Below are positions 1 to 42,236 of a stretch of 42,236 bases of DNA, piece after piece; the stretch's first letter is position 1; every line of letters begins with the position of its first letter. The notes under the pieces were generated by a model. It ran no database searches and was not told the DNA's origin. It saw nothing but the letters and a program-made list of their open reading frames with translations. The DNA is from Gemmatimonadota bacterium (GTDB lineage Bacteria; Gemmatimonadota; Gemmatimonadetes; Palauibacterales; Palauibacteraceae), in the NCBI GenBank assembly GCA_022360695.1, contig JAKSCH010000456.1, forward strand, positions 1 to 42,236, given 5' to 3'. The translations under genes and the position numbers were made by a program.

Positions 1-190
1 GCACGATCCCGCCGAGGACGATCAGCCAAAGAAGGACGGCGGAGAAGCCGAAGGCGATGCGGCCGGGTAGCTCGCCGACTCGACCGCCCACGCCGACGGG
101 TCCGACCGAGCCCCCGCCCGAGAACTGCCGCTCGCCCGGGCCAAACGCCACCCAGTTCGCGATCAACGCAAACGAAACACCGCTCCTCAA
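1..190 (-). CDS. partial ORF running off the left edge; Gly-rich, hydrophobic putative membrane protein fragment
   Basis: The minus-strand frame reads ...SFALIANWVAFGPGERQFSGGGSVGPVGVGGRVGELPGRIAFGFSAVLLWLIVLGGIV with no stop before position 1. The only candidate start is a TTG at 188-190. No family recognised. Confidence 0.3.
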   Translation of the reverse strand, partial: MRSGVSFALIANWVAFGPGERQFSGGGSVGPVGVGGRVGELPGRIAFGFSAVLLWLIVLGGIV

Positions 191-297
191 ACAATCAACC
201 ACCCGCAGGGTCTACTCGGCCCGGAACCTCCGCACCCTTCTGGGGTCACCACTAGTCTGACCGAAATTTGCCAGGGACTCACCCCGTCTCGAACAGT

Positions 298-312
298 TGT
301 GACACTGTCACA
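298..312. promoter_or_regulatory. perfect 7-1-7 palindrome TGTGACA-C-TGTCACA; candidate operator upstream of the LuxR-type gene
   Basis: The sequence tgtgacactgtcaca was read directly. It lies about 38 nt upstream of the ATG at 350 in a non-coding stretch. Confidence 0.35.
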
Positions 313-349
313 GTGAGCGGTCGCAACGGTTGGTGGTCAAGGAGTCGCT

Positions 350-700
350 ATGCCGCGTATGCATTCGCCTAACCAAGGGTCCGGGGCGTCACTCCTCCGT
401 GACAACGAGTGGCGTGCAGTGGCAACACGCCTCGGCCTGTCGCCTCGTGAAGCCGAGATCACGCGCCTAGCCCTCGCGGACCTTACCGAAGCACGGATCG
501 CTGCAGAGTTAGGTCTATCACCCTCCACCGTACACACGTACACTCGCCGCCTCTATAAGAAGCTCAACGTGGCAAGTCGCGTGCAGCTACTCGTTGCCGT
601 GATGCGAGACTTCCTCGCACACGAGTCTCTCCGACCTGAGGAATGCGCCGCGTTGATTGTCGCACAGATAGACGTCAACTATTCGGACGACGTCTGCTGA
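350..700 (+). CDS. LuxR/GerE-family helix-turn-helix transcriptional regulator (stand-alone DNA-binding domain)
   Basis: LSPREAEITRLALADLTEARIAAELGLSPSTVHTYTRRLYKKLNV is a typical GerE/LuxR C-terminal HTH. An AAGGAG Shine-Dalgarno lies 6 nt upstream of the ATG. Confidence 0.85.
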   Translation: MPRMHSPNQGSGASLLRDNEWRAVATRLGLSPREAEITRLALADLTEARIAAELGLSPSTVHTYTRRLYKKLNVASRVQLLVAVMRDFLAHESLRPEECAALIVAQIDVNYSDDVC

Positions 701-778
701 GTCACTTGTCCATGTCCCAGTTGACTGCCATCAATAACTGACCCAGTAGAGCGACCCACCACACGTAGCAAGGCCCAA

Positions 779-1435
779 ATGACAACACCTTCTCCGCAGC
801 GCAGCCCTGGCTCGGGCTCTCCGTCTCACCCTCCTCTGAAACGGCATCGCATGTTCCCGATCGTCGTGCTGGCGACAGTCGCGCTGGTAGTGGCAAACGG
901 AATCTTACTCCGCCGTAATGTCGATCTGGTCGTCCGTGTTGAAGCCCTTCAGCAAAATCGCACCCGCTCGATGGTGCTCGAAGTAGGCGCCACCCTGCCG
1001 GACCTCAACGGCATCGGCCTCGACAATCGCCCGATCAGTATCACCTATCCCGACACGAGGGAGACAATCTTCTTCATCTTCTCAACGACTTGTCCACTGT
1101 GCGACGCCAACTGGCCGTACTGGCACGCGTTGGAGGGCAGAGTAGACAGAAGCCGATTTCGCGTCGTGTACGCCAACCTCTCCGACGAGATGTCCGAGGC
1201 ATACGCGCGTCAGCATTCGTTCGGTCTGGACGCCCCCGTCGTGTCGAAGGTCGACCCACAAAGCTCGCTTGACTACAAGCTCAGCCTGACGCCCCTGTTG
1301 GTGCTGGCTGACGAAAACGGTGTGGTGCGATCCGTGTGGCCGGGAATAACGAGAGACGAAGCGCGCCAGGAGATCGAATCGGCATTCGGCGTGTCTCTCG
1401 GAGATGTCACACTCGCTGTCGAAGAGACTGGGTGA
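779..1435 (+). CDS. membrane-anchored TlpA/thioredoxin-fold thiol:disulfide oxidoreductase (CPLC motif)
   Basis: N-terminal TM segment MFPIVVLATVALVVANGILL. The remainder has redoxin-like spacing, with FFIFSTTCPLCDANWP (CxxC) and a late LLVLADENGVV strand. The start is uncertain (ATG 779 or ATG 851). Confidence 0.7.
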   Translation: MTTPSPQRSPGSGSPSHPPLKRHRMFPIVVLATVALVVANGILLRRNVDLVVRVEALQQNRTRSMVLEVGATLPDLNGIGLDNRPISITYPDTRETIFFIFSTTCPLCDANWPYWHALEGRVDRSRFRVVYANLSDEMSEAYARQHSFGLDAPVVSKVDPQSSLDYKLSLTPLLVLADENGVVRSVWPGITRDEARQEIESAFGVSLGDVTLAVEETG

Positions 1436-1561
1436 TTTGGTTGACTAGTTGTGGGTGATCGGTTGTCGGTTACCCAGTCGCGCGTTCTCGGTGTGGCACC
1501 TCCGCGCGCAACCACTGTGTCCCGAGCCCCCCGAGAGGCTCGAGCGAAGGAGGACGGTACG

Positions 1562-1795
1562 ATGAGGCAAATCACTAGCGGACCTGTGAAGGTGTGGTTG
1601 TCGCGCGTCGCAGTCGCGCTGCTCATTGCAATAGCCTTCAGCGCCGTGGGGTTAACTGTTCAACAGGCTCGGGCGTCGGTGTTCCCATGTCACAATGACT
1701 CGTGCAACGCCGGTTCGAACGCTCACTGCAAGCTGTTGGACTGCGACTATTGCGACCAGCAGGAACTAACGTGCAAGGAAAGCGGTCTGCAGTAG
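1562..1795 (+). CDS. small exported Cys-rich peptide precursor (77 aa; 6 Cys in the C-terminal 39 aa)
   Basis: AAGGAGGA lies just upstream of the ATG at 1562. The signal-like N-terminus VWLSRVAVALLIAIAFSAVGLTVQQARA is followed by SVFPCHNDSCNAGSNAHCKLLDCDYCDQQELTCKESGLQ. The antisense ORFs here are Arg/Pro-rich junk. Codon usage is atypical for the window. Confidence 0.6.
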   Translation: MRQITSGPVKVWLSRVAVALLIAIAFSAVGLTVQQARASVFPCHNDSCNAGSNAHCKLLDCDYCDQQELTCKESGLQ

Positions 1796-1920
1796 CATGA
1801 ACAGACTCTGAGGCTCAGGTTCAGCCTGGGTCGGGGACGAGTCGGCCGCTCCGGCCCGGGCGGCCTCGGGTGCGGTTGAGGCAATCGGTCCAGCACGCCG
1901 TGCGGAAGGAGGCAGGACGC

Positions 1921-3219
1921 GTGTGGAAGCACGGAACGATGTTGAGGGACCGCAGGTTGTACGCGGGTCGGACTAGCGCTTGTGGTGACAACAGCGGCAA
2001 GCTGAGCGAACTGCCTCGGATCGTCGCGGCGATCTCCAGTGCAATCGTGGTTGCCTGTGGTGCCGAGAGGAGCGAAGGGAAGACGGCTGCGCGGGCGGAA
2101 GTCACGCGAGTGGGAGATACGACGATCGTCACGACGTACGGTGAGGTGGTGCCGCGCGCCGCGGACGAGGTGGAGCTGCTTTGGCGCAGTCCGGAGTTGG
2201 AGAATCCGGTCGCCCTCCTGCACGCTGGAACGCGGATCGTTGTTGCGGATCGCGACAGAGTGCATTTGCTGGCCGATGACGGCGAGCACCTCCGAACCGT
2301 CGGACGCGCCGGAGAGGGGCCCGGTGAGTTTCTTTACATCGTTTGGGTTGGCCGCCTCGGGCAAGATACCATCGCAGTCCACGATGCAGTGAACCACCGG
2401 CTGTCGTTCATGACGCGCAACGGAGACTACCTCGGATTCGCTTCGATGCGCCCGCCCCGCTCGTACGCCAATCCGCTCAACGCGAAGGAGCGCGGCGGGC
2501 CGGCGCGCGGGTTCGTTGCAGTCGACGGAGGAGTGATTTCGTTCTGGCGCGATGGTGTCTTTTCGGACGGCTCGCGGCCGACCCGCACGGCTCTCGTATG
2601 GACGGATTGGGTGTCGGACACGGCGACTGTTCGTCGGACGTGGGACGGCGAGCGGTGGATCGGTGAAGGGCCGATCGTCGTACCGAGGGAGCTATTCGGG
2701 CCACGCGTGATCTCGGCAATCGCAAGCGACGGGCGGGTGGCCGTGGGTAATGGTACGGACTATTGCGTCACGATTGAGGCGACCAATGGCGTGCCGGTCC
2801 GGAAGGTGTGTCGCAACCGTACAGCGGCGCCGGTAGGAGACGGGATCCGCAGTCCGGATTTGCGGCGAGTCCGAAGTGCGCCACGTCGAGAGGCCCTAGA
2901 GGTGCTTGTTCGACGCCAAGAGTTGCCACGTCGGCTGCCGCACTTTGATCGGCTGTTCTTCGATGAGCAGGGATGGTTGTGGGTGCGTACGCTTGGCACC
3001 GAGCTGTCTGAGGTTTCTCCATATCTGACGCATGACGTCCCGAGCTTGGTTCCCGATTATCGGATGTGGGACGTATACGACGTTGGCGGCGCGCTTGTCG
3101 CCACGATCTCGCTCCCGTCGAACTTCGAGCCACAGACAGCCACGCCGGCGCGGATCTACGGGTTTGTGGAACTGTCTTCGGGTGAAGTCGCCATCGGCGC
3201 TCTTGCCTTGCCGTTCTGA
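1921..3219 (+). CDS. lipoprotein, 6-bladed beta-propeller (TolB/NHL-like) family
   Basis: AAGGAGG lies 9 nt upstream of the GTG at 1921. Lipobox-like AISSAIVVAC. The GRAGEGPGEF motif and repeated strand-like segments are typical of the bacterial 6-bladed beta-propeller family. Only one clean motif was seen, so the family call is moderate. Confidence 0.6.
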   Translation: MWKHGTMLRDRRLYAGRTSACGDNSGKLSELPRIVAAISSAIVVACGAERSEGKTAARAEVTRVGDTTIVTTYGEVVPRAADEVELLWRSPELENPVALLHAGTRIVVADRDRVHLLADDGEHLRTVGRAGEGPGEFLYIVWVGRLGQDTIAVHDAVNHRLSFMTRNGDYLGFASMRPPRSYANPLNAKERGGPARGFVAVDGGVISFWRDGVFSDGSRPTRTALVWTDWVSDTATVRRTWDGERWIGEGPIVVPRELFGPRVISAIASDGRVAVGNGTDYCVTIEATNGVPVRKVCRNRTAAPVGDGIRSPDLRRVRSAPRREALEVLVRRQELPRRLPHFDRLFFDEQGWLWVRTLGTELSEVSPYLTHDVPSLVPDYRMWDVYDVGGALVATISLPSNFEPQTATPARIYGFVELSSGEVAIGALALPF

Positions 3220-3243
3220 GCCCGCGGCGCGTACGGCTAATTG

Positions 3244-4023
3244 ATGATCCGGGGGAAGACGACCGGCGTCGTTGCAGCATGCGTGCTCGCCTGTCTCGCA
3301 GTGAGCTCGCTGGAGGCCCAGGACGACCGTGGATGCGCAGTGTACGGCGTCGTTGTCGATGAGGTTTCTACGAGGGGCATCGGTGGCGCTTCGGTGTGGG
3401 TCGAGCGCGGCGATGGCGAGCTGGTGGTGGGGAAGGCCACGTCGAAAGACGGTGCATTTTCGTTCGACCTCGACGATTGCGGATTCACCGTCGTCCGGGT
3501 GGATATGCTTGGGTACGAGTCGATGCGACAGTCGGTCGAACTCGAAACGGGCCAGGTCGAAGTTCAAATGACCCTGCGGCTTCCAAGGGCGCCTCTTCAG
3601 CTTCAGGAGCTCGCCGTCGCGATCCCACGGTCGCTGCGTCTGCAACGAGCGGGGTTCTACGCTCGCAGAGCGTGGGTCGAATCGACCGGTCAGGACTACG
3701 CGAACTTCTTCGGTCCTGATGAAGTTAGAAGTAGAGCGCGAGCGCAACACACCGTTGGCAGGATTGCTCTATCATCGCGCATCCGGACCGTCTATAGTGG
3801 CTGTCGACCCTCCGTCTATCTAAACGGCCGGCGGATCGCGGCGCCGACGCGACGCGCACTGTGGGAACGCGTCGACAGAGCCGTTAGTACGTCAGACGTG
3901 GAAGGCATCGAAATCTATCGAGCATTGTCGGTTGCCGTGCCAGAGGAGTTTCGGGACTACGATTCGACGCGGTGCGGTGCCGTCGTTGTCTGGACGAAGG
4001 AGGGGGGTGCCGCAACGCCTTAG
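3244..4023 (+). CDS. exported carboxypeptidase-regulatory-like (CarboxypepD_reg) domain protein with TonB-plug-like C-terminal region
   Basis: Signal peptide GVVAACVLACLAVSSLEAQ. VYGVVVDEVSTRGIGGASVWV...TSKDGAFSF is CarboxypepD_reg-like. The C-terminal VEGIEIYRAL...GAVVVWTKEG resembles a plug-domain end. Confidence 0.7.
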   Translation: MIRGKTTGVVAACVLACLAVSSLEAQDDRGCAVYGVVVDEVSTRGIGGASVWVERGDGELVVGKATSKDGAFSFDLDDCGFTVVRVDMLGYESMRQSVELETGQVEVQMTLRLPRAPLQLQELAVAIPRSLRLQRAGFYARRAWVESTGQDYANFFGPDEVRSRARAQHTVGRIALSSRIRTVYSGCRPSVYLNGRRIAAPTRRALWERVDRAVSTSDVEGIEIYRALSVAVPEEFRDYDSTRCGAVVVWTKEGGAATP

Positions 4024-4063
4024 GTGGAGTCTGGCGACGTGAACACGATGCACTTCGCGCAGC

Positions 4064-4492
4064 TCACCGGCAGATCTCGCGGAAGGACTCGACGCTCGCG
4101 AAGACCGCCGCGCCCTCGTGCCACCGACGCTCTTCGCCTACCCGCGCCTCGATCTGGGTCTCGGCGCGCTCCCGCAGGTTGTCGCAGTCCACGCGCAGCA
4201 CCGCGCTCGTGCCTTCCCTCAACTGGTTGAGGATCCCGTCGCTGTTCTTGAACGAGAGCTCGGTACGAATCGGGCGCGTGTCCATCCAGACGCGATTATC
4301 GGGCGCGCGGATCGAGCTCACATTGAAGAAATACGGGTGCGTCATCACCTGCGTGAACGTCCCACCGAGCTCGAAGACGACGCCGGGCGCCGCGTTCTCC
4401 GTCGGGGCCGCCGCCCCCGTCCGTGCCAGCCCGGATGTCAGCAGCGCGCCGAGCGCCACGAACAGCACCGCGGTAACCTTCGACTTCTGCAT
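4064..4492 (-). CDS. exported hypothetical protein
   Basis: Signal peptide MQKSKVTAVLFVALGALLTSGLA. Normal amino-acid composition, unlike the overlapping frames. Lies downstream of the heme-c/monooxygenase-like gene on the same strand. Confidence 0.55.
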   Translation of the reverse strand: MQKSKVTAVLFVALGALLTSGLARTGAAAPTENAAPGVVFELGGTFTQVMTHPYFFNVSSIRAPDNRVWMDTRPIRTELSFKNSDGILNQLREGTSAVLRVDCDNLRERAETQIEARVGEERRWHEGAAVFASVESFREICR

Positions 4493-4610
4493 TCTCGGCC
4501 CCCTTGAAAGCGAATGGGCGGGCTGTCTTCACGACCGGCCCGCCCATATCGCGAGGTTCTGGCGTGGCGTCGGACACCGGCGAGGCGCCGGCGTCGACGC
4601 ATCGGAGGCG

Positions 4611-6023
4611 TTAGGGATTCTCGTCGTTCGAGCTCGATGAGCTCTCTTCCGCTTCCGCCAGCTCCCTCGCCGCCTCGCGCGCGGCCACCAGCTCCTCGAA
4701 CTCGGTTTGATCCAGATAGGTCACGTCGACCCACAGGTGCGCCATCTCATCGACCGTGCGATCCCCCCAGTCGACCCACTGCTCGGGGTCGGGGTTGTTG
4801 GGGTTCTCGGCCGTGTTGTCGTGCCACGCCGTGATGACCAGCGTCGTCCCCGCAGGGAGGAGCGGCGCGGCGTCGTCCTCGTAGATGTAGTTGACGTGCC
4901 AATTCCACTGGAAGTTGTCGACCTGGCTGATCAGCTCTTTGCGACCGTCCGGATAGATTGCTTCGAGCGACATCGCCTTGCCGCGCATGTGCATGTGCGG
5001 CTGGAAGTTCTCGAGTCGAGCCGGCCAGCGGAGCACGTGGTGGTCCTGGGTCACCGCGATCTGGTTCGGCGGGATGTCCAGACCTGTCGCGCCCGTCGCG
5101 TTGAAGAACATGAGCCGCGTCCGGTTGTCGGGCTCCTGACCCTTCGGGTAGAACCACACGCCCAGCTCGACGTAGCTGTCCACCACCTCTTTGCCCATGG
5201 CGTGGAGGTGGACCTCCCAGCGGATCCGGGAGTTCGGGAGCATGATCTTGCCCGCGCCGTCCGGGAAGACTTCGCCTTCCTTCCCGACCGCCCACTCCAT
5301 GAACAGCCCGCCGCCGCCCATGGCGCCGCCACGCGTGCTCGCCTGGACGATGCTCGCGGCCATCGGACTGTCCTCCTCATCCTGCTCGAGGAAGGCGAGT
5401 ACGTGGTGGGTGATCGTCCGCGCGTCGTTGCCGGCCGGCTTGATCTCGATCGCCTTGACCCAGCGGGGCTCGGTGAGACCGGTCGGCGTCACGGGTCGCC
5501 ACCACTTGTCCTGCGTCTCGGCCGCGAGCGTGTAGGGCTCGGAGGCGACCACGAGATCCGGCTCGCCGTACTCGTCGGCCAGCCGCCAGGCGTTCGGATC
5601 CGGGAACTCCGCGGGCGGCGGGAGGTCGGCCGGGGCGCCCTCGACGCGACCGCCGTCGATCCAGGCGACGATCGTCTCGATCTCTTCGTCGGTCAGCCCG
5701 CGGTCGTTCTTGAACTCCTGGATCCCGACGGTTCGATCGATGTGCCACGGTGGCATCACCCGCTCGGTCACCTTCTCGCGGATCCGCGAGGCCCAGCGGT
5801 ACGTGTCGCGGTACGTGAGGAGCGACATGGGCGCGATCGAGCCCTCCTGGTGACACTCCTGGCAGTTGGTCTGGAGGATCGGCATCACGTCGCGGTTGAA
5901 CGTGACCGCGGCGTCGCCCTCCTGCGCCTGGAGTCCGGTCGCGCCCGCGACCGTCGTGGCGACGAGCGCTGCGCCTGCGGTCGCGATCCAACGCGTCGCG
6001 CGCTTCCGCGTGTCGTCTCTCAT
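4611..6023 (-). CDS. exported c-type cytochrome domain fused to a PHM/DBH-like (copper type II ascorbate-dependent monooxygenase-like) domain
   Basis: Signal peptide, then FNRDVMPILQTNCQECH (CxxCH) and MPPWH. Later come ITHHVLAF, WEVHLHAMGK, QPHMHMRGKAM and DEMAHLW, arranged like the CuH (HH..H) and CuM (HxH..M) ligand sets. The CDS itself is very solid. The domain call is made from memory. Confidence 0.8.
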   Translation of the reverse strand: MRDDTRKRATRWIATAGAALVATTVAGATGLQAQEGDAAVTFNRDVMPILQTNCQECHQEGSIAPMSLLTYRDTYRWASRIREKVTERVMPPWHIDRTVGIQEFKNDRGLTDEEIETIVAWIDGGRVEGAPADLPPPAEFPDPNAWRLADEYGEPDLVVASEPYTLAAETQDKWWRPVTPTGLTEPRWVKAIEIKPAGNDARTITHHVLAFLEQDEEDSPMAASIVQASTRGGAMGGGGLFMEWAVGKEGEVFPDGAGKIMLPNSRIRWEVHLHAMGKEVVDSYVELGVWFYPKGQEPDNRTRLMFFNATGATGLDIPPNQIAVTQDHHVLRWPARLENFQPHMHMRGKAMSLEAIYPDGRKELISQVDNFQWNWHVNYIYEDDAAPLLPAGTTLVITAWHDNTAENPNNPDPEQWVDWGDRTVDEMAHLWVDVTYLDQTEFEELVAAREAARELAEAEESSSSSNDENP

Positions 6024-6102
6024 GGTGCGCTCCTCTCGGTTTGTCTCGCGGCCCTGGCCGCCGCTCGGGTCTCGTGCTCGTGGGTCGGTTCGACCCGACG
6101 CG

Positions 6103-6945
6103 TCACGGCGTCACCGTGACGGCGAGGAACCCGTTCGTCCAACAGCATTGCGCGTGTCCGGCGGTCGCGACGCCCGAAGCGTCGTTGGCGCGGACACGAA
6201 GTATGTAGTCACCCGGCTCGCTGAACATCACCGGGGTGGTCATCTCGGCGCCACTCGACGGCACCGTCGCCGTACGCTCGCCGAACTCGACGTCGCCCGG
6301 TCCTTGATGCTTGAACCAGGTGAGATCCACCGGGGCCGCGTCCGCTCCACTCGCCCGAACGCTGCTCCGTCCGACGCCGTCGTCCTCGGCCCACACCGTA
6401 ACGGTGAACGGCTCGCCCGCCGTCGCCGTGAGCGGACCGCCCCATGCGCCGGCAGGCCCGGCTCCGGGCGCCCCGTCGCCGAACCTCAGCGTGGGCGGCG
6501 TGTTGCCACCGCCCGCCTCGCCCTTCAAGGCATCGATCTGCCAATCGCGGTGGAGGTGGCCCGGGACGCTGAACGTCTCGCCCCGCACCGTGAGGGTCCA
6601 GTAGACCTTCTCTTCGCCGAAGTCCGCGGGAACCTTGACGACGAACACGCCGAAGTGGCGCCGCGGCGCGAACAGGGTCGGTTGGGCGCCCTGAAACTCG
6701 GCCGGCTCGATCATGTTGTCGGGCCCGAGCGGGATCTCGACGACTTCGTCGAAGTTGCGGTTCATGTATCCGAACGAGACCGAGATCGTGCCGTCCTCGT
6801 TGGGATACCAACCCTCGTAGGCGGGGGTGACGGTCTGGCCGCTGCCGGAGCGCGTTCCGAGCGGAAGCACCTGGGCGTCGAGCGGAGCGACGCCGGCGCA
6901 CAGCGAACCGAGAACGAGCACCGTCAAGACAGGGCGTCTCGGCAT
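6103..6945 (-). CDS. exported hypothetical protein with Ig/PKD-like C-terminal region
   Basis: An internal start MPRRPVLTVLVLGSLCAGVAPLDAQ gives a clean signal peptide. The upstream 75 codons of the track ORF are Arg/Pro-rich. C-terminal GEPFTVTVWAEDDG...GDYILRVRANDASG looks like a beta-sandwich. Confidence 0.7.
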   Translation of the reverse strand: MPRRPVLTVLVLGSLCAGVAPLDAQVLPLGTRSGSGQTVTPAYEGWYPNEDGTISVSFGYMNRNFDEVVEIPLGPDNMIEPAEFQGAQPTLFAPRRHFGVFVVKVPADFGEEKVYWTLTVRGETFSVPGHLHRDWQIDALKGEAGGGNTPPTLRFGDGAPGAGPAGAWGGPLTATAGEPFTVTVWAEDDGVGRSSVRASGADAAPVDLTWFKHQGPGDVEFGERTATVPSSGAEMTTPVMFSEPGDYILRVRANDASGVATAGHAQCCWTNGFLAVTVTP

Positions 6946-7094
6946 CAACCCTCCAGGACTACAGAGCTTACGACCTTCGGATACGGGGTGGTCGAAGGCC
7001 GCGAATCCGGTCCAACCCGTCAAATCTCGAAGAAACGACCGAGGGACGCAACGTGGCGGCGTCCCTCGGGGCTCGAGGGCGTCGACCGGAGCCG

Positions 7095-8015
7095 CTAACG
7101 ATCCTGGTCGTCGGCCGTCGCGGCGATGGAGGCTTGGATCGCTTTGACCGTTTGGTCGACGCGGTACCACAGCAGCTTCTTGCCCGTCGCGACCGTCGCG
7201 TCGAGGTCGGCGATCGACACGCCGTTGATCGTGGCTTTACCCGCCGCGACGCGCTGCTCGTACCGCACGGTCTCCGGATCCGTCACCATCATGATCGACG
7301 TGATCACGAAGTCATCGTGGATCCCGTCGTTCGTCGTCTCTTCGATCCCGAGCTCGGTGTTCATCCACTCGTGCACCTCGCGGTATCGATAGAACTCGGG
7401 GATGAAGTGGGCATGCGCGTCGTACCAGCGCTCGTTGAGTCGCGCCGCCACGGCCTCCATCCCGGACTGGTTCCCACCGCTGTCGCCGAAGAGGACGATG
7501 TGCTCGAACCCGTGGGCCTCGAGACTCGAGGCGACGTCCTCCAAGACGGCCTCGTACGTCTCCTGGCGGAGGCTGATCGTCCCCGGATACCGCATGTGTC
7601 CGGAGGGCTCGTCGATATCGCCTTCGGGGACGAGCTTGATGATCGGCGCACACAACGCGTTGCCGAGCTCGCGCGCGACACCTTCGCACGCGCCCTGGAG
7701 CACATAGTTGTGCTTGCCGGTGGCGAGGTACGGTCCGTTCTGCTCGATCCCGCCGGTGGTGATGATCGCCGTGGTCTTGCCGGCGGCGAGCGCATCGCGG
7801 ACCTCCATCCACGTCAGCTCCTCGATCCACACCGAGTTGAGCGCCTCGATCGGTCGTTCGGATACGAGCTCTTCCTGGACGCGCCGCTCCCGCTCCTCGA
7901 GCATCCGGGCGCGCTCCTCGGGCGTCATGTTCTGCTGCGCGGCCGAGGCCGCCGGAGCGAGCGAGAGCAAGGAACCGGCGATCGACAGCGCGATCGTACG
8001 AGTGGCGTACCGCAT
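7095..8015 (-). CDS. creatininase-family amidohydrolase, exported
   Basis: AAGGAGG lies 4 nt upstream of the ATG at 8015. Signal peptide MRYATRTIALSIAGSLLSLAPAASA. TTAIITTGGIEQNGPYLATGKH and VLFGDSGGN fit the creatininase/MftE-like family. Confidence 0.85.
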   Translation of the reverse strand: MRYATRTIALSIAGSLLSLAPAASAAQQNMTPEERARMLEERERRVQEELVSERPIEALNSVWIEELTWMEVRDALAAGKTTAIITTGGIEQNGPYLATGKHNYVLQGACEGVARELGNALCAPIIKLVPEGDIDEPSGHMRYPGTISLRQETYEAVLEDVASSLEAHGFEHIVLFGDSGGNQSGMEAVAARLNERWYDAHAHFIPEFYRYREVHEWMNTELGIEETTNDGIHDDFVITSIMMVTDPETVRYEQRVAAGKATINGVSIADLDATVATGKKLLWYRVDQTVKAIQASIAATADDQDR

Positions 8016-8082
8016 GTGGCCTCCTTGGAGCCCGACGATAGACTGTGTACCGACCCAGCCAAGGTAAGCAAGACGGAGGCGA

Positions 8083-9111
8083 ATGGTGAGACATCGACTC
8101 GAAACGCCACCCGCGGGGCGTCTGCTGCTCGCCGGACTCGTCGCGGCCGGTTGCGGGCCGGTGGGCGAGACGGAGTCCGGCGAGCCCTCCGAAGCGTCGC
8201 CCGACGCATCGCCTGCCGCGTCGGTAGCCACGGCCGTGACCGGCAGTCCGTACGACTTCGGCTTGAGTGACGCGGACTACCCCCGTGTCGTCGAGGTGGC
8301 CCGCGACGTCTACGCCTACGAGCAGATCCACGTCACGCTCGGCGAGACGATCACCACCGTCAGCCTCGTCGTCGTCACGCCCGACGGCGTGCTGGTCGCC
8401 GACGGACAGGAGAGCCCCGAGGAGACGGGGCGTCTGGTGGAGACCGTCCGTGGGATCACGGAACAGCCGATCCGGCACGTGGTGATCGCCTCCGATCACG
8501 GCGATCACACCGGGGGGAACTCGGCGTTCCCGGCGGACGCGACGTTCTACGCGCACCCCTCGTCGGCCGCGTACCTGGAGACGACCGCCGCGAACCCGAA
8601 CCGACCGGCCGACGCGCCCCCGGTCGTGCTCGCGACCGAGATCGTATCGGAGGACCGGACGCTCGACGTCGGCGGACGCGAGATCCGGCTCTTGCACCTC
8701 GGGCGCGCGCATACGGGCGGTGACCTCGTCGTGCACGTACCGGAGGGGCGAGTCCTCTTCATGAGCGAGACGTATCTCAAAGGGATCTTCCCGGCGATGC
8801 GGTCCGCGTTCCCCACGGAGTGGCTCGCCATGCTCGATCGGGCGCTCGCGATGGATGTCGACGTCTATGTCCCCGGACATGGGGTGCTCGAGCCACCCGA
8901 CGCGCTGCGCGCCGGCCTCGAGACATACCGCGACGCTCTCGAGCGCGTGATCGATGAGGCGAGCCGTCTCCACGCCGACGGGGCCGACTTGGCCGAGGCG
9001 ATCCAAACGGCGGACTTCGGCGAGCTGTCGGCTTGGTCGCTGTACGAGAGCCAGGCGCCACGCGCGATCGAGCGCATCTACATGGAGCGGAACGGAGCGC
9101 TGCCGAATTAA
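8083..9111 (+). CDS. MBL-fold metallo-hydrolase lipoprotein
   Basis: Lipobox LVAAGC. VVIASDHGDHTGG occupies the HxHxDH position, with Ser replacing the first His. LLHLGRAHTGGDLVVHVP and YVPGHG are typical later metal ligands. Confidence 0.85.
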   Translation: MVRHRLETPPAGRLLLAGLVAAGCGPVGETESGEPSEASPDASPAASVATAVTGSPYDFGLSDADYPRVVEVARDVYAYEQIHVTLGETITTVSLVVVTPDGVLVADGQESPEETGRLVETVRGITEQPIRHVVIASDHGDHTGGNSAFPADATFYAHPSSAAYLETTAANPNRPADAPPVVLATEIVSEDRTLDVGGREIRLLHLGRAHTGGDLVVHVPEGRVLFMSETYLKGIFPAMRSAFPTEWLAMLDRALAMDVDVYVPGHGVLEPPDALRAGLETYRDALERVIDEASRLHADGADLAEAIQTADFGELSAWSLYESQAPRAIERIYMERNGALPN

Positions 9112-10367
9112 CCGGAGCTCGACCGGGCCGCGCGGATCGTCGGCTCGAGCATCTCCAGCGTTCGGGCCAACGCCCCACCGTTGCGATCGACGAGGCGGCG
9201 CCCCGCTTCACCTACGCGCCGCGCTTCCTCGGGGTGTTGCAGCCACCCGGACCAGATCGCCGCGAGCGCCCGGGGGTCATGACCCCGGCGCCAGGCGTCC
9301 TCGCGGTCGAAGGTCTCGGCGATCTCGCGAAAGTTCTCCATCGACGGACCGGCCGTGACGGGCACCCCGAACCGCGCGGGCTCGAGCGGGTTGTGCCCGC
9401 CCGTCGGCACGAGCGTGCCTCCAATGAACGCGATCGTCGCGATCCCATAGAGACCGGCGAGCTCGCCCAGCGTGTCCAACAGAACGACATCGACGCGATC
9501 CGCGGTCGCCTGCGCGCTCCTTCGCTCGAGCGTGAGACCACGCTCACCGACCAGACGCGCCACGTCGTCGAACCGCTCGGGGTGACGCGGCGCGATCACC
9601 AGCAACGGGCGCCCCTCTTCCGGAAGCTCGGAGAACGCGTCGAGGACACAGGTTTCCTCGGCGTCCATCGTCGATCCGGCGAGCAAGATCGCGCGACCCG
9701 CGGCGAAGGCTTCGATCCGGCTCCGGAGCTCGGGGCCGAGCGCGGGCTCGGCGGACTCGAACTTGAGGTTCCCGGTCCGTCTGACCTTCTCCGCGGGGAC
9801 CCCGAGATCGATCAAGCGACGTCGATCCTCGTTCGTCTGGACGCCGAAGCGGTCGACCGGGTCGAGCAAGGGTCCGAGCAACGGTCGGAGCCGCGCCATG
9901 CGGCGATAGCTCGTGTCGCTCACGCGACCGTTCACGACCACGACGGGGATCCGGGCGCGGCGCGCGTGCCGGAGGACGAGCGGCCACAGATCTCCCTCGG
10001 CAAGCACGAGCGCGGCCGGCCGATGTCGTCGAAAGAACCGGCGGACTGCGAACCCCAGCTCGTAGGGGAAGTACGAGACGGTCGCTCGGTCGGAGAGCGT
10101 GCGCCGAGCGAGGTCCTGCCCCGTCGGCGTGATCGAGGTGACCACCAGGGGCAGGTCGTCCGGTAACGCCCGGGCCAGCGTCGCGGCGATGGCGATCTCC
10201 CCCACCGACACGCCGTGAATCCAGAGTGCCCCGGCCGCCTTCGTCTCGGGCCCCCGGCCGAGCCGCCCGCGGACGCTCCGCAGATAGTGGGTTCCACGCG
10301 CGATGAGAAGAAACGGGCCCGCGACCACGAGGGCGATCCCCATCGCGATTTGATAGAGAATCCACAT
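9108..10367 (-). CDS. waaA: 3-deoxy-D-manno-octulosonic acid (Kdo) transferase
   Basis: N-terminal TM segment, then LWIHGVSVGEIAIAATLARAL..., LVVTSITPTGQ, and C-terminal FIGGTLVPTGGHNPLEPA. All are characteristic of WaaA/KdtA. Confidence 0.9.
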   Translation of the reverse strand: MWILYQIAMGIALVVAGPFLLIARGTHYLRSVRGRLGRGPETKAAGALWIHGVSVGEIAIAATLARALPDDLPLVVTSITPTGQDLARRTLSDRATVSYFPYELGFAVRRFFRRHRPAALVLAEGDLWPLVLRHARRARIPVVVVNGRVSDTSYRRMARLRPLLGPLLDPVDRFGVQTNEDRRRLIDLGVPAEKVRRTGNLKFESAEPALGPELRSRIEAFAAGRAILLAGSTMDAEETCVLDAFSELPEEGRPLLVIAPRHPERFDDVARLVGERGLTLERRSAQATADRVDVVLLDTLGELAGLYGIATIAFIGGTLVPTGGHNPLEPARFGVPVTAGPSMENFREIAETFDREDAWRRGHDPRALAAIWSGWLQHPEEARRVGEAGRRLVDRNGGALARTLEMLEPTIRAARSSSG

Positions 10368-10474
10368 GCGGGGCTTGCACCCCCTCGCCGCTGTGTAGTT
10401 TTCTGACGGGCCGTCAAAGGAGCGACCCGACGGCGCGCGATCAACCGCGAGGACCCAGCCACCCCGGAGGCCCG

Positions 10475-12589
10475 ATGAGGCTCAGAGCCGCGCCCGGCGC
10501 AGCACTTATCGTCTTGATGTCGCAGCTCGGCCCGAGCGCGACGTTCGTGGAGGGGTTGTCGGCCCAGGCGACGCGAGCGGTCACGGTGGATATCGGCGCG
10601 CGCGACCCGGCCGTATCGCCGGACGGATCGAAGATCGCGCTCTCGATCCTGGGCAAGATCTGGACGATCCCCTCGACGGGCGGCGAGGCGACGCAGATCA
10701 CGTGGGGACCGGGCTGGGACACGCGGCCCGCCTGGTCGCCCGACGGCCGTTTCCTCGCCTATGCGGGCCGAGGAGCATCGGGCACGGACCTGATCATCCG
10801 GAATCTCGCGACGGGGGCGAGTCGCTACCTGCACCGCGGACCCGCCGCCATCGGTCAGATCGCGTTCGACCCGTCCGGCGGTCGGATCTATTTCATCAAC
10901 GACCTCTCGCAGTACGACGCGCACTTGTGGCGGATCGGACTCGATGGGGATGGTCTCGAGCAGCTGACGTTCACGCAGAACTGGCACGAGTGGTCGTTCG
11001 CGATCACGCCCGACGGCCGACGCGCGGTGCTCGAGTCCGGTCGCTACGGCGGCGCGGATCTGTACGAGCTCGATCTCGAGAACGGGACGGCGACGCGTCT
11101 CACGTCGACGCCCGCTCGCGAGATGAGCGTGGCCTTGAGTCCGAGCGGTGACGCGCGCGCCCACGTCGAGACACACGACGGCGTGGATCACGTCGTCGTG
11201 ACGGACTCGGACGGTTCGGAGCGCCGGCCCCATACGAGCCCGTTCGATCAGAAGCAGCTGGCGTACGGTCCCGATGGTGCCCTGTACGTAGCCGGTGGGC
11301 GTCGCCTCATGCGGCTCGACACGGAGACCGGAGCTACGACGCCGATCCCGTTCGAGGCTCGTTTCCGGCTCCCGAGCGTGCCGGTCGACGACCTGCTCAT
11401 CACGAACGTGCGGTTGTTCGACGCGACGAGTGACGAAGTCGTGGAGGCCGCGTCCGTCTGGGTGCGCGACGGTCGGATCGCCGAGATCGGGCCGGACGTG
11501 GCGCCGCCCGCGACCGATACGGTAGTCACGATCGATGGCGCCGGGCGGACCCTGCTCCCGGGTCTGCTGGACAACCACTACCACTACTGGTCGCCGCACG
11601 CCGGCGCGGACTTGCTCGCGGCCGGGATCACCACGATCCGCGATCCCGGAAGCCAGATCTCCGACGCCATGGACTACAAGGACGCCATCCGGCTCGGGAT
11701 CGCCTCGGGGCCCGAGATCTTCACCGCCGGTCCTCTGATCGACGGACCCGGCGGATACCACCCGCTGGTCGACGTGAGCATCGAGGACCCCGCGGCGGCC
11801 GCGCCGCTCGTCCGCGCGTTCAAGGCGCAGGGCGTGGACCTGCTCAAGGTGTACTTCCAGCTCGACCGCGACGTGATGGAGGCCGTGATCGCCGAGGCGC
11901 GCGTTCAGGGGCTCCCGGTCACCGGGCACATCGGGGTCCGCGCGAGCTGGGAGGAGGCGATCGACGCGGGGATCGACGGGTTCAACCACATCCGGGTGTG
12001 GCGCGACTTCCTCGACCCGGCGATCCAGGTCGACGGACGCGACGAGTCGCTCGACGGCGGTCGGAACCCGATCGGTCGGATGCAAGCCGATTGGCGCGAG
12101 ATCGACCCCGAGAGCCCTCGGGTCCGCGCGCTCCTCGCCCGGATGGCCGAGACCCGGACCGCGCTCGACCCGACGCTGTTCATCCAGGGCATCGAGGACC
12201 GAGCCACGGCGCCGGGCCGCGAGAGCCGCAACCGGACCCGGTTCTCGCTCGAGCAGTTCGGGACCGCCGCCCAGAGCTTCGAGCGGATGAAGACGTTCGT
12301 CCGTCTCGCGGTCGAGGCCGGTGTGCCGCTCCTGGCCGGCACCGACAACGTGTCGTTGTTCGACGAGCTCGAGGCCTACGCCGAGGCGGGGGTCGCGAAC
12401 GCCGACATCTTGCGCGCGGCCACGATCAACGGCGCGCGGTGGCTGGGTCGGGATGCGGAGTTCGGCACGGTCGAAGTAGGGAAGCGCGCCCACCTCATCC
12501 TCGTGGATGGCGATCCGCTCGCGGACATCGCCGAGCTTCGGGAGATCGATCTCGTCATCAAGGACGGGGTCGTCGTGTTTCGCCGGTGA
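10475..12589 (+). CDS. TolB-like beta-propeller (PD40 repeats) fused to an amidohydrolase-family domain
   Basis: Repeated DPAVSPDGSKIA / RPAWSPDGRFLAY / ITPDGRRAV segments. These are followed by LLPGLLDNHYHYW and C-terminal GTVEVGKRAHLILVDGDPLADI, typical of metal-dependent amidohydrolases. Confidence 0.9.
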   Translation: MRLRAAPGAALIVLMSQLGPSATFVEGLSAQATRAVTVDIGARDPAVSPDGSKIALSILGKIWTIPSTGGEATQITWGPGWDTRPAWSPDGRFLAYAGRGASGTDLIIRNLATGASRYLHRGPAAIGQIAFDPSGGRIYFINDLSQYDAHLWRIGLDGDGLEQLTFTQNWHEWSFAITPDGRRAVLESGRYGGADLYELDLENGTATRLTSTPAREMSVALSPSGDARAHVETHDGVDHVVVTDSDGSERRPHTSPFDQKQLAYGPDGALYVAGGRRLMRLDTETGATTPIPFEARFRLPSVPVDDLLITNVRLFDATSDEVVEAASVWVRDGRIAEIGPDVAPPATDTVVTIDGAGRTLLPGLLDNHYHYWSPHAGADLLAAGITTIRDPGSQISDAMDYKDAIRLGIASGPEIFTAGPLIDGPGGYHPLVDVSIEDPAAAAPLVRAFKAQGVDLLKVYFQLDRDVMEAVIAEARVQGLPVTGHIGVRASWEEAIDAGIDGFNHIRVWRDFLDPAIQVDGRDESLDGGRNPIGRMQADWREIDPESPRVRALLARMAETRTALDPTLFIQGIEDRATAPGRESRNRTRFSLEQFGTAAQSFERMKTFVRLAVEAGVPLLAGTDNVSLFDELEAYAEAGVANADILRAATINGARWLGRDAEFGTVEVGKRAHLILVDGDPLADIAELREIDLVIKDGVVVFRR

Positions 12590-12600
12590 CGCTGGCCGCG

Positions 12601-13338
12601 ATGACGACGAGCCTCCTCGTCGCGCTCCAGGTAGAGCCGAGCGGAGGGCTCGCTTCGGCGTTGTCGGACAACCCGCTCCTCGCCATCGGGGCGCTCTTCG
12701 GGGCGGGTGTCCTCACCAGCACGAACCCGTGCATCTACCCGATGATCCCGATCACGGTATCGGTGATATCGGGCACGGCCGGAGAAAAGCAGACCCGGGG
12801 TCGCGTCGTGGGCCTGACGCTGACGTACGCGATGGGTCTGGCGTTGTTCTACGCCCTCCTCGGCATGATCGCCGGGCTGTCCGGCTCCGTGTTCGGGTCG
12901 ATCGGCGCGAGCCCGTGGGCGCTGTTCGCGATCGGCAACCTGCTGCTCTTCTTCTCGCTCTTCATGCTCGATGTCTTCCCGGTCCCGATCCCGAAGCGGC
13001 TGTTGGCCTGGGCGAGCGACCGGGAGGGTGGTTCCTACAAGGCCGTATTCGTGCTCGGCGCGACGTCGGGCATCGTCACCGCTCCGTGCGGCGCCCCCGC
13101 GTTCGCCGTCGTCCTCACCTGGGTGGCCGCGACGCAGGCCGGCCTCATGGGATTCGTGTATCTGTTCGCGTTCTCGCTCGGGATGACCGCGCTGCTGATC
13201 GTGGTCGGATTGTTCTCGGGCGCGTTGGCCGTGCTCCCGAAATCGGGCACCTGGATGATCTGGATGAAACGGCTCGCCGCGCTCATCATGATCGGGATGG
13301 CCGAGTTCTACCTCATGCGCGCGGGGTACTTCCTTTGA
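12601..13338 (+). CDS. ccdA: cytochrome c biogenesis / thiol:disulfide transporter CcdA (DsbD transmembrane-domain family)
   Basis: Polytopic membrane protein with the two conserved Cys in LTSTNPCIYPMIPI and IVTAPCGAPAF. An alternative GTG start at 12586 overlaps the upstream stop. Confidence 0.85.
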   Translation: MTTSLLVALQVEPSGGLASALSDNPLLAIGALFGAGVLTSTNPCIYPMIPITVSVISGTAGEKQTRGRVVGLTLTYAMGLALFYALLGMIAGLSGSVFGSIGASPWALFAIGNLLLFFSLFMLDVFPVPIPKRLLAWASDREGGSYKAVFVLGATSGIVTAPCGAPAFAVVLTWVAATQAGLMGFVYLFAFSLGMTALLIVVGLFSGALAVLPKSGTWMIWMKRLAALIMIGMAEFYLMRAGYFL

Positions 13339-13868
13339 TCGACCGACGTCCGTGGCGAGCCACCGTGGCCTCGCTGTTCATCCTTCTCGCGGCCGGGCTG
13401 CCGCTGCGGGGACAGACCGGTGTGGGACAGGTCAGCCTTCCGATCGGGACGCCCGGCCCGGACGCGGCGGTCCAGGATCTCGAGGGCAACGACGTGGGGC
13501 TGCTCGACTACGCGACGGATCGCCCTACGCTCATCGAGTTCTGGGCCTCCTGGTGCGAGCAGTGCGAAGCGCTCCAGCCGCAGATCGATCAGATCCAGGA
13601 AAGCTGCGGCGAGCAGGTGAGCGTGGTCGCGGTCGCGGTCGCCGTCGCCCAGTCGCTCCGTCGCGTGAGACGACACGCCGAGGCGCACGGCGCCGGCTAC
13701 CCGTTTCTATGGGACGCCGCGGGAGACGCGGTGCGCGCCTACGAAGCGACGACGACATCCATCGTCGTCATCCTCGACGAAGTCGGCACGATCACGTATA
13801 CCGGCGTCGGCCCCGACCAGGATCTCGTGTCCGCGGTCGGGGCCGTCGCGCCGGAGTGCTCGCCATAG
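13335..13868 (+). CDS. TlpA-family periplasmic thioredoxin-like protein (WCEQC)
   Basis: The TTG start at 13335 overlaps the ccdA stop (TTGA). Signal or anchor segment ATVASLFILLAAGLPL. LIEFWASWCEQCEALQPQI is a thioredoxin-fold CxxC motif. Confidence 0.8.
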   Translation: MIDRRPWRATVASLFILLAAGLPLRGQTGVGQVSLPIGTPGPDAAVQDLEGNDVGLLDYATDRPTLIEFWASWCEQCEALQPQIDQIQESCGEQVSVVAVAVAVAQSLRRVRRHAEAHGAGYPFLWDAAGDAVRAYEATTTSIVVILDEVGTITYTGVGPDQDLVSAVGAVAPECSP

Positions 13869-13877
13869 AGGGGCGGT

Positions 13878-14462
13878 CTAGGGGTCGACGGGCTCCGGCG
13901 TCACATCGTCGATGATCGCGGCCAGCTCGTCGTACGCGGCCGGATCGACCTGGTTGAACTGCGGGATCACGCCGGCGATCGTCTGATCGGGTCCGACCAC
14001 GATCACCGCCCTGCTGTCCACCATGTCGTTGTCTCTCAGTCCTCCGCCGAACGCCGCGTACGTCGCCCCGTCGTTGTCGGCATCGCTCGCGAACAGGAAG
14101 GGGAAGTCGTCGTCCTTCAGCCACGAGGCGAGCTCTTCGACCGAGTCGTTCGAGATGCCGATGAGGACGACGTTGCGGCCCTCGTTGAACAAGCTTGCGT
14201 ACTGATCACGGTACGCTCTCATCTGGACCGTTCAGCCAGGCGTCCTGACGCGGAAGAAGAACGCGAGGACGACGGTCTCGCCCTCGTAGTCGCTGAGCCG
14301 GATCGCGTCCTGGAGCGCCCCGTACCGGGTGGCCCCGGGGAGCGCGAAATCCGGCGCCGGCTGTCCTACGGCTAGCAAGCCGGAGTCCTGTCCGGCCGCC
14401 GGCGCCGCGGACCCGGCCGCCAGGGCACCGGCGATGGCGCCCGCCATAACGAATCGCCGCAT
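13878..14462 (-). CDS. bcp: exported BCP/PrxQ-type peroxiredoxin with in-frame UGA (candidate selenocysteine) at the peroxidatic position
   Basis: Track ORFs 14232-14642 and 13878-14222 share a frame. They are separated only by the TGA at 14232-14234 plus 3 codons. The joined product is MRRFVMAGAIAGALAAGSAAPAAG...GETVVLAFFFRVRTPG-U-TVQMRAYRDQYASLFNEGRNVVLIGISND... This parallels the BCP motif TPGCTVQ..RD. Confidence 0.75.
14207..14226 (-). other. candidate bacterial SECIS-like hairpin downstream of the in-frame UGA
   Basis: On the mRNA this reads UGA + 15 nt + GCGUAC-CGUGAUCA-GUACGC. The stem is a perfect 6 bp and the 8-nt loop contains GU. No covariance model was run. Confidence 0.45.
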
Positions 14463-14598
14463 GCAAGCGTCCTTTCGCATGTGGTAGCTGTGTACGGCAC
14501 GGTGATTCCGCGGGGCGTCGCGCGCCAGAGGGGTCGCCCGGCAGGCCCGCCTCGCCCGCCACGAATGCGCGGCCCGGGTTCGCGGCCGTTCGTCGGTT

Positions 14599-15771
14599 TC
14601 ACGCGTCCCAGATCTCCTTGAGCACCCGGGCGAAGTTGCCACCCAGGATCCCGCGGATGTGGTCGTCCGTGTAGCCGCGTCGGATCAATCCCTCCGTGAG
14701 GTCGAAGCACCGCTTCGGGTGGTCGATGCCTTCGATGTCGATTTTGTCACGAAACGCGTAGCTGTCCTTGTACCCGGCCCGCAGCCGCTCGCTCTGCTCG
14801 GCGGGCAAGTCGTCGTAGCCGTGGAGATCGATGTCGGATCCGATGCCCAGGTGCTCGACCCCGATCAGGTCGCGCACGTGATCGTAGTGATCGAGGAAGT
14901 GCTCGATCGTGGTGGGCTCGTCCGGTTTCACGAACATGCGGACGCCGGTGATTCCCATGATCCCGCCCGTGCGCGCCATCGCGCGGATCGCCTCGTCCGT
15001 CTTCGTCCGGGGGTGCCCGCCCGCCAGCGATCGCACGTTCGAGTGCGTGAACAGCACCGGTTGCCGAGACACGGCACATGCATCGAGCGTCGTGCGGTCC
15101 CCGCAATGCGAGACGTCCACCGCCATCCCGACTTCGTTCATCGCCTCCACGATCGACACGCCGAAATCGCTGATCCCTCCATCGACCCGCTCGGTCGCTC
15201 CGTTGCCGATCGCGTTCCTGGAGTTGTAGGTGAGCTGCGAGACGCGCTGACCCAGCCCGTGGAATAGCGAGACGTCCGCCGGCGTGCGGAAGTGGGTCGC
15301 GTTCTGGATGCCGATCAGAATGCCGATCCGCTCCGAGCCGTGGACACGATCGAGATCCTCCGCCGAGTCGATACGCACGAACACATCGGGTCGATTCGCG
15401 ATCGCGGAGTGATAAGCGCCGATGTACGCGAGGACGTTCGCGTGCGCCGCCTCCGCGCTTCGTCCACCGACACCGGCGGCGATATGGAACACATCGATCT
15501 CGGATCCGCGAAACTCCTCCAGGTCCGCCGCGTTGAATCCATCGAGACTCGGACCCCACCGATCGCGCGTTTCGCCGTTGATCGTGAGCAGGGCGAGCAT
15601 GTCGATCACGAGCGAGCCGGTGACGAGGTCGATACAACGCTGCGAGTACTCTCGCGTCGATGTCGCGAACAACCGATGTCGGCGTCGCAGCACCGCCGGA
15701 AACATCAGGCCGACGCCCGATGCCGCCGTGGTGCGGACCATGTCACGTCGAGTCCAGTTGTCGGGCTTCAC
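14599..15771 (-). CDS. membrane dipeptidase (peptidase family M19), Tat-signal-like N-terminus
   Basis: WTRRDMVRTTAASGVGL is a twin-arginine-like leader. VSQLTYNSRNAIGNG, VDVSHCG, VLFTHSN and GIGSDIDL match renal-dipeptidase-family metal-ligand regions. Confidence 0.9.
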   Translation of the reverse strand: MKPDNWTRRDMVRTTAASGVGLMFPAVLRRRHRLFATSTREYSQRCIDLVTGSLVIDMLALLTINGETRDRWGPSLDGFNAADLEEFRGSEIDVFHIAAGVGGRSAEAAHANVLAYIGAYHSAIANRPDVFVRIDSAEDLDRVHGSERIGILIGIQNATHFRTPADVSLFHGLGQRVSQLTYNSRNAIGNGATERVDGGISDFGVSIVEAMNEVGMAVDVSHCGDRTTLDACAVSRQPVLFTHSNVRSLAGGHPRTKTDEAIRAMARTGGIMGITGVRMFVKPDEPTTIEHFLDHYDHVRDLIGVEHLGIGSDIDLHGYDDLPAEQSERLRAGYKDSYAFRDKIDIEGIDHPKRCFDLTEGLIRRGYTDDHIRGILGGNFARVLKEIWDA

Positions 15772-15906
15772 GCGTTCCTCCAGGGGTTCGATCGGGTGAC
15801 GACGGGCGGGGCTCCACTCCCGAGCGCGTGGGCCGGAGCCTTATACTGCGGGTTGCCCGAGCGATTGTGAATCGCGCGCGGTTCCCGACGAGACGAGGCG
15901 AAGCCT

Positions 15907-17160
15907 TTGACTACGAGCGATCGAGCGCAGAGCTGCCTGATCCCCGAAGCCGCGGAGCGGGAGGGGAACGACCCCATCTTCGCGCTCCACGGTGAGGCGG
16001 TACGTCGGATCCAGTCGGGTGAGGCGATCCTCAACAGCACGTTGGGCGCGCTGATGGACGACGACGGGCGTCTCGCCGTCATGCCTTCGGTGTCCGAGGC
16101 GATAGACCGGGTTCCTCGTGAAGCCGCGGCGGGATACGCGCCCATCGCGGGCGACCCGGCGTACGTCCGCGCCGTGATCGACGACCTCTACGGGGGGACG
16201 AGCTTCGCCGGAGATGCGGTGGCCGTGGCGACGCCGGGCAGCACCGGCGCGATCCACCACGCCGTGCTCAACTTCCTGGAACCGGGTCAGGCCGCGCTGA
16301 CGCCGAGCTACTTCTGGGGTCCGTACGACACGATCTCGACCCACGCCCGTCGAGCGGTCGAGACGTTCAACATGTTCGATGCCGAGACGCGTCTCGATCT
16401 CGACGCGTTCGCCGACGCGCTCGGCGGTCAGCTCGATGGTCAAGGTCGCGCGCTCGTGTTGTTCAACTTTCCGTGCAACAACCCGACCGGCTACTCGCTC
16501 GACGATGCCGAGTGGGCCGCCGTCGCCGACATCGTGCGCGACGCCGGGAAGCGGGGACCCGTCGCGTTTCTGCTCGATCACGCATACGCGAAGTTCGGGG
16601 ACGAGGAGTCGAACCGCTGGGTCGATCACGTGCCGACGATGCTCGAGACGGCGACGGTGCTCGTCGGCTGGACGGTGTCGAAGTCGTACGCCCAGTACGG
16701 CGCCCGCGTAGGGGCGCTCGTGGCGCTCCACGCCGATCGCTCGGAGCGCGAGCGAATCGCGAGCGCGCTCAGCTTCTCGTGTCGAGCGACCTGGTCGAAC
16801 TGCAACCACCTGGGGCTCCTGACGACCGCGGAGCTGCTCACCGATCCGGAGCTCCGCGAGCGCTCGGTGCGGGATCGCGCTCGGATGATCGAGCTGTTGG
16901 ACCAACGCGTGGGCGTGTTCAACGAGCTGGCGGCCGACGCCGGTCTCGAGTATCCGCGCTACGAAGGCGGGTTCTTCGTCGCGGTGTTCACCGATGACGG
17001 GGAGGCGACGGCCGCGGCTATGCGGGAGACGGGCGTGTACGTGGTGCCCATGGAAGGCGCCGTTCGAGCGGCCCTGTGCGCGACGCCCGTCGCGCAGGTC
17101 CCCCGGCTCGTCGACGCGCTCGCCGAGGGGGTGATGGCGGCCCGCGGAGCGACGGTATGA
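15907..17160 (+). CDS. class I pyridoxal-phosphate aminotransferase (aspartate/aromatic type)
   Basis: GYAPIAGDPAYV, FNFPCNNPTGYS and WTVSKSYAQYGARVGAL (PLP-lysine SKS..YG.R.G) are AspC/TyrB-like. Confidence 0.9.
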   Translation: MTTSDRAQSCLIPEAAEREGNDPIFALHGEAVRRIQSGEAILNSTLGALMDDDGRLAVMPSVSEAIDRVPREAAAGYAPIAGDPAYVRAVIDDLYGGTSFAGDAVAVATPGSTGAIHHAVLNFLEPGQAALTPSYFWGPYDTISTHARRAVETFNMFDAETRLDLDAFADALGGQLDGQGRALVLFNFPCNNPTGYSLDDAEWAAVADIVRDAGKRGPVAFLLDHAYAKFGDEESNRWVDHVPTMLETATVLVGWTVSKSYAQYGARVGALVALHADRSERERIASALSFSCRATWSNCNHLGLLTTAELLTDPELRERSVRDRARMIELLDQRVGVFNELAADAGLEYPRYEGGFFVAVFTDDGEATAAAMRETGVYVVPMEGAVRAALCATPVAQVPRLVDALAEGVMAARGATV

Positions 17161-17675
17161 CCTCGGCCGGGTCGCGCCTGTCGATCGGCTTGATGCTCTC
17201 CGCGCTCGCCGCCTGCGCGACCGACGTGCCGCTCACGGACGCCGAGAAGCTCGCCCGCGTTCGGACGATGGCGGACGATCTGGTCGAGCGGTTCCCGACC
17301 GTCGAGACCATCGACGTCGAGGAGGTGGGTCGACTGCTCGAGTCGGACGATGTCGTGTTGATCGATGTCCGCCCCGAGGACGAGCGCGCGGTGTCCGCGA
17401 TCCCGGGCGCGATCACGGCGGAGGAATACGAGTCGAACGTCGCCCGCTACGCGGACGTCACGGCCGTCGCGTACTGTACGATCGGGCACCGGAGCTCCGA
17501 GTACGCGGAACGACAGGCGGTCGCCGGCCGTCGTGTGCTCAACCTCCGCGGAAGCATCCTCGCCTGGACGCACGCGGGAGGCCCGCTGGTAACCGCGTCG
17601 GGGCCGACGATGCGACTCCACGTGTACGGCTCGGAGTGGGATCTCGCGCCCGAGCGGTACCAGACGATCTGGTGA
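17157..17675 (+). CDS. rhodanese-domain lipoprotein
   Basis: The ATG overlaps the upstream stop (ATGA). Lipobox LSALAAC. VLIDVRPEDE...IPGA and the active-site loop YCTIGHRS (CxxxxR[ST]) are present. Confidence 0.8.
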   Translation: MTSAGSRLSIGLMLSALAACATDVPLTDAEKLARVRTMADDLVERFPTVETIDVEEVGRLLESDDVVLIDVRPEDERAVSAIPGAITAEEYESNVARYADVTAVAYCTIGHRSSEYAERQAVAGRRVLNLRGSILAWTHAGGPLVTASGPTMRLHVYGSEWDLAPERYQTIW

Positions 17676-17729
17676 CCTCGAGCTCCGGCGACTCTTCCGT
17701 GATCGCCGGGCGGCCGCTCGGAGCGACGA

Positions 17730-19274
17730 TCAGGGGACCATGGAAACGCCGGACGTCCGATCGATGAAGCCGGCCAGCGTCTCACGCCACTGCGGCAACA
17801 AGCTCTCTTCCACGTACATCATGTGACCGGCGGCGAAGTCCGCCCGCTCGATGTTGTCTCGCAGATCCGGCGGCAGTCCCATGTGGTCCATCGTCCACGA
17901 CGCCGCGAAGTACGGCGTCGCCAGGTCGTAGAGACCGTTGATCAGCAACACCTCGAGCCTCGGGTTTCGTCGAAGCGCGGCCGCCAGGTCCGGGGCGACG
18001 TTCGGGATCCCGGGCAGCCCGAACCCGACGTTGTTTCCGCGGTCCCAGTTCCAAGGCCGCGCCATCCCGCTGGGCACGTACTCGCGCCCACCGTCGTATC
18101 CGAGCTCCTGCCGCACGTACGCGTTGAAGACCGATGTGTACGCGGAGCTGATCGCGGTGGACTGGGCGTCGTGGCCGGGCGTCGTATCGAGGAGATCACC
18201 GGTGGGCCCACTGAACCGCGCGTCGAGCCGGCCCAGGGTGAGCCCCCGGTCACGGAGAATCTCCTTCTCGTACTCCGGCGCCGTGACCCGAAGATCCGCC
18301 CGATCGATGAAGTCCCGATCGAGCCCCGTATAACGGTGCATGTCTTCGAGAATCCGCTGGCGACGCGCGGGGTCGATCGCGCCGCCCGCGAGCAACGCCG
18401 TCGCGTAGTCGGTGAGCGCCCACGTCTCGACCTCCGCCATGAACGCTTCCAGGTCGGCGGGCCGACCACCCGGTAGCACGTCGTGGTACGCGGATGTGAT
18501 GGCGTAGGAGGGCAGGTTCACGATGTATGGAAGATCGGCGCCATCGGGGAAGAGGATCGTGTTGAAATCCAGGACCGCCGAAACGAGCACGATGCCGTTC
18601 AGGTCGATGTTCGCGCGCTGAAGGTGGAGCGCGAGCACGGCGGACCGCGTCGTGCCGTAGCTCTCGCCGAGGAGATAACGGGGCGAGTTCCATCGTTGGT
18701 TCTCGCTCAGGAAACGTCGGATGAACTGCGTCAGCGAGGCGGCATCTTCATCGAGCCCCCAGAAGTCGGTCCCCTCGGCATCGCCGACCGGTCGGCTGAA
18801 CCCCGTACCGATGGGGTCGACCATCACGATGTCCGCCTTGTCGAGCACCGTGAACGGGTTGTCGACCAAGGGATACGGAGGCGGCGCCTGCTGCCCGACG
18901 TTCGGCGTGACGACGCGGCGGGGTCCCATGATCCCCATGTGAAGCCAAAACGAGGCGGAGCCCGGTCCACCGTTGTACGCGAAGACGAGCGGTCGGTCGG
19001 CCGTGGGTCGGCCGTTCGTACGGAAGTAGGCCGTATAGAACAACTCGCCGGCCGCGTTCTCATCGTCGTCCGTGAGGGTGATGCTCCCGACCACGGCCTC
19101 GTAGGCGATGGTCGCGCCATCCACGATGATCGAGTGCCGGCTCGACCACCGCCCCGGCTCCTGCGCCGCGGCCGGCGTCTCTTCGCCACTCGTCTGCCCC
19201 AAAACGACCATCGGCCAGAAGAGCGCGATCGCCGCCACCCCAAGGCCACGGGCCGCGTGAAGACGTGTGTTCAT
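17730..19274 (-). CDS. exported serine carboxypeptidase (peptidase family S10)
   Basis: GGAGGA lies upstream of the ATG at 19274. Signal peptide present. FAYNGGPGSASFWLHMG and YLLGESYGT (catalytic Ser) are S10 hallmarks. The longer track ORF N-terminus is Arg-rich junk. Confidence 0.9.
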   Translation of the reverse strand: MNTRLHAARGLGVAAIALFWPMVVLGQTSGEETPAAAQEPGRWSSRHSIIVDGATIAYEAVVGSITLTDDDENAAGELFYTAYFRTNGRPTADRPLVFAYNGGPGSASFWLHMGIMGPRRVVTPNVGQQAPPPYPLVDNPFTVLDKADIVMVDPIGTGFSRPVGDAEGTDFWGLDEDAASLTQFIRRFLSENQRWNSPRYLLGESYGTTRSAVLALHLQRANIDLNGIVLVSAVLDFNTILFPDGADLPYIVNLPSYAITSAYHDVLPGGRPADLEAFMAEVETWALTDYATALLAGGAIDPARRQRILEDMHRYTGLDRDFIDRADLRVTAPEYEKEILRDRGLTLGRLDARFSGPTGDLLDTTPGHDAQSTAISSAYTSVFNAYVRQELGYDGGREYVPSGMARPWNWDRGNNVGFGLPGIPNVAPDLAAALRRNPRLEVLLINGLYDLATPYFAASWTMDHMGLPPDLRDNIERADFAAGHMMYVEESLLPQWRETLAGFIDRTSGVSMVP

Positions 19275-19879
19275 GTTTCCTCCAGAGACCAGGCGACACC
19301 GGCGGGACCGGCGTTCACGATCGGAGTGTCGCCGTCGATCGAGCGCTCCTCCCAGGAAGCGTGGATGTGTCCGCAAACGACGAGGCGAGGGTGGCGCGTG
19401 CGGATCGTCTCGAGGAGCGCGGTGCTCCCGTGGCTCGTGCCCGATCCGTCTCGGTCGACATGGCCGCGCGGCGGCGAATGCGAGACGAGCACGGCGTCCT
19501 CGGGACAAGCCTCGAGTAGCGCGCCCGCGGCCGACTCGGTCAGGTCGTAGCTCCAGTCGCCGAACGGCGTGACGGGGACCGCGCCCCCGAGCCCGAAGAA
19601 CGCGACGCCGTCGATCTCGATCGCCTCACCGTGGAGCACATGCGCGCCGGACCAACCGCGCGTCGCGTCGCGAAGCTCCTCGGGAGACTCCCCGTTGCCC
19701 GCGACCAGCACCGTCGGGCGGTCGATGTCCGACAGCACATCGATGACCTCCTGCAAACCCCGACGCATCACCGCGAAATCACCCGCGCCGACCACGACGT
19801 CGACGCCTGCCGCGCGCTCGACGATCGATCTCGCGGCGTCGAGGTCGCGGTGGAGGTCGGAGACGAGGAGGAGCTCCAT
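19271..19879 (-). CDS. calcineurin-like metallophosphoesterase
   Basis: LLVSDLH, VGAGDF, VAGNGE, VSHSPP and VCGHIH are the canonical metallophosphoesterase motifs. There is a 4-nt overlap (ATGA) with the downstream S10 gene. Confidence 0.85.
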   Translation of the reverse strand: MELLLVSDLHRDLDAARSIVERAAGVDVVVGAGDFAVMRRGLQEVIDVLSDIDRPTVLVAGNGESPEELRDATRGWSGAHVLHGEAIEIDGVAFFGLGGAVPVTPFGDWSYDLTESAAGALLEACPEDAVLVSHSPPRGHVDRDGSGTSHGSTALLETIRTRHPRLVVCGHIHASWEERSIDGDTPIVNAGPAGVAWSLEET

Positions 19880-19882
19880 GCC

Positions 19883-20794
19883 CTAATCGAGGTCGGTCCG
19901 ACCCGCGGCGGCGCGACCCGCGCTCAGCGCCTCCGGCTGCGTGACGATGATCACGCGGAAGCCCTGCCCGAGCCGCTCGGCGATGTCGTCGACGCCCGCG
20001 GTGATTCCGCAGGGCACATCCGCTTCCGTACACGCGGCGAGGACGGTTTGAATCGCCGCTTCGACGGCTTCCATGTCGCCGTCGTAGGCCCGTCGTAGGT
20101 CTCCGGGGCCCGCGAACACGACGCTCACGCCCTCGGTCCCGGCGATGGCGCCGACGTTCTCCACGCCGATCCGGTCCTCGACGATCAACATGTTGACGTG
20201 GGCCCCGTCGGGACGGGTCGGCCAGCCGCTCGCGCCGATCGCGCTCACGGCCACGGCGGCGTCGGTGGCGGACTCGACGTGCGGGAAGACGATCCCGGCG
20301 ACGCCCGCCGCGAGCGCGTCGGCCGTTCGCGAGCGAGCCTCTCCCTCGCCGTCGCGGATCGGCGGGATGCGGAGCATCAACGGTCGTGCTCCTCGATCGC
20401 CCGCGGCCTCCGTCATCGCGTCGGCATACGCACCCATCGCAGGCAGGTCGAAGGGTCCGGATTCGAGCGAGTAGAACACGAAGTCCGTCTCGCGAACCTC
20501 CGCCATCGCGGCGCCGGACTCCGGCGTGTGGTCACCGGAGAAGATGCCGAACACCGGCTGTCCGTCCCGAAGCAGCGCGACGATCCTCGCGTCGGGGCTC
20601 TCGACGCGGGTCGCGTCCTCCACATCCTCCTCGCCTCCTCCGGAGTCCGACGCTTCCTCCGCACAGCTCGCGAGAGCGAGGGCGCATGCGACGGCGATCG
20701 CACGGGTGCGTGCGGCCGGACCGAGGGTCGTCCGCGTCCTGGTGGAGACGGGGAATCGTCCGGGCTTCGGTGGGTGACTCGAACTCATCGCCAT
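19883..20794 (-). CDS. HpcH/HpaI aldolase / citrate-lyase-beta-like fold protein with lipoprotein signal
   Basis: Lipobox ALALASC. GIVFPHVESATDAAVAV and MLIVEDRIGVENVGAIAGTEGVSVVFAGPGDL resemble the HpcH/HpaI family core. The call is made from memory. Confidence 0.65.
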   Translation of the reverse strand: MAMSSSHPPKPGRFPVSTRTRTTLGPAARTRAIAVACALALASCAEEASDSGGGEEDVEDATRVESPDARIVALLRDGQPVFGIFSGDHTPESGAAMAEVRETDFVFYSLESGPFDLPAMGAYADAMTEAAGDRGARPLMLRIPPIRDGEGEARSRTADALAAGVAGIVFPHVESATDAAVAVSAIGASGWPTRPDGAHVNMLIVEDRIGVENVGAIAGTEGVSVVFAGPGDLRRAYDGDMEAVEAAIQTVLAACTEADVPCGITAGVDDIAERLGQGFRVIIVTQPEALSAGRAAAGRTDLD

Positions 20795-20961
20795 GTCCCT
20801 TTCTCTTCCGGTCTCGCTCGCTCTCCTCGGGCTCGGCTACGTTACGGATCACGAAGGGGGTCACGCCATGACGACTCGAAGGGACTTCCGGCCGACGTTT
20901 CGGCCGGGCACGCGTTCGGCGGGGCGGCGCGCGTCGAGACGTCGTTGGACGTTCGAGATGG

Positions 20962-22002
20962 CTAGACGTTGAACCGTACGTGGAGGATGTCGCCGTCCGA
21001 GACCACGTAGTCCTTGCCTTCGACCTGAAGTAGTCCCGCCTCCTTCACCGCGGTCTCGGAGCCGTGCGCGACGAACGTCGCGTACGGAATGACCTCGGCC
21101 CGGATGAAGCCCCGCTCGAGATCCGTGTGGATGCGACCGGCGGCGGCGCGCGCCCGGGTGCCGCGCCGGATCGTCCAGGCCCGCACCTCGTCGGGTCCCA
21201 CGGTGAAGAACGAGATCAAGTCCAGGAGCGCGTACGCCGCCCGGATGAAGCGAGCGAGGGCCGACTCCTCGATCCCGAGGTCGTCGAGAAACGCCGCCTG
21301 GTCCTCGGGCTCGAGATCCGCGATCTCGGACTCGACCCGGGCGGACAAGGCCAAACCGCCGGCCCCCTGACGAGTCAGTCGCTCGGCCATCGTCTCGGGA
21401 ACGCCATCCGCCGCGCGTTCCTCGGCGCGGTTGAGCACGACGAGCAAGGGTCGATCGGTGAGGAGGCCGTACCCCTTGAAGAAGCCGCGATCCAGCTCGT
21501 CCTCGGTCAACAGGCGGAGCGGGCGCTCGGACTCGAGGGCGACCAGCGCCTTCTCGAACGCCGTGATCTCGACGGGATCGGCTCCTTCTTTCCGCGCGCG
21601 ATCCAGACGCCGCTCGACGATCTCGAGATCGGCGAACGCGCACTCCGCGGCGAACGCGTCCAGATCGCCCGCGGGATCGGCGGACTCCGCCAGCGCCGGG
21701 TTCTCGAAATCGCGCAGAACCAAGCACAGCGCCTCCTGGTCGCGGATCTGCTGGAGCGCGCGCGGGGAGAGACCCTTCTTGTCGGCCCCGTGCTCCCCGG
21801 GGATGTCGCAGAACCGCATCTCCGCGTACGTCGTCTTCCTGGGCGCGAACACACCGCTCAGATGGTCGATCCGCGCGTCGGGTACCTTCACGGTCCCGAG
21901 CCGAAGCTCACCGCCGAAGCCGACCGGCACGTCGAGCCCGGTCATGGCGTTGAACACCGTCGTCTTCCCGGAGCCGGCAAAGCCGACCAATCCGATCTTC
22001 AT
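20962..22002 (-). CDS. ychF: redox-regulated ribosome-binding ATPase YchF/OLA1 family
   Basis: P-loop MKIGLVGFAGSGKTTVFNAMTG. The C-terminal TGS-like end IHTDLERGFIRAEVIPY...EGKDYVVSDGDILHVRFNV is highly characteristic of YchF. Confidence 0.9.
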   Translation of the reverse strand: MKIGLVGFAGSGKTTVFNAMTGLDVPVGFGGELRLGTVKVPDARIDHLSGVFAPRKTTYAEMRFCDIPGEHGADKKGLSPRALQQIRDQEALCLVLRDFENPALAESADPAGDLDAFAAECAFADLEIVERRLDRARKEGADPVEITAFEKALVALESERPLRLLTEDELDRGFFKGYGLLTDRPLLVVLNRAEERAADGVPETMAERLTRQGAGGLALSARVESEIADLEPEDQAAFLDDLGIEESALARFIRAAYALLDLISFFTVGPDEVRAWTIRRGTRARAAAGRIHTDLERGFIRAEVIPYATFVAHGSETAVKEAGLLQVEGKDYVVSDGDILHVRFNV

Positions 22003-22124
22003 GGTTTCCCCGTGCACCCCTGGGCGAAGTTCGCGGCGGCGGCAAGCTACGCGGAGTGGCGGGCCACTGGAATGCATCGGAGTTTCGGGTCGAAACGCGC
22101 CCATCTCTGACAGGAGTCCGTCTG

Positions 22125-22511
22125 TTGCGCATCTCGATCCCCGTGTCGGTCGGCGAGCTGTTCGATCGGATCTCGATCCTTCGCATCAAGTCCGAGCGGA
22201 TCTCCGACCCGGAGAAGCTCGTCAACGTGCGCGAGGAGCTCGAGCAGCTCGAGAGGATCGTGGAGCGCGACCTCCGCGCCACCTCCGAGTCCGAGGAGCT
22301 GGAGAGGCGACTGACCGAGGTGAACACGAGCCTGTGGGAAGTCGAAGATGAGATCCGCGAGCTCGAGGCCGCCTCGGACTTCGGGGCCGCCTTCGTGCGG
22401 GCCGCGCGGAGCGTCTATCGGCTCAACGACGAGCGCCACGCCTTGAAGCGCGCGCTCAGCGTGGTCTACGGCTCCGAGATCGTCGAAGAGAAGTCGTACG
22501 CCGGGTCCTAG
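22125..22511 (+). CDS. DUF6165-like small protein
   Basis: SVGELFDRISILRIKSERI...LWEVEDEIRELE...RSVYRLNDERHALKRALSVVYGSEIVEEKSY matches my recollection of the DUF6165 family. The start is probably the TTG at 22125, preceded by CAGGAG. The track ORF opens at 22056. Confidence 0.7.
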   Translation: MRISIPVSVGELFDRISILRIKSERISDPEKLVNVREELEQLERIVERDLRATSESEELERRLTEVNTSLWEVEDEIRELEAASDFGAAFVRAARSVYRLNDERHALKRALSVVYGSEIVEEKSYAGS

Positions 22512-22777
22512 CGACCGACGCCACTCGACGGCGCGAATGTGTGGTCCGTCCGCACCGTTTCGGGCCGCCCACAGGCGCCGGCGACGACCGTGGGAAACCG
22601 CGCAACTGACCGCTCGACGTCCGGTTAGGCCCGCCCACCCCCGGCCGGCCCCAAAGCGCATGGAGCTTGCGACGACACACGGCCTTCGCGAGCGGGAATC
22701 GCGCACGGAGGGCCGGCGACCGATCGACTCGTCGCGTCGGCTCATCCCCGGGGCGCACCCCACCAGGAGGAGCGGTA

Positions 22778-23218
22778 ATGGATTCCAAGATCAAGAGCCT
22801 CAAGGGCATGGCCCTCACTCTCGCGATGGGCGCGGGCGTGACCGCGGGTTGCGCTTTCAGCGATCCGGATCGCCGAGAGCTCTCCGATGAGGTGGCGGTC
22901 GGGGTCGACGGGACGGCTGCCGAGATGTCCTCCCCGGAGCGGGTCGCGATCACCACGATCGAGGCGGTGCGTGGGAACCTGACCGAAGTTCGCGCGATCC
23001 TGGCGGACGCGAGGGGTGAGATCGCCAAGGGCGTGGCGGCGGATCTCATCGCCTTCGGTACCGACCTCGATGCGGCGGAGCAGCTGCTTCATCGGGCCGA
23101 CGACGCGCTGTTCGAGGGCGACTTCCCGGGCGCCGACAGCTTGGCCGTATCGGCCGCGGAGGCGGTCGGCGCCGTTCGAATCGCTCTCGAAGGGACGGGT
23201 ACGACCGATTCGCAATAG
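22778..23218 (+). CDS. hypothetical lipoprotein (Ala/Asp/Glu-rich, probably helical)
   Basis: AGGAGGAG lies upstream of the ATG at 22778. Lipobox AGVTAGC. Confidence 0.65.
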   Translation: MDSKIKSLKGMALTLAMGAGVTAGCAFSDPDRRELSDEVAVGVDGTAAEMSSPERVAITTIEAVRGNLTEVRAILADARGEIAKGVAADLIAFGTDLDAAEQLLHRADDALFEGDFPGADSLAVSAAEAVGAVRIALEGTGTTDSQ

Positions 23219-23315
23219 TACGGCGGGGTATCGGACCCGTCGGGTCGGTTCCGGCTACCACGGGAAGGCTCCTCGGCGGACCGGACGCACCCTCCTGCTG
23301 CTGGGGTGGCTCGCC

Positions 23316-24458
23316 GTGAACGTCGGAGTCATCCTCGTGGTAACGGGCGGCGGGTACGCATTCTCCGAGATCCGGCAGGTCACGGGACTCGAGACCGCGA
23401 CGTTGGATCTCGGCGAGCCGGAGACCCGACCCTACGTGGTCGTCGACCGCAACAACAACCAGCTCCTCGTCCGCGACGGATCCGAGGTCCTGATCCAGGC
23501 GACGGTCTCGACGGGATCGGGCGACATCCTGCGAGAGACGAGCGGTCAAAAGCGCTCTTGGACGTTCGACACTCCGGCGGGTCACCACCGCGTGCTCTCG
23601 AAACGGCGCGATCCGGTCTGGACCCGTCCCGACTGGGCCTTCATAGAAGCCGGTCTCCCGGTGCCGGCGGATCCCGACGAGCGAAGGGTGCCGGATGCGC
23701 TCGGCGCGTACGCGCTCGACCTGGGCGACGGGTACATGATCCACGGCGCGGTATACGAGCGACTACTCGGTCGAAGCACCACGCACGGCTGCGTCCGGGC
23801 CGGTCGAGATGATCTCGAAGAGATCTTCAAGGCCGTGCCCGCGGGCGCGTCGGTCTACGTGTTCCCCGAGTCGAAACCGATCGGTGAGGGCAACCCCTAC
23901 ACGGTCGCGGTGGATCTCGGTCTCAGGACGGTGACCCTGTACCACGGTGCGGCGGAGCTCCGCAGCTTCCGCGCGGAGGAGATCGAGCGGGGAGACCTCC
24001 GGTTGCCGGTGATGCGCGGGGCGCTGTTGGATGCGACGACGCCGCGCTCGTGGGAGATCGCTCGAGTGTCGCCGGCTCGCGTGCGCGCGCGTCGCGAGGT
24101 GCTCCAGCCCGAGGTCGAGCAGACGCCGGACCCCGCGGGGGCGGTGGCGTACGTCCCACCGACCCCCGATGCGGCGATGCCGCCGCCGCCCGCCTTCAAG
24201 CTGGCATCCGAAGATGGTCTCGCGATCATCGTGCAACCCACGGGACGCGAGGGGGTCGACGACGGGGTCGGCGCGTACCTCGGCTCGTGGGTCACGCGTC
24301 TGCTCCCCGATCGGGGCGAGCGGGCGAGGTTGAGGCTTCGGATGTCGTCGCGGGAAGCCGGGGAGCTCTACCGGGCGTTGCCCCCGACGGCACGCGTCGT
24401 CGTGACGCGCACCATACCCGATGCGACCCCGGATCGGGTCGCCGCCGCCGCCGGCTAG
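23316..24458 (+). CDS. L,D-transpeptidase (YkuD domain) with uncharacterised C-terminal extension
   Basis: YMIHGAVYERLLGRSTTHGCVRAG is the YkuD catalytic H..SHGC[IV]R motif. The start is unresolved. The frame is open from 23016, and the first canonical start after the upstream gene is the GTG at 23316, inside the apparent signal anchor. Confidence 0.8.
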   Translation: MNVGVILVVTGGGYAFSEIRQVTGLETATLDLGEPETRPYVVVDRNNNQLLVRDGSEVLIQATVSTGSGDILRETSGQKRSWTFDTPAGHHRVLSKRRDPVWTRPDWAFIEAGLPVPADPDERRVPDALGAYALDLGDGYMIHGAVYERLLGRSTTHGCVRAGRDDLEEIFKAVPAGASVYVFPESKPIGEGNPYTVAVDLGLRTVTLYHGAAELRSFRAEEIERGDLRLPVMRGALLDATTPRSWEIARVSPARVRARREVLQPEVEQTPDPAGAVAYVPPTPDAAMPPPPAFKLASEDGLAIIVQPTGREGVDDGVGAYLGSWVTRLLPDRGERARLRLRMSSREAGELYRALPPTARVVVTRTIPDATPDRVAAAAG

Positions 24459-24653
24459 CTCACGCCGGATAGACCGCGCCGGGGCCCCCGGGTGGGTCGG
24501 CCGCCGCCTTCTCGCGGGCGCTGGCCCACTCGTCTCGAAACGTCGTATTTTCGAACGGTCGACTCGCGTCTCGAGCGACGCGACGCGTTCGACCGGAGCC
24601 TCCGAAACCGGCTTCCGGCCGCGAGTCGGAGTCCGAGACATGGGGTGCGTACC

Positions 24654-27146
24654 ATGAGAATCGCCGCCGCGGCGCTCGGCGCCGCCGGTCTTTCGCTCAG
24701 CTTGGTCCCCGGCACGGGTCCATCGGTACCTCCCAGCGCTCCGCAGCCGCTCGTGGCTCCCGCGATCGACACGTTGTCGGTCGAAGTGGGACGCGCGGTC
24801 GTGGCCGGGACCTGCACGCGGTGTCACAACGACCGACGTCTTCGCGGTAACCTGTCGCTCGAGACGTTCGACGTCGCCGCGCCCGAGGCGCAGTCCGACG
24901 TCGCCGAGCGGATGATCCGCAAGCTCCGCGCGGGGATGATGCCGCCCGCCGGCGTGCGTCGGCCCAGCGACGACAGCCTGACGACGCTCGCCGCCGTGCT
25001 GGAGACCCGTCTGGATGCGCAGACGACGCCCACACCGGGCCGCAGGACGTTTCAGCGTTTGAATCGAGCCGAGTACTCGCGGACGATCCGCGACTTGCTC
25101 GATCTCGACGTGGACGCCGGAGACTACCTCCCGCTCGATACGAAGAGCGCCAACTTCGACAACATCGCGGACGTCCAGCTCCTCTCGCCCACCTTGATGG
25201 ACGCGTATCTGCGGGCCGCGGGCGAGATCAGCCGCTTGGCGATCGGCGACCCGGAGGTCACGGCGAGCGAGGCGACGTACAAGGTCCCGCGGTGGACCTC
25301 GCAGGCCGACCACGTCGAAGGTGCGCCGTACGGTACGCGCGGGGGGACGGCCGTCCTGCACAACTTCCCGGCGGATGGCGAGTACGTCTTCCGCGTCTCG
25401 TTCCACCACGAGACGACGGGTGCCCTGTACGGCAACGGCAAGGGCACGCTCCACACGGCCGATGGTCCGGAGCAGGTCGAGATCTCGGTCGACGGCGAGC
25501 GCGTCGCGCTTCTCGACATCGATCGTTGGATGCACGTCTCGGATCCCGACGGCGTCAACCTTCGCACCGACCCGATCCGCGTGACCGCCGGGCCGCGCCG
25601 CGTCGCGGCGGCGTTCATCCGAACGTTCGAGGGGCCGTTGCAAGATCTGGTTTCGCCCCACGACTGGTCGATCGCCAGTACCAGCATCACGGACGCGTAC
25701 GGGTTCACCACGCTACCGCACCTCCGCGATCTCGCGATCACCGGACCGTACCATCCGACCGGCGTGTCGGAGACGCCGAGCCGCCGGGCCGTGTTCGCGT
25801 GCACCCCGGAGCGGCCGGCCGAGGAGACGCCCTGCGCCTCACGCATCCTCTCCCGTCTGGCGACACGCGCGTACCGGCGTCCCCTCACCGACGAGAACCT
25901 CGACGCGCTCATGGCGCTGTACCACGAGGGCGCCTCGACGGGAGGGTTCGAGGCCGGCGTCCGACTCGCGCTCGAAGGCATCCTCGCGAGCCCGCACTTC
26001 GTCTTCCGTTTCGAAGAGCCGACCGACGACGCGACGGGTGATGCGTACCGGATCGACGACTTCGATCTCGCGGCGCGGCTCTCGTTCTTCCTCTGGGCCG
26101 CGGGGCCGGACGACGAGTTGATGGAGGTCGCCGCGAGCGGGGAGCTCGGCGACCCCGAGGCGCTCGATCATCAGGTCCGCCGGATGCTCGACGATCCGAA
26201 GGCGGAGGCGCTCGCCACGCGCTTCGCCGCGCAGTGGTTCCGGCTCCAGGATCTCGAGAAGATCCACCCGGACGTGCGGCTGTACCCCGACTTCGATCAG
26301 CAGCTCAAGGAGGCGATGGCCCGCGAGACCGAGCTCTTCTTCTACTCGCTGGTCCGCGACGACGCGAGCGCCCTCGATCTGCTGACGGCCGACTACACGT
26401 ACGTCAACGAGCGCCTGGCTCGACACTATGGCATCGCGGACGTGGTCGGGACCGAGTTCCGACGGGTCCGGATCCCCGGCTCGGAGCGACGCGGTCTGCT
26501 GGGCCACGGGAGCGTGCTCACGTTGACGTCGCACGCGAGTCGGACGTCTCCCGTCCTGCGCGGGAAGTGGGTGATGGAAGTCCTCCTCGGGACTCCGCCC
26601 CCGCCTCCCCCACCCGACATCCCGGACCTCGAGGCGACCGAAGAAGCGGTGGACGGACGTCTGCTGTCGGTGCGGGAGCGGCTCGAGATGCACCGGTCCA
26701 GCCCCGCGTGCTCGTCGTGTCACCGCGTGATCGATCCCATCGGACTGGCGCTCGAGAACTTCGACGGGACCGGCGAGTGGCGGATCAACGACAACGACTC
26801 CGCGATCGATGCGGCGGGCGAGCTCTACGACGGCACGCCGATCGAGAGCGCCGCGGATCTCAGAGCCGCTCTGCTACGTCGTCCGACTCCGTTGATCCGG
26901 ACGTTCACGGAGAACCTGATGGCGTATGCGCTGGGGCGCCGACTCGAAGCGTACGACATGCCGACGGTGCGGAAGATCGCGCGCGACGCGGAAGCCGAGG
27001 GATATCGCATGTCGGCGTTCATCCACGGCGTCGTGCGCAGCCCGGCGTTCTCGATGAAGACGATCGACCCGGTCGTCGACGAGCAGGATGCGGGAGACGA
27101 AGCAGACGCCGAGGATGCGCGGCGCGGGCGTCACGAACGGCATTAG
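24654..27146 (+). CDS. DUF1592/DUF1595/DUF1587/DUF1588/DUF1585-type multi-domain protein with CxxCH motifs
   Basis: Signal peptide. CTRCHNDRRLRGNLSLE near the N-terminus. PHFVFRFE, FFLWAAGPDDEL, HYGI, LLGHGSVLTLTS and CSSCHRVIDPIGLALENFD match the Planctomycete-type family architecture. Confidence 0.9.
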   Translation: MRIAAAALGAAGLSLSLVPGTGPSVPPSAPQPLVAPAIDTLSVEVGRAVVAGTCTRCHNDRRLRGNLSLETFDVAAPEAQSDVAERMIRKLRAGMMPPAGVRRPSDDSLTTLAAVLETRLDAQTTPTPGRRTFQRLNRAEYSRTIRDLLDLDVDAGDYLPLDTKSANFDNIADVQLLSPTLMDAYLRAAGEISRLAIGDPEVTASEATYKVPRWTSQADHVEGAPYGTRGGTAVLHNFPADGEYVFRVSFHHETTGALYGNGKGTLHTADGPEQVEISVDGERVALLDIDRWMHVSDPDGVNLRTDPIRVTAGPRRVAAAFIRTFEGPLQDLVSPHDWSIASTSITDAYGFTTLPHLRDLAITGPYHPTGVSETPSRRAVFACTPERPAEETPCASRILSRLATRAYRRPLTDENLDALMALYHEGASTGGFEAGVRLALEGILASPHFVFRFEEPTDDATGDAYRIDDFDLAARLSFFLWAAGPDDELMEVAASGELGDPEALDHQVRRMLDDPKAEALATRFAAQWFRLQDLEKIHPDVRLYPDFDQQLKEAMARETELFFYSLVRDDASALDLLTADYTYVNERLARHYGIADVVGTEFRRVRIPGSERRGLLGHGSVLTLTSHASRTSPVLRGKWVMEVLLGTPPPPPPPDIPDLEATEEAVDGRLLSVRERLEMHRSSPACSSCHRVIDPIGLALENFDGTGEWRINDNDSAIDAAGELYDGTPIESAADLRAALLRRPTPLIRTFTENLMAYALGRRLEAYDMPTVRKIARDAEAEGYRMSAFIHGVVRSPAFSMKTIDPVVDEQDAGDEADAEDARRGRHERH

Positions 27147-27218
27147 GAGAGAGAGGCCCGTGTCGAGCCGGACGCGGGTCTCGGGGCGAGCCAACAGGCG
27201 GGACAGGGAGACGTAGCC

Positions 27219-28613
27219 ATGGAGCTCATCACCGGAAAGCACCTTTCGCGTCGCACCTTTCTGCGCGGCGTCGGAGCCACGGTGGCGTTACCCTTCCTCG
27301 ATGCGATGACCCCCGCCGGTCGGCTGTGGGCTCGCGACGTTTCCGATCCGACGCGGCTGGTGTGCATCGAGATGGTTCACGGTGCCGCGGGGAGCAGCGA
27401 GTTCGGAGCGGCGCAGCACTACTGGTCGCCCGCGACGGTCGGGCGTGACTTCGACCTGTCTCCGAGCGCGCTCCGCCCGCTCGAGCCGTACCGCGACTAT
27501 CTCACGATCATCAGCGATACGGACGTGCGTGGTGCGGAAGCCAAGAAGCCCAAGGAGATCGGCGGGGACCACTTTCGATCCAGCGCGACCTTCCTGACGC
27601 AGGCCCATCCCAAGCAGACCGAGAGCTCCGACGTCGAGGTGGGGACCTCGCTCGACCAGATCTACGCGCAGCGGTTCGGACAGGAGACGCCCATCCCGTC
27701 GATGCAGCTCTGCATCGAGAACGTCGATCAGGCCGGCGGCTGCGCCTACGGCTACGCGTGCGTGTACACCGACACGATCAGCTGGTCGTCGCCGACCGAG
27801 CCGCTCCCGATGATCCGCGATCCCCGCGTGGCGTTCGATCAGCTGTTCGGGGCCGGCGGGACCCCGGAAGCGCGCGCCGCGCGTCGCCAGTCCAGCGCCA
27901 GTATCCTCGACTTCATCACCGGAGAGGTCGCGCAGCTCAAGCGCGAGCTCGATCCCTCGGACCGGCGGCGCATGGACCGCTACCTCGAGAACATCCGCGA
28001 GATCGAGCGACGCATCGATCGCGTCGTGGAGCGGAACTCGAGCGGCGAGACGCGCGAGCTTCCCGGCGCGCCCGCGGGGGTGCCGGATTCGTTCGATGAG
28101 CACGTGAAGCTCATGTTCGATCTCCAGGCGCTGGCGTTCGAGTCCGACATGACGCGGGTGTTTTCCTTCAAGCTGGGACGCGATGCGTCGGGGCGCGTGT
28201 ACCCTGCGAGCGGCATCGACAAGGGCTTCCACCCCGCGTCGCACCACGGCGGGAACGAGCAGTACATCACGGACTTCGCGGAGATCAACCGATACCACGT
28301 CGGGATGATCCCGTATTTCCTCGAGCGTTTGAAGAGCTCGATGGAGGGCGACACCCACCTGCTCGACAAGACGATGATCATCTACGGGTCTCCGATGGGA
28401 GATCCCAACGTGCACAACCACAAACGGTGTCCCCTGTTCGTGGCCGGCGGCGCCAACGGGGCGATGGATGGAAACCTCCACGTGCGCGCGGCCCCCGGGA
28501 CCCCGATGGCGAACGTGATGCTGAGCCTGCTCCACCGGCTCGGCCTCGACGATCTCGAGACGTTCGGCGACAGCACCGCGCCGTTCGGATTCGACGTGGC
28601 GACCGACCAGTGA
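27219..28613 (+). CDS. DUF1552 domain protein with Tat-type leader
   Basis: LSRRTFLRGVGATVALPFLDAM leader. SLDQ, SWSSPT.PLP and HHGGN-type regions are typical of the DUF1552 partner of DUF1592. Confidence 0.9.
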   Translation: MELITGKHLSRRTFLRGVGATVALPFLDAMTPAGRLWARDVSDPTRLVCIEMVHGAAGSSEFGAAQHYWSPATVGRDFDLSPSALRPLEPYRDYLTIISDTDVRGAEAKKPKEIGGDHFRSSATFLTQAHPKQTESSDVEVGTSLDQIYAQRFGQETPIPSMQLCIENVDQAGGCAYGYACVYTDTISWSSPTEPLPMIRDPRVAFDQLFGAGGTPEARAARRQSSASILDFITGEVAQLKRELDPSDRRRMDRYLENIREIERRIDRVVERNSSGETRELPGAPAGVPDSFDEHVKLMFDLQALAFESDMTRVFSFKLGRDASGRVYPASGIDKGFHPASHHGGNEQYITDFAEINRYHVGMIPYFLERLKSSMEGDTHLLDKTMIIYGSPMGDPNVHNHKRCPLFVAGGANGAMDGNLHVRAAPGTPMANVMLSLLHRLGLDDLETFGDSTAPFGFDVATDQ

Positions 28614-30403
28614 TGCGGGTCGCGCTCGGGCGCTCGACGCCTCGACGCAGCACGATCGTGAGATCCGACATGGTGGGGATCCTCATCATGATCGCTCTGG
28701 TGCCGACCAGGCCGGACGCGCCGATCGCCGATGCCGCGATGCGTCGGGACGTCACGGCCGTCCGGGAGCTGATCGCGATCGGCGCGGATGTCGACGCGGC
28801 TCACGGCGATGGCATGACCGGGCTCCACTGGGCCGCCAAGCACGGAGACGTAGAGATCGCGCGCGCGCTCCTCGAGGCCGGCGCGCGCGTCGACGCCGGC
28901 ACCCGGATCGGCGGACATACGCCGCTGCACGTGGCGGCGCGCGTGGGCAGGGTCGACGTGGCCGCGGCATTGCTCGCCGCGGGGGCCGATCCGAACGACC
29001 TCACCGACACGGGTGCGTCTCCCTTGCACTTCGCGGCCAGCTCGGGGAGCGCACCGACCATCGCCGCGTTGCTCGAAGCCGGGGCGGATGCGGACGCCGC
29101 CGAGCCCGAGTGGGGCCAGACACCGCTCATGTTCGCGGCCGCATCCGGACGAGCGGCTGCGATCACCGCGCTCCTGGCCGGCGGGGCGGATCCGACTCTG
29201 CGCGCCAAGGTCCTCGACATCACGGCCCGCGACGCGTGGGATCGGGTGGATCGACGCGACCGCGAGGCCCGCGTCGCCGCCATACGAGCCGGGGAGCCGA
29301 TCCCGGCCGCGACAGCGAACGGACCCCCACCCGTACCGGGCGATCGGGACGCCGATCGACGCGAGACCGCCGAGGGCGTCGGCGAGCCCGAGGAACCCGC
29401 TTGCTCCGGTTGTCTGGGCAACTACGCGGATCTCGTCGGAACGCACGGCGGTCTGACGGCGCTCCTGCTGGCGGCGCGCGAGGGGAACGAGGCCGCGACG
29501 GAGGCGCTGCTCGAGGGCGGCGCGGACGTGAACGGGACGAGCGCTGCCGACGGCACTACGCCGCTCCTGATCGCGCTGATCAACGGGCACTTCGATCTCG
29601 GCATGCGGCTGCTCGCGGCCGGGGCCGACCCGAGCGCCGTGAGCACGGCCGGAGCCTCGCCCCTCTACGCGGCGCTCAACATGCGCTGGGCGCCCAAGTC
29701 GCGGCACCCGCAGCCGACCGATCACTTCCAACAGGAGACGTCGTACCTCGAGGTGATGCGCGCGTTGCTCGACGCGGGGGTCGATCCGAACCCGCGACTC
29801 GAGAAGTCGCTCTGGTTCACGACCTACAATCGGGATCTGTTCGGGGTGGACCGAACGGGGGCGACGCCCTTCTGGCGCGCCGCGCATGCGCTCGACATCG
29901 AGGCCATGAAGTTGCTCCTCGAATACGGAGCCGATCCCGATCTCCCGACGATCAAGGTGCCGTCGCGTCGCTATGGACGGGGAGGCGATCGCGTCGATCA
30001 TTCCGGTCTTCCTCCCGTCCCCGATGGAGGGCCCGGCGTGCACCCGATCCACGCGGCGGCCGGCGTGGGCTACGGACAGGGATTCGCCGGCAACTCGCAT
30101 ACGCACGTCCCGGACGGTTGGCTGCCCGCGACGAAGTTCCTGGTGGAGGAGCTGGGGGCGGATGTGAACGCGCGGGATCACGATGGCTATACGCCGGCCC
30201 ACCACGCCGCGGCGCGTGGAGACAACGAGATGCTTCGCTACCTCGTGGAGCGCGGCGCCGACGTCACTCTCGTGGCGCGGAACGGACAGACGACCGTGGA
30301 CATGGCCAACGGGCCCGTCCAGCGGATCCAGCCGTTCCCCGAGACGATTGCGCTGCTCGAGAGCCTCGGCGCCAAGAACAACCACAACTGCGTGTCCTGC
30401 TGA
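28613..30403 (+). CDS. ankyrin-repeat protein
   Basis: The ATG overlaps the DUF1552 stop (TGATG). There are many G.TPLH.AA..G....LL..GAD repeats. A short hydrophobic N-terminal segment, MVGILIMIALV, is present. Confidence 0.9.
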   Translation: MRVALGRSTPRRSTIVRSDMVGILIMIALVPTRPDAPIADAAMRRDVTAVRELIAIGADVDAAHGDGMTGLHWAAKHGDVEIARALLEAGARVDAGTRIGGHTPLHVAARVGRVDVAAALLAAGADPNDLTDTGASPLHFAASSGSAPTIAALLEAGADADAAEPEWGQTPLMFAAASGRAAAITALLAGGADPTLRAKVLDITARDAWDRVDRRDREARVAAIRAGEPIPAATANGPPPVPGDRDADRRETAEGVGEPEEPACSGCLGNYADLVGTHGGLTALLLAAREGNEAATEALLEGGADVNGTSAADGTTPLLIALINGHFDLGMRLLAAGADPSAVSTAGASPLYAALNMRWAPKSRHPQPTDHFQQETSYLEVMRALLDAGVDPNPRLEKSLWFTTYNRDLFGVDRTGATPFWRAAHALDIEAMKLLLEYGADPDLPTIKVPSRRYGRGGDRVDHSGLPPVPDGGPGVHPIHAAAGVGYGQGFAGNSHTHVPDGWLPATKFLVEELGADVNARDHDGYTPAHHAAARGDNEMLRYLVERGADVTLVARNGQTTVDMANGPVQRIQPFPETIALLESLGAKNNHNCVSC

Positions 30404-30529
30404 CACTTCCGGCACAGCCCGCCTTCCGGCGTTCCCTCCCGCTCGTGTTCCCGGCGGTTCTCCTCGTGTTGCCCCCGGGCGGGCGCGCGTCTTATGCGTA
30501 GGAGACCGACACGAGAAACGGAAGAACCG

Positions 30530-31261
30530 ATGCTCCGATTGAGAAAAGCCGGCGCGGCGCTCGGGCTGCTCGCCCTGGCCGGACTGATCGTCACCGTCGA
30601 CCTCAAGACCCCCTCCGGGCGCTGGGACAGCTTCGGGGTTTCGACGTGGCTGCTCCTGCTCCCGCTCGGGTTCGCGCTGTGCGGCGCGCTGCGCGAACGC
30701 GCGTGGGGACGCTGGCTGGGACTCGGCGCGGCGCTGGCCGTGCTGCCATGGGCGCTGATCCTCACCATCGTCCCGCTCGGCCTCCCGGTGCTGCCGTCCG
30801 CCATCGCGTTGGCCGCGGCGGTGCTGATCATGGTGAGCCTGCTCCCGCGCGGCTCGTCGCCGGGCGCTCCCTGGGAGCGATCGGCCGGCGACCCCAAGGA
30901 GCGGGCGCTCGTGGGAGCCACCATCGTATGCGGGATCGCGGCGCTCCCGATCCTCTTCCTGTTCGTCGGGCAAGGCGTCGGCCGGCCCCACGCGTCGGGC
31001 GTCCTCCCGGCGGGCCTGCTGATCATCCTGGCGGTCGGCGTGACGCTGCTCGCCCGGGGGAAAACGCTCGGTGTCCTGGTCATGGCCATCGGGGCGCTCG
31101 CTCTGGTGCCGGCAGGCGTCGCCTTCTTCACGGGAAGGAGCGTCCACCCGGGCGAAGCGATGCTTCTGGCACCCACGTTTCTCCCGGCCATCGCGCTCGG
31201 CTTGGGCTGCGCGCTCGTCTTCGCGCGCCCGATGTGGAGGTTCCTGCGCGACCCGATCTAG
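30530..31261 (+). CDS. polytopic integral membrane protein, unknown function
   Basis: About six hydrophobic segments rich in L/A/G/V. Coding-like composition is found only in this frame. Confidence 0.7.
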   Translation: MLRLRKAGAALGLLALAGLIVTVDLKTPSGRWDSFGVSTWLLLLPLGFALCGALRERAWGRWLGLGAALAVLPWALILTIVPLGLPVLPSAIALAAAVLIMVSLLPRGSSPGAPWERSAGDPKERALVGATIVCGIAALPILFLFVGQGVGRPHASGVLPAGLLIILAVGVTLLARGKTLGVLVMAIGALALVPAGVAFFTGRSVHPGEAMLLAPTFLPAIALGLGCALVFARPMWRFLRDPI

Positions 31262-31352
31262 TGTGGTGACTCGAAATCGGGTGAAATAGACTCCGAGTCC
31301 GTCGCGCCCATCGTTCGCGGCGGGTCACGCAATCGAGCTTCGAAGGTCCGTC

Positions 31353-32703
31353 GTGGCCGAGCCTCAGACGCTGTGGGAGCTGCTGGGGACGGGCGACCCG
31401 TCGTCGGTCGCCTTGTCGGCGCCCGATCGATCCGACCTGACGTACGACGGGTTGCGGCACGGCGTGCGGAACACGCTCGCCGCGCTCAACGACCGCGGGA
31501 TCGGACGGGACGACCGGGTCGCGATCGTCCTGCCCAACGGTCCGGAGATGGCCTCCGCCTTCGTCTCGATCGGCGCCGGCGCGACCACCGCGCCGCTCAA
31601 CCCGGCATACCGTCGACCCGAGTTCGAGTTCTATCTCGAAGATCTCGGGGCGAAGACGCTGGTCCTGGCGGAAGGTAGCGACAACCCCGCGCGGGACGCC
31701 GCGATCGCGCTCGACATCCCGATCTTGGAGCTACGATGCGGTGCGAACGACGGGGCCGGAAGCTTCACCCTCTCGGGAGACGGCCCCGGAGGGGATGCGT
31801 CGAACCGAGGGTGGGCGGACCCCGATGACATCGCGCTCATCCTCCATACGTCGGGCACGACGTCCCGCCCCAAGATCGTTCCACTGGCCCACAAAACGTC
31901 TGCGCGTCGGCGCGCAACATCCGGCGCACGCTCGCGCTGACGAACGACGACCGTTGTTTGAACGTCATGCCGTTGTTCCACATCCACGGCCTGATGGCCA
32001 CCACGCTCGCGCCGTTGGGTGCGGGCGGATCCATCTACTGCACGCCCGGCTTCAACGCGCTCAAGTTCTTCGGGTGGCTCGACGACGCCCGGCCGACCTA
32101 CTACACGGCGGTGCCGACCATGCACCAGGCGATTCTGGCGCGCGCGGGTCGAAACCGAGACACGATCGATCGCACGGACTTGCGCTTCATACGATCGTCG
32201 TCCGCCTCGCTTCCGCCTCAAGTCATGGCCGAGCTCGAAGGGACGTTCGACGCACCGGTCGTCGAGGCCTACGCGATGACGGAAGCGTCGCATCAGATGA
32301 CGTGCAACCCGCTGCCGCCCGGAGAACGAAAGCCGGGCACCGTCGGCCCGGCCGCCGGTCCGGAAGTCTCGATCATGGACGAGGTCGGGGCCCATCTGTC
32401 CGCCGGAGAGGTGGGCGAGATCGTCATCCGAGGACTCAACGTCACAGAGGGGTACGAGAAGAACCCGGGTGCGAACGCGGAGGCCTTCACGGACGGCTGG
32501 TTCCGGACGGGGGATCAAGGTCGGATGGACGACGACGGGTACGTCACGATCACGGGCCGACTGAAGGAGATCATCAACCGCGGCGGAGAGAAGATCTCTC
32601 CCCGCGAAGTGGACGAAGCGCTCATGGATCACCCGGCCGTCCAGCAGGTCGTCGCGTTCGCGGTCCCGCACGGCAAGCTCGGTGAAGACGTGGCGGCCGC
32701 GGT
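31353..32703 (+). pseudogene. AMP-forming acyl-CoA synthetase (AAE3/Pcs60-like), frameshifted and 3'-truncated
   Basis: [18 protein letters not shown] is in frame 0. The expected continuation [32 protein letters not shown] is in another frame, with the switch at the A4 run 31893-31896. Homology ends after GEDVAAAV (about 32700). The ORF then runs to 32851 through the antisense of the NRAMP-like gene. Confidence 0.8.
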
Positions 32704-33078
32704 CAGCCGACCCGCCTGGCCGATCGCGCACTGGATGAGCGTCGTGATCATCACGTACCACAGCGGCCACTTCCTCCAGGCCGTCGCGTACGCTTCGAGC
32801 AGGCTCTTTCCGGTCGCGTTCGTAAACCGGAAGGCCATCTCGAATCCGTAGTACTTGAAGACGTAGGCGACGGGGAAGCACCACAGGAGCGCGTAGGCGA
32901 ACCGTCCACCCGCGGTGGGCGCGTTGACGAGGTGGCTCGTCCCGATCCCGGTCATCATGAGGATCATGCCGGGGCCGAAGTGGGCGAGCAGATCACGGGG
33001 TCGCAGCGACGGGAGCTCGAGGTCGCCGAAGTCGACGTCCGCGACGCGGCTCGATGCGTGCTTTCCCGAATCGGACAC
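32692..33078 (-). pseudogene. NRAMP-family-like metal transporter, N-terminal fragment only
   Basis: GGGGAGA lies upstream of the GTG at 33078. LLAHFGPGMILMMTGIGTSHLV...[41 protein letters not shown] resembles the first two TM helices of NRAMP-like carriers. Only about 128 codons are present before the junction with the synthetase gene. Confidence 0.6.
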
Positions 33079-33089
33079 GCGTGTCTCCC

Positions 33090-33668
33090 CTACGGACTCG
33101 AGGGTGGAAGAGACGGGTGCGAAGGGTCGTCCAGCTCGGCGGCTCGTCGAAACTCGAGGTCGGCTCGCGTGAACTCCAGCTCGTTGACCAACACCTGCGC
33201 CGCCTTCCAGTTGCGGTTCTTCAGCCGGAGGCTGACGACGCCGCGCTTCGCGCCCGGAAGACCGTCGAGCGGCTTGAGGGTGCTGGTCTGGATCTGGATC
33301 TTCGGCCACCACAGACGTCGTTGGAGACGGACGCTCGCGATCTGGTCGAACGGGAGCACGATCTCGTGTCGTCCCAAGCTCTCGCTGTCGACGGCGTGCC
33401 CCACGTCTCCCCACGTCGTCGTCGACTGGACGATCTCGACCTCGAGAACGAGCCGCGGGGGCTCGAGTCTCAGGATGCCGTCGGCCCGCTCCTCCTCGGT
33501 GATCCACTCGACATCCGTCCACTCGGTGTCTTTCGACATCTTCGTCCAAACGGGCACGACATACGGTGGCGGCATGGGCTGAACATAGGGCCGGCGTTGA
33601 CGCCTGACACTCGGGCTCGTCATCGTCAGCGACGACTGCCGTTCGATCCGTTCCAAGAGGTTCGTCAT
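33090..33668 (-). CDS. hypothetical protein
   Basis: Balanced composition from the internal Met MTNLLERIERQ... The overlapping plus-strand ORFs are Arg-rich. Lies immediately upstream of the NRAMP-like fragment on the same strand. Confidence 0.6.
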   Translation of the reverse strand: MTNLLERIERQSSLTMTSPSVRRQRRPYVQPMPPPYVVPVWTKMSKDTEWTDVEWITEEERADGILRLEPPRLVLEVEIVQSTTTWGDVGHAVDSESLGRHEIVLPFDQIASVRLQRRLWWPKIQIQTSTLKPLDGLPGAKRGVVSLRLKNRNWKAAQVLVNELEFTRADLEFRRAAELDDPSHPSLPPSSP

Positions 33669-35475
33669 GTCGAAGTGGACCGCCGCGCTCGTCTTCGCCC
33701 TCGCCGCGTGCTCGACCGCGGGACCCGAGAACCCCGCAGACCTGATCCTGGTCAACGGGGACGTCTATACGCTCGATGACCAGCGACCGTCGCCCGAGGC
33801 GGTAGCCATCCGCGGCGAGCATATCGTCGCGGTGGGCTCGAACGCGGACGCCCGTGCGCTCGAAGGACCGGATACCCGCGTCATCGATCTCGAAGGCGCC
33901 TTCGTGTCGCCCGGTTTCAACGACGGCCACGTCCACGTCGAGAGCACGGGTCAGCTCATCGTCGGCGTCAACCTGCTCGAGGTCCACGAGCCAGAAGGGT
34001 TCACCGAGAAGCTGGCGGGTGCGGCGGATCGGATGCCCGAAGGGAGCTGGATCACGCGTGGCGACTGGGGTGCCTACGAGCAGTGGGAAGCCGGGTCGAC
34101 CGGCCGCGAGGCCGAGGGCGGTGGCCCGGCGGGCGGACCGTTCAAGCCGCACCGCGACCTCATCGACGGCGTCACGCCGAGCCACCCGGTCCTGGTCAAC
34201 CGGTTCAATCGGTCGATGTACCTGGCGAACAGCCTGGCGCTCGAGATGGCCGGTATCGATGAATCCACCCCGAATCCTCCCGGCGGCGAGATCGAGCGCG
34301 ACGCGGACGGACGCGTCACGGGGATCCTGAGGGGCACGGCCGTCGATCTCGTCCGCGCCGCGATGACCCCGAAGTCGTTCGAGCAGCGGCTGACTGAGGT
34401 CCGTGCCGTGCTCGACGAGGCGCGTCGCGGCGGCGTGACCACCATCCAGGACATCACGTCATCGGAGCAGCTTCAGGCCTATCAAGAGCTCAAGAACCGC
34501 GGGGAGCTCACCGCGCGGATCAACATCCGACCTTCGCTCGACAACGTCACCCACACCGGTGGACTCGGGATCTCCCGGGGGTTCGGGGATGATTGGCTGC
34601 GCTTCATCGGGTACAAGGCGTGGGTCGACGGGATCATGGGCGGCTCGAGCGCGATGTTCTACGAGGCGTACGATCACGCGCCGGGCAACTTCGGGATCGT
34701 GCGGCAGATCATGCTGCCCGAGGGCGTCGAGGGCCTGGCGCTCTCGCTCGATCGCGACCAGAGCTATACCGAGTTTCCGGAGGGGAACCTCCAGCGATTG
34801 ATCGAGGAGTCGATCGCCACGGGGCTGCCGCCGCACGTGCACGCGATCGGCGACAAGGCGGTCAAGATCCTGCTCGACATCTTCGAGACCGTGCTCAGCG
34901 AGAACGACATGATCTATGCGGATCACCGGTGGCGGATGATCCACGCCCAGGTCGTCGAGGAGCGCGACTTCCACCGGTTCGGCGAGCTGAACATCGTGGC
35001 CGAGGTGAACCCGTACCACATCTCCGATGACATGCGGTGGATGGAGGAGCGGATCGGGTACGAGCGCTCGGGCGGCGCGTACGCGTTTCGCGATCTCAAG
35101 GACGCGGGCGCGGTGCTGGTCTTCGGGAGCGACAGCCCCGGCACGAACGCGGCCCGCTATTTCCTCAACCCCCGATACGGGCTGTACGCGGCCGTGAGCC
35201 GGCAGACGCTATCGGGCGAGCCCCCTGAGGGCTGGTTCCCCGAGCAGCGGCTCACGATCGAGGAGGCGATGGAGGCCTACACGAAGAACCCGGCGTGGGC
35301 CTCGTTCGAAGAGGACGTGAAGGGGACGCTGACCCCGGGGAAGTTGGCCGACATCGCGGTCTTCGACACCGATCTCATCGAGGCCGGCCATACGGAGCCG
35401 GCCCGGCTGCTCGAGGCCGAGGTGTTGTACACGATCGTCGGCGGCGATGTCGTGTTCGAGCGCGACGCGCAGTAG
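33667..35475 (+). CDS. amidohydrolase-3 family (YtcJ-like) lipoprotein
   Basis: Lipobox VFALAAC. PGFNDGHVHV, HVHAIGDKAV, HAQV and VFGSDSP are metal-ligand motifs of the family. Confidence 0.9.
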   Translation: MSKWTAALVFALAACSTAGPENPADLILVNGDVYTLDDQRPSPEAVAIRGEHIVAVGSNADARALEGPDTRVIDLEGAFVSPGFNDGHVHVESTGQLIVGVNLLEVHEPEGFTEKLAGAADRMPEGSWITRGDWGAYEQWEAGSTGREAEGGGPAGGPFKPHRDLIDGVTPSHPVLVNRFNRSMYLANSLALEMAGIDESTPNPPGGEIERDADGRVTGILRGTAVDLVRAAMTPKSFEQRLTEVRAVLDEARRGGVTTIQDITSSEQLQAYQELKNRGELTARINIRPSLDNVTHTGGLGISRGFGDDWLRFIGYKAWVDGIMGGSSAMFYEAYDHAPGNFGIVRQIMLPEGVEGLALSLDRDQSYTEFPEGNLQRLIEESIATGLPPHVHAIGDKAVKILLDIFETVLSENDMIYADHRWRMIHAQVVEERDFHRFGELNIVAEVNPYHISDDMRWMEERIGYERSGGAYAFRDLKDAGAVLVFGSDSPGTNAARYFLNPRYGLYAAVSRQTLSGEPPEGWFPEQRLTIEEAMEAYTKNPAWASFEEDVKGTLTPGKLADIAVFDTDLIEAGHTEPARLLEAEVLYTIVGGDVVFERDAQ

Positions 35476-35500
35476 GCGAAGCGGCCTCGCACACCTCTCT

Positions 35501-37855
35501 CTAGGGGACGAGCCGAGGCCTCGCGTCGTTCCTCAACAGGAACAGACCGTCGCCGGTGCCCGTGACGGCGATCGTGCCGCTCTCGAAGAACGGGTAGTTG
35601 CTCCACGAGGCGCCGCCCTCGTACGGCGACGTGTCCAGGAACCCGACCTCGACGGGGTTCGCGGGGTCCGAGATGTCGAGCACGCGAAAACCGGCAGAGT
35701 AGTTCGACTGGTACATGAGGTCGCCGACGACGTAGAGGTTGTGGTCGGTCGCCGTGGTCTCGGCGATGTGCTCGTTCACGAGGATCGGGTCGTCGAGGTC
35801 GGTCACGTCCCAGACGAGCGTGCGGGTCCCCTCCACGAGCCCCTGCGGCTCGTCGCCCTCGTCGTTCATGTAGAAGTAGCGGTGGTCCTCGGTGAGCCAC
35901 CCCTGGTGGGCGTACGCGACGTTGGGATACGAGAGCGTCGACAGCCCGATCGGGGCGTCTTTGTCCGTGACATCGGCGATGTTGAGCGCGTTCTCGTTCG
36001 AGCCGAGACAGATCTCCTTGCCGACATGCTCGGCATCCGGACCCCGGTAGATGACGCACTGCGCGTCGTGCACGTATCCGGTGCCCCGCCGGCCCGTGCC
36101 CTCCTGCGCGAAACAGCCGGCGAACGCCGGACGCGCCGGGTCCTCGAGATCGATCATGTGGAGGCCGCCTCCGCACGTCTCCCCGCCGCCGCTGTTGCCG
36201 ACGGCGTACGCGAACCCGGTCTCCTCGTTGATCACGATGTTGTGCGCCGAGTGGATCCCGTCGTAGAGGAAGGTCTCGGCGAACGTCACGGGCTCGTCGC
36301 CGACATCGCGGAGCTGTCGTAGGTCGAACACCTGCACGCCGTGCTCGAGCGCCGCATCGGCCACGACGTACGCGTGGTCGCGATACACCTTGATGTCGCG
36401 CCAGATCATGTGGCGCGAGCCCTCGGTCGCCGGAAGCTCACCGAGATACCTCGGGTCGTGCGGGTCGCTGATGTCCACGAACGCGGTCCCGTCGGTGCGC
36501 CCGACGATCGCGTACTCTCGCCCGGTCTGCGCGTCGGTCCACCCCCAGATATCGTTGACGCGTGTACCCCGGCTGCCGCCGAGATCCTTGATGGGGAGGA
36601 ACGACAGCAGGTTGACGTCGCGGCAATCGAAGTACGCCGCCTGCCCCTCCTCGCACTCGATCTCGGCGCCGGTGATGGCCTCGAAGCCGCGCATCTCGTT
36701 GACGAGCACGGCGCCTTCCTCCCAGCCGCCGCCGGAGCCGCGCTCGAACACGACGACGGCCCCGGCTCCGGAGTCGACGCCCGACGCGCCCGCGACGGCC
36801 AGGTCCTGCCCGATCGCCAGCGTCTGGCCGATCTGAGCGCGGTCATCGAGCGCGATCGGCGGCGCGAGCGCGGCCCCGGTCCACCGCTCGGCCTCTCGCG
36901 TGAACTCGTAGAAGGTCCCGCCGCCGCGGGTCCCCGGGGCGCCGACGACCACCGTCCCGTCTCGGGGCTCGATCGAACGACCGAACGACGCGTTCGGGCT
37001 CGCCAGGGCGGGCCCCAGCCGTTCGGAGAGCTGCCACCCGATCCCATCCTCGGCCGGTCCGAACGCGAACACGACGCCCGCTCGGTCGTTGACCCCGGGC
37101 GCGCCGACGAGCGCGAGATCGTCGCTCCACGCGACGGAGACGCCGAACTCGCTCCGCTCGGGAAGCTCGTCGATCGCGAGCGCGCCGAGATCCGACCAGC
37201 TCCCGTCCTCCGGGGCATGTCGGTACGCGCGCACCGCCGCGGGCGCTCCCCGCACGCTACGGCCCGCGACGAGCAACCGGTCCGCCTCGAGCGCCAACAT
37301 GGTTCCGAACCCCACGGCCTCCTCGTCCGACGCGTCGAGGCGGGCCGTCTCGGTCCATGTCTCGCCGTCCCGATCGAAGACATAGACGACGCCGGCTCCA
37401 TCGCTTCCCTCGGGAGCGGCCACCACGAGTCGATCATCGCCGAGGGCGACCGTCGAGCCGAATCCGCCTCCCGCGAGGGGCTCGCGCGGTCGTAGGCGCA
37501 TCCGTCGCGACCACTCGCCCGCGCCCTCGCGTCGGAAGGTGTACACGGCACCCGCGCCGTCGTCTTCGAGCGGCGCCCCGACGACCAACAGGTCACTTCC
37601 GGCCGCCACCGCACGTCCGAACCCATCGGGCGTGCGGTTCTCGTCGGACACCTTCAACTGGTCGACCTCGGTCCAGCGCCCGCCCTCGCGTCCGTACACG
37701 TAGAGGATCCCGGACAGGGTGCCGTTTCGCGACTCGCCGACCACGATCTGATCGCCGGTTACGGCCAAGGCCCCGCCGAACTGCTGACCTCCGAGATCGG
37801 AGACCGGGACGAGCAGCAGAGCGGTCGCGAGGGTGCGAGCGAGGCGTCCGGGCAT
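35501..37855 (-). CDS. exported fusion of a seven-repeat FG-GAP-like beta-propeller and a choice-of-anchor B / LVIVD-repeat domain
   Basis: GGAAGGA lies upstream of the ATG at 37855, followed by a signal peptide. There are seven repeats of the form GFG.SVA..GD.LVVGAP...D.AGAVYVF.R.G..W. The C-terminal half, with DIWGW, YAIVG, AHNIVINEETGFAY and HQGWLTEDHRYFYMNDE, is choice-of-anchor-B-like. Confidence 0.85.
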   Translation of the reverse strand: MPGRLARTLATALLLVPVSDLGGQQFGGALAVTGDQIVVGESRNGTLSGILYVYGREGGRWTEVDQLKVSDENRTPDGFGRAVAAGSDLLVVGAPLEDDGAGAVYTFRREGAGEWSRRMRLRPREPLAGGGFGSTVALGDDRLVVAAPEGSDGAGVVYVFDRDGETWTETARLDASDEEAVGFGTMLALEADRLLVAGRSVRGAPAAVRAYRHAPEDGSWSDLGALAIDELPERSEFGVSVAWSDDLALVGAPGVNDRAGVVFAFGPAEDGIGWQLSERLGPALASPNASFGRSIEPRDGTVVVGAPGTRGGGTFYEFTREAERWTGAALAPPIALDDRAQIGQTLAIGQDLAVAGASGVDSGAGAVVVFERGSGGGWEEGAVLVNEMRGFEAITGAEIECEEGQAAYFDCRDVNLLSFLPIKDLGGSRGTRVNDIWGWTDAQTGREYAIVGRTDGTAFVDISDPHDPRYLGELPATEGSRHMIWRDIKVYRDHAYVVADAALEHGVQVFDLRQLRDVGDEPVTFAETFLYDGIHSAHNIVINEETGFAYAVGNSGGGETCGGGLHMIDLEDPARPAFAGCFAQEGTGRRGTGYVHDAQCVIYRGPDAEHVGKEICLGSNENALNIADVTDKDAPIGLSTLSYPNVAYAHQGWLTEDHRYFYMNDEGDEPQGLVEGTRTLVWDVTDLDDPILVNEHIAETTATDHNLYVVGDLMYQSNYSAGFRVLDISDPANPVEVGFLDTSPYEGGASWSNYPFFESGTIAVTGTGDGLFLLRNDARPRLVP

Positions 37856-38006
37856 GGTTCCTTCCTGTGCACGCGGGTCCGGGCCACGAGAGCCGTGGCG
37901 GCTCGGAATGCCACGGCTCTTTCGAGAGCGTACACTACCATCTCGCGTGACCGGACGCGTCAGCGCGTCCGGCCGAACGCACAGCCCGAGCCGGCCGGCG
38001 GCCCAT

Positions 38007-40352
38007 TTGCCAGTCGACCTCGCCATCGTCCTCGGCATCCTCGCGATCGCCATCGTCCTGTTCGTGAGCGAACGGGTGCGTGTGGACGTCGTCGCGCTCC
38101 TCGTGCTGGTCAGCCTCGGTCTGAGCGGCGTCCTCACGCCCGAGCAGGCGATCTCGGGCTTCAGCAACCCCGCCGTGATCACGGTCTGGGCCGTCTTCAT
38201 CCTGAGCGGCGGTCTCTCGCGGACCGGCGTCGCGGGCATCCTCGGTCGGCAGGTGCTTCGTCTCGCCGGTGACAGCGAGACGCGTCTCGTCATCCTCATC
38301 ATGGTCACCGCGGCGGCGATGTCGGCGTTCATGAACAACGTCGGCGTCGCGGCGCTGCTCTTGCCCGTCGTCATGGACATCGCGCGTCGCACGGGGCGAG
38401 CCCCGTCGAAGCTGTTGATCCCGCTCGCGTTCAGCTCGCTGCTCGGCGGTCTCATGACGTTGATCGGCACCCCGCCGAACATCCTCGTCGCCGCCGCCGC
38501 GGCCGATCGGGGGCTCGAGCCGTTCGACCTGTTCGACTTCACGCCCGTCGGAGCTTCCGTCGTGGTCGCGGGGATCGCGTACATGGCGCTCATCGGACGC
38601 CGGCTGCTCCCCGAGCGCGACGTGAGACGCGAGCTCGTAGGAGGCGAGACCGAGCTCGGCGACGTCTACGGGCTCAAGGAAGGTCTCTTCGCCCTCGACA
38701 TCCCGGGGGACTCGCCGCTGGCCGGGATGACGCTCGCCGAGAGCCGGGTCGGGAGCGGGTTGGGTCTCCAGGTGATGGCCGTGGAGCGCAAGGGGCGCTT
38801 GGAGTTGGCACCGGACCCGACGACCGCGCTCAAGCCGGGGGACCGCGTCCTCGTGCAAGGTCCGGCCACCACGCTCGAGGACCTCGGCGCCCGCGCGTAC
38901 CTGACGCTCGAGTCGGAGCGCGTCGAGCTCGAGGAGCTGGTCTCGCCCGGGGTCGGGCTCGCGGAGGCCACGGTACCCGAACGCTCGCGACTGATCGGAC
39001 AGACGATCCGCGAGACCGACTTTCGCCACCGCTTTCACGGGTGTCTCGTGCTGTCGGTTTGGCGCGACCAAGCGCCGCTACGTACGCACCTGGCCTCGGC
39101 GAAGCTCGAGGTCGGTGACGTCCTGTTGGTGCACGGCGGGTTGGAGGAGCTCGAGCGACTGAGCGACAGCGCGGATCTCTCGATCTCGCCGATCTTCGAT
39201 CCGTTCATCCACGAGCTCGATGACCGCCTCATGGCGTGCTCGATCCCGTCCGCCTCTCCCCTGTGCGGGAAGACGCTCGCGGAGACGCGTCTCGGCGACG
39301 TGTTCAGTCTCGGGGTGATGGGCATCATCCGCGGCGATCAAAAACGGCTGATCCCTCATCCCGACGAACGGCTCGAGGCGGGCGATCGGCTGCTCGTGAA
39401 GGGCCGGCCGGAGGATCTCCGAGCCGCCGAGGGACTGCACGGTCTCCCGGTCGACCCCGACGCCGGCCCCGACGACATGAGCGCGCTCGAGTCGGAGCAC
39501 GTGGGACTGGGGGAGATCGCCTTGTCGCCACGCTCCAGCGCCGTCGGAAAGACGCTACCGGAGCTTCGGTTCCGCGAGAAGTACGGGATGAACGTGCTCG
39601 CGGTCATGCGAGAAGGGAGCGTGCGCCGCGACCTGCGTTACCTGCCCCTCAAGTTCGGCGACGCGCTTCTCGTCCACGGCCCGCGTTCGAAGCTCGGCAT
39701 CGTCGGCGACGAGCCGGACTTCATCGTGATCTCGGAACGCGTGGATGAGCCGCTCAGCGACAAGGCCGGCATGAGCGCGCTGATCATGACGGCCGTCGTC
39801 GGGTCGGTGATCGCCGGTCTGGCTCCCATATACATCGCGGCGGTCGCCGGCGCCGTCGCGATGGTGCTCACGCGTTGTCTCTCGATGGACGAGGCCTACC
39901 GGTCGATCGAATGGCGCGCGGTCTTTCTGATCGCCGGGATGCTGCCGCTGGGGTTGGCGCTCCAGGTCACGGGCGCGGCCGAGCTCCTGACGACGGGCGT
40001 GGTCGGGACCGTCGGCGACCTCGGGGCTCGGCCCGTGCTGATCGCGCTCTACGTCCTGACCGCCTTGTGCGCCCAGGTCATGCCGACCTCGGCCGCGGCG
40101 ATCCTGATCGCGCCGATCGCGCTCAACGCGTCGGTCGACCTCGGTCTGTCCCCACACGCGCTGCTCATGGCGGTCGGGATCGCGGCGTCGGGGAGCTTCA
40201 TGAGCCCGGTGGCTCACCCCGCGAACGTGCTCATCATGGGCCCGGGCGGGTATCGCTTCACCGACTACACCAAGGTCGGGCTCCCGCTCACGTTGATCTG
40301 CCTGCTCGTGACGGCGTTGGTGCTCCCGCTGGTCTGGCCGCTGACGCCATAG
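38007..40352 (+). CDS. SLC13/DASS-family permease with two central TrkA-C (RCK_C) domains
   Basis: LGLSGVLTPEQAISGFSNPAVITVWAVFILSGGL and LIGTPPNIL are present. Two regions of the L.V..GS.L.GKTL....L.. type lie between the membrane halves. There is no in-frame ATG. The TTG at 38007 or the GTG at 37947 is the likely start. Confidence 0.85.
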   Translation: MPVDLAIVLGILAIAIVLFVSERVRVDVVALLVLVSLGLSGVLTPEQAISGFSNPAVITVWAVFILSGGLSRTGVAGILGRQVLRLAGDSETRLVILIMVTAAAMSAFMNNVGVAALLLPVVMDIARRTGRAPSKLLIPLAFSSLLGGLMTLIGTPPNILVAAAAADRGLEPFDLFDFTPVGASVVVAGIAYMALIGRRLLPERDVRRELVGGETELGDVYGLKEGLFALDIPGDSPLAGMTLAESRVGSGLGLQVMAVERKGRLELAPDPTTALKPGDRVLVQGPATTLEDLGARAYLTLESERVELEELVSPGVGLAEATVPERSRLIGQTIRETDFRHRFHGCLVLSVWRDQAPLRTHLASAKLEVGDVLLVHGGLEELERLSDSADLSISPIFDPFIHELDDRLMACSIPSASPLCGKTLAETRLGDVFSLGVMGIIRGDQKRLIPHPDERLEAGDRLLVKGRPEDLRAAEGLHGLPVDPDAGPDDMSALESEHVGLGEIALSPRSSAVGKTLPELRFREKYGMNVLAVMREGSVRRDLRYLPLKFGDALLVHGPRSKLGIVGDEPDFIVISERVDEPLSDKAGMSALIMTAVVGSVIAGLAPIYIAAVAGAVAMVLTRCLSMDEAYRSIEWRAVFLIAGMLPLGLALQVTGAAELLTTGVVGTVGDLGARPVLIALYVLTALCAQVMPTSAAAILIAPIALNASVDLGLSPHALLMAVGIAASGSFMSPVAHPANVLIMGPGGYRFTDYTKVGLPLTLICLLVTALVLPLVWPLTP

Positions 40353-40428
40353 CCGAGGACGCATTGGCCGCGCTGGTCGCGCGCGGTACGTTCATGCCCA
40401 CCGCCTCTGATCCACGCCGGGAGGTCTC

Positions 40429-42236
40429 ATGGCATCGTCACCGCGCACCGTTCGCTCGATCATCGCCCTCGTCGCGCTCTTCGTGAGCGCACCCCTCGCC
40501 GCGCAATCGCGGTCGCTCTCACTCGACATGTACCTCGACTGGGAACGGGTCTCCGGTCCTCAGGTCTCCCCGAGCGGCGATCAGGTCGTCTATACGCGGG
40601 GGTGGATCGACAAGGTGAACGATAGCTGGGAGTCGACGCTGTGGATCGCCAACGTGGATGGGACCCGGAAGCGCGAGCTGATCAAGGGATCGAACGCCAC
40701 GTGGTCCCCCGACGGCACCCGGATCGCGTTCGTCGCGCCCGGCGACCCCGAGGGTCCGCAGATCTTCGTGCGCTGGATGGACGCGGAGGGAGCGGTGTCG
40801 CAGGTGACCCGTCTCGAGCACTCGCCGTCGAACCTGCGCTGGTCTCCCGACGGGACACGGATCGCCTTCACGATGCTCGTGGAGGATGAGCAACGCTGGA
40901 CGGTCGATCTCCCGAGCAGACCCGAAGGGGCACAGTGGACCCAGGGGCCCAAGATCGTCACTCGGATCGACTATCGGCAGGATCGCCAGGGATACGCGGA
41001 TCTCGGACACACGCACATCTTCGTCGTCCCGGCCGATGGCGGGACGCCGCGGCAGCTCACGGACGGCGAGTGGAACCACCGGGGTGCCGAGTGGACTCCC
41101 GACGGCGAGGAGATCTTCTTCACCTCGCTCCGGGAGGAAGACGCCGAGTACAACTGGCGCGAGTCGGAGATCTACGCGGTCGACGTGTCTTCGGGTACGA
41201 TCCGACAGGTGACGACGCGGCGCGGGCCGGACGGCGGCGCGGTGCCGTCGCCCGATGGTCGTCTGATCGCCTACACGGGCGAGGACTGGAACGACGACAC
41301 CTACTCGAACGCGGAGATCTACGTGATGAACCCGGATGGCTCGGGGATTCGCCAGATCTCCGGAGACTTCGACCGGGGGCTTCGACGCGGGACGCAGTTG
41401 ATGTGGGCGCCCGATGGGAGCGGCGTCTACTTCAACGTCGGTCGGGAGGGAACCCGGAACCTGCATTTCGCTTCGGTGAGCGGCGGCGTGACGCCGGTGA
41501 CCGAGGGTAACCACATGCTGACGCTGTCTTCCTTCTCCGATGACGGGCAGGCCGTCGGGCTGATCGAGGATTCGCACAACCCGCTCGACGTGATCTCGTT
41601 CTCGCTGGATCGACCGGACGATCGCGTCCAGGTGACGGCGGTCAACGACGATCTCCTCGATGGCGTGACGCTCGGGGAAGTAGAAGAGGTCTGGTACAAG
41701 TCCGTCGACGACTGGGACATCCAGGGGTGGATCGTCAAGCCGCCCGATTTCGACGCGTCGCGGCGCTATCCGCTGATGCTGTCGATCCACGGCGGGCCGC
41801 ACGGGATGTACGACGTGGGGTTCGACTTCGGGTGGCAGGAGCACGCCGCGAACGGATACGTCGTCCTCTACACGAACCCCCGAGGGAGCGCGGGCTACGG
41901 GAGCGCGTTCGGGAACGCGATCAAGAACGCGTACCCCTCGAAGGACTTCGACGATCTGATGGCGGGCGTCGATGAGGTCGTGAGCCGCGGATACATCGAC
42001 GAAGACAACATGTTCGTGTACGGCTGCTCGGGCGGTGGCGTCCTGACGTCTTGGGTCGTCGGGCACACGGATCGATTCCGCGCCGCTTCCGCCAATTGCC
42101 CCGTGACGAACTGGCTCTCGTTCGTCGGCACCACGGACAGCCCGGGCTGGTACCACAACTTCGAGCACTTCCCGTGGGACGACCCGACGGAGCACCTGCG
42201 ACGGTCGCCGCTCATGTATGTCGGCAACGTGACGAC
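40429..42236 (+). CDS. S9-family serine peptidase (prolyl oligopeptidase / acylaminoacyl peptidase type), 3' end outside the window
   Basis: I translated this manually because there is no stop in the window. GGGAGG lies upstream of the ATG, followed by a signal peptide. N-terminal PD40-like repeats are WSPDGTRIAF (twice), WTPDGEEIFF and SPDGRLIAY. PLMLSIHGGPHG and FVYGCSGGG (catalytic Ser) follow. Confidence 0.9.
   Translation, partial: MASSPRTVRSIIALVALFVSAPLAAQSRSLSLDMYLDWERVSGPQVSPSGDQVVYTRGWIDKVNDSWESTLWIANVDGTRKRELIKGSNATWSPDGTRIAFVAPGDPEGPQIFVRWMDAEGAVSQVTRLEHSPSNLRWSPDGTRIAFTMLVEDEQRWTVDLPSRPEGAQWTQGPKIVTRIDYRQDRQGYADLGHTHIFVVPADGGTPRQLTDGEWNHRGAEWTPDGEEIFFTSLREEDAEYNWRESEIYAVDVSSGTIRQVTTRRGPDGGAVPSPDGRLIAYTGEDWNDDTYSNAEIYVMNPDGSGIRQISGDFDRGLRRGTQLMWAPDGSGVYFNVGREGTRNLHFASVSGGVTPVTEGNHMLTLSSFSDDGQAVGLIEDSHNPLDVISFSLDRPDDRVQVTAVNDDLLDGVTLGEVEEVWYKSVDDWDIQGWIVKPPDFDASRRYPLMLSIHGGPHGMYDVGFDFGWQEHAANGYVVLYTNPRGSAGYGSAFGNAIKNAYPSKDFDDLMAGVDEVVSRGYIDEDNMFVYGCSGGGVLTSWVVGHTDRFRAASANCPVTNWLSFVGTTDSPGWYHNFEHFPWDDPTEHLRRSPLMYVGNVT

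Follow-up and report, generated by a model that had tools for sequence, protein, structure and literature searches.

The gene block at the left end of the window (the whole stretch of 42,236 nucleotides that was analysed) probably encodes a conserved extracytoplasmic module, in which a Sec-exported three-disulfide mini-protein would be accompanied by a dedicated disulfide oxidoreductase or isomerase, a reading to which we assign a probability of about 0.65. The recurrent pairing of the two genes suggests that disulfide-rich peptides with a private folding helper form an as yet undescribed family in bacteria. Judged from the sequences compared, the universal core consists of two genes, the thioredoxin-fold gene (779-1435) and then the six-Cys precursor gene (1562-1795). 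The features of the block are the following.

298 to 312, no strand assigned: perfect 7-1-7 palindrome TGTGACA-C-TGTCACA, candidate operator or promoter element
350 to 700, plus strand: stand-alone GerE/LuxR-type HTH regulator, 116 aa (Pfam GerE)
779 to 1435, plus strand: signal-anchored thioredoxin-fold oxidoreductase of the ResA/TlpA class, 218 aa (family profile, CPLC)
1562 to 1675, plus strand: precursor signal peptide of 38 aa with the end TVQQARA/S (sequence, alignment of related precursors)
1676 to 1795, plus strand: predicted mature 39-aa acidic peptide SVFPCHNDSCNAGSNAHCKLLDCDYCDQQELTCKESGLQ with six invariant Cys, followed by the stop codon
1921 to 3219, plus strand: NHL-type six-bladed beta-propeller lipoprotein, 432 aa (AF2 model, Foldseek, lipobox)
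3241 to 4023, plus strand: exported protein with an N-terminal CarboxypepD_reg domain (Pfam CarboxypepD_reg)

The four open reading frames listed in the earlier note (350-700, 779-1435, 1562-1795 and 1921-3219) are all present on the plus strand, with intergenic gaps of 78, 126 and 125 nt. The arrangement of the four-gene unit proposed there recurs in relatives, but the proposal overlooked a fifth co-directional gene (3241-4023), which starts 21 nt after the propeller gene and shares both the GC3 of the block and its synteny in a related locus. GC3 is 0.65-0.72 in all five genes, compared to about 0.8-0.9 in well-supported genes elsewhere in the window, so the block forms one compositional unit. 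The module lacks an immunity gene, a C39 exporter and modification enzymes as well as the electron partners DsbB, CcdA and DsbD, and genes for cytochrome c maturation, sporulation or Cu centres are absent from its surroundings.

The recurrence sample comprised 11 independent loci, inspected out of hundreds to thousands of family members and reached via the propeller or the thioredoxin-family gene, never via the peptide. They include 12 thioredoxin-family genes, 27-47% identical to the query, and directly downstream of every one we observe one to three signal-peptide ORFs with six (once eight) Cys, 17 ORFs in total, against 3 ORFs in 934 kb of background with the same filter (rough P ~1e-32). 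The pairing of a dedicated periplasmic thiol:disulfide oxidoreductase with an exported Cys-rich mini-protein, put forward in the earlier note, is supported by all 12. The closest locus, metagenomic contig L090, has the same order of thioredoxin-fold protein (47% identity), peptide (43%), propeller (51%) and CarboxypepD_reg protein (45%), so the synteny expected for a real unit is conserved. Arrays of two or three divergent paralogous peptides occur at some loci, and in L091/L092 the thioredoxin domain continues in frame at its C-terminus into a six-Cys domain. Profiles of both peptide groups gave no match in about 80 propeller-only loci.

The protein partners that follow the core vary with the lineage. 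The propeller follows the thioredoxin-fold/peptide pair in L090, L099/L100 and L028 (4/11 loci, Gemmatimonadota-type), and Acidobacteria-type loci have a DsbA-like protein and MacB/ADOP permeases in its place: directly after the peptides, L101 encodes a DsbA-like protein (27.8 bits, cut-off 25.6) and an ADOP/MacB permease, and L091 an ADOP permease (709.8 bits, cut-off 622.3). The propeller is a lineage-specific accessory outside the universal core, and its suggested role as a partner could apply to some loci only. Similarly, the absence of an adjacent ABC exporter is true of the window, where no MacB-type gene is found and the propeller lipoprotein is present instead, but not of those relatives in which MacB/ADOP permeases adjoin the core.

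The precursor ORF (77 aa) is preceded by a strong AAGGAGG 8 nt upstream, and its mature part has exactly six Cys in the pattern C-x4-C-x7-C-x4-C-x2-C-x6-C. The [ST]-V-Q-Q-x-x-A motif of the signal peptide was found again in alignments of related precursors, which carry ordinary Sec signal peptides, and the six Cys are invariant in 7/7 group-A peptides. The L090 ortholog (blastp 5.8e-18) retains all six; within the core, 17 of 24 residues are identical, 10 of these 17 through synonymous codons, and these many synonymous changes indicate that the peptide is conserved at the protein level.

These data bear on the alternative that the block belongs to a classical RiPP or class II bacteriocin cluster, with the genes for modification or export past the window edge, or is a set of unrelated neighbours around a spurious small ORF, which we consider extremely improbable. 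About 200 nt of contig precede the block, so that genes further upstream would fall outside it, neither the peptide nor the thioredoxin-fold protein had a homolog in a word-index search, and close propeller homologs are found in unrelated contexts. However, the GC3 of the partial ORF at 1-202, which is encoded on the other strand, is normal, the signal peptides of the precursors are of the ordinary Sec type, and radical-SAM, LanM-type, C39 or double-glycine features are absent from all 11 loci, in agreement with the earlier view that this is not a classical RiPP or bacteriocin cluster. The 12/12 co-occurrence, the orthologous L090 cluster and the protein-level conservation exclude chance adjacency and contradict both the chance-neighbour and the spurious-ORF versions.

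Across the peptides the framework is C-x3-4-C-x5-9-C-x3-6-C-x1-2-C-x4-11-C, a spacing which is suggestive of a knottin-like rather than a defensin-like arrangement, even if loop 2 of the window peptide (x7) is longer than the strict knottin consensus. The single-sequence AF2 model of the peptide is of low confidence (pLDDT 69); a Foldseek search with it gave no significant match, all matches being cystine-knot peptides with E>=3.3, and the Pfam Squash match is faint (E=0.18). Most cores are acidic, which sets them apart from classical cationic antimicrobial peptides.

The thioredoxin-fold protein has one N-terminal hydrophobic segment and a CPLC motif at residues 105-108 (nt 1091-1102); an alternative start lies at 851 (public gene call P0002, 194 aa). 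Its Pfam Redoxin match is weak (E=5e-5, below the Pfam cut-off), and no curated NCBIfam model comes near its cut-off, the best being MauD (22, cut-off 188.6), with ResA at 19.5 (cut-off 170). At E<=1e-3, a full HMMER search nevertheless yielded 2072 relatives, of which 393 also pass E<=1e-10. They have in common a TM segment, an 'LLRQN' helix, a CxxC with NWPxW after it, and a Pro that is invariant where the cis-Pro would be expected. By these sequence features, the protein defines a large uncurated ResA/TlpA-like signal-anchored subfamily. Its family profile matches the ResA, StoA, Etrx and CcmG structures (1e-12 to 1e-6). These nearest solved relatives are extracytoplasmic reductases, not oxidases, so homology is compatible with either redox direction and would also fit a metal-binding role for the peptide. 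CxxS or CxxA is found in about 7/108 family members, with the first Cys kept; by analogy with CxxS mutants of PDI, such variants could act as isomerases but not as oxidases.

In such a metal-handling role, which we consider unlikely, the six-Cys peptide would be a periplasmic or secreted thiolate metal binder (a Cu, Zn or Cd chaperone, buffer or metallophore) whose Cys are reduced by the ResA/TlpA-like protein, as TlpA keeps the copper proteins ScoI and CoxB reduced, and the propeller and CarboxypepD_reg/TonB-receptor-like proteins would capture the metal-loaded peptide or take it up again, in the manner of BtuG and BtuB. Besides the reductase relatives, the acidic Cys-rich cores with C-x4-C and C-x2-C pairs are consistent with this role. 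We also observe, by eye, an HMA-type CxxC protein near the Cys peptide of L018 and, without a Pfam run, a 989-aa receptor-like ORF overlapping the end of the L028 propeller gene; a CarboxypepD_reg/OMP_b-brl_4 protein lies 1.7 kb from the L097 module. Nevertheless, the number of Cys is even, with exactly six invariant in a fixed knottin-type framework while the other core positions vary freely, which is typical of structural disulfides rather than of a metal site. Conserved His or Met ligands are absent, and the DsbA-like oxidase and MacB/ADOP exporter of L101 also argue against metal capture.

The propeller gene has a GTG start preceded by GGAAGGAGG, a lipobox IVVAC/G (Cys at nt 2056-2058), which is present in all homologs at 36-58% identity, and GEGPGEF at nt 2311-2331. 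Its AF2 model (pLDDT 80.4, pTM 0.80) matches NHL domains in Foldseek (E~1e-11), as well as BF0058 (4raa), BVU_1028 (3s9j), PAL and BtuG, the last belonging to surface lipoproteins that feed a TonB-dependent transporter, which fits the metal-handling reading. The family has one invariant His only, so a PAL-like three-His zinc site is absent. It is multi-copy in the host phylum, and close homologs (48-58% identity) are also found in very different neighbourhoods that contain neither a thioredoxin-family gene nor the peptide, which shows that the family is not confined to the module. The product of 3241-4023 (CarboxypepD_reg 1.1e-10, 42 bits, cut-off 32.3) has a C-terminal half that by eye resembles a TonB-receptor plug, but no Plug match, no NCBIfam match and no barrel, which weakens the re-import scenario. 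Its L090 ortholog also directly follows the propeller (1.7e-65), and homologs adjoin propellers in L052, L035 and L083. Since genes of the CarboxypepD_reg and TonB types abound in these phyla, such adjacency is weak evidence for metal handling.

The LuxR-type gene (Pfam GerE 1.4e-15, 57.1 bits, cut-off 23.5) has an AAGGAG Shine-Dalgarno 6 nt upstream, a GC3 (0.65) in line with the block, and no sensor or receiver domain in Pfam. The earlier note counted it as a module component, which is not upheld: no homolog adjoins any other inspected module, where other regulator families (AraC-type) occupy its position, so it is at most a local add-on, and probably a local regulator outside the conserved unit. 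The palindrome ends 38 nt before its start codon, and may tentatively be regarded as part of the unit; a pattern search gave a single exact match in 42 kb, with 0.64 matches expected by chance when up to 3 mismatches are allowed.

Several loci have a regulator gene just upstream (that of the window is LuxR, that of L096 HTH_18 and that of L101 an AraC-domain response regulator). Together with the perfect palindrome, this could also be taken to mean that the peptide is a pheromone or envelope signal sensed via the transcription factor encoded next to it (LuxR in the window, AraC-type or ECF sigma at other loci), with the propeller as receptor or sequestering partner; the eight-Cys peptide of L051, which by eye adjoins an apparent ECF sigma/anti-sigma pair, fits this as well. 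We regard this as highly unlikely, given that the regulators are from different families and missing at several loci, and that the bare 116-aa HTH, with neither ligand-binding nor receiver domain, cannot alone sense an extracytoplasmic peptide in a block that holds no histidine kinase or membrane sensor. The arrays of divergent paralogs suit diversifying effectors better than a specific signal.

According to the disulfide-folding reading that we favour, the precursor would be exported by Sec and cleaved after ARA, and the membrane-tethered thioredoxin-fold protein would act on its Cys in the oxidising periplasm, most likely as a dedicated isomerase or proof-reader, possibly as an oxidase. The peptide would thus reach one defined three-disulfide fold, probably knottin-like, giving a compact, protease-stable, acidic mini-protein that may serve as an extracytoplasmic effector, namely a competition toxin, inhibitor or signal. 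From their conserved adjacency, the propeller and CarboxypepD_reg proteins may be envelope partners involved in binding, immunity, presentation or outer-membrane handling. In the Acidobacteria-type relatives, the MacB/ADOP and DsbA-like genes suggest, by analogy with E. coli STII, that the folded peptide is exported from the periplasm.

Among known systems, the propeller is similar to DUF5128/BF0058-type and NHL propellers in its six-bladed NHL-like fold, lipoprotein nature and multi-copy occurrence in the host phylum; some relatives pass the DUF5128 cut-off (L099, 30.6 bits), whereas the window propeller (18.7 bits, cut-off 22.9) does not. We know of no function for DUF5128. ResA, StoA, CcmG, TlpA and Etrx, extracytoplasmic membrane-anchored thioredoxin-like reductases each with a narrow substrate set, share with the module protein the N-terminal anchor, CxxC and invariant Pro at the expected cis-Pro position, but the module subfamily has its own 'LLRQN' juxtamembrane helix and NWPxW after CxxC. 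MauD is a membrane-anchored thioredoxin-like accessory to the small, exceptionally disulfide-rich methylamine dehydrogenase small subunit encoded in the same cluster. The neighbourhood of such a protein and a small Cys-rich polypeptide is similar here, although the MauD match reaches about 10% of the equivalog cut-off, mau genes and a tryptophan tryptophylquinone context are lacking, and the peptide is unrelated.

Bacterial cis-defensins (CS-alpha-beta; CX(2,18)CX3CX(2,12)CX(4,17)CXC) are likewise secreted with a signal peptide and have six to eight Cys, but are cationic; the main text of that study does not mention thioredoxin (PMC11561630). Their pattern is matched only by the eight-Cys L028 pair, and neither by the window peptide nor by any six-Cys relative. 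Knottins such as squash trypsin inhibitors and spider toxins also have six Cys in 30-40 residues, with spacing that the module peptides fall inside or near, and group B peptides (C-x4-C-x5-C-x3-C-x-C-x4-11-C, with a 'D-x-D-C-G' segment) are close to squash inhibitors. This likeness is spacing-based and statistically non-significant, and the great majority of known knottins come from eukaryotes and lack a foldase encoded alongside. The KNOTTIN database includes 'bacterial knottins' lacking an experimental structure (PMC5753296).

The dedicated thiol-disulfide oxidoreductases of Firmicutes bacteriocin operons, PedC/PapC (pediocin PA-1), BdbA/BdbB (sublancin 168) and BlpG (S. thermophilus), are required for, or improve, correct disulfide formation (PMC4919988), and there too the gene for a thioredoxin-fold CxxC protein neighbours that of a secreted ribosomal peptide with disulfides. 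The likeness is one of arrangement; the module protein belongs to a separate ResA-like signal-anchored subfamily. Those peptides have one or two disulfides, double-glycine leaders or other modifications, a C39/ABC exporter and an immunity gene, whereas the module peptide combines six Cys with an ordinary Sec signal peptide in diderm host phyla, and neither an exporter nor an immunity gene is present in the window. STII reaches the periplasm through Sec, is oxidised there by DsbA and leaves the cell through MacAB-TolC (PMC5985334). It resembles the module in being a small Cys-rich Sec-exported peptide, and the permeases of L091 and L101, with the DsbA-like protein of the latter, extend this likeness; STII, however, relies on housekeeping DsbA and an unlinked pump, whereas in the module the presumed dedicated redox partner is encoded together with the peptide.

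The block carries five co-directional genes on the + strand. The four open reading frames described in the earlier note are all real, and directly behind them lies a fifth gene missing from that list:

350-700, +: GerE/LuxR HTH protein of 116 aa, a bare HTH (PF00196, 57.1 bits against a cut-off of 23.5)
779-1435, +: thioredoxin-fold protein with a single N-terminal hydrophobic segment, a thioredoxin-like domain and CPLC (Redoxin, E=5e-5)
1562-1795, +: peptide precursor with AAGGAGG 8 nt upstream, a 38-aa signal-like N-terminus (ending ARA/S) and a 39-aa six-Cys tail
1921-3219, +: propeller lipoprotein with a GTG start behind GGAAGGAGG, lipobox IVVAC/G and motif GEGPGEF
3241-4023, +: CarboxypepD_reg protein of 260 aa, 21 nt downstream of the propeller gene (E=1e-10)

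All five genes have a GC3 of 0.65-0.72, compared with about 0.8-0.9 in well-supported genes elsewhere in the window, and the region has a GC content of 61% versus 66-72% in the rest. The stretch from about 200 to 4060 is therefore one compositionally atypical unit, resembling an island of foreign origin or atypical evolution. No flanking direct or inverted repeats, tRNA, Rfam element or integrase was found at its edges. The convergent gene next to the block (4611-6023, -), which has normal GC3, encodes a 470-aa exported protein with an N-terminal CxxCH haem motif (CQECH) and the His-rich motifs HHVLAF, HLHAMG and HMHMRG, and matches no Pfam family above threshold. Farther away, an 884-aa protein (24492-27146, +) has the planctomycete-type domains PSD2, PSD3, PSD4, PSD5 and PSCyt3 (DUF1585, 1587, 1592, 1595, 1588).

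The LuxR protein has a C-terminal GerE-type HTH, with the domain match confined to residues 30-82, and the Pfam and NCBIfam scan of its 116 aa found neither an autoinducer-binding nor a receiver domain. A perfect 7-1-7 palindrome, TGTGACA-C-TGTCACA, occurs at 298-312, separated by 38 nt from the LuxR start codon downstream. The 42 kb contain no second exact copy, and the palindrome is a candidate operator. Promoter and terminator scans gave chance-level signals only, no Rfam family of regulatory RNA was found, and the intergenic regions flanking the peptide gene showed no excess of structure over shuffled sequences (z = -1.1 and -0.3).

The public gene call places the start of the thioredoxin-fold protein at 851. 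A start at 779 seems preferable to us, since in relatives the anchor is preceded by 15-30 residues that include basic charges. The Redoxin match falls just below the Pfam gathering score, and the matches to MauD and ResA are weak. Assignment as MauD was rejected, with the TIGR02661 equivalog scoring 22 bits against a cut-off of 188.6 and no mau genes among the scanned window ORFs. When 1.84 billion representatives were scanned in full with HMMER, 2072 relatives had E<=1e-3, of which 393 reached E<=1e-10. Members of this subfamily are about 190-210 aa long and have an N-terminal TM segment, an 'LLRQN..L' helix, a CxxC followed by NWPxW, and an invariant Pro where the cis-Pro is expected. In the window protein, which carries CPLC, the active site is of the TlpA/ResA/CcmG class: C81, C84 and P148 do not vary in any of 65 relatives, and P148, by our reading of its position, is probably the cis-Pro. 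A profile of these 65 relatives matches the structures of ResA (1.4e-12), StoA, pneumococcal Etrx and CcmG, which belong to a class of membrane-anchored extracytoplasmic thioredoxin-like proteins with a narrow substrate range. Nearly all relatives have a single hydrophobic segment ahead of the thioredoxin domain, and the catalytic domain would lie outside the cytoplasm, judging from the class and the Sec-exported partner. No CcdA or DsbD gene lies within the block. A second thioredoxin-fold protein in the window (12507-13868, +) is 453 aa long; its Redoxin/AhpC-TSA domain (E=1e-13) lies at the C-terminus, and its architecture is unrelated to that of this subfamily.

The inner residues of the CxxC are highly variable, and about 7 of 108 members, including P0018, P0021/P0166 and P0031, have CxxS or CxxA with the first, nucleophilic Cys kept. 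In mutants of PDI, such motifs point to an isomerase or mixed-disulfide role over that of a pure oxidase, and the natural variants would favor the same role here. Downstream of the gene for one of them, the CALA variant P0166 in L099, a six-Cys peptide and a propeller are still encoded. Neither the subfamily nor the peptides are covered by a Pfam or NCBIfam model, and members of the subfamily are publicly named 'hypothetical protein', 'peroxiredoxin' or 'thiol-disulfide isomerase/thioredoxin'.

For both the peptide and the thioredoxin-fold protein, a word-index homology search returned the query alone. This search is limited in sensitivity: it missed a peptide on the metagenomic contig L090 despite a common heptapeptide (CHNDSCN), as well as all the thioredoxin-fold relatives later found by full HMMER, so that its lack of homologs would by itself wrongly have argued against a conserved peptide and a thioredoxin family. 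Two contigs (L006 and L007) encode an identical peptide, and at 99.9% identity to the window they represent the same organism and carry no evolutionary information. A tblastn search against plasmids gave no match. The informative case is L090, which encodes the best thioredoxin-family relative (P0017, 46% identical) and repeats the window's gene order, with a thioredoxin-fold protein (47% identity to the window), an 83-aa peptide (43%, blastp 5.8e-18), a propeller (51%) and a CarboxypepD_reg protein (45%). The two peptides have in common the core CHNDSCN[AS]GSN..C....CDYCD...CKES, with all six Cys kept; 17 of 24 aligned core residues are identical, 10 of these through different synonymous codons. 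The peptide is thus conserved as a protein, not merely as DNA, as the reading in the earlier note required, and the L090 peptide together with the 2072 HMMER relatives rules out orphan status.

In order to see how general the pairing is, we inspected all reachable loci of the thioredoxin subfamily, none of them picked via a peptide. L028 was reached by a propeller-based genome scan, scanning metagenomes for the thioredoxin motif gave L088 and L089 (with a 6-sequence alignment, these 2 loci in total), and L090, L091, L093, L096, L097, L099 and L101 were obtained through look-ups of thioredoxin-family proteins. Including the window, the set comprises 11 distinct loci. They contain 12 genes of the thioredoxin family, whose products have 27-47% identity to that of the window. 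Each of the 12 is followed, at a distance of at most a few hundred nt, by one to three co-directional small ORFs with Sec-type signal peptides, adding up to 17 peptides with 6 Cys each (8 in L028); one of the 17, in L096, is uncalled in the public annotation. The identical filter applied to the remaining 934 kb of fetched DNA yielded 3 ORFs, giving a rough P of ~1e-32 for 12/12. A reading in which the two genes are neighbors by chance is correspondingly weak, and the synteny that the reading in the earlier note required is borne out both by these pairs and by the four-gene order repeated in L090. Profiles of the two peptide groups described below found no match in about 80 propeller-only loci. 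In L091 and L092, the reading frame of the thioredoxin domain continues at its C-terminal end into an extra six-Cys domain. A frameshift interrupts this thioredoxin-family gene (L091 130-820 and L092) in contigs of two independent samples; a pseudogene, a genuine fusion and recoding are the candidate explanations. The core association of thioredoxin and peptide genes is robust and unannotated.

The six-Cys peptides fall into two groups. Group A (window, L090, L099, two in L088 and two in L093) has six invariant Cys and a 'C-D-x-C' pair, and group B (three in L089, L091, L096, L097 and two in L101) shows C-x4-C-x5-C-x3-C-x-C-x4-11-C with a 'D-x-D-C-G' segment; the overall spacing is C-x3-4-C-x5-9-C-x3-6-C-x1-2-C-x4-11-C. 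The signal sequences have a common [ST]-V-Q-Q-x-x-A motif just ahead of the predicted cleavage site, and the cores are hypervariable save for the Cys and mostly acidic. Pfam and NCBIfam searches with 10 and 6 peptides, respectively, gave nothing significant. Knottins follow the consensus CX3-7CX3-6CX0-5CX1-4CX4-13C with six Cys, bonded I-IV, II-V and III-VI in a threaded knot. This strict spacing fits 12 of 16 six-Cys relatives, and the window peptide departs from it at loop 2 alone (x7). Group B resembles squash inhibitors, the Pfam Squash match being faint (E=0.18). A single-sequence AF2 model of the mature window peptide is of low confidence (pLDDT 69); its only Foldseek matches in the PDB are six peptides, all of them cystine knots, at E>=3.3, which is not significant. 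A knottin fold is thus a lead suggested by modeling and spacing, not a finding. We rejected the CS-alpha-beta class, since the bacterial cis-defensin pattern CX(2,18)CX3CX(2,12)CX(4,17)CXC (PMC11561630) fails on the window peptide and on all 6-Cys relatives and matches the 8-Cys L028 pair alone. 'Bacterial knottins' without experimental structure are noted in the KNOTTIN database paper (PMC5753296), the one mention that our literature search on bacterial knottins found.

A classical class II bacteriocin or RiPP cluster would have a precursor with a double-glycine or other leader, along with export and modification genes. Instead, the precursor has an ordinary Sec-type signal peptide, and no Pfam domains of C39/ABC exporters, modification enzymes or immunity proteins were found in the block or related loci. 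This reading is accordingly weak, in agreement with the earlier note, which saw no fit to such clusters.

The propeller adopts a six-bladed NHL-type fold in its AF2 model (pLDDT 80.4, pTM 0.80), which Foldseek matches with probability 1.0 to the NHL domains of Brat, TRIM2 and TRIM3 (E ~1e-11 to 1e-10) and to BF0058 (4raa); Bacteroides BVU_1028 is matched as well, and PAL and BtuG more weakly. Against DUF5128 (PF17170) it scores 18.7 bits, below the cut-off of 22.9 that the L099 relative passes with 30.6; a literature search on NVEALA or DUF5128 found nothing. All homologs are lipoproteins with two invariant Cys, and H115 is the sole invariant His among 9 homologs. The catalytic propeller of PAL has a three-His zinc site and catalytic Tyr and Arg. 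One invariant His cannot make up such a zinc site, which is therefore lacking, and PAL-like catalysis was rejected (the match to 3fvz is also weaker, E=1.2e-7).

The propeller family is multi-copy in Gemmatimonadota and Rhodothermales. Neither a thioredoxin-family gene nor a Cys-rich peptide was found in the contexts of the closest homologs (P0004, P0005, P0006, P0010), which makes the propeller alone a poor guide to the module. A propeller does come after the thioredoxin and peptide genes in four cases (window, L090, L099/L100 and L028), so its inclusion in the unit by the earlier note holds for these loci, but it is a lineage-specific member. Two other propeller loci have small Cys-containing ORFs of their own. 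In L051 (2061-9716), four propeller paralogs surround, within 8 kb, a 72-aa 8-Cys signal-peptide ORF (5156-5371, -), with a 289-aa membrane protein and, by reading, an apparent ECF sigma/anti-sigma pair, and no thioredoxin-family gene. In L018 (2828-4681), from a Longimicrobium MAG, a 69-aa 4-Cys signal-peptide ORF precedes the genes for a small lipoprotein and a propeller, and an HMA-like CxxC protein is encoded about 600 nt further upstream.

The CarboxypepD_reg gene directly follows the propeller gene in the window and L090, and homologs lie beside propellers in L052, L035 and L083. The product is not a TonB-dependent receptor: its 260 aa match CarboxypepD_reg only, with no Plug or barrel match, and our impression is that the C-terminal half may be plug-like. 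L028 (1053-6954) has two tandem copies of the module, each made up of a thioredoxin-family gene, a 75-aa peptide with 8 Cys and a DUF4876 lipoprotein in which CarboxypepD_reg is matched weakly. Both peptides are strongly acidic (net -8 and -9). A propeller and then a 989-aa receptor-like ORF follow the two copies.

In Acidobacteria-type loci, defined by neighbors matching the acidobact_VWFA and ADOP models above cut-offs, the pair is followed by a DsbA-like protein and ADOP/MacB permeases in place of the propeller. The upstream regulators also differ: where the window has LuxR, L096 has HTH_18 and L101 an AraC-domain response regulator. At the other module loci, no homolog of LuxR was found; the regulator counted in the earlier note is a real gene, but not a conserved part of the unit. 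A reading of the peptide as a signal, for which such regulators might be considered, is also weak. Two thioredoxin-peptide modules are directly flanked by transposase or integrase (rve, DDE) genes (L093 1496-1813, -; L101 405-755 and 7294-7597), which hints at mobility.

The observed gene conservation, co-occurrence, fusion and fold classes can be brought together in one explanation, the best supported of those considered, for which we infer the topology, redox direction, disulfide pattern and activity. The precursor would be exported by Sec and cleaved, and the tethered thioredoxin-fold partner would act on the six Cys of the peptide, leading to one defined three-disulfide fold. The resulting compact acidic mini-protein would then be active in or beyond the envelope, with the propeller and CarboxypepD_reg protein (Gemmatimonadota) or MacB/ADOP pumps (Acidobacteria-type) as probable handling partners. 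The main rival, which we consider unlikely, is metal handling: a thiolate metal-binding peptide would be kept reduced by a TlpA-like reductase, and receptor-like proteins would serve as uptake partners. The dedicated unit proposed in the earlier note is supported, with corrections regarding LuxR conservation, the overlooked fifth gene and the lineage-specific propeller.

Going further, we give a probability of 0.35 to the following joint reading of the disulfide-folding explanation. The modules would be the first recognizable biosynthetic modules for bacterial cystine-knot (knottin-type) peptides, and their family, large and uncurated, would span Gemmatimonadota and probably Acidobacteriota. 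A conserved signal and a hypervariable six-Cys core, in arrays of one to three paralogs with transposase or integrase genes at the flanks in some cases, would follow a conotoxin-like gene logic, every array being co-inherited with a private membrane-anchored disulfide isomerase, and the NHL propeller lipoprotein or MacB/ADOP pumps would deliver or restrain the peptide.

If true, this would reveal that two abundant, poorly studied soil phyla make a widespread and hitherto unannotated class of ribosomal mini-proteins, which are exported by Sec and have three disulfides, together with the enzyme that folds them, and the database 'bacterial knottins' lacking structures would become directly testable. 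Candidate roles of the peptide are competition, protease inhibition, metal handling or signalling. Cys-rich peptide genes often escape gene callers, and the thioredoxin subfamily, with hundreds to thousands of members, provides a genome-mining handle for such short hypervariable genes. Through the core association, a possibly large class of disulfide-rich peptides of bacteria becomes tractable to study. Knottin-type scaffolds are relevant to drug design, and having a natural, dedicated foldase could help to produce them in bacteria.

No paper describing the thioredoxin-peptide module was found in the literature, but the general principle of a dedicated oxidoreductase beside a disulfide peptide is already precedented. 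In Firmicutes, dedicated thioredoxin-fold oxidoreductases (PedC, BdbA/B, BlpG) are encoded beside disulfide-containing bacteriocins (PMC4919988), and enterotoxin STII is exported by Sec, oxidized in the periplasm and expelled by MacAB-TolC (PMC5985334). Compared to these systems, the modules described here differ in their phyla, in the ordinary Sec signal peptide, in the six-Cys knottin-like frameworks, in the propeller and CarboxypepD_reg partners, and in a distinct, large ResA-like subfamily that is a faithful marker of the peptide genes.

Follow-up and report, generated by a model that had tools for sequence, protein, structure and literature searches.

A probable selenocysteine peroxiredoxin of the BCP/PrxQ type, with a predicted export signal, encoded across an in-frame TGA codon in Gemmatimonadota

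Introduction

Peroxiredoxins with selenocysteine (Sec) in a TxxU motif (COG1225/PF00578) have been catalogued from the Sargasso Sea, from GOS and from bacterial genomes (PMC1088965, PMC2398784, PMC5029168, PMC13188914). PrxU of Eubacterium acidaminophilum is another peroxiredoxin whose peroxidatic residue is Sec (Söhling et al. 2001, as cited in PMC13188914). Our search of the literature on Gemmatimonadota, Palauibacterales or Palauibacter together with selenoproteins found no report linking them. With regard to reduction outside the cytoplasm, CcdA acts with ResA, TlpA or Etrx-type thioredoxins to reduce periplasmic and cell-surface redox enzymes.

Here we describe a locus from a Gemmatimonadota bacterium, in a stretch of 42,236 nucleotides that was analysed as a whole and that we refer to as the window. 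With high probability the minus strand from 14462 to 13878 is a single functional gene whose product is an exported BCP/PrxQ-type peroxiredoxin of the 1-Sec kind, and from its in-frame TGA codon the catalytic residue of the exported protein is almost certainly selenocysteine. The gene is an uncurated addition to the long-known TxxU Sec-peroxiredoxins; a first-pass annotation, made from the sequence, had itself said that the family concept is not new, and the literature indeed has it as an established family. Those of its proposed comparative checks that were run all favoured its reading.

Gene structure and reading frame

The first-pass annotation had described two minus-strand ORFs in the same frame (14232..14642 and 13878..14222), parted by a TGA and three sense codons, and this is what the DNA holds: TGA at 14234..14232, then ACG GTC CAG, and directly after these the ATG of the downstream ORF. 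Read through, the product is ...VVLAFFFRVRTPG-[TGA]-TVQMRAYRDQY.... The likely start is the ATG at 14462 (MRRFVMAGAIAGALAAGSAAPAAGQ...), with AGGA upstream at a distance of 9 nt, and the reading frame ends with the TAG at 13880..13878; the TGA is the only in-frame stop between the two. The Pfam AhpC-TSA match (PF00578, E = 1.5e-22) covers residues 32-163 and profile positions 1-122 of 124, so that the domain is continuous across the TGA, and tblastn matches cross the TGA in 80 loci. The features of the locus are given in Table 1.

Table 1. Features of the peroxiredoxin locus, in window coordinates
Feature	Position	Strand	Remarks
Probable 1-Sec BCP/PrxQ-type peroxiredoxin precursor gene, complete	13878..14462	-	194 codons including Sec77; AhpC-TSA domain continuous across the TGA; nearest relatives of solved structure are BCP peroxiredoxins
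Predicted N-terminal signal peptide, about 24 residues	14391..14462	-	Read by eye; approximate cleavage between MRRFVMAGAIAGALAAGSAAPAAG and Q
UGA codon 77, predicted to be read as selenocysteine, motif T-P-G-U	14232..14234	-	Peroxidatic-Cys column; TGA conserved; TGC in Cys forms
SECIS-like hairpin	14197..14216	-	20 nt; GCGUAC-CGUGAUCA-GUACGC; constraint, covariation, RNAalifold
Hairpin 5' arm, GCGUAC	14216..14211	-	
Hairpin loop, CGUGAUCA	14210..14203	-	
Hairpin 3' arm, GUACGC	14202..14197	-	
TlpA/ResA-like membrane-anchored thioredoxin gene, WCEQC motif	13335..13868	+	Pfam Redoxin, AhpC-TSA, Thioredoxin
CcdA/DsbD-type transmembrane electron transporter gene	12601..13338	+	Pfam DsbD_TM, E = 1.8e-41; start ATG 12601

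The locus could also be read as two genes, one for an exported peptide of 76 residues and the other for a cytoplasmic protein of 114 residues that starts at ATG 14222, the products acting separately or reassembling. The ATG is indeed 4 codons past the TGA and there are hundreds of 114-aa calls in the databases. However, the same Met is conserved within full-length Cys forms (C-T-[VI]-Q-M), which makes it a residue of the family and no initiator, and a Shine-Dalgarno sequence is missing from GGCTGAACGGTCCAGATG, as the first-pass annotation had said of the downstream half. A split at this point would part strand β3 from the catalytic helix, drop the catalytic residue and send the halves to different compartments, and the frame is kept across the TGA in every species. 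We consider two genes exceedingly improbable.

Peroxiredoxin identity and active site

It had been proposed, by comparison with the E. coli BCP active site, that the TGA falls on the peroxidatic Cys. The comparison is correct, as the bcp product reads ...YFYPKAMTPGCTVQACGLRD, and BLASTP pairs TPG-C-TVQ of E. coli BCP with TPG-[TGA]-TVQ of the window protein; the TGA column coincides with the peroxidatic Cys in E. coli BCP, 2cx3, 5enu and 5epf. Among PDB sequences the best matches are BCPs, and the alignments pair both the peroxidatic Cys and the Arg. The AF2 model of P0001, a natural Cys orthologue with 70% identity, has pLDDT 83 and a helix at 72-83 that residue 74 opens, and when this model was used in Foldseek the BCP structures ranked top, with target-normalised TM of 0.81-0.84.

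By PF00578 and the P0001 model the AhpC/TSA fold extends across the protein. The T/S-x-x-C motif, with Thr at -3 and the catalytic residue in the first turn of helix α2, is represented by T-P-G-[TGA] in the window protein and by that helix in the P0001 model. The active-site Arg of strand β6 is also present, the Arg of ...VDSRAVIVV... aligning with those of 2cx3 (vakRAVFIV) and 5epf, and as R148 it is invariant in our alignments A1 and A2. Pro at -7 (PxxxT/SxxC) is absent, the window protein having Phe (F-R-V-R-T-P-G-U). Among 165 Sec forms this residue is Phe in 104, Tyr in 56, Pro in 4 and Ile in 1, and in the Cys forms it is Pro in 6 of 7 DNA loci and in nearly all protein homologues.

The score against the NCBIfam model for thioredoxin-dependent thiol peroxidase (NF006960) is 57.3 bits against a cut-off of 140, and the NCBIfam scan of the window protein gave no model above cut-off. 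On its domain and active site, then, the predicted protein is a peroxiredoxin, yet it is no equivalog of E. coli BCP. The first-pass annotation had noted Met/Arg at +4/+5 and no second Cys; there is in fact no Cys in the whole protein, which would make it a 1-Sec enzyme. We also considered a Prx-like thiol:disulfide oxidoreductase of the UxxC/UxxU type, which was rejected because the sequence is U-T-V-Q-M-R with no Cys, and its TxxU motif is that of true peroxiredoxins.

Export is predicted from an N-terminus in which a positive n-region, hydrophobic core and A-x-G/A-x-A site were recognised by eye, and similar N-termini are found in all full-length and N-terminal-fragment homologues. The 'MRRF' start suggested a Tat signal, but RR varies among the homologues and this was set aside.

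Conservation of the TGA codon

The TGA is kept in all 80 orthologues, which come from genomes of 80 distinct Gemmatimonadota GTDB species, and in 81 of 82 family genes on JGI metagenome contigs from soil and sediment. L085 has it in its second gene, and it occurs in L084, L090, L091 and L092 as well. The carriers of the TGA form include the complete chromosomes NZ_OZ253465.1, NZ_OZ250143.1, OY762926.1 and OZ242312.1. Full-length Cys-form homologues have TGC in the TGA column. The first-pass annotation had proposed checking that Cys-containing homologues place Cys here, and they do, in P0001 and in P0121-P0158 (32-45% identity); across 13 Cys forms the column is invariant Cys.

Nucleotide diversity at codon positions 1/2/3 is 0.138/0.086/0.431 in the upstream flank and 0.151/0.165/0.426 in the downstream flank, and besides the TGA there are no further stops or frameshifts. 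Both flanks of the TGA evolve under purifying selection in one frame. We have therefore an in-frame UGA that is conserved, aligned with Cys and bordered on both sides by coding constraint.

These data bear on whether the locus is a pseudogene with a nonsense mutation, or whether a TGC or TGT has been miscalled as TGA in sequencing or assembly. A single contig cannot of itself rule out an error, and gene callers and RefSeq annotate just the 114-aa downstream piece. In contrast, the TGA recurs in 80/80 independent species genomes and 81/82 metagenomic genes, and the excess of third-position diversity (about 0.43, where positions 1 and 2 have 0.09-0.17), with no additional stops or frameshifts, is not that of a decayed gene. 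The decay of separate halves that the first-pass annotation had named as an outcome contrary to its reading was looked for in the homologues, and both halves are under purifying selection. The comparative data effectively refute a pseudogene or an error, and we give that explanation a vanishingly small probability.

The first-pass annotation also expected standard gene callers to mis-annotate the locus, and it is split in hundreds of Gemmatimonadota genomes. At 50% identity, many of the cluster representatives are partial, stopping at query residue 73 or beginning at residue 78, which places the split at the TGA codon.

A SECIS-like hairpin downstream of the TGA

The first-pass annotation had reported a hairpin after the TGA. 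There is a stem that starts 15 nt past the UGA, with GU in its apical loop at +26/+27 when numbering is from the U of UGA; its synonymous sites are constrained, it has a covarying pair and it is absent from the Cys forms. In E. coli fdhF the SECIS has GU at +23/+24, and we take the distance and loop G-U of the hairpin to match the bacterial SECIS pattern of fdhF and the bSECISearch model.

The stem arms are the same in all 165 TGA-form genes and the loop varies in five. In 81 species codon entropy is about 0 for codons +5..+12 (fixed as AGA GCG TAC CGT GAT CAG TAC GCA) and 1-1.9 bits in the flanks, and third-position diversity is 0.024 in the hairpin against 0.43 in the flanks. Rare codons are among those fixed in the region (AGA 73/73, GAT 81/81, GCA 79/81). 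The Cys forms also have the AYRDQY peptide, by means of GCC TAC CGC GAC CAG TAC, and have no hairpin: folding energies for the region are -2.4 to -5.1 kcal/mol (z above -0.7) in Cys forms, whereas the Sec forms reach -8.5 to -14.2 kcal/mol (z about -3) and the hairpin of the window gene has -8.5 kcal/mol (z = -3.4).

The consensus structure from RNAalifold is this hairpin, and only the 6-bp hairpin is retained. A seventh pair, at position 18/39, covaries (C:G 36, G:C 24, U:A 5), and none of 10000 permutations reached the observed pairing. The six core pairs do not vary among TGA forms and so give zero covariation support, the hairpin being short at 6-7 bp, and consistent pairing was not found for the outer pairs 17/40 to 14/43. 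A longer SECIS was considered and rejected, as 76 nt of the window sequence fold no more stably than shuffled versions do (z = 0.07). The hairpin 20-mer occurs once in the window, even with 3 mismatches allowed, where 0 are expected. Rfam gave nothing at gathering thresholds on the window, and around the hairpin the matches were at chance level (E > 6).

The sequence of the hairpin is partly set by the conserved peptide A-Y-R-D-Q-Y-A.

Overall, the position and constraint of this 20-nt hairpin, which lies at SECIS distance, support its designation as a SECIS-like element.

Selenocysteine machinery and the meaning of the UGA codon

E. coli SelA, SelB and SelD gave no match by tblastn in the window and the 80 loci. 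All the fetched loci together come to about 1.5 Mb in pieces of 16 kb or less, and finding no selA, selB or selD in them is as expected if these genes are unlinked. The only SelB-like match in that 1.5 Mb, in L104, was discarded as NCBIfam identifies it as bifunctional CysN/CysC. ARAGORN found no tRNA-Sec in the window and loci, and a scan of the 80 loci for in-frame TGAs flanked on either side by coding signal gave no recurrent family of other selenoprotein genes. For MAG bin94 one COG1921 SelA and one COG3276 SelB are recorded (Slaby et al. 2017, Table S4), and this MAG (MPNE) contains L049, a TGA-form orthologue.

It could be argued that the UGA is read as Cys, Trp or Gly, either because the hairpin stimulates programmed read-through or because the code has changed in this lineage. 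The window and fetched loci gave no Sec machinery, and a downstream hairpin could in principle promote read-through. A change of code is countered by the window itself: TGA is the ordinary stop of Pfam-confirmed genes (those for the amidohydrolase, M19 dipeptidase, aminotransferase and rhodanese), and in 42 kb there is a single in-frame TGA and no second one with coding-type GC3 on both sides, from which we conclude that the code is not reassigned. Against a standard amino acid in general, the TGA coincides exactly with the column of the catalytic Cys, a placement that is the hallmark of Sec/Cys pairs, the hairpin agrees in distance and loop G-U with bacterial SECIS elements, and a MAG that carries an orthologue has published SelA and SelB. 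Insertion of a standard amino acid seems to us very unlikely, and we continue with selenocysteine as the preferred reading of codon 77.

Neighbouring genes and a proposed mechanism

The peroxiredoxin gene is convergent with the tlpA-like gene, the 3' ends being 9 nt apart, and the TTG start of the tlpA-like gene overlaps the ccdA stop. The TlpA-like protein has NCBIfam matches to ResA, StoA and TlpA, each under cut-off. Among 80 species the tlpA-like gene is adjoining and convergent in 68 and ccdA adjoins in 67, while other neighbours vary; in the metagenome loci, which are mostly short, ccdA/tlpA neighbours are seen in 11 of 80. Retention of ccdA-tlpA synteny in 67-68 of the 80 species suggests a periplasmic reductant, and this convergent synteny, as distinct from co-transcription, suggests the TlpA-like thioredoxin as the putative reductant.

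We propose that at UGA codon 77 the hairpin would work as a bacterial SECIS and draw in SelB·GTP·Sec-tRNA(Sec), so that selenocysteine is inserted and the chain is not terminated. The precursor would then leave the cytoplasm through its signal peptide. Once in the periplasm, the selenolate that begins helix α2 would be activated by the Thr at -3 and the conserved Arg, and would reduce H2O2 or organic hydroperoxides and become a selenenic acid. With no Cys the peroxiredoxin cannot resolve itself, and recycling may be by the neighbouring TlpA/ResA-like protein through its CxxC (WCEQC), which would in turn get electrons from cytoplasmic thioredoxin via CcdA.

Implications for annotation and further study

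We suggest tentatively, and with slightly less than even confidence, that these proteins are exported selenoperoxidases of a distinct clade, as yet uncurated, whose motif is [F/Y]xxxTxxU in place of PxxxTxxU, and that they are the terminal peroxidase of a periplasmic chain from CcdA to a TlpA-like protein. If so, there would be a selenium-dependent extracytoplasmic defence against peroxide in facultatively aerobic marine and soil Gemmatimonadota, and a 20-nt SECIS core that is invariant over about 50% protein divergence would imply unusually sequence-specific recognition by SelB in the lineage. The periplasmic Sec-peroxidase/TlpA/CcdA module to which the data point is testable, and Sec with Phe or Tyr at -7 against Cys with Pro is a natural experiment on adaptation of the peroxiredoxin active site to selenium.

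The findings document use of selenocysteine in Gemmatimonadota, in Palauibacterales/Longimicrobiales and soil relatives, and leave the current understanding of Sec decoding and of peroxiredoxins unchanged. In RefSeq, JGI and ENA the gene is broken up in hundreds of genomes and contigs: the N-terminal part is discarded and the rest is called as a "peroxiredoxin family protein" of 114 aa. With a dedicated selenoprotein model, and the 20-nt SECIS as diagnostic, the split annotations would be fixed together.

Comparison with described systems

With regard to the CcdA-thioredoxin pathways, the locus shares the arrangement of an operon for DsbD_TM/CcdA and a membrane-anchored CxxC thioredoxin-like protein beside the gene for an exported redox enzyme. 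The known clients are cytochrome c, a Cu chaperone and Msr, whereas the client proposed here, from convergent synteny, would be a 1-Sec peroxiredoxin.

PrxU and the window protein have in common Sec at the peroxidatic position. However, the window protein scores 41.2 bits against the PrxU model (NF040737 peroxi_PrxU), for which the cut-off is 270, and so belongs to a separate peroxiredoxin subfamily and is no PrxU orthologue; unlike PrxU, it is closest to BCP/PrxQ types in structure and sequence and has a predicted signal peptide.

In the case of E. coli BCP/PrxQ (2cx3, 5enu, 5epf, 3hjp) the fold, the TPG-C/U-TVQ block and the aligned Arg are shared, and over 101 residues the mature window sequence and E. 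coli BCP are 34% identical. The window protein differs in having Sec in place of Cys, Arg and no resolving Cys at +5, and Phe for the motif Pro, and it is predicted to be exported where BCP is cytoplasmic.

With the TxxU Sec-peroxiredoxins it shares the AhpC/TSA domain, Sec for the peroxidatic Cys, a bacterial SECIS-type hairpin just downstream, widespread Cys-form homologues and a frequent occurrence in marine metagenomes. The motif of that family is given as PxxxTxxU in a 2026 review, whereas 160 of the 165 Sec forms studied here have Phe or Tyr at -7.

Reading frame and conservation of the TGA codon

The first-pass annotation had proposed a selenocysteine (Sec) peroxiredoxin, split at a TGA into two ORFs that share a frame and lie three further codons (T V Q) apart. 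The reading frame bears this out, with only the TGA and ACG GTC CAG between the two ORFs. Its reading of the E. coli BCP active site was also accurate, as TPG-C-TVQ of the bcp product aligns with TPG-[TGA]-TVQ. The read-through product has 194 residues. It opens with a signal-peptide-like stretch, MRRFVMAGAIAGALAAGSAAPAAG|QDSG, and around the TGA it reads ...ETVVLAFFFRVRTPG-U-TVQMRAYRDQYASLF... Pfam AhpC-TSA runs uninterrupted over residues 32-163 (profile positions 1-122 of 124, E = 1.5e-22). No other in-frame TGA in the 42-kb window is flanked on both sides by coding-type composition, and there are Pfam-confirmed genes in its vicinity that terminate normally at TGA.

Features of the peroxiredoxin locus and its neighbourhood
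Feature	Position	Strand	Remarks
ccdA	12601..13338	+	DsbD_TM, E = 1.8e-41
ccdA stop TGA	13336..13338	+	
Thioredoxin gene start TTG	13335..13337	+	
Membrane-anchored TlpA/ResA-like thioredoxin	13335..13868	+	WCEQC motif; operon with ccdA
Downstream ORF	14222..13878	minus	
Hairpin	14216..14197	minus	consensus fold; begins 15 nt past UGA
TGA codon	14234..14232	minus	
TTC (Phe) at -7	14253..14255	minus	
Probable start ATG	14462	minus	AGGA 9 nt upstream
Upstream ORF	14642..14232	minus	
Rhodanese-domain gene	17076..17675		

A genome scan in which each GTDB species was represented once gave 80 loci of 68-84% amino-acid identity, all from Gemmatimonadota (Palauibacter, Longimicrobiales), and TGA is in exactly the same column in every one. 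It is also present in 81 of the 82 family genes on 80 added metagenome contigs from soil, sediment and groundwater. DNA was also obtained for divergent TGA forms and for Cys forms, five of each; the latter have TGC at this codon. The first-pass annotation had allowed that the halves might be separate or decayed genes, and the pattern of variation speaks against this. Mean pairwise diversity at codon positions 1, 2 and 3 is 0.138, 0.086 and 0.431 in the 44 codons upstream of the TGA, and 0.151, 0.165 and 0.426 in codons +13..+60. The excess at position 3, with no further stop in either region, shows that both halves are translated in the read-through frame and under purifying selection. We consider it very probable that the locus is a genuine Sec-decoded peroxiredoxin gene.

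The SECIS-like hairpin

The hairpin noticed after the TGA in the first pass was recovered as a consensus fold, with a 6-bp stem GCGUAC/GUACGC and an 8-nt loop CGUGAUCA. The codons after the TGA are ACG GTC CAG ATG AGA GCG TAC CGT GAT CAG TAC GCA. Among 81 species synonymous codon entropy at +5..+12 is about 0 bits, against 1-1.9 bits in flanking codons, and third-position diversity falls from 0.43 in the flanks to 0.024 across the hairpin codons. At 68% G+C, this genome seldom uses the codons that are fixed here (AGA 73/73, GAT 81/81, CGT 76/81, GCA 79/81). Folding energy is -8.5 kcal/mol for the window hairpin (z-score -3.4), -11.8 and -14.2 kcal/mol for other Sec forms (z-score about -2.9), and -2.4 to -5.1 kcal/mol for the same region of Cys forms (z-score above -0.7), which encode the same AYRDQY peptide by GCC TAC CGC GAC CAG TAC or similar codons.

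Across 165 TGA-form genes (loci L001-L173, 120 distinct 54-mers) neither 6-nt stem arm varies, and the loop is constant in all except 5 of the distinct 54-mers. The six core pairs are invariant over about 50% protein divergence, and the synonymous compensatory doubles that coding would permit (GCA...TAT, TAT...CAA) were not seen in these genes. Such invariance may be due to sequence-specific recognition, or to horizontal spread in the recent past. Flanking position 18/39 does covary (C:G 36, G:C 24, U:A 5, with 5 mismatches outside the Palauibacter clade, where it is A·A), and the observed pairing was reached by 0/10000 permutations. The loop GU is at +26/+27 counted from the U of UGA. In the E. 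coli fdhF SECIS the equivalent loop bases are G23/U24, and we take the GU to be one codon beyond these and inside the bSECISearch range.

Database fragments and Cys forms

The mis-annotation by gene callers that the first pass predicted is widespread. A protein search gave 828 relatives, and nearly all of the best 120 are 114-aa fragments that start at a Met four codons past the TGA, some being RefSeq entries of Candidatus Palauibacter named "peroxiredoxin family protein"; no full-length U-containing record from any source is among these 120. In RefSeq/PGAP and IMG this downstream piece alone is annotated, under the name 'peroxiredoxin family protein' or 'peroxiredoxin'; examples are P0011, P0027 and numerous entries from JGI. 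One of the best 120 of 828, P0001, is a full-length protein of 190 aa and 70% identity that reads ...FFFRVRTTG-C-TVQM... An exhaustive profile-free search with P0001 gave 2460 relatives, and many 50%-identity cluster representatives end at residue 73 or begin at residue 78, and are thus split at the codon corresponding to the TGA. Full-length representatives 32-45% identical to P0001 all have Cys in the TGA column, as the first pass had expected of Cys homologues.

P0001 is a natural Cys form that sits inside the Sec clade, and its locus (L083, 1246..1818) is on a single 2-kb contig. It has TGC at the catalytic codon with the hairpin intact, GCGTACCGTGATCAGTACGC. This fits the "fossil SECIS" of genes in which Sec was recently converted to Cys (PMC1794560), and could be a very recent conversion or an assembly/consensus artefact.

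Some genomes have more than one copy of the family gene. L085 (712..1305 and 2751..3365) and L113 (~497 and ~1095) each carry a Cys and a Sec copy on one contig, L104 (1536..2742) has two tandem Sec copies, and L044 (~12307) and L051 (~2016) have a second Sec paralogue, ...FFFRARG[RS]G-U-TVQ... The residue at -7 tracks the catalytic residue. The canonical peroxiredoxin motif PxxxTxxC has Pro at this position, whereas the window protein has Phe, and the Sec forms have F in 104, Y in 56, P in 4 and I in 1. Pro occupies it in 6 of the 7 Cys-form loci known from DNA and in almost every protein homologue; the sole Cys form with Phe is P0001, in which the SECIS is still present.

Fold, neighbouring genes and Sec machinery

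Among solved structures, the best sequence matches are BCP of Aeropyrum pernix (2cx3, E = 5.8e-11), 5enu from Burkholderia and the M. tuberculosis BcpB structure 5epf. All three alignments put the TGA column on the peroxidatic Cys and pair the Arg in ...DSRAVIVV... with the Arg conserved in peroxiredoxins. The AlphaFold model is of P0001, not the window protein (pLDDT 83, pTM 0.79), with residue 74 beginning helix 72-83 after strand 60-65, and its top Foldseek matches are BCP structures (target-normalised TM 0.81-0.84). Because it contains no Cys and has Arg at +5, where BCP has the resolving Cys, the window protein is predicted to be a 1-Sec enzyme, as first proposed, dependent on an external reductant.

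The ccdA-thioredoxin operon is convergent with the peroxiredoxin gene, 9 nt separating their 3' ends, and such an adjacent, convergent pair is present in 67-68 of 80 species, other neighbours being variable. The ccdA stop overlaps the thioredoxin start, which suggests translational coupling. The best NCBIfam match of CcdA is 'rhodanese/DsbD fusion-like selenoprotein TsoB', in its DsbD-like part (156 bits, where the cut-off is 805), which is domain-level similarity only; the rhodanese-domain gene is separate.

The analysis shows gene structure, conservation, fold and synteny, and the biochemical steps that follow are inferred. The hairpin would recruit SelB and Sec-tRNA(Sec) for insertion of Sec at codon 77, and the precursor would then be exported. 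In the periplasm the selenolate would reduce peroxides, and the selenenic acid so formed would be reduced by the TlpA-like thioredoxin, itself recharged from the cytoplasm via CcdA.

No sel genes or tRNA-Sec were found in the window or any fetched locus. A SelB match at L104 (2817..4643) was false, the gene being a bifunctional CysN/CysC (sulfate adenylyltransferase / APS kinase); it lies directly downstream of the two tandem Sec-peroxiredoxin genes on this soil contig. The one indirect link to Sec machinery comes from L049, which corresponds to contig MPNE01000007.1 of "Gemmatimonadetes bacterium bin94". Slaby et al. 2017 give bin94 the accession MPNE, and their Table S4 assigns it one SelA (COG1921) and one SelB (COG3276), and likewise for the second Gemmatimonadetes bin, bin43.

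Comparison with known Sec peroxiredoxins

No NCBIfam model reaches its cut-off on the window protein, which scores 57 bits against 140 for BCP and 41 against 270 for selenoprotein PrxU. PrxU of E. acidaminophilum, a Sec-containing peroxiredoxin described in 2001, is cited in PMC13188914. The first pass rightly held that the concept is not new: the locus is not of a new kind, since Sec peroxiredoxins of the TxxU type are already well known (PMC1088965, PMC2398784, PMC5029168, PMC13188914), with 43 COG1225-type sequences from the Sargasso Sea, 253 from GOS, a 2016 survey that counted 78 organisms, and inclusion in a 2026 review. Locally new are the occurrence in the lineage Gemmatimonadota, the fact that it is systematically mis-annotated, the aromatic residue in place of Pro at -7, the strikingly invariant SECIS and the conserved ccdA-tlpA neighbourhood.
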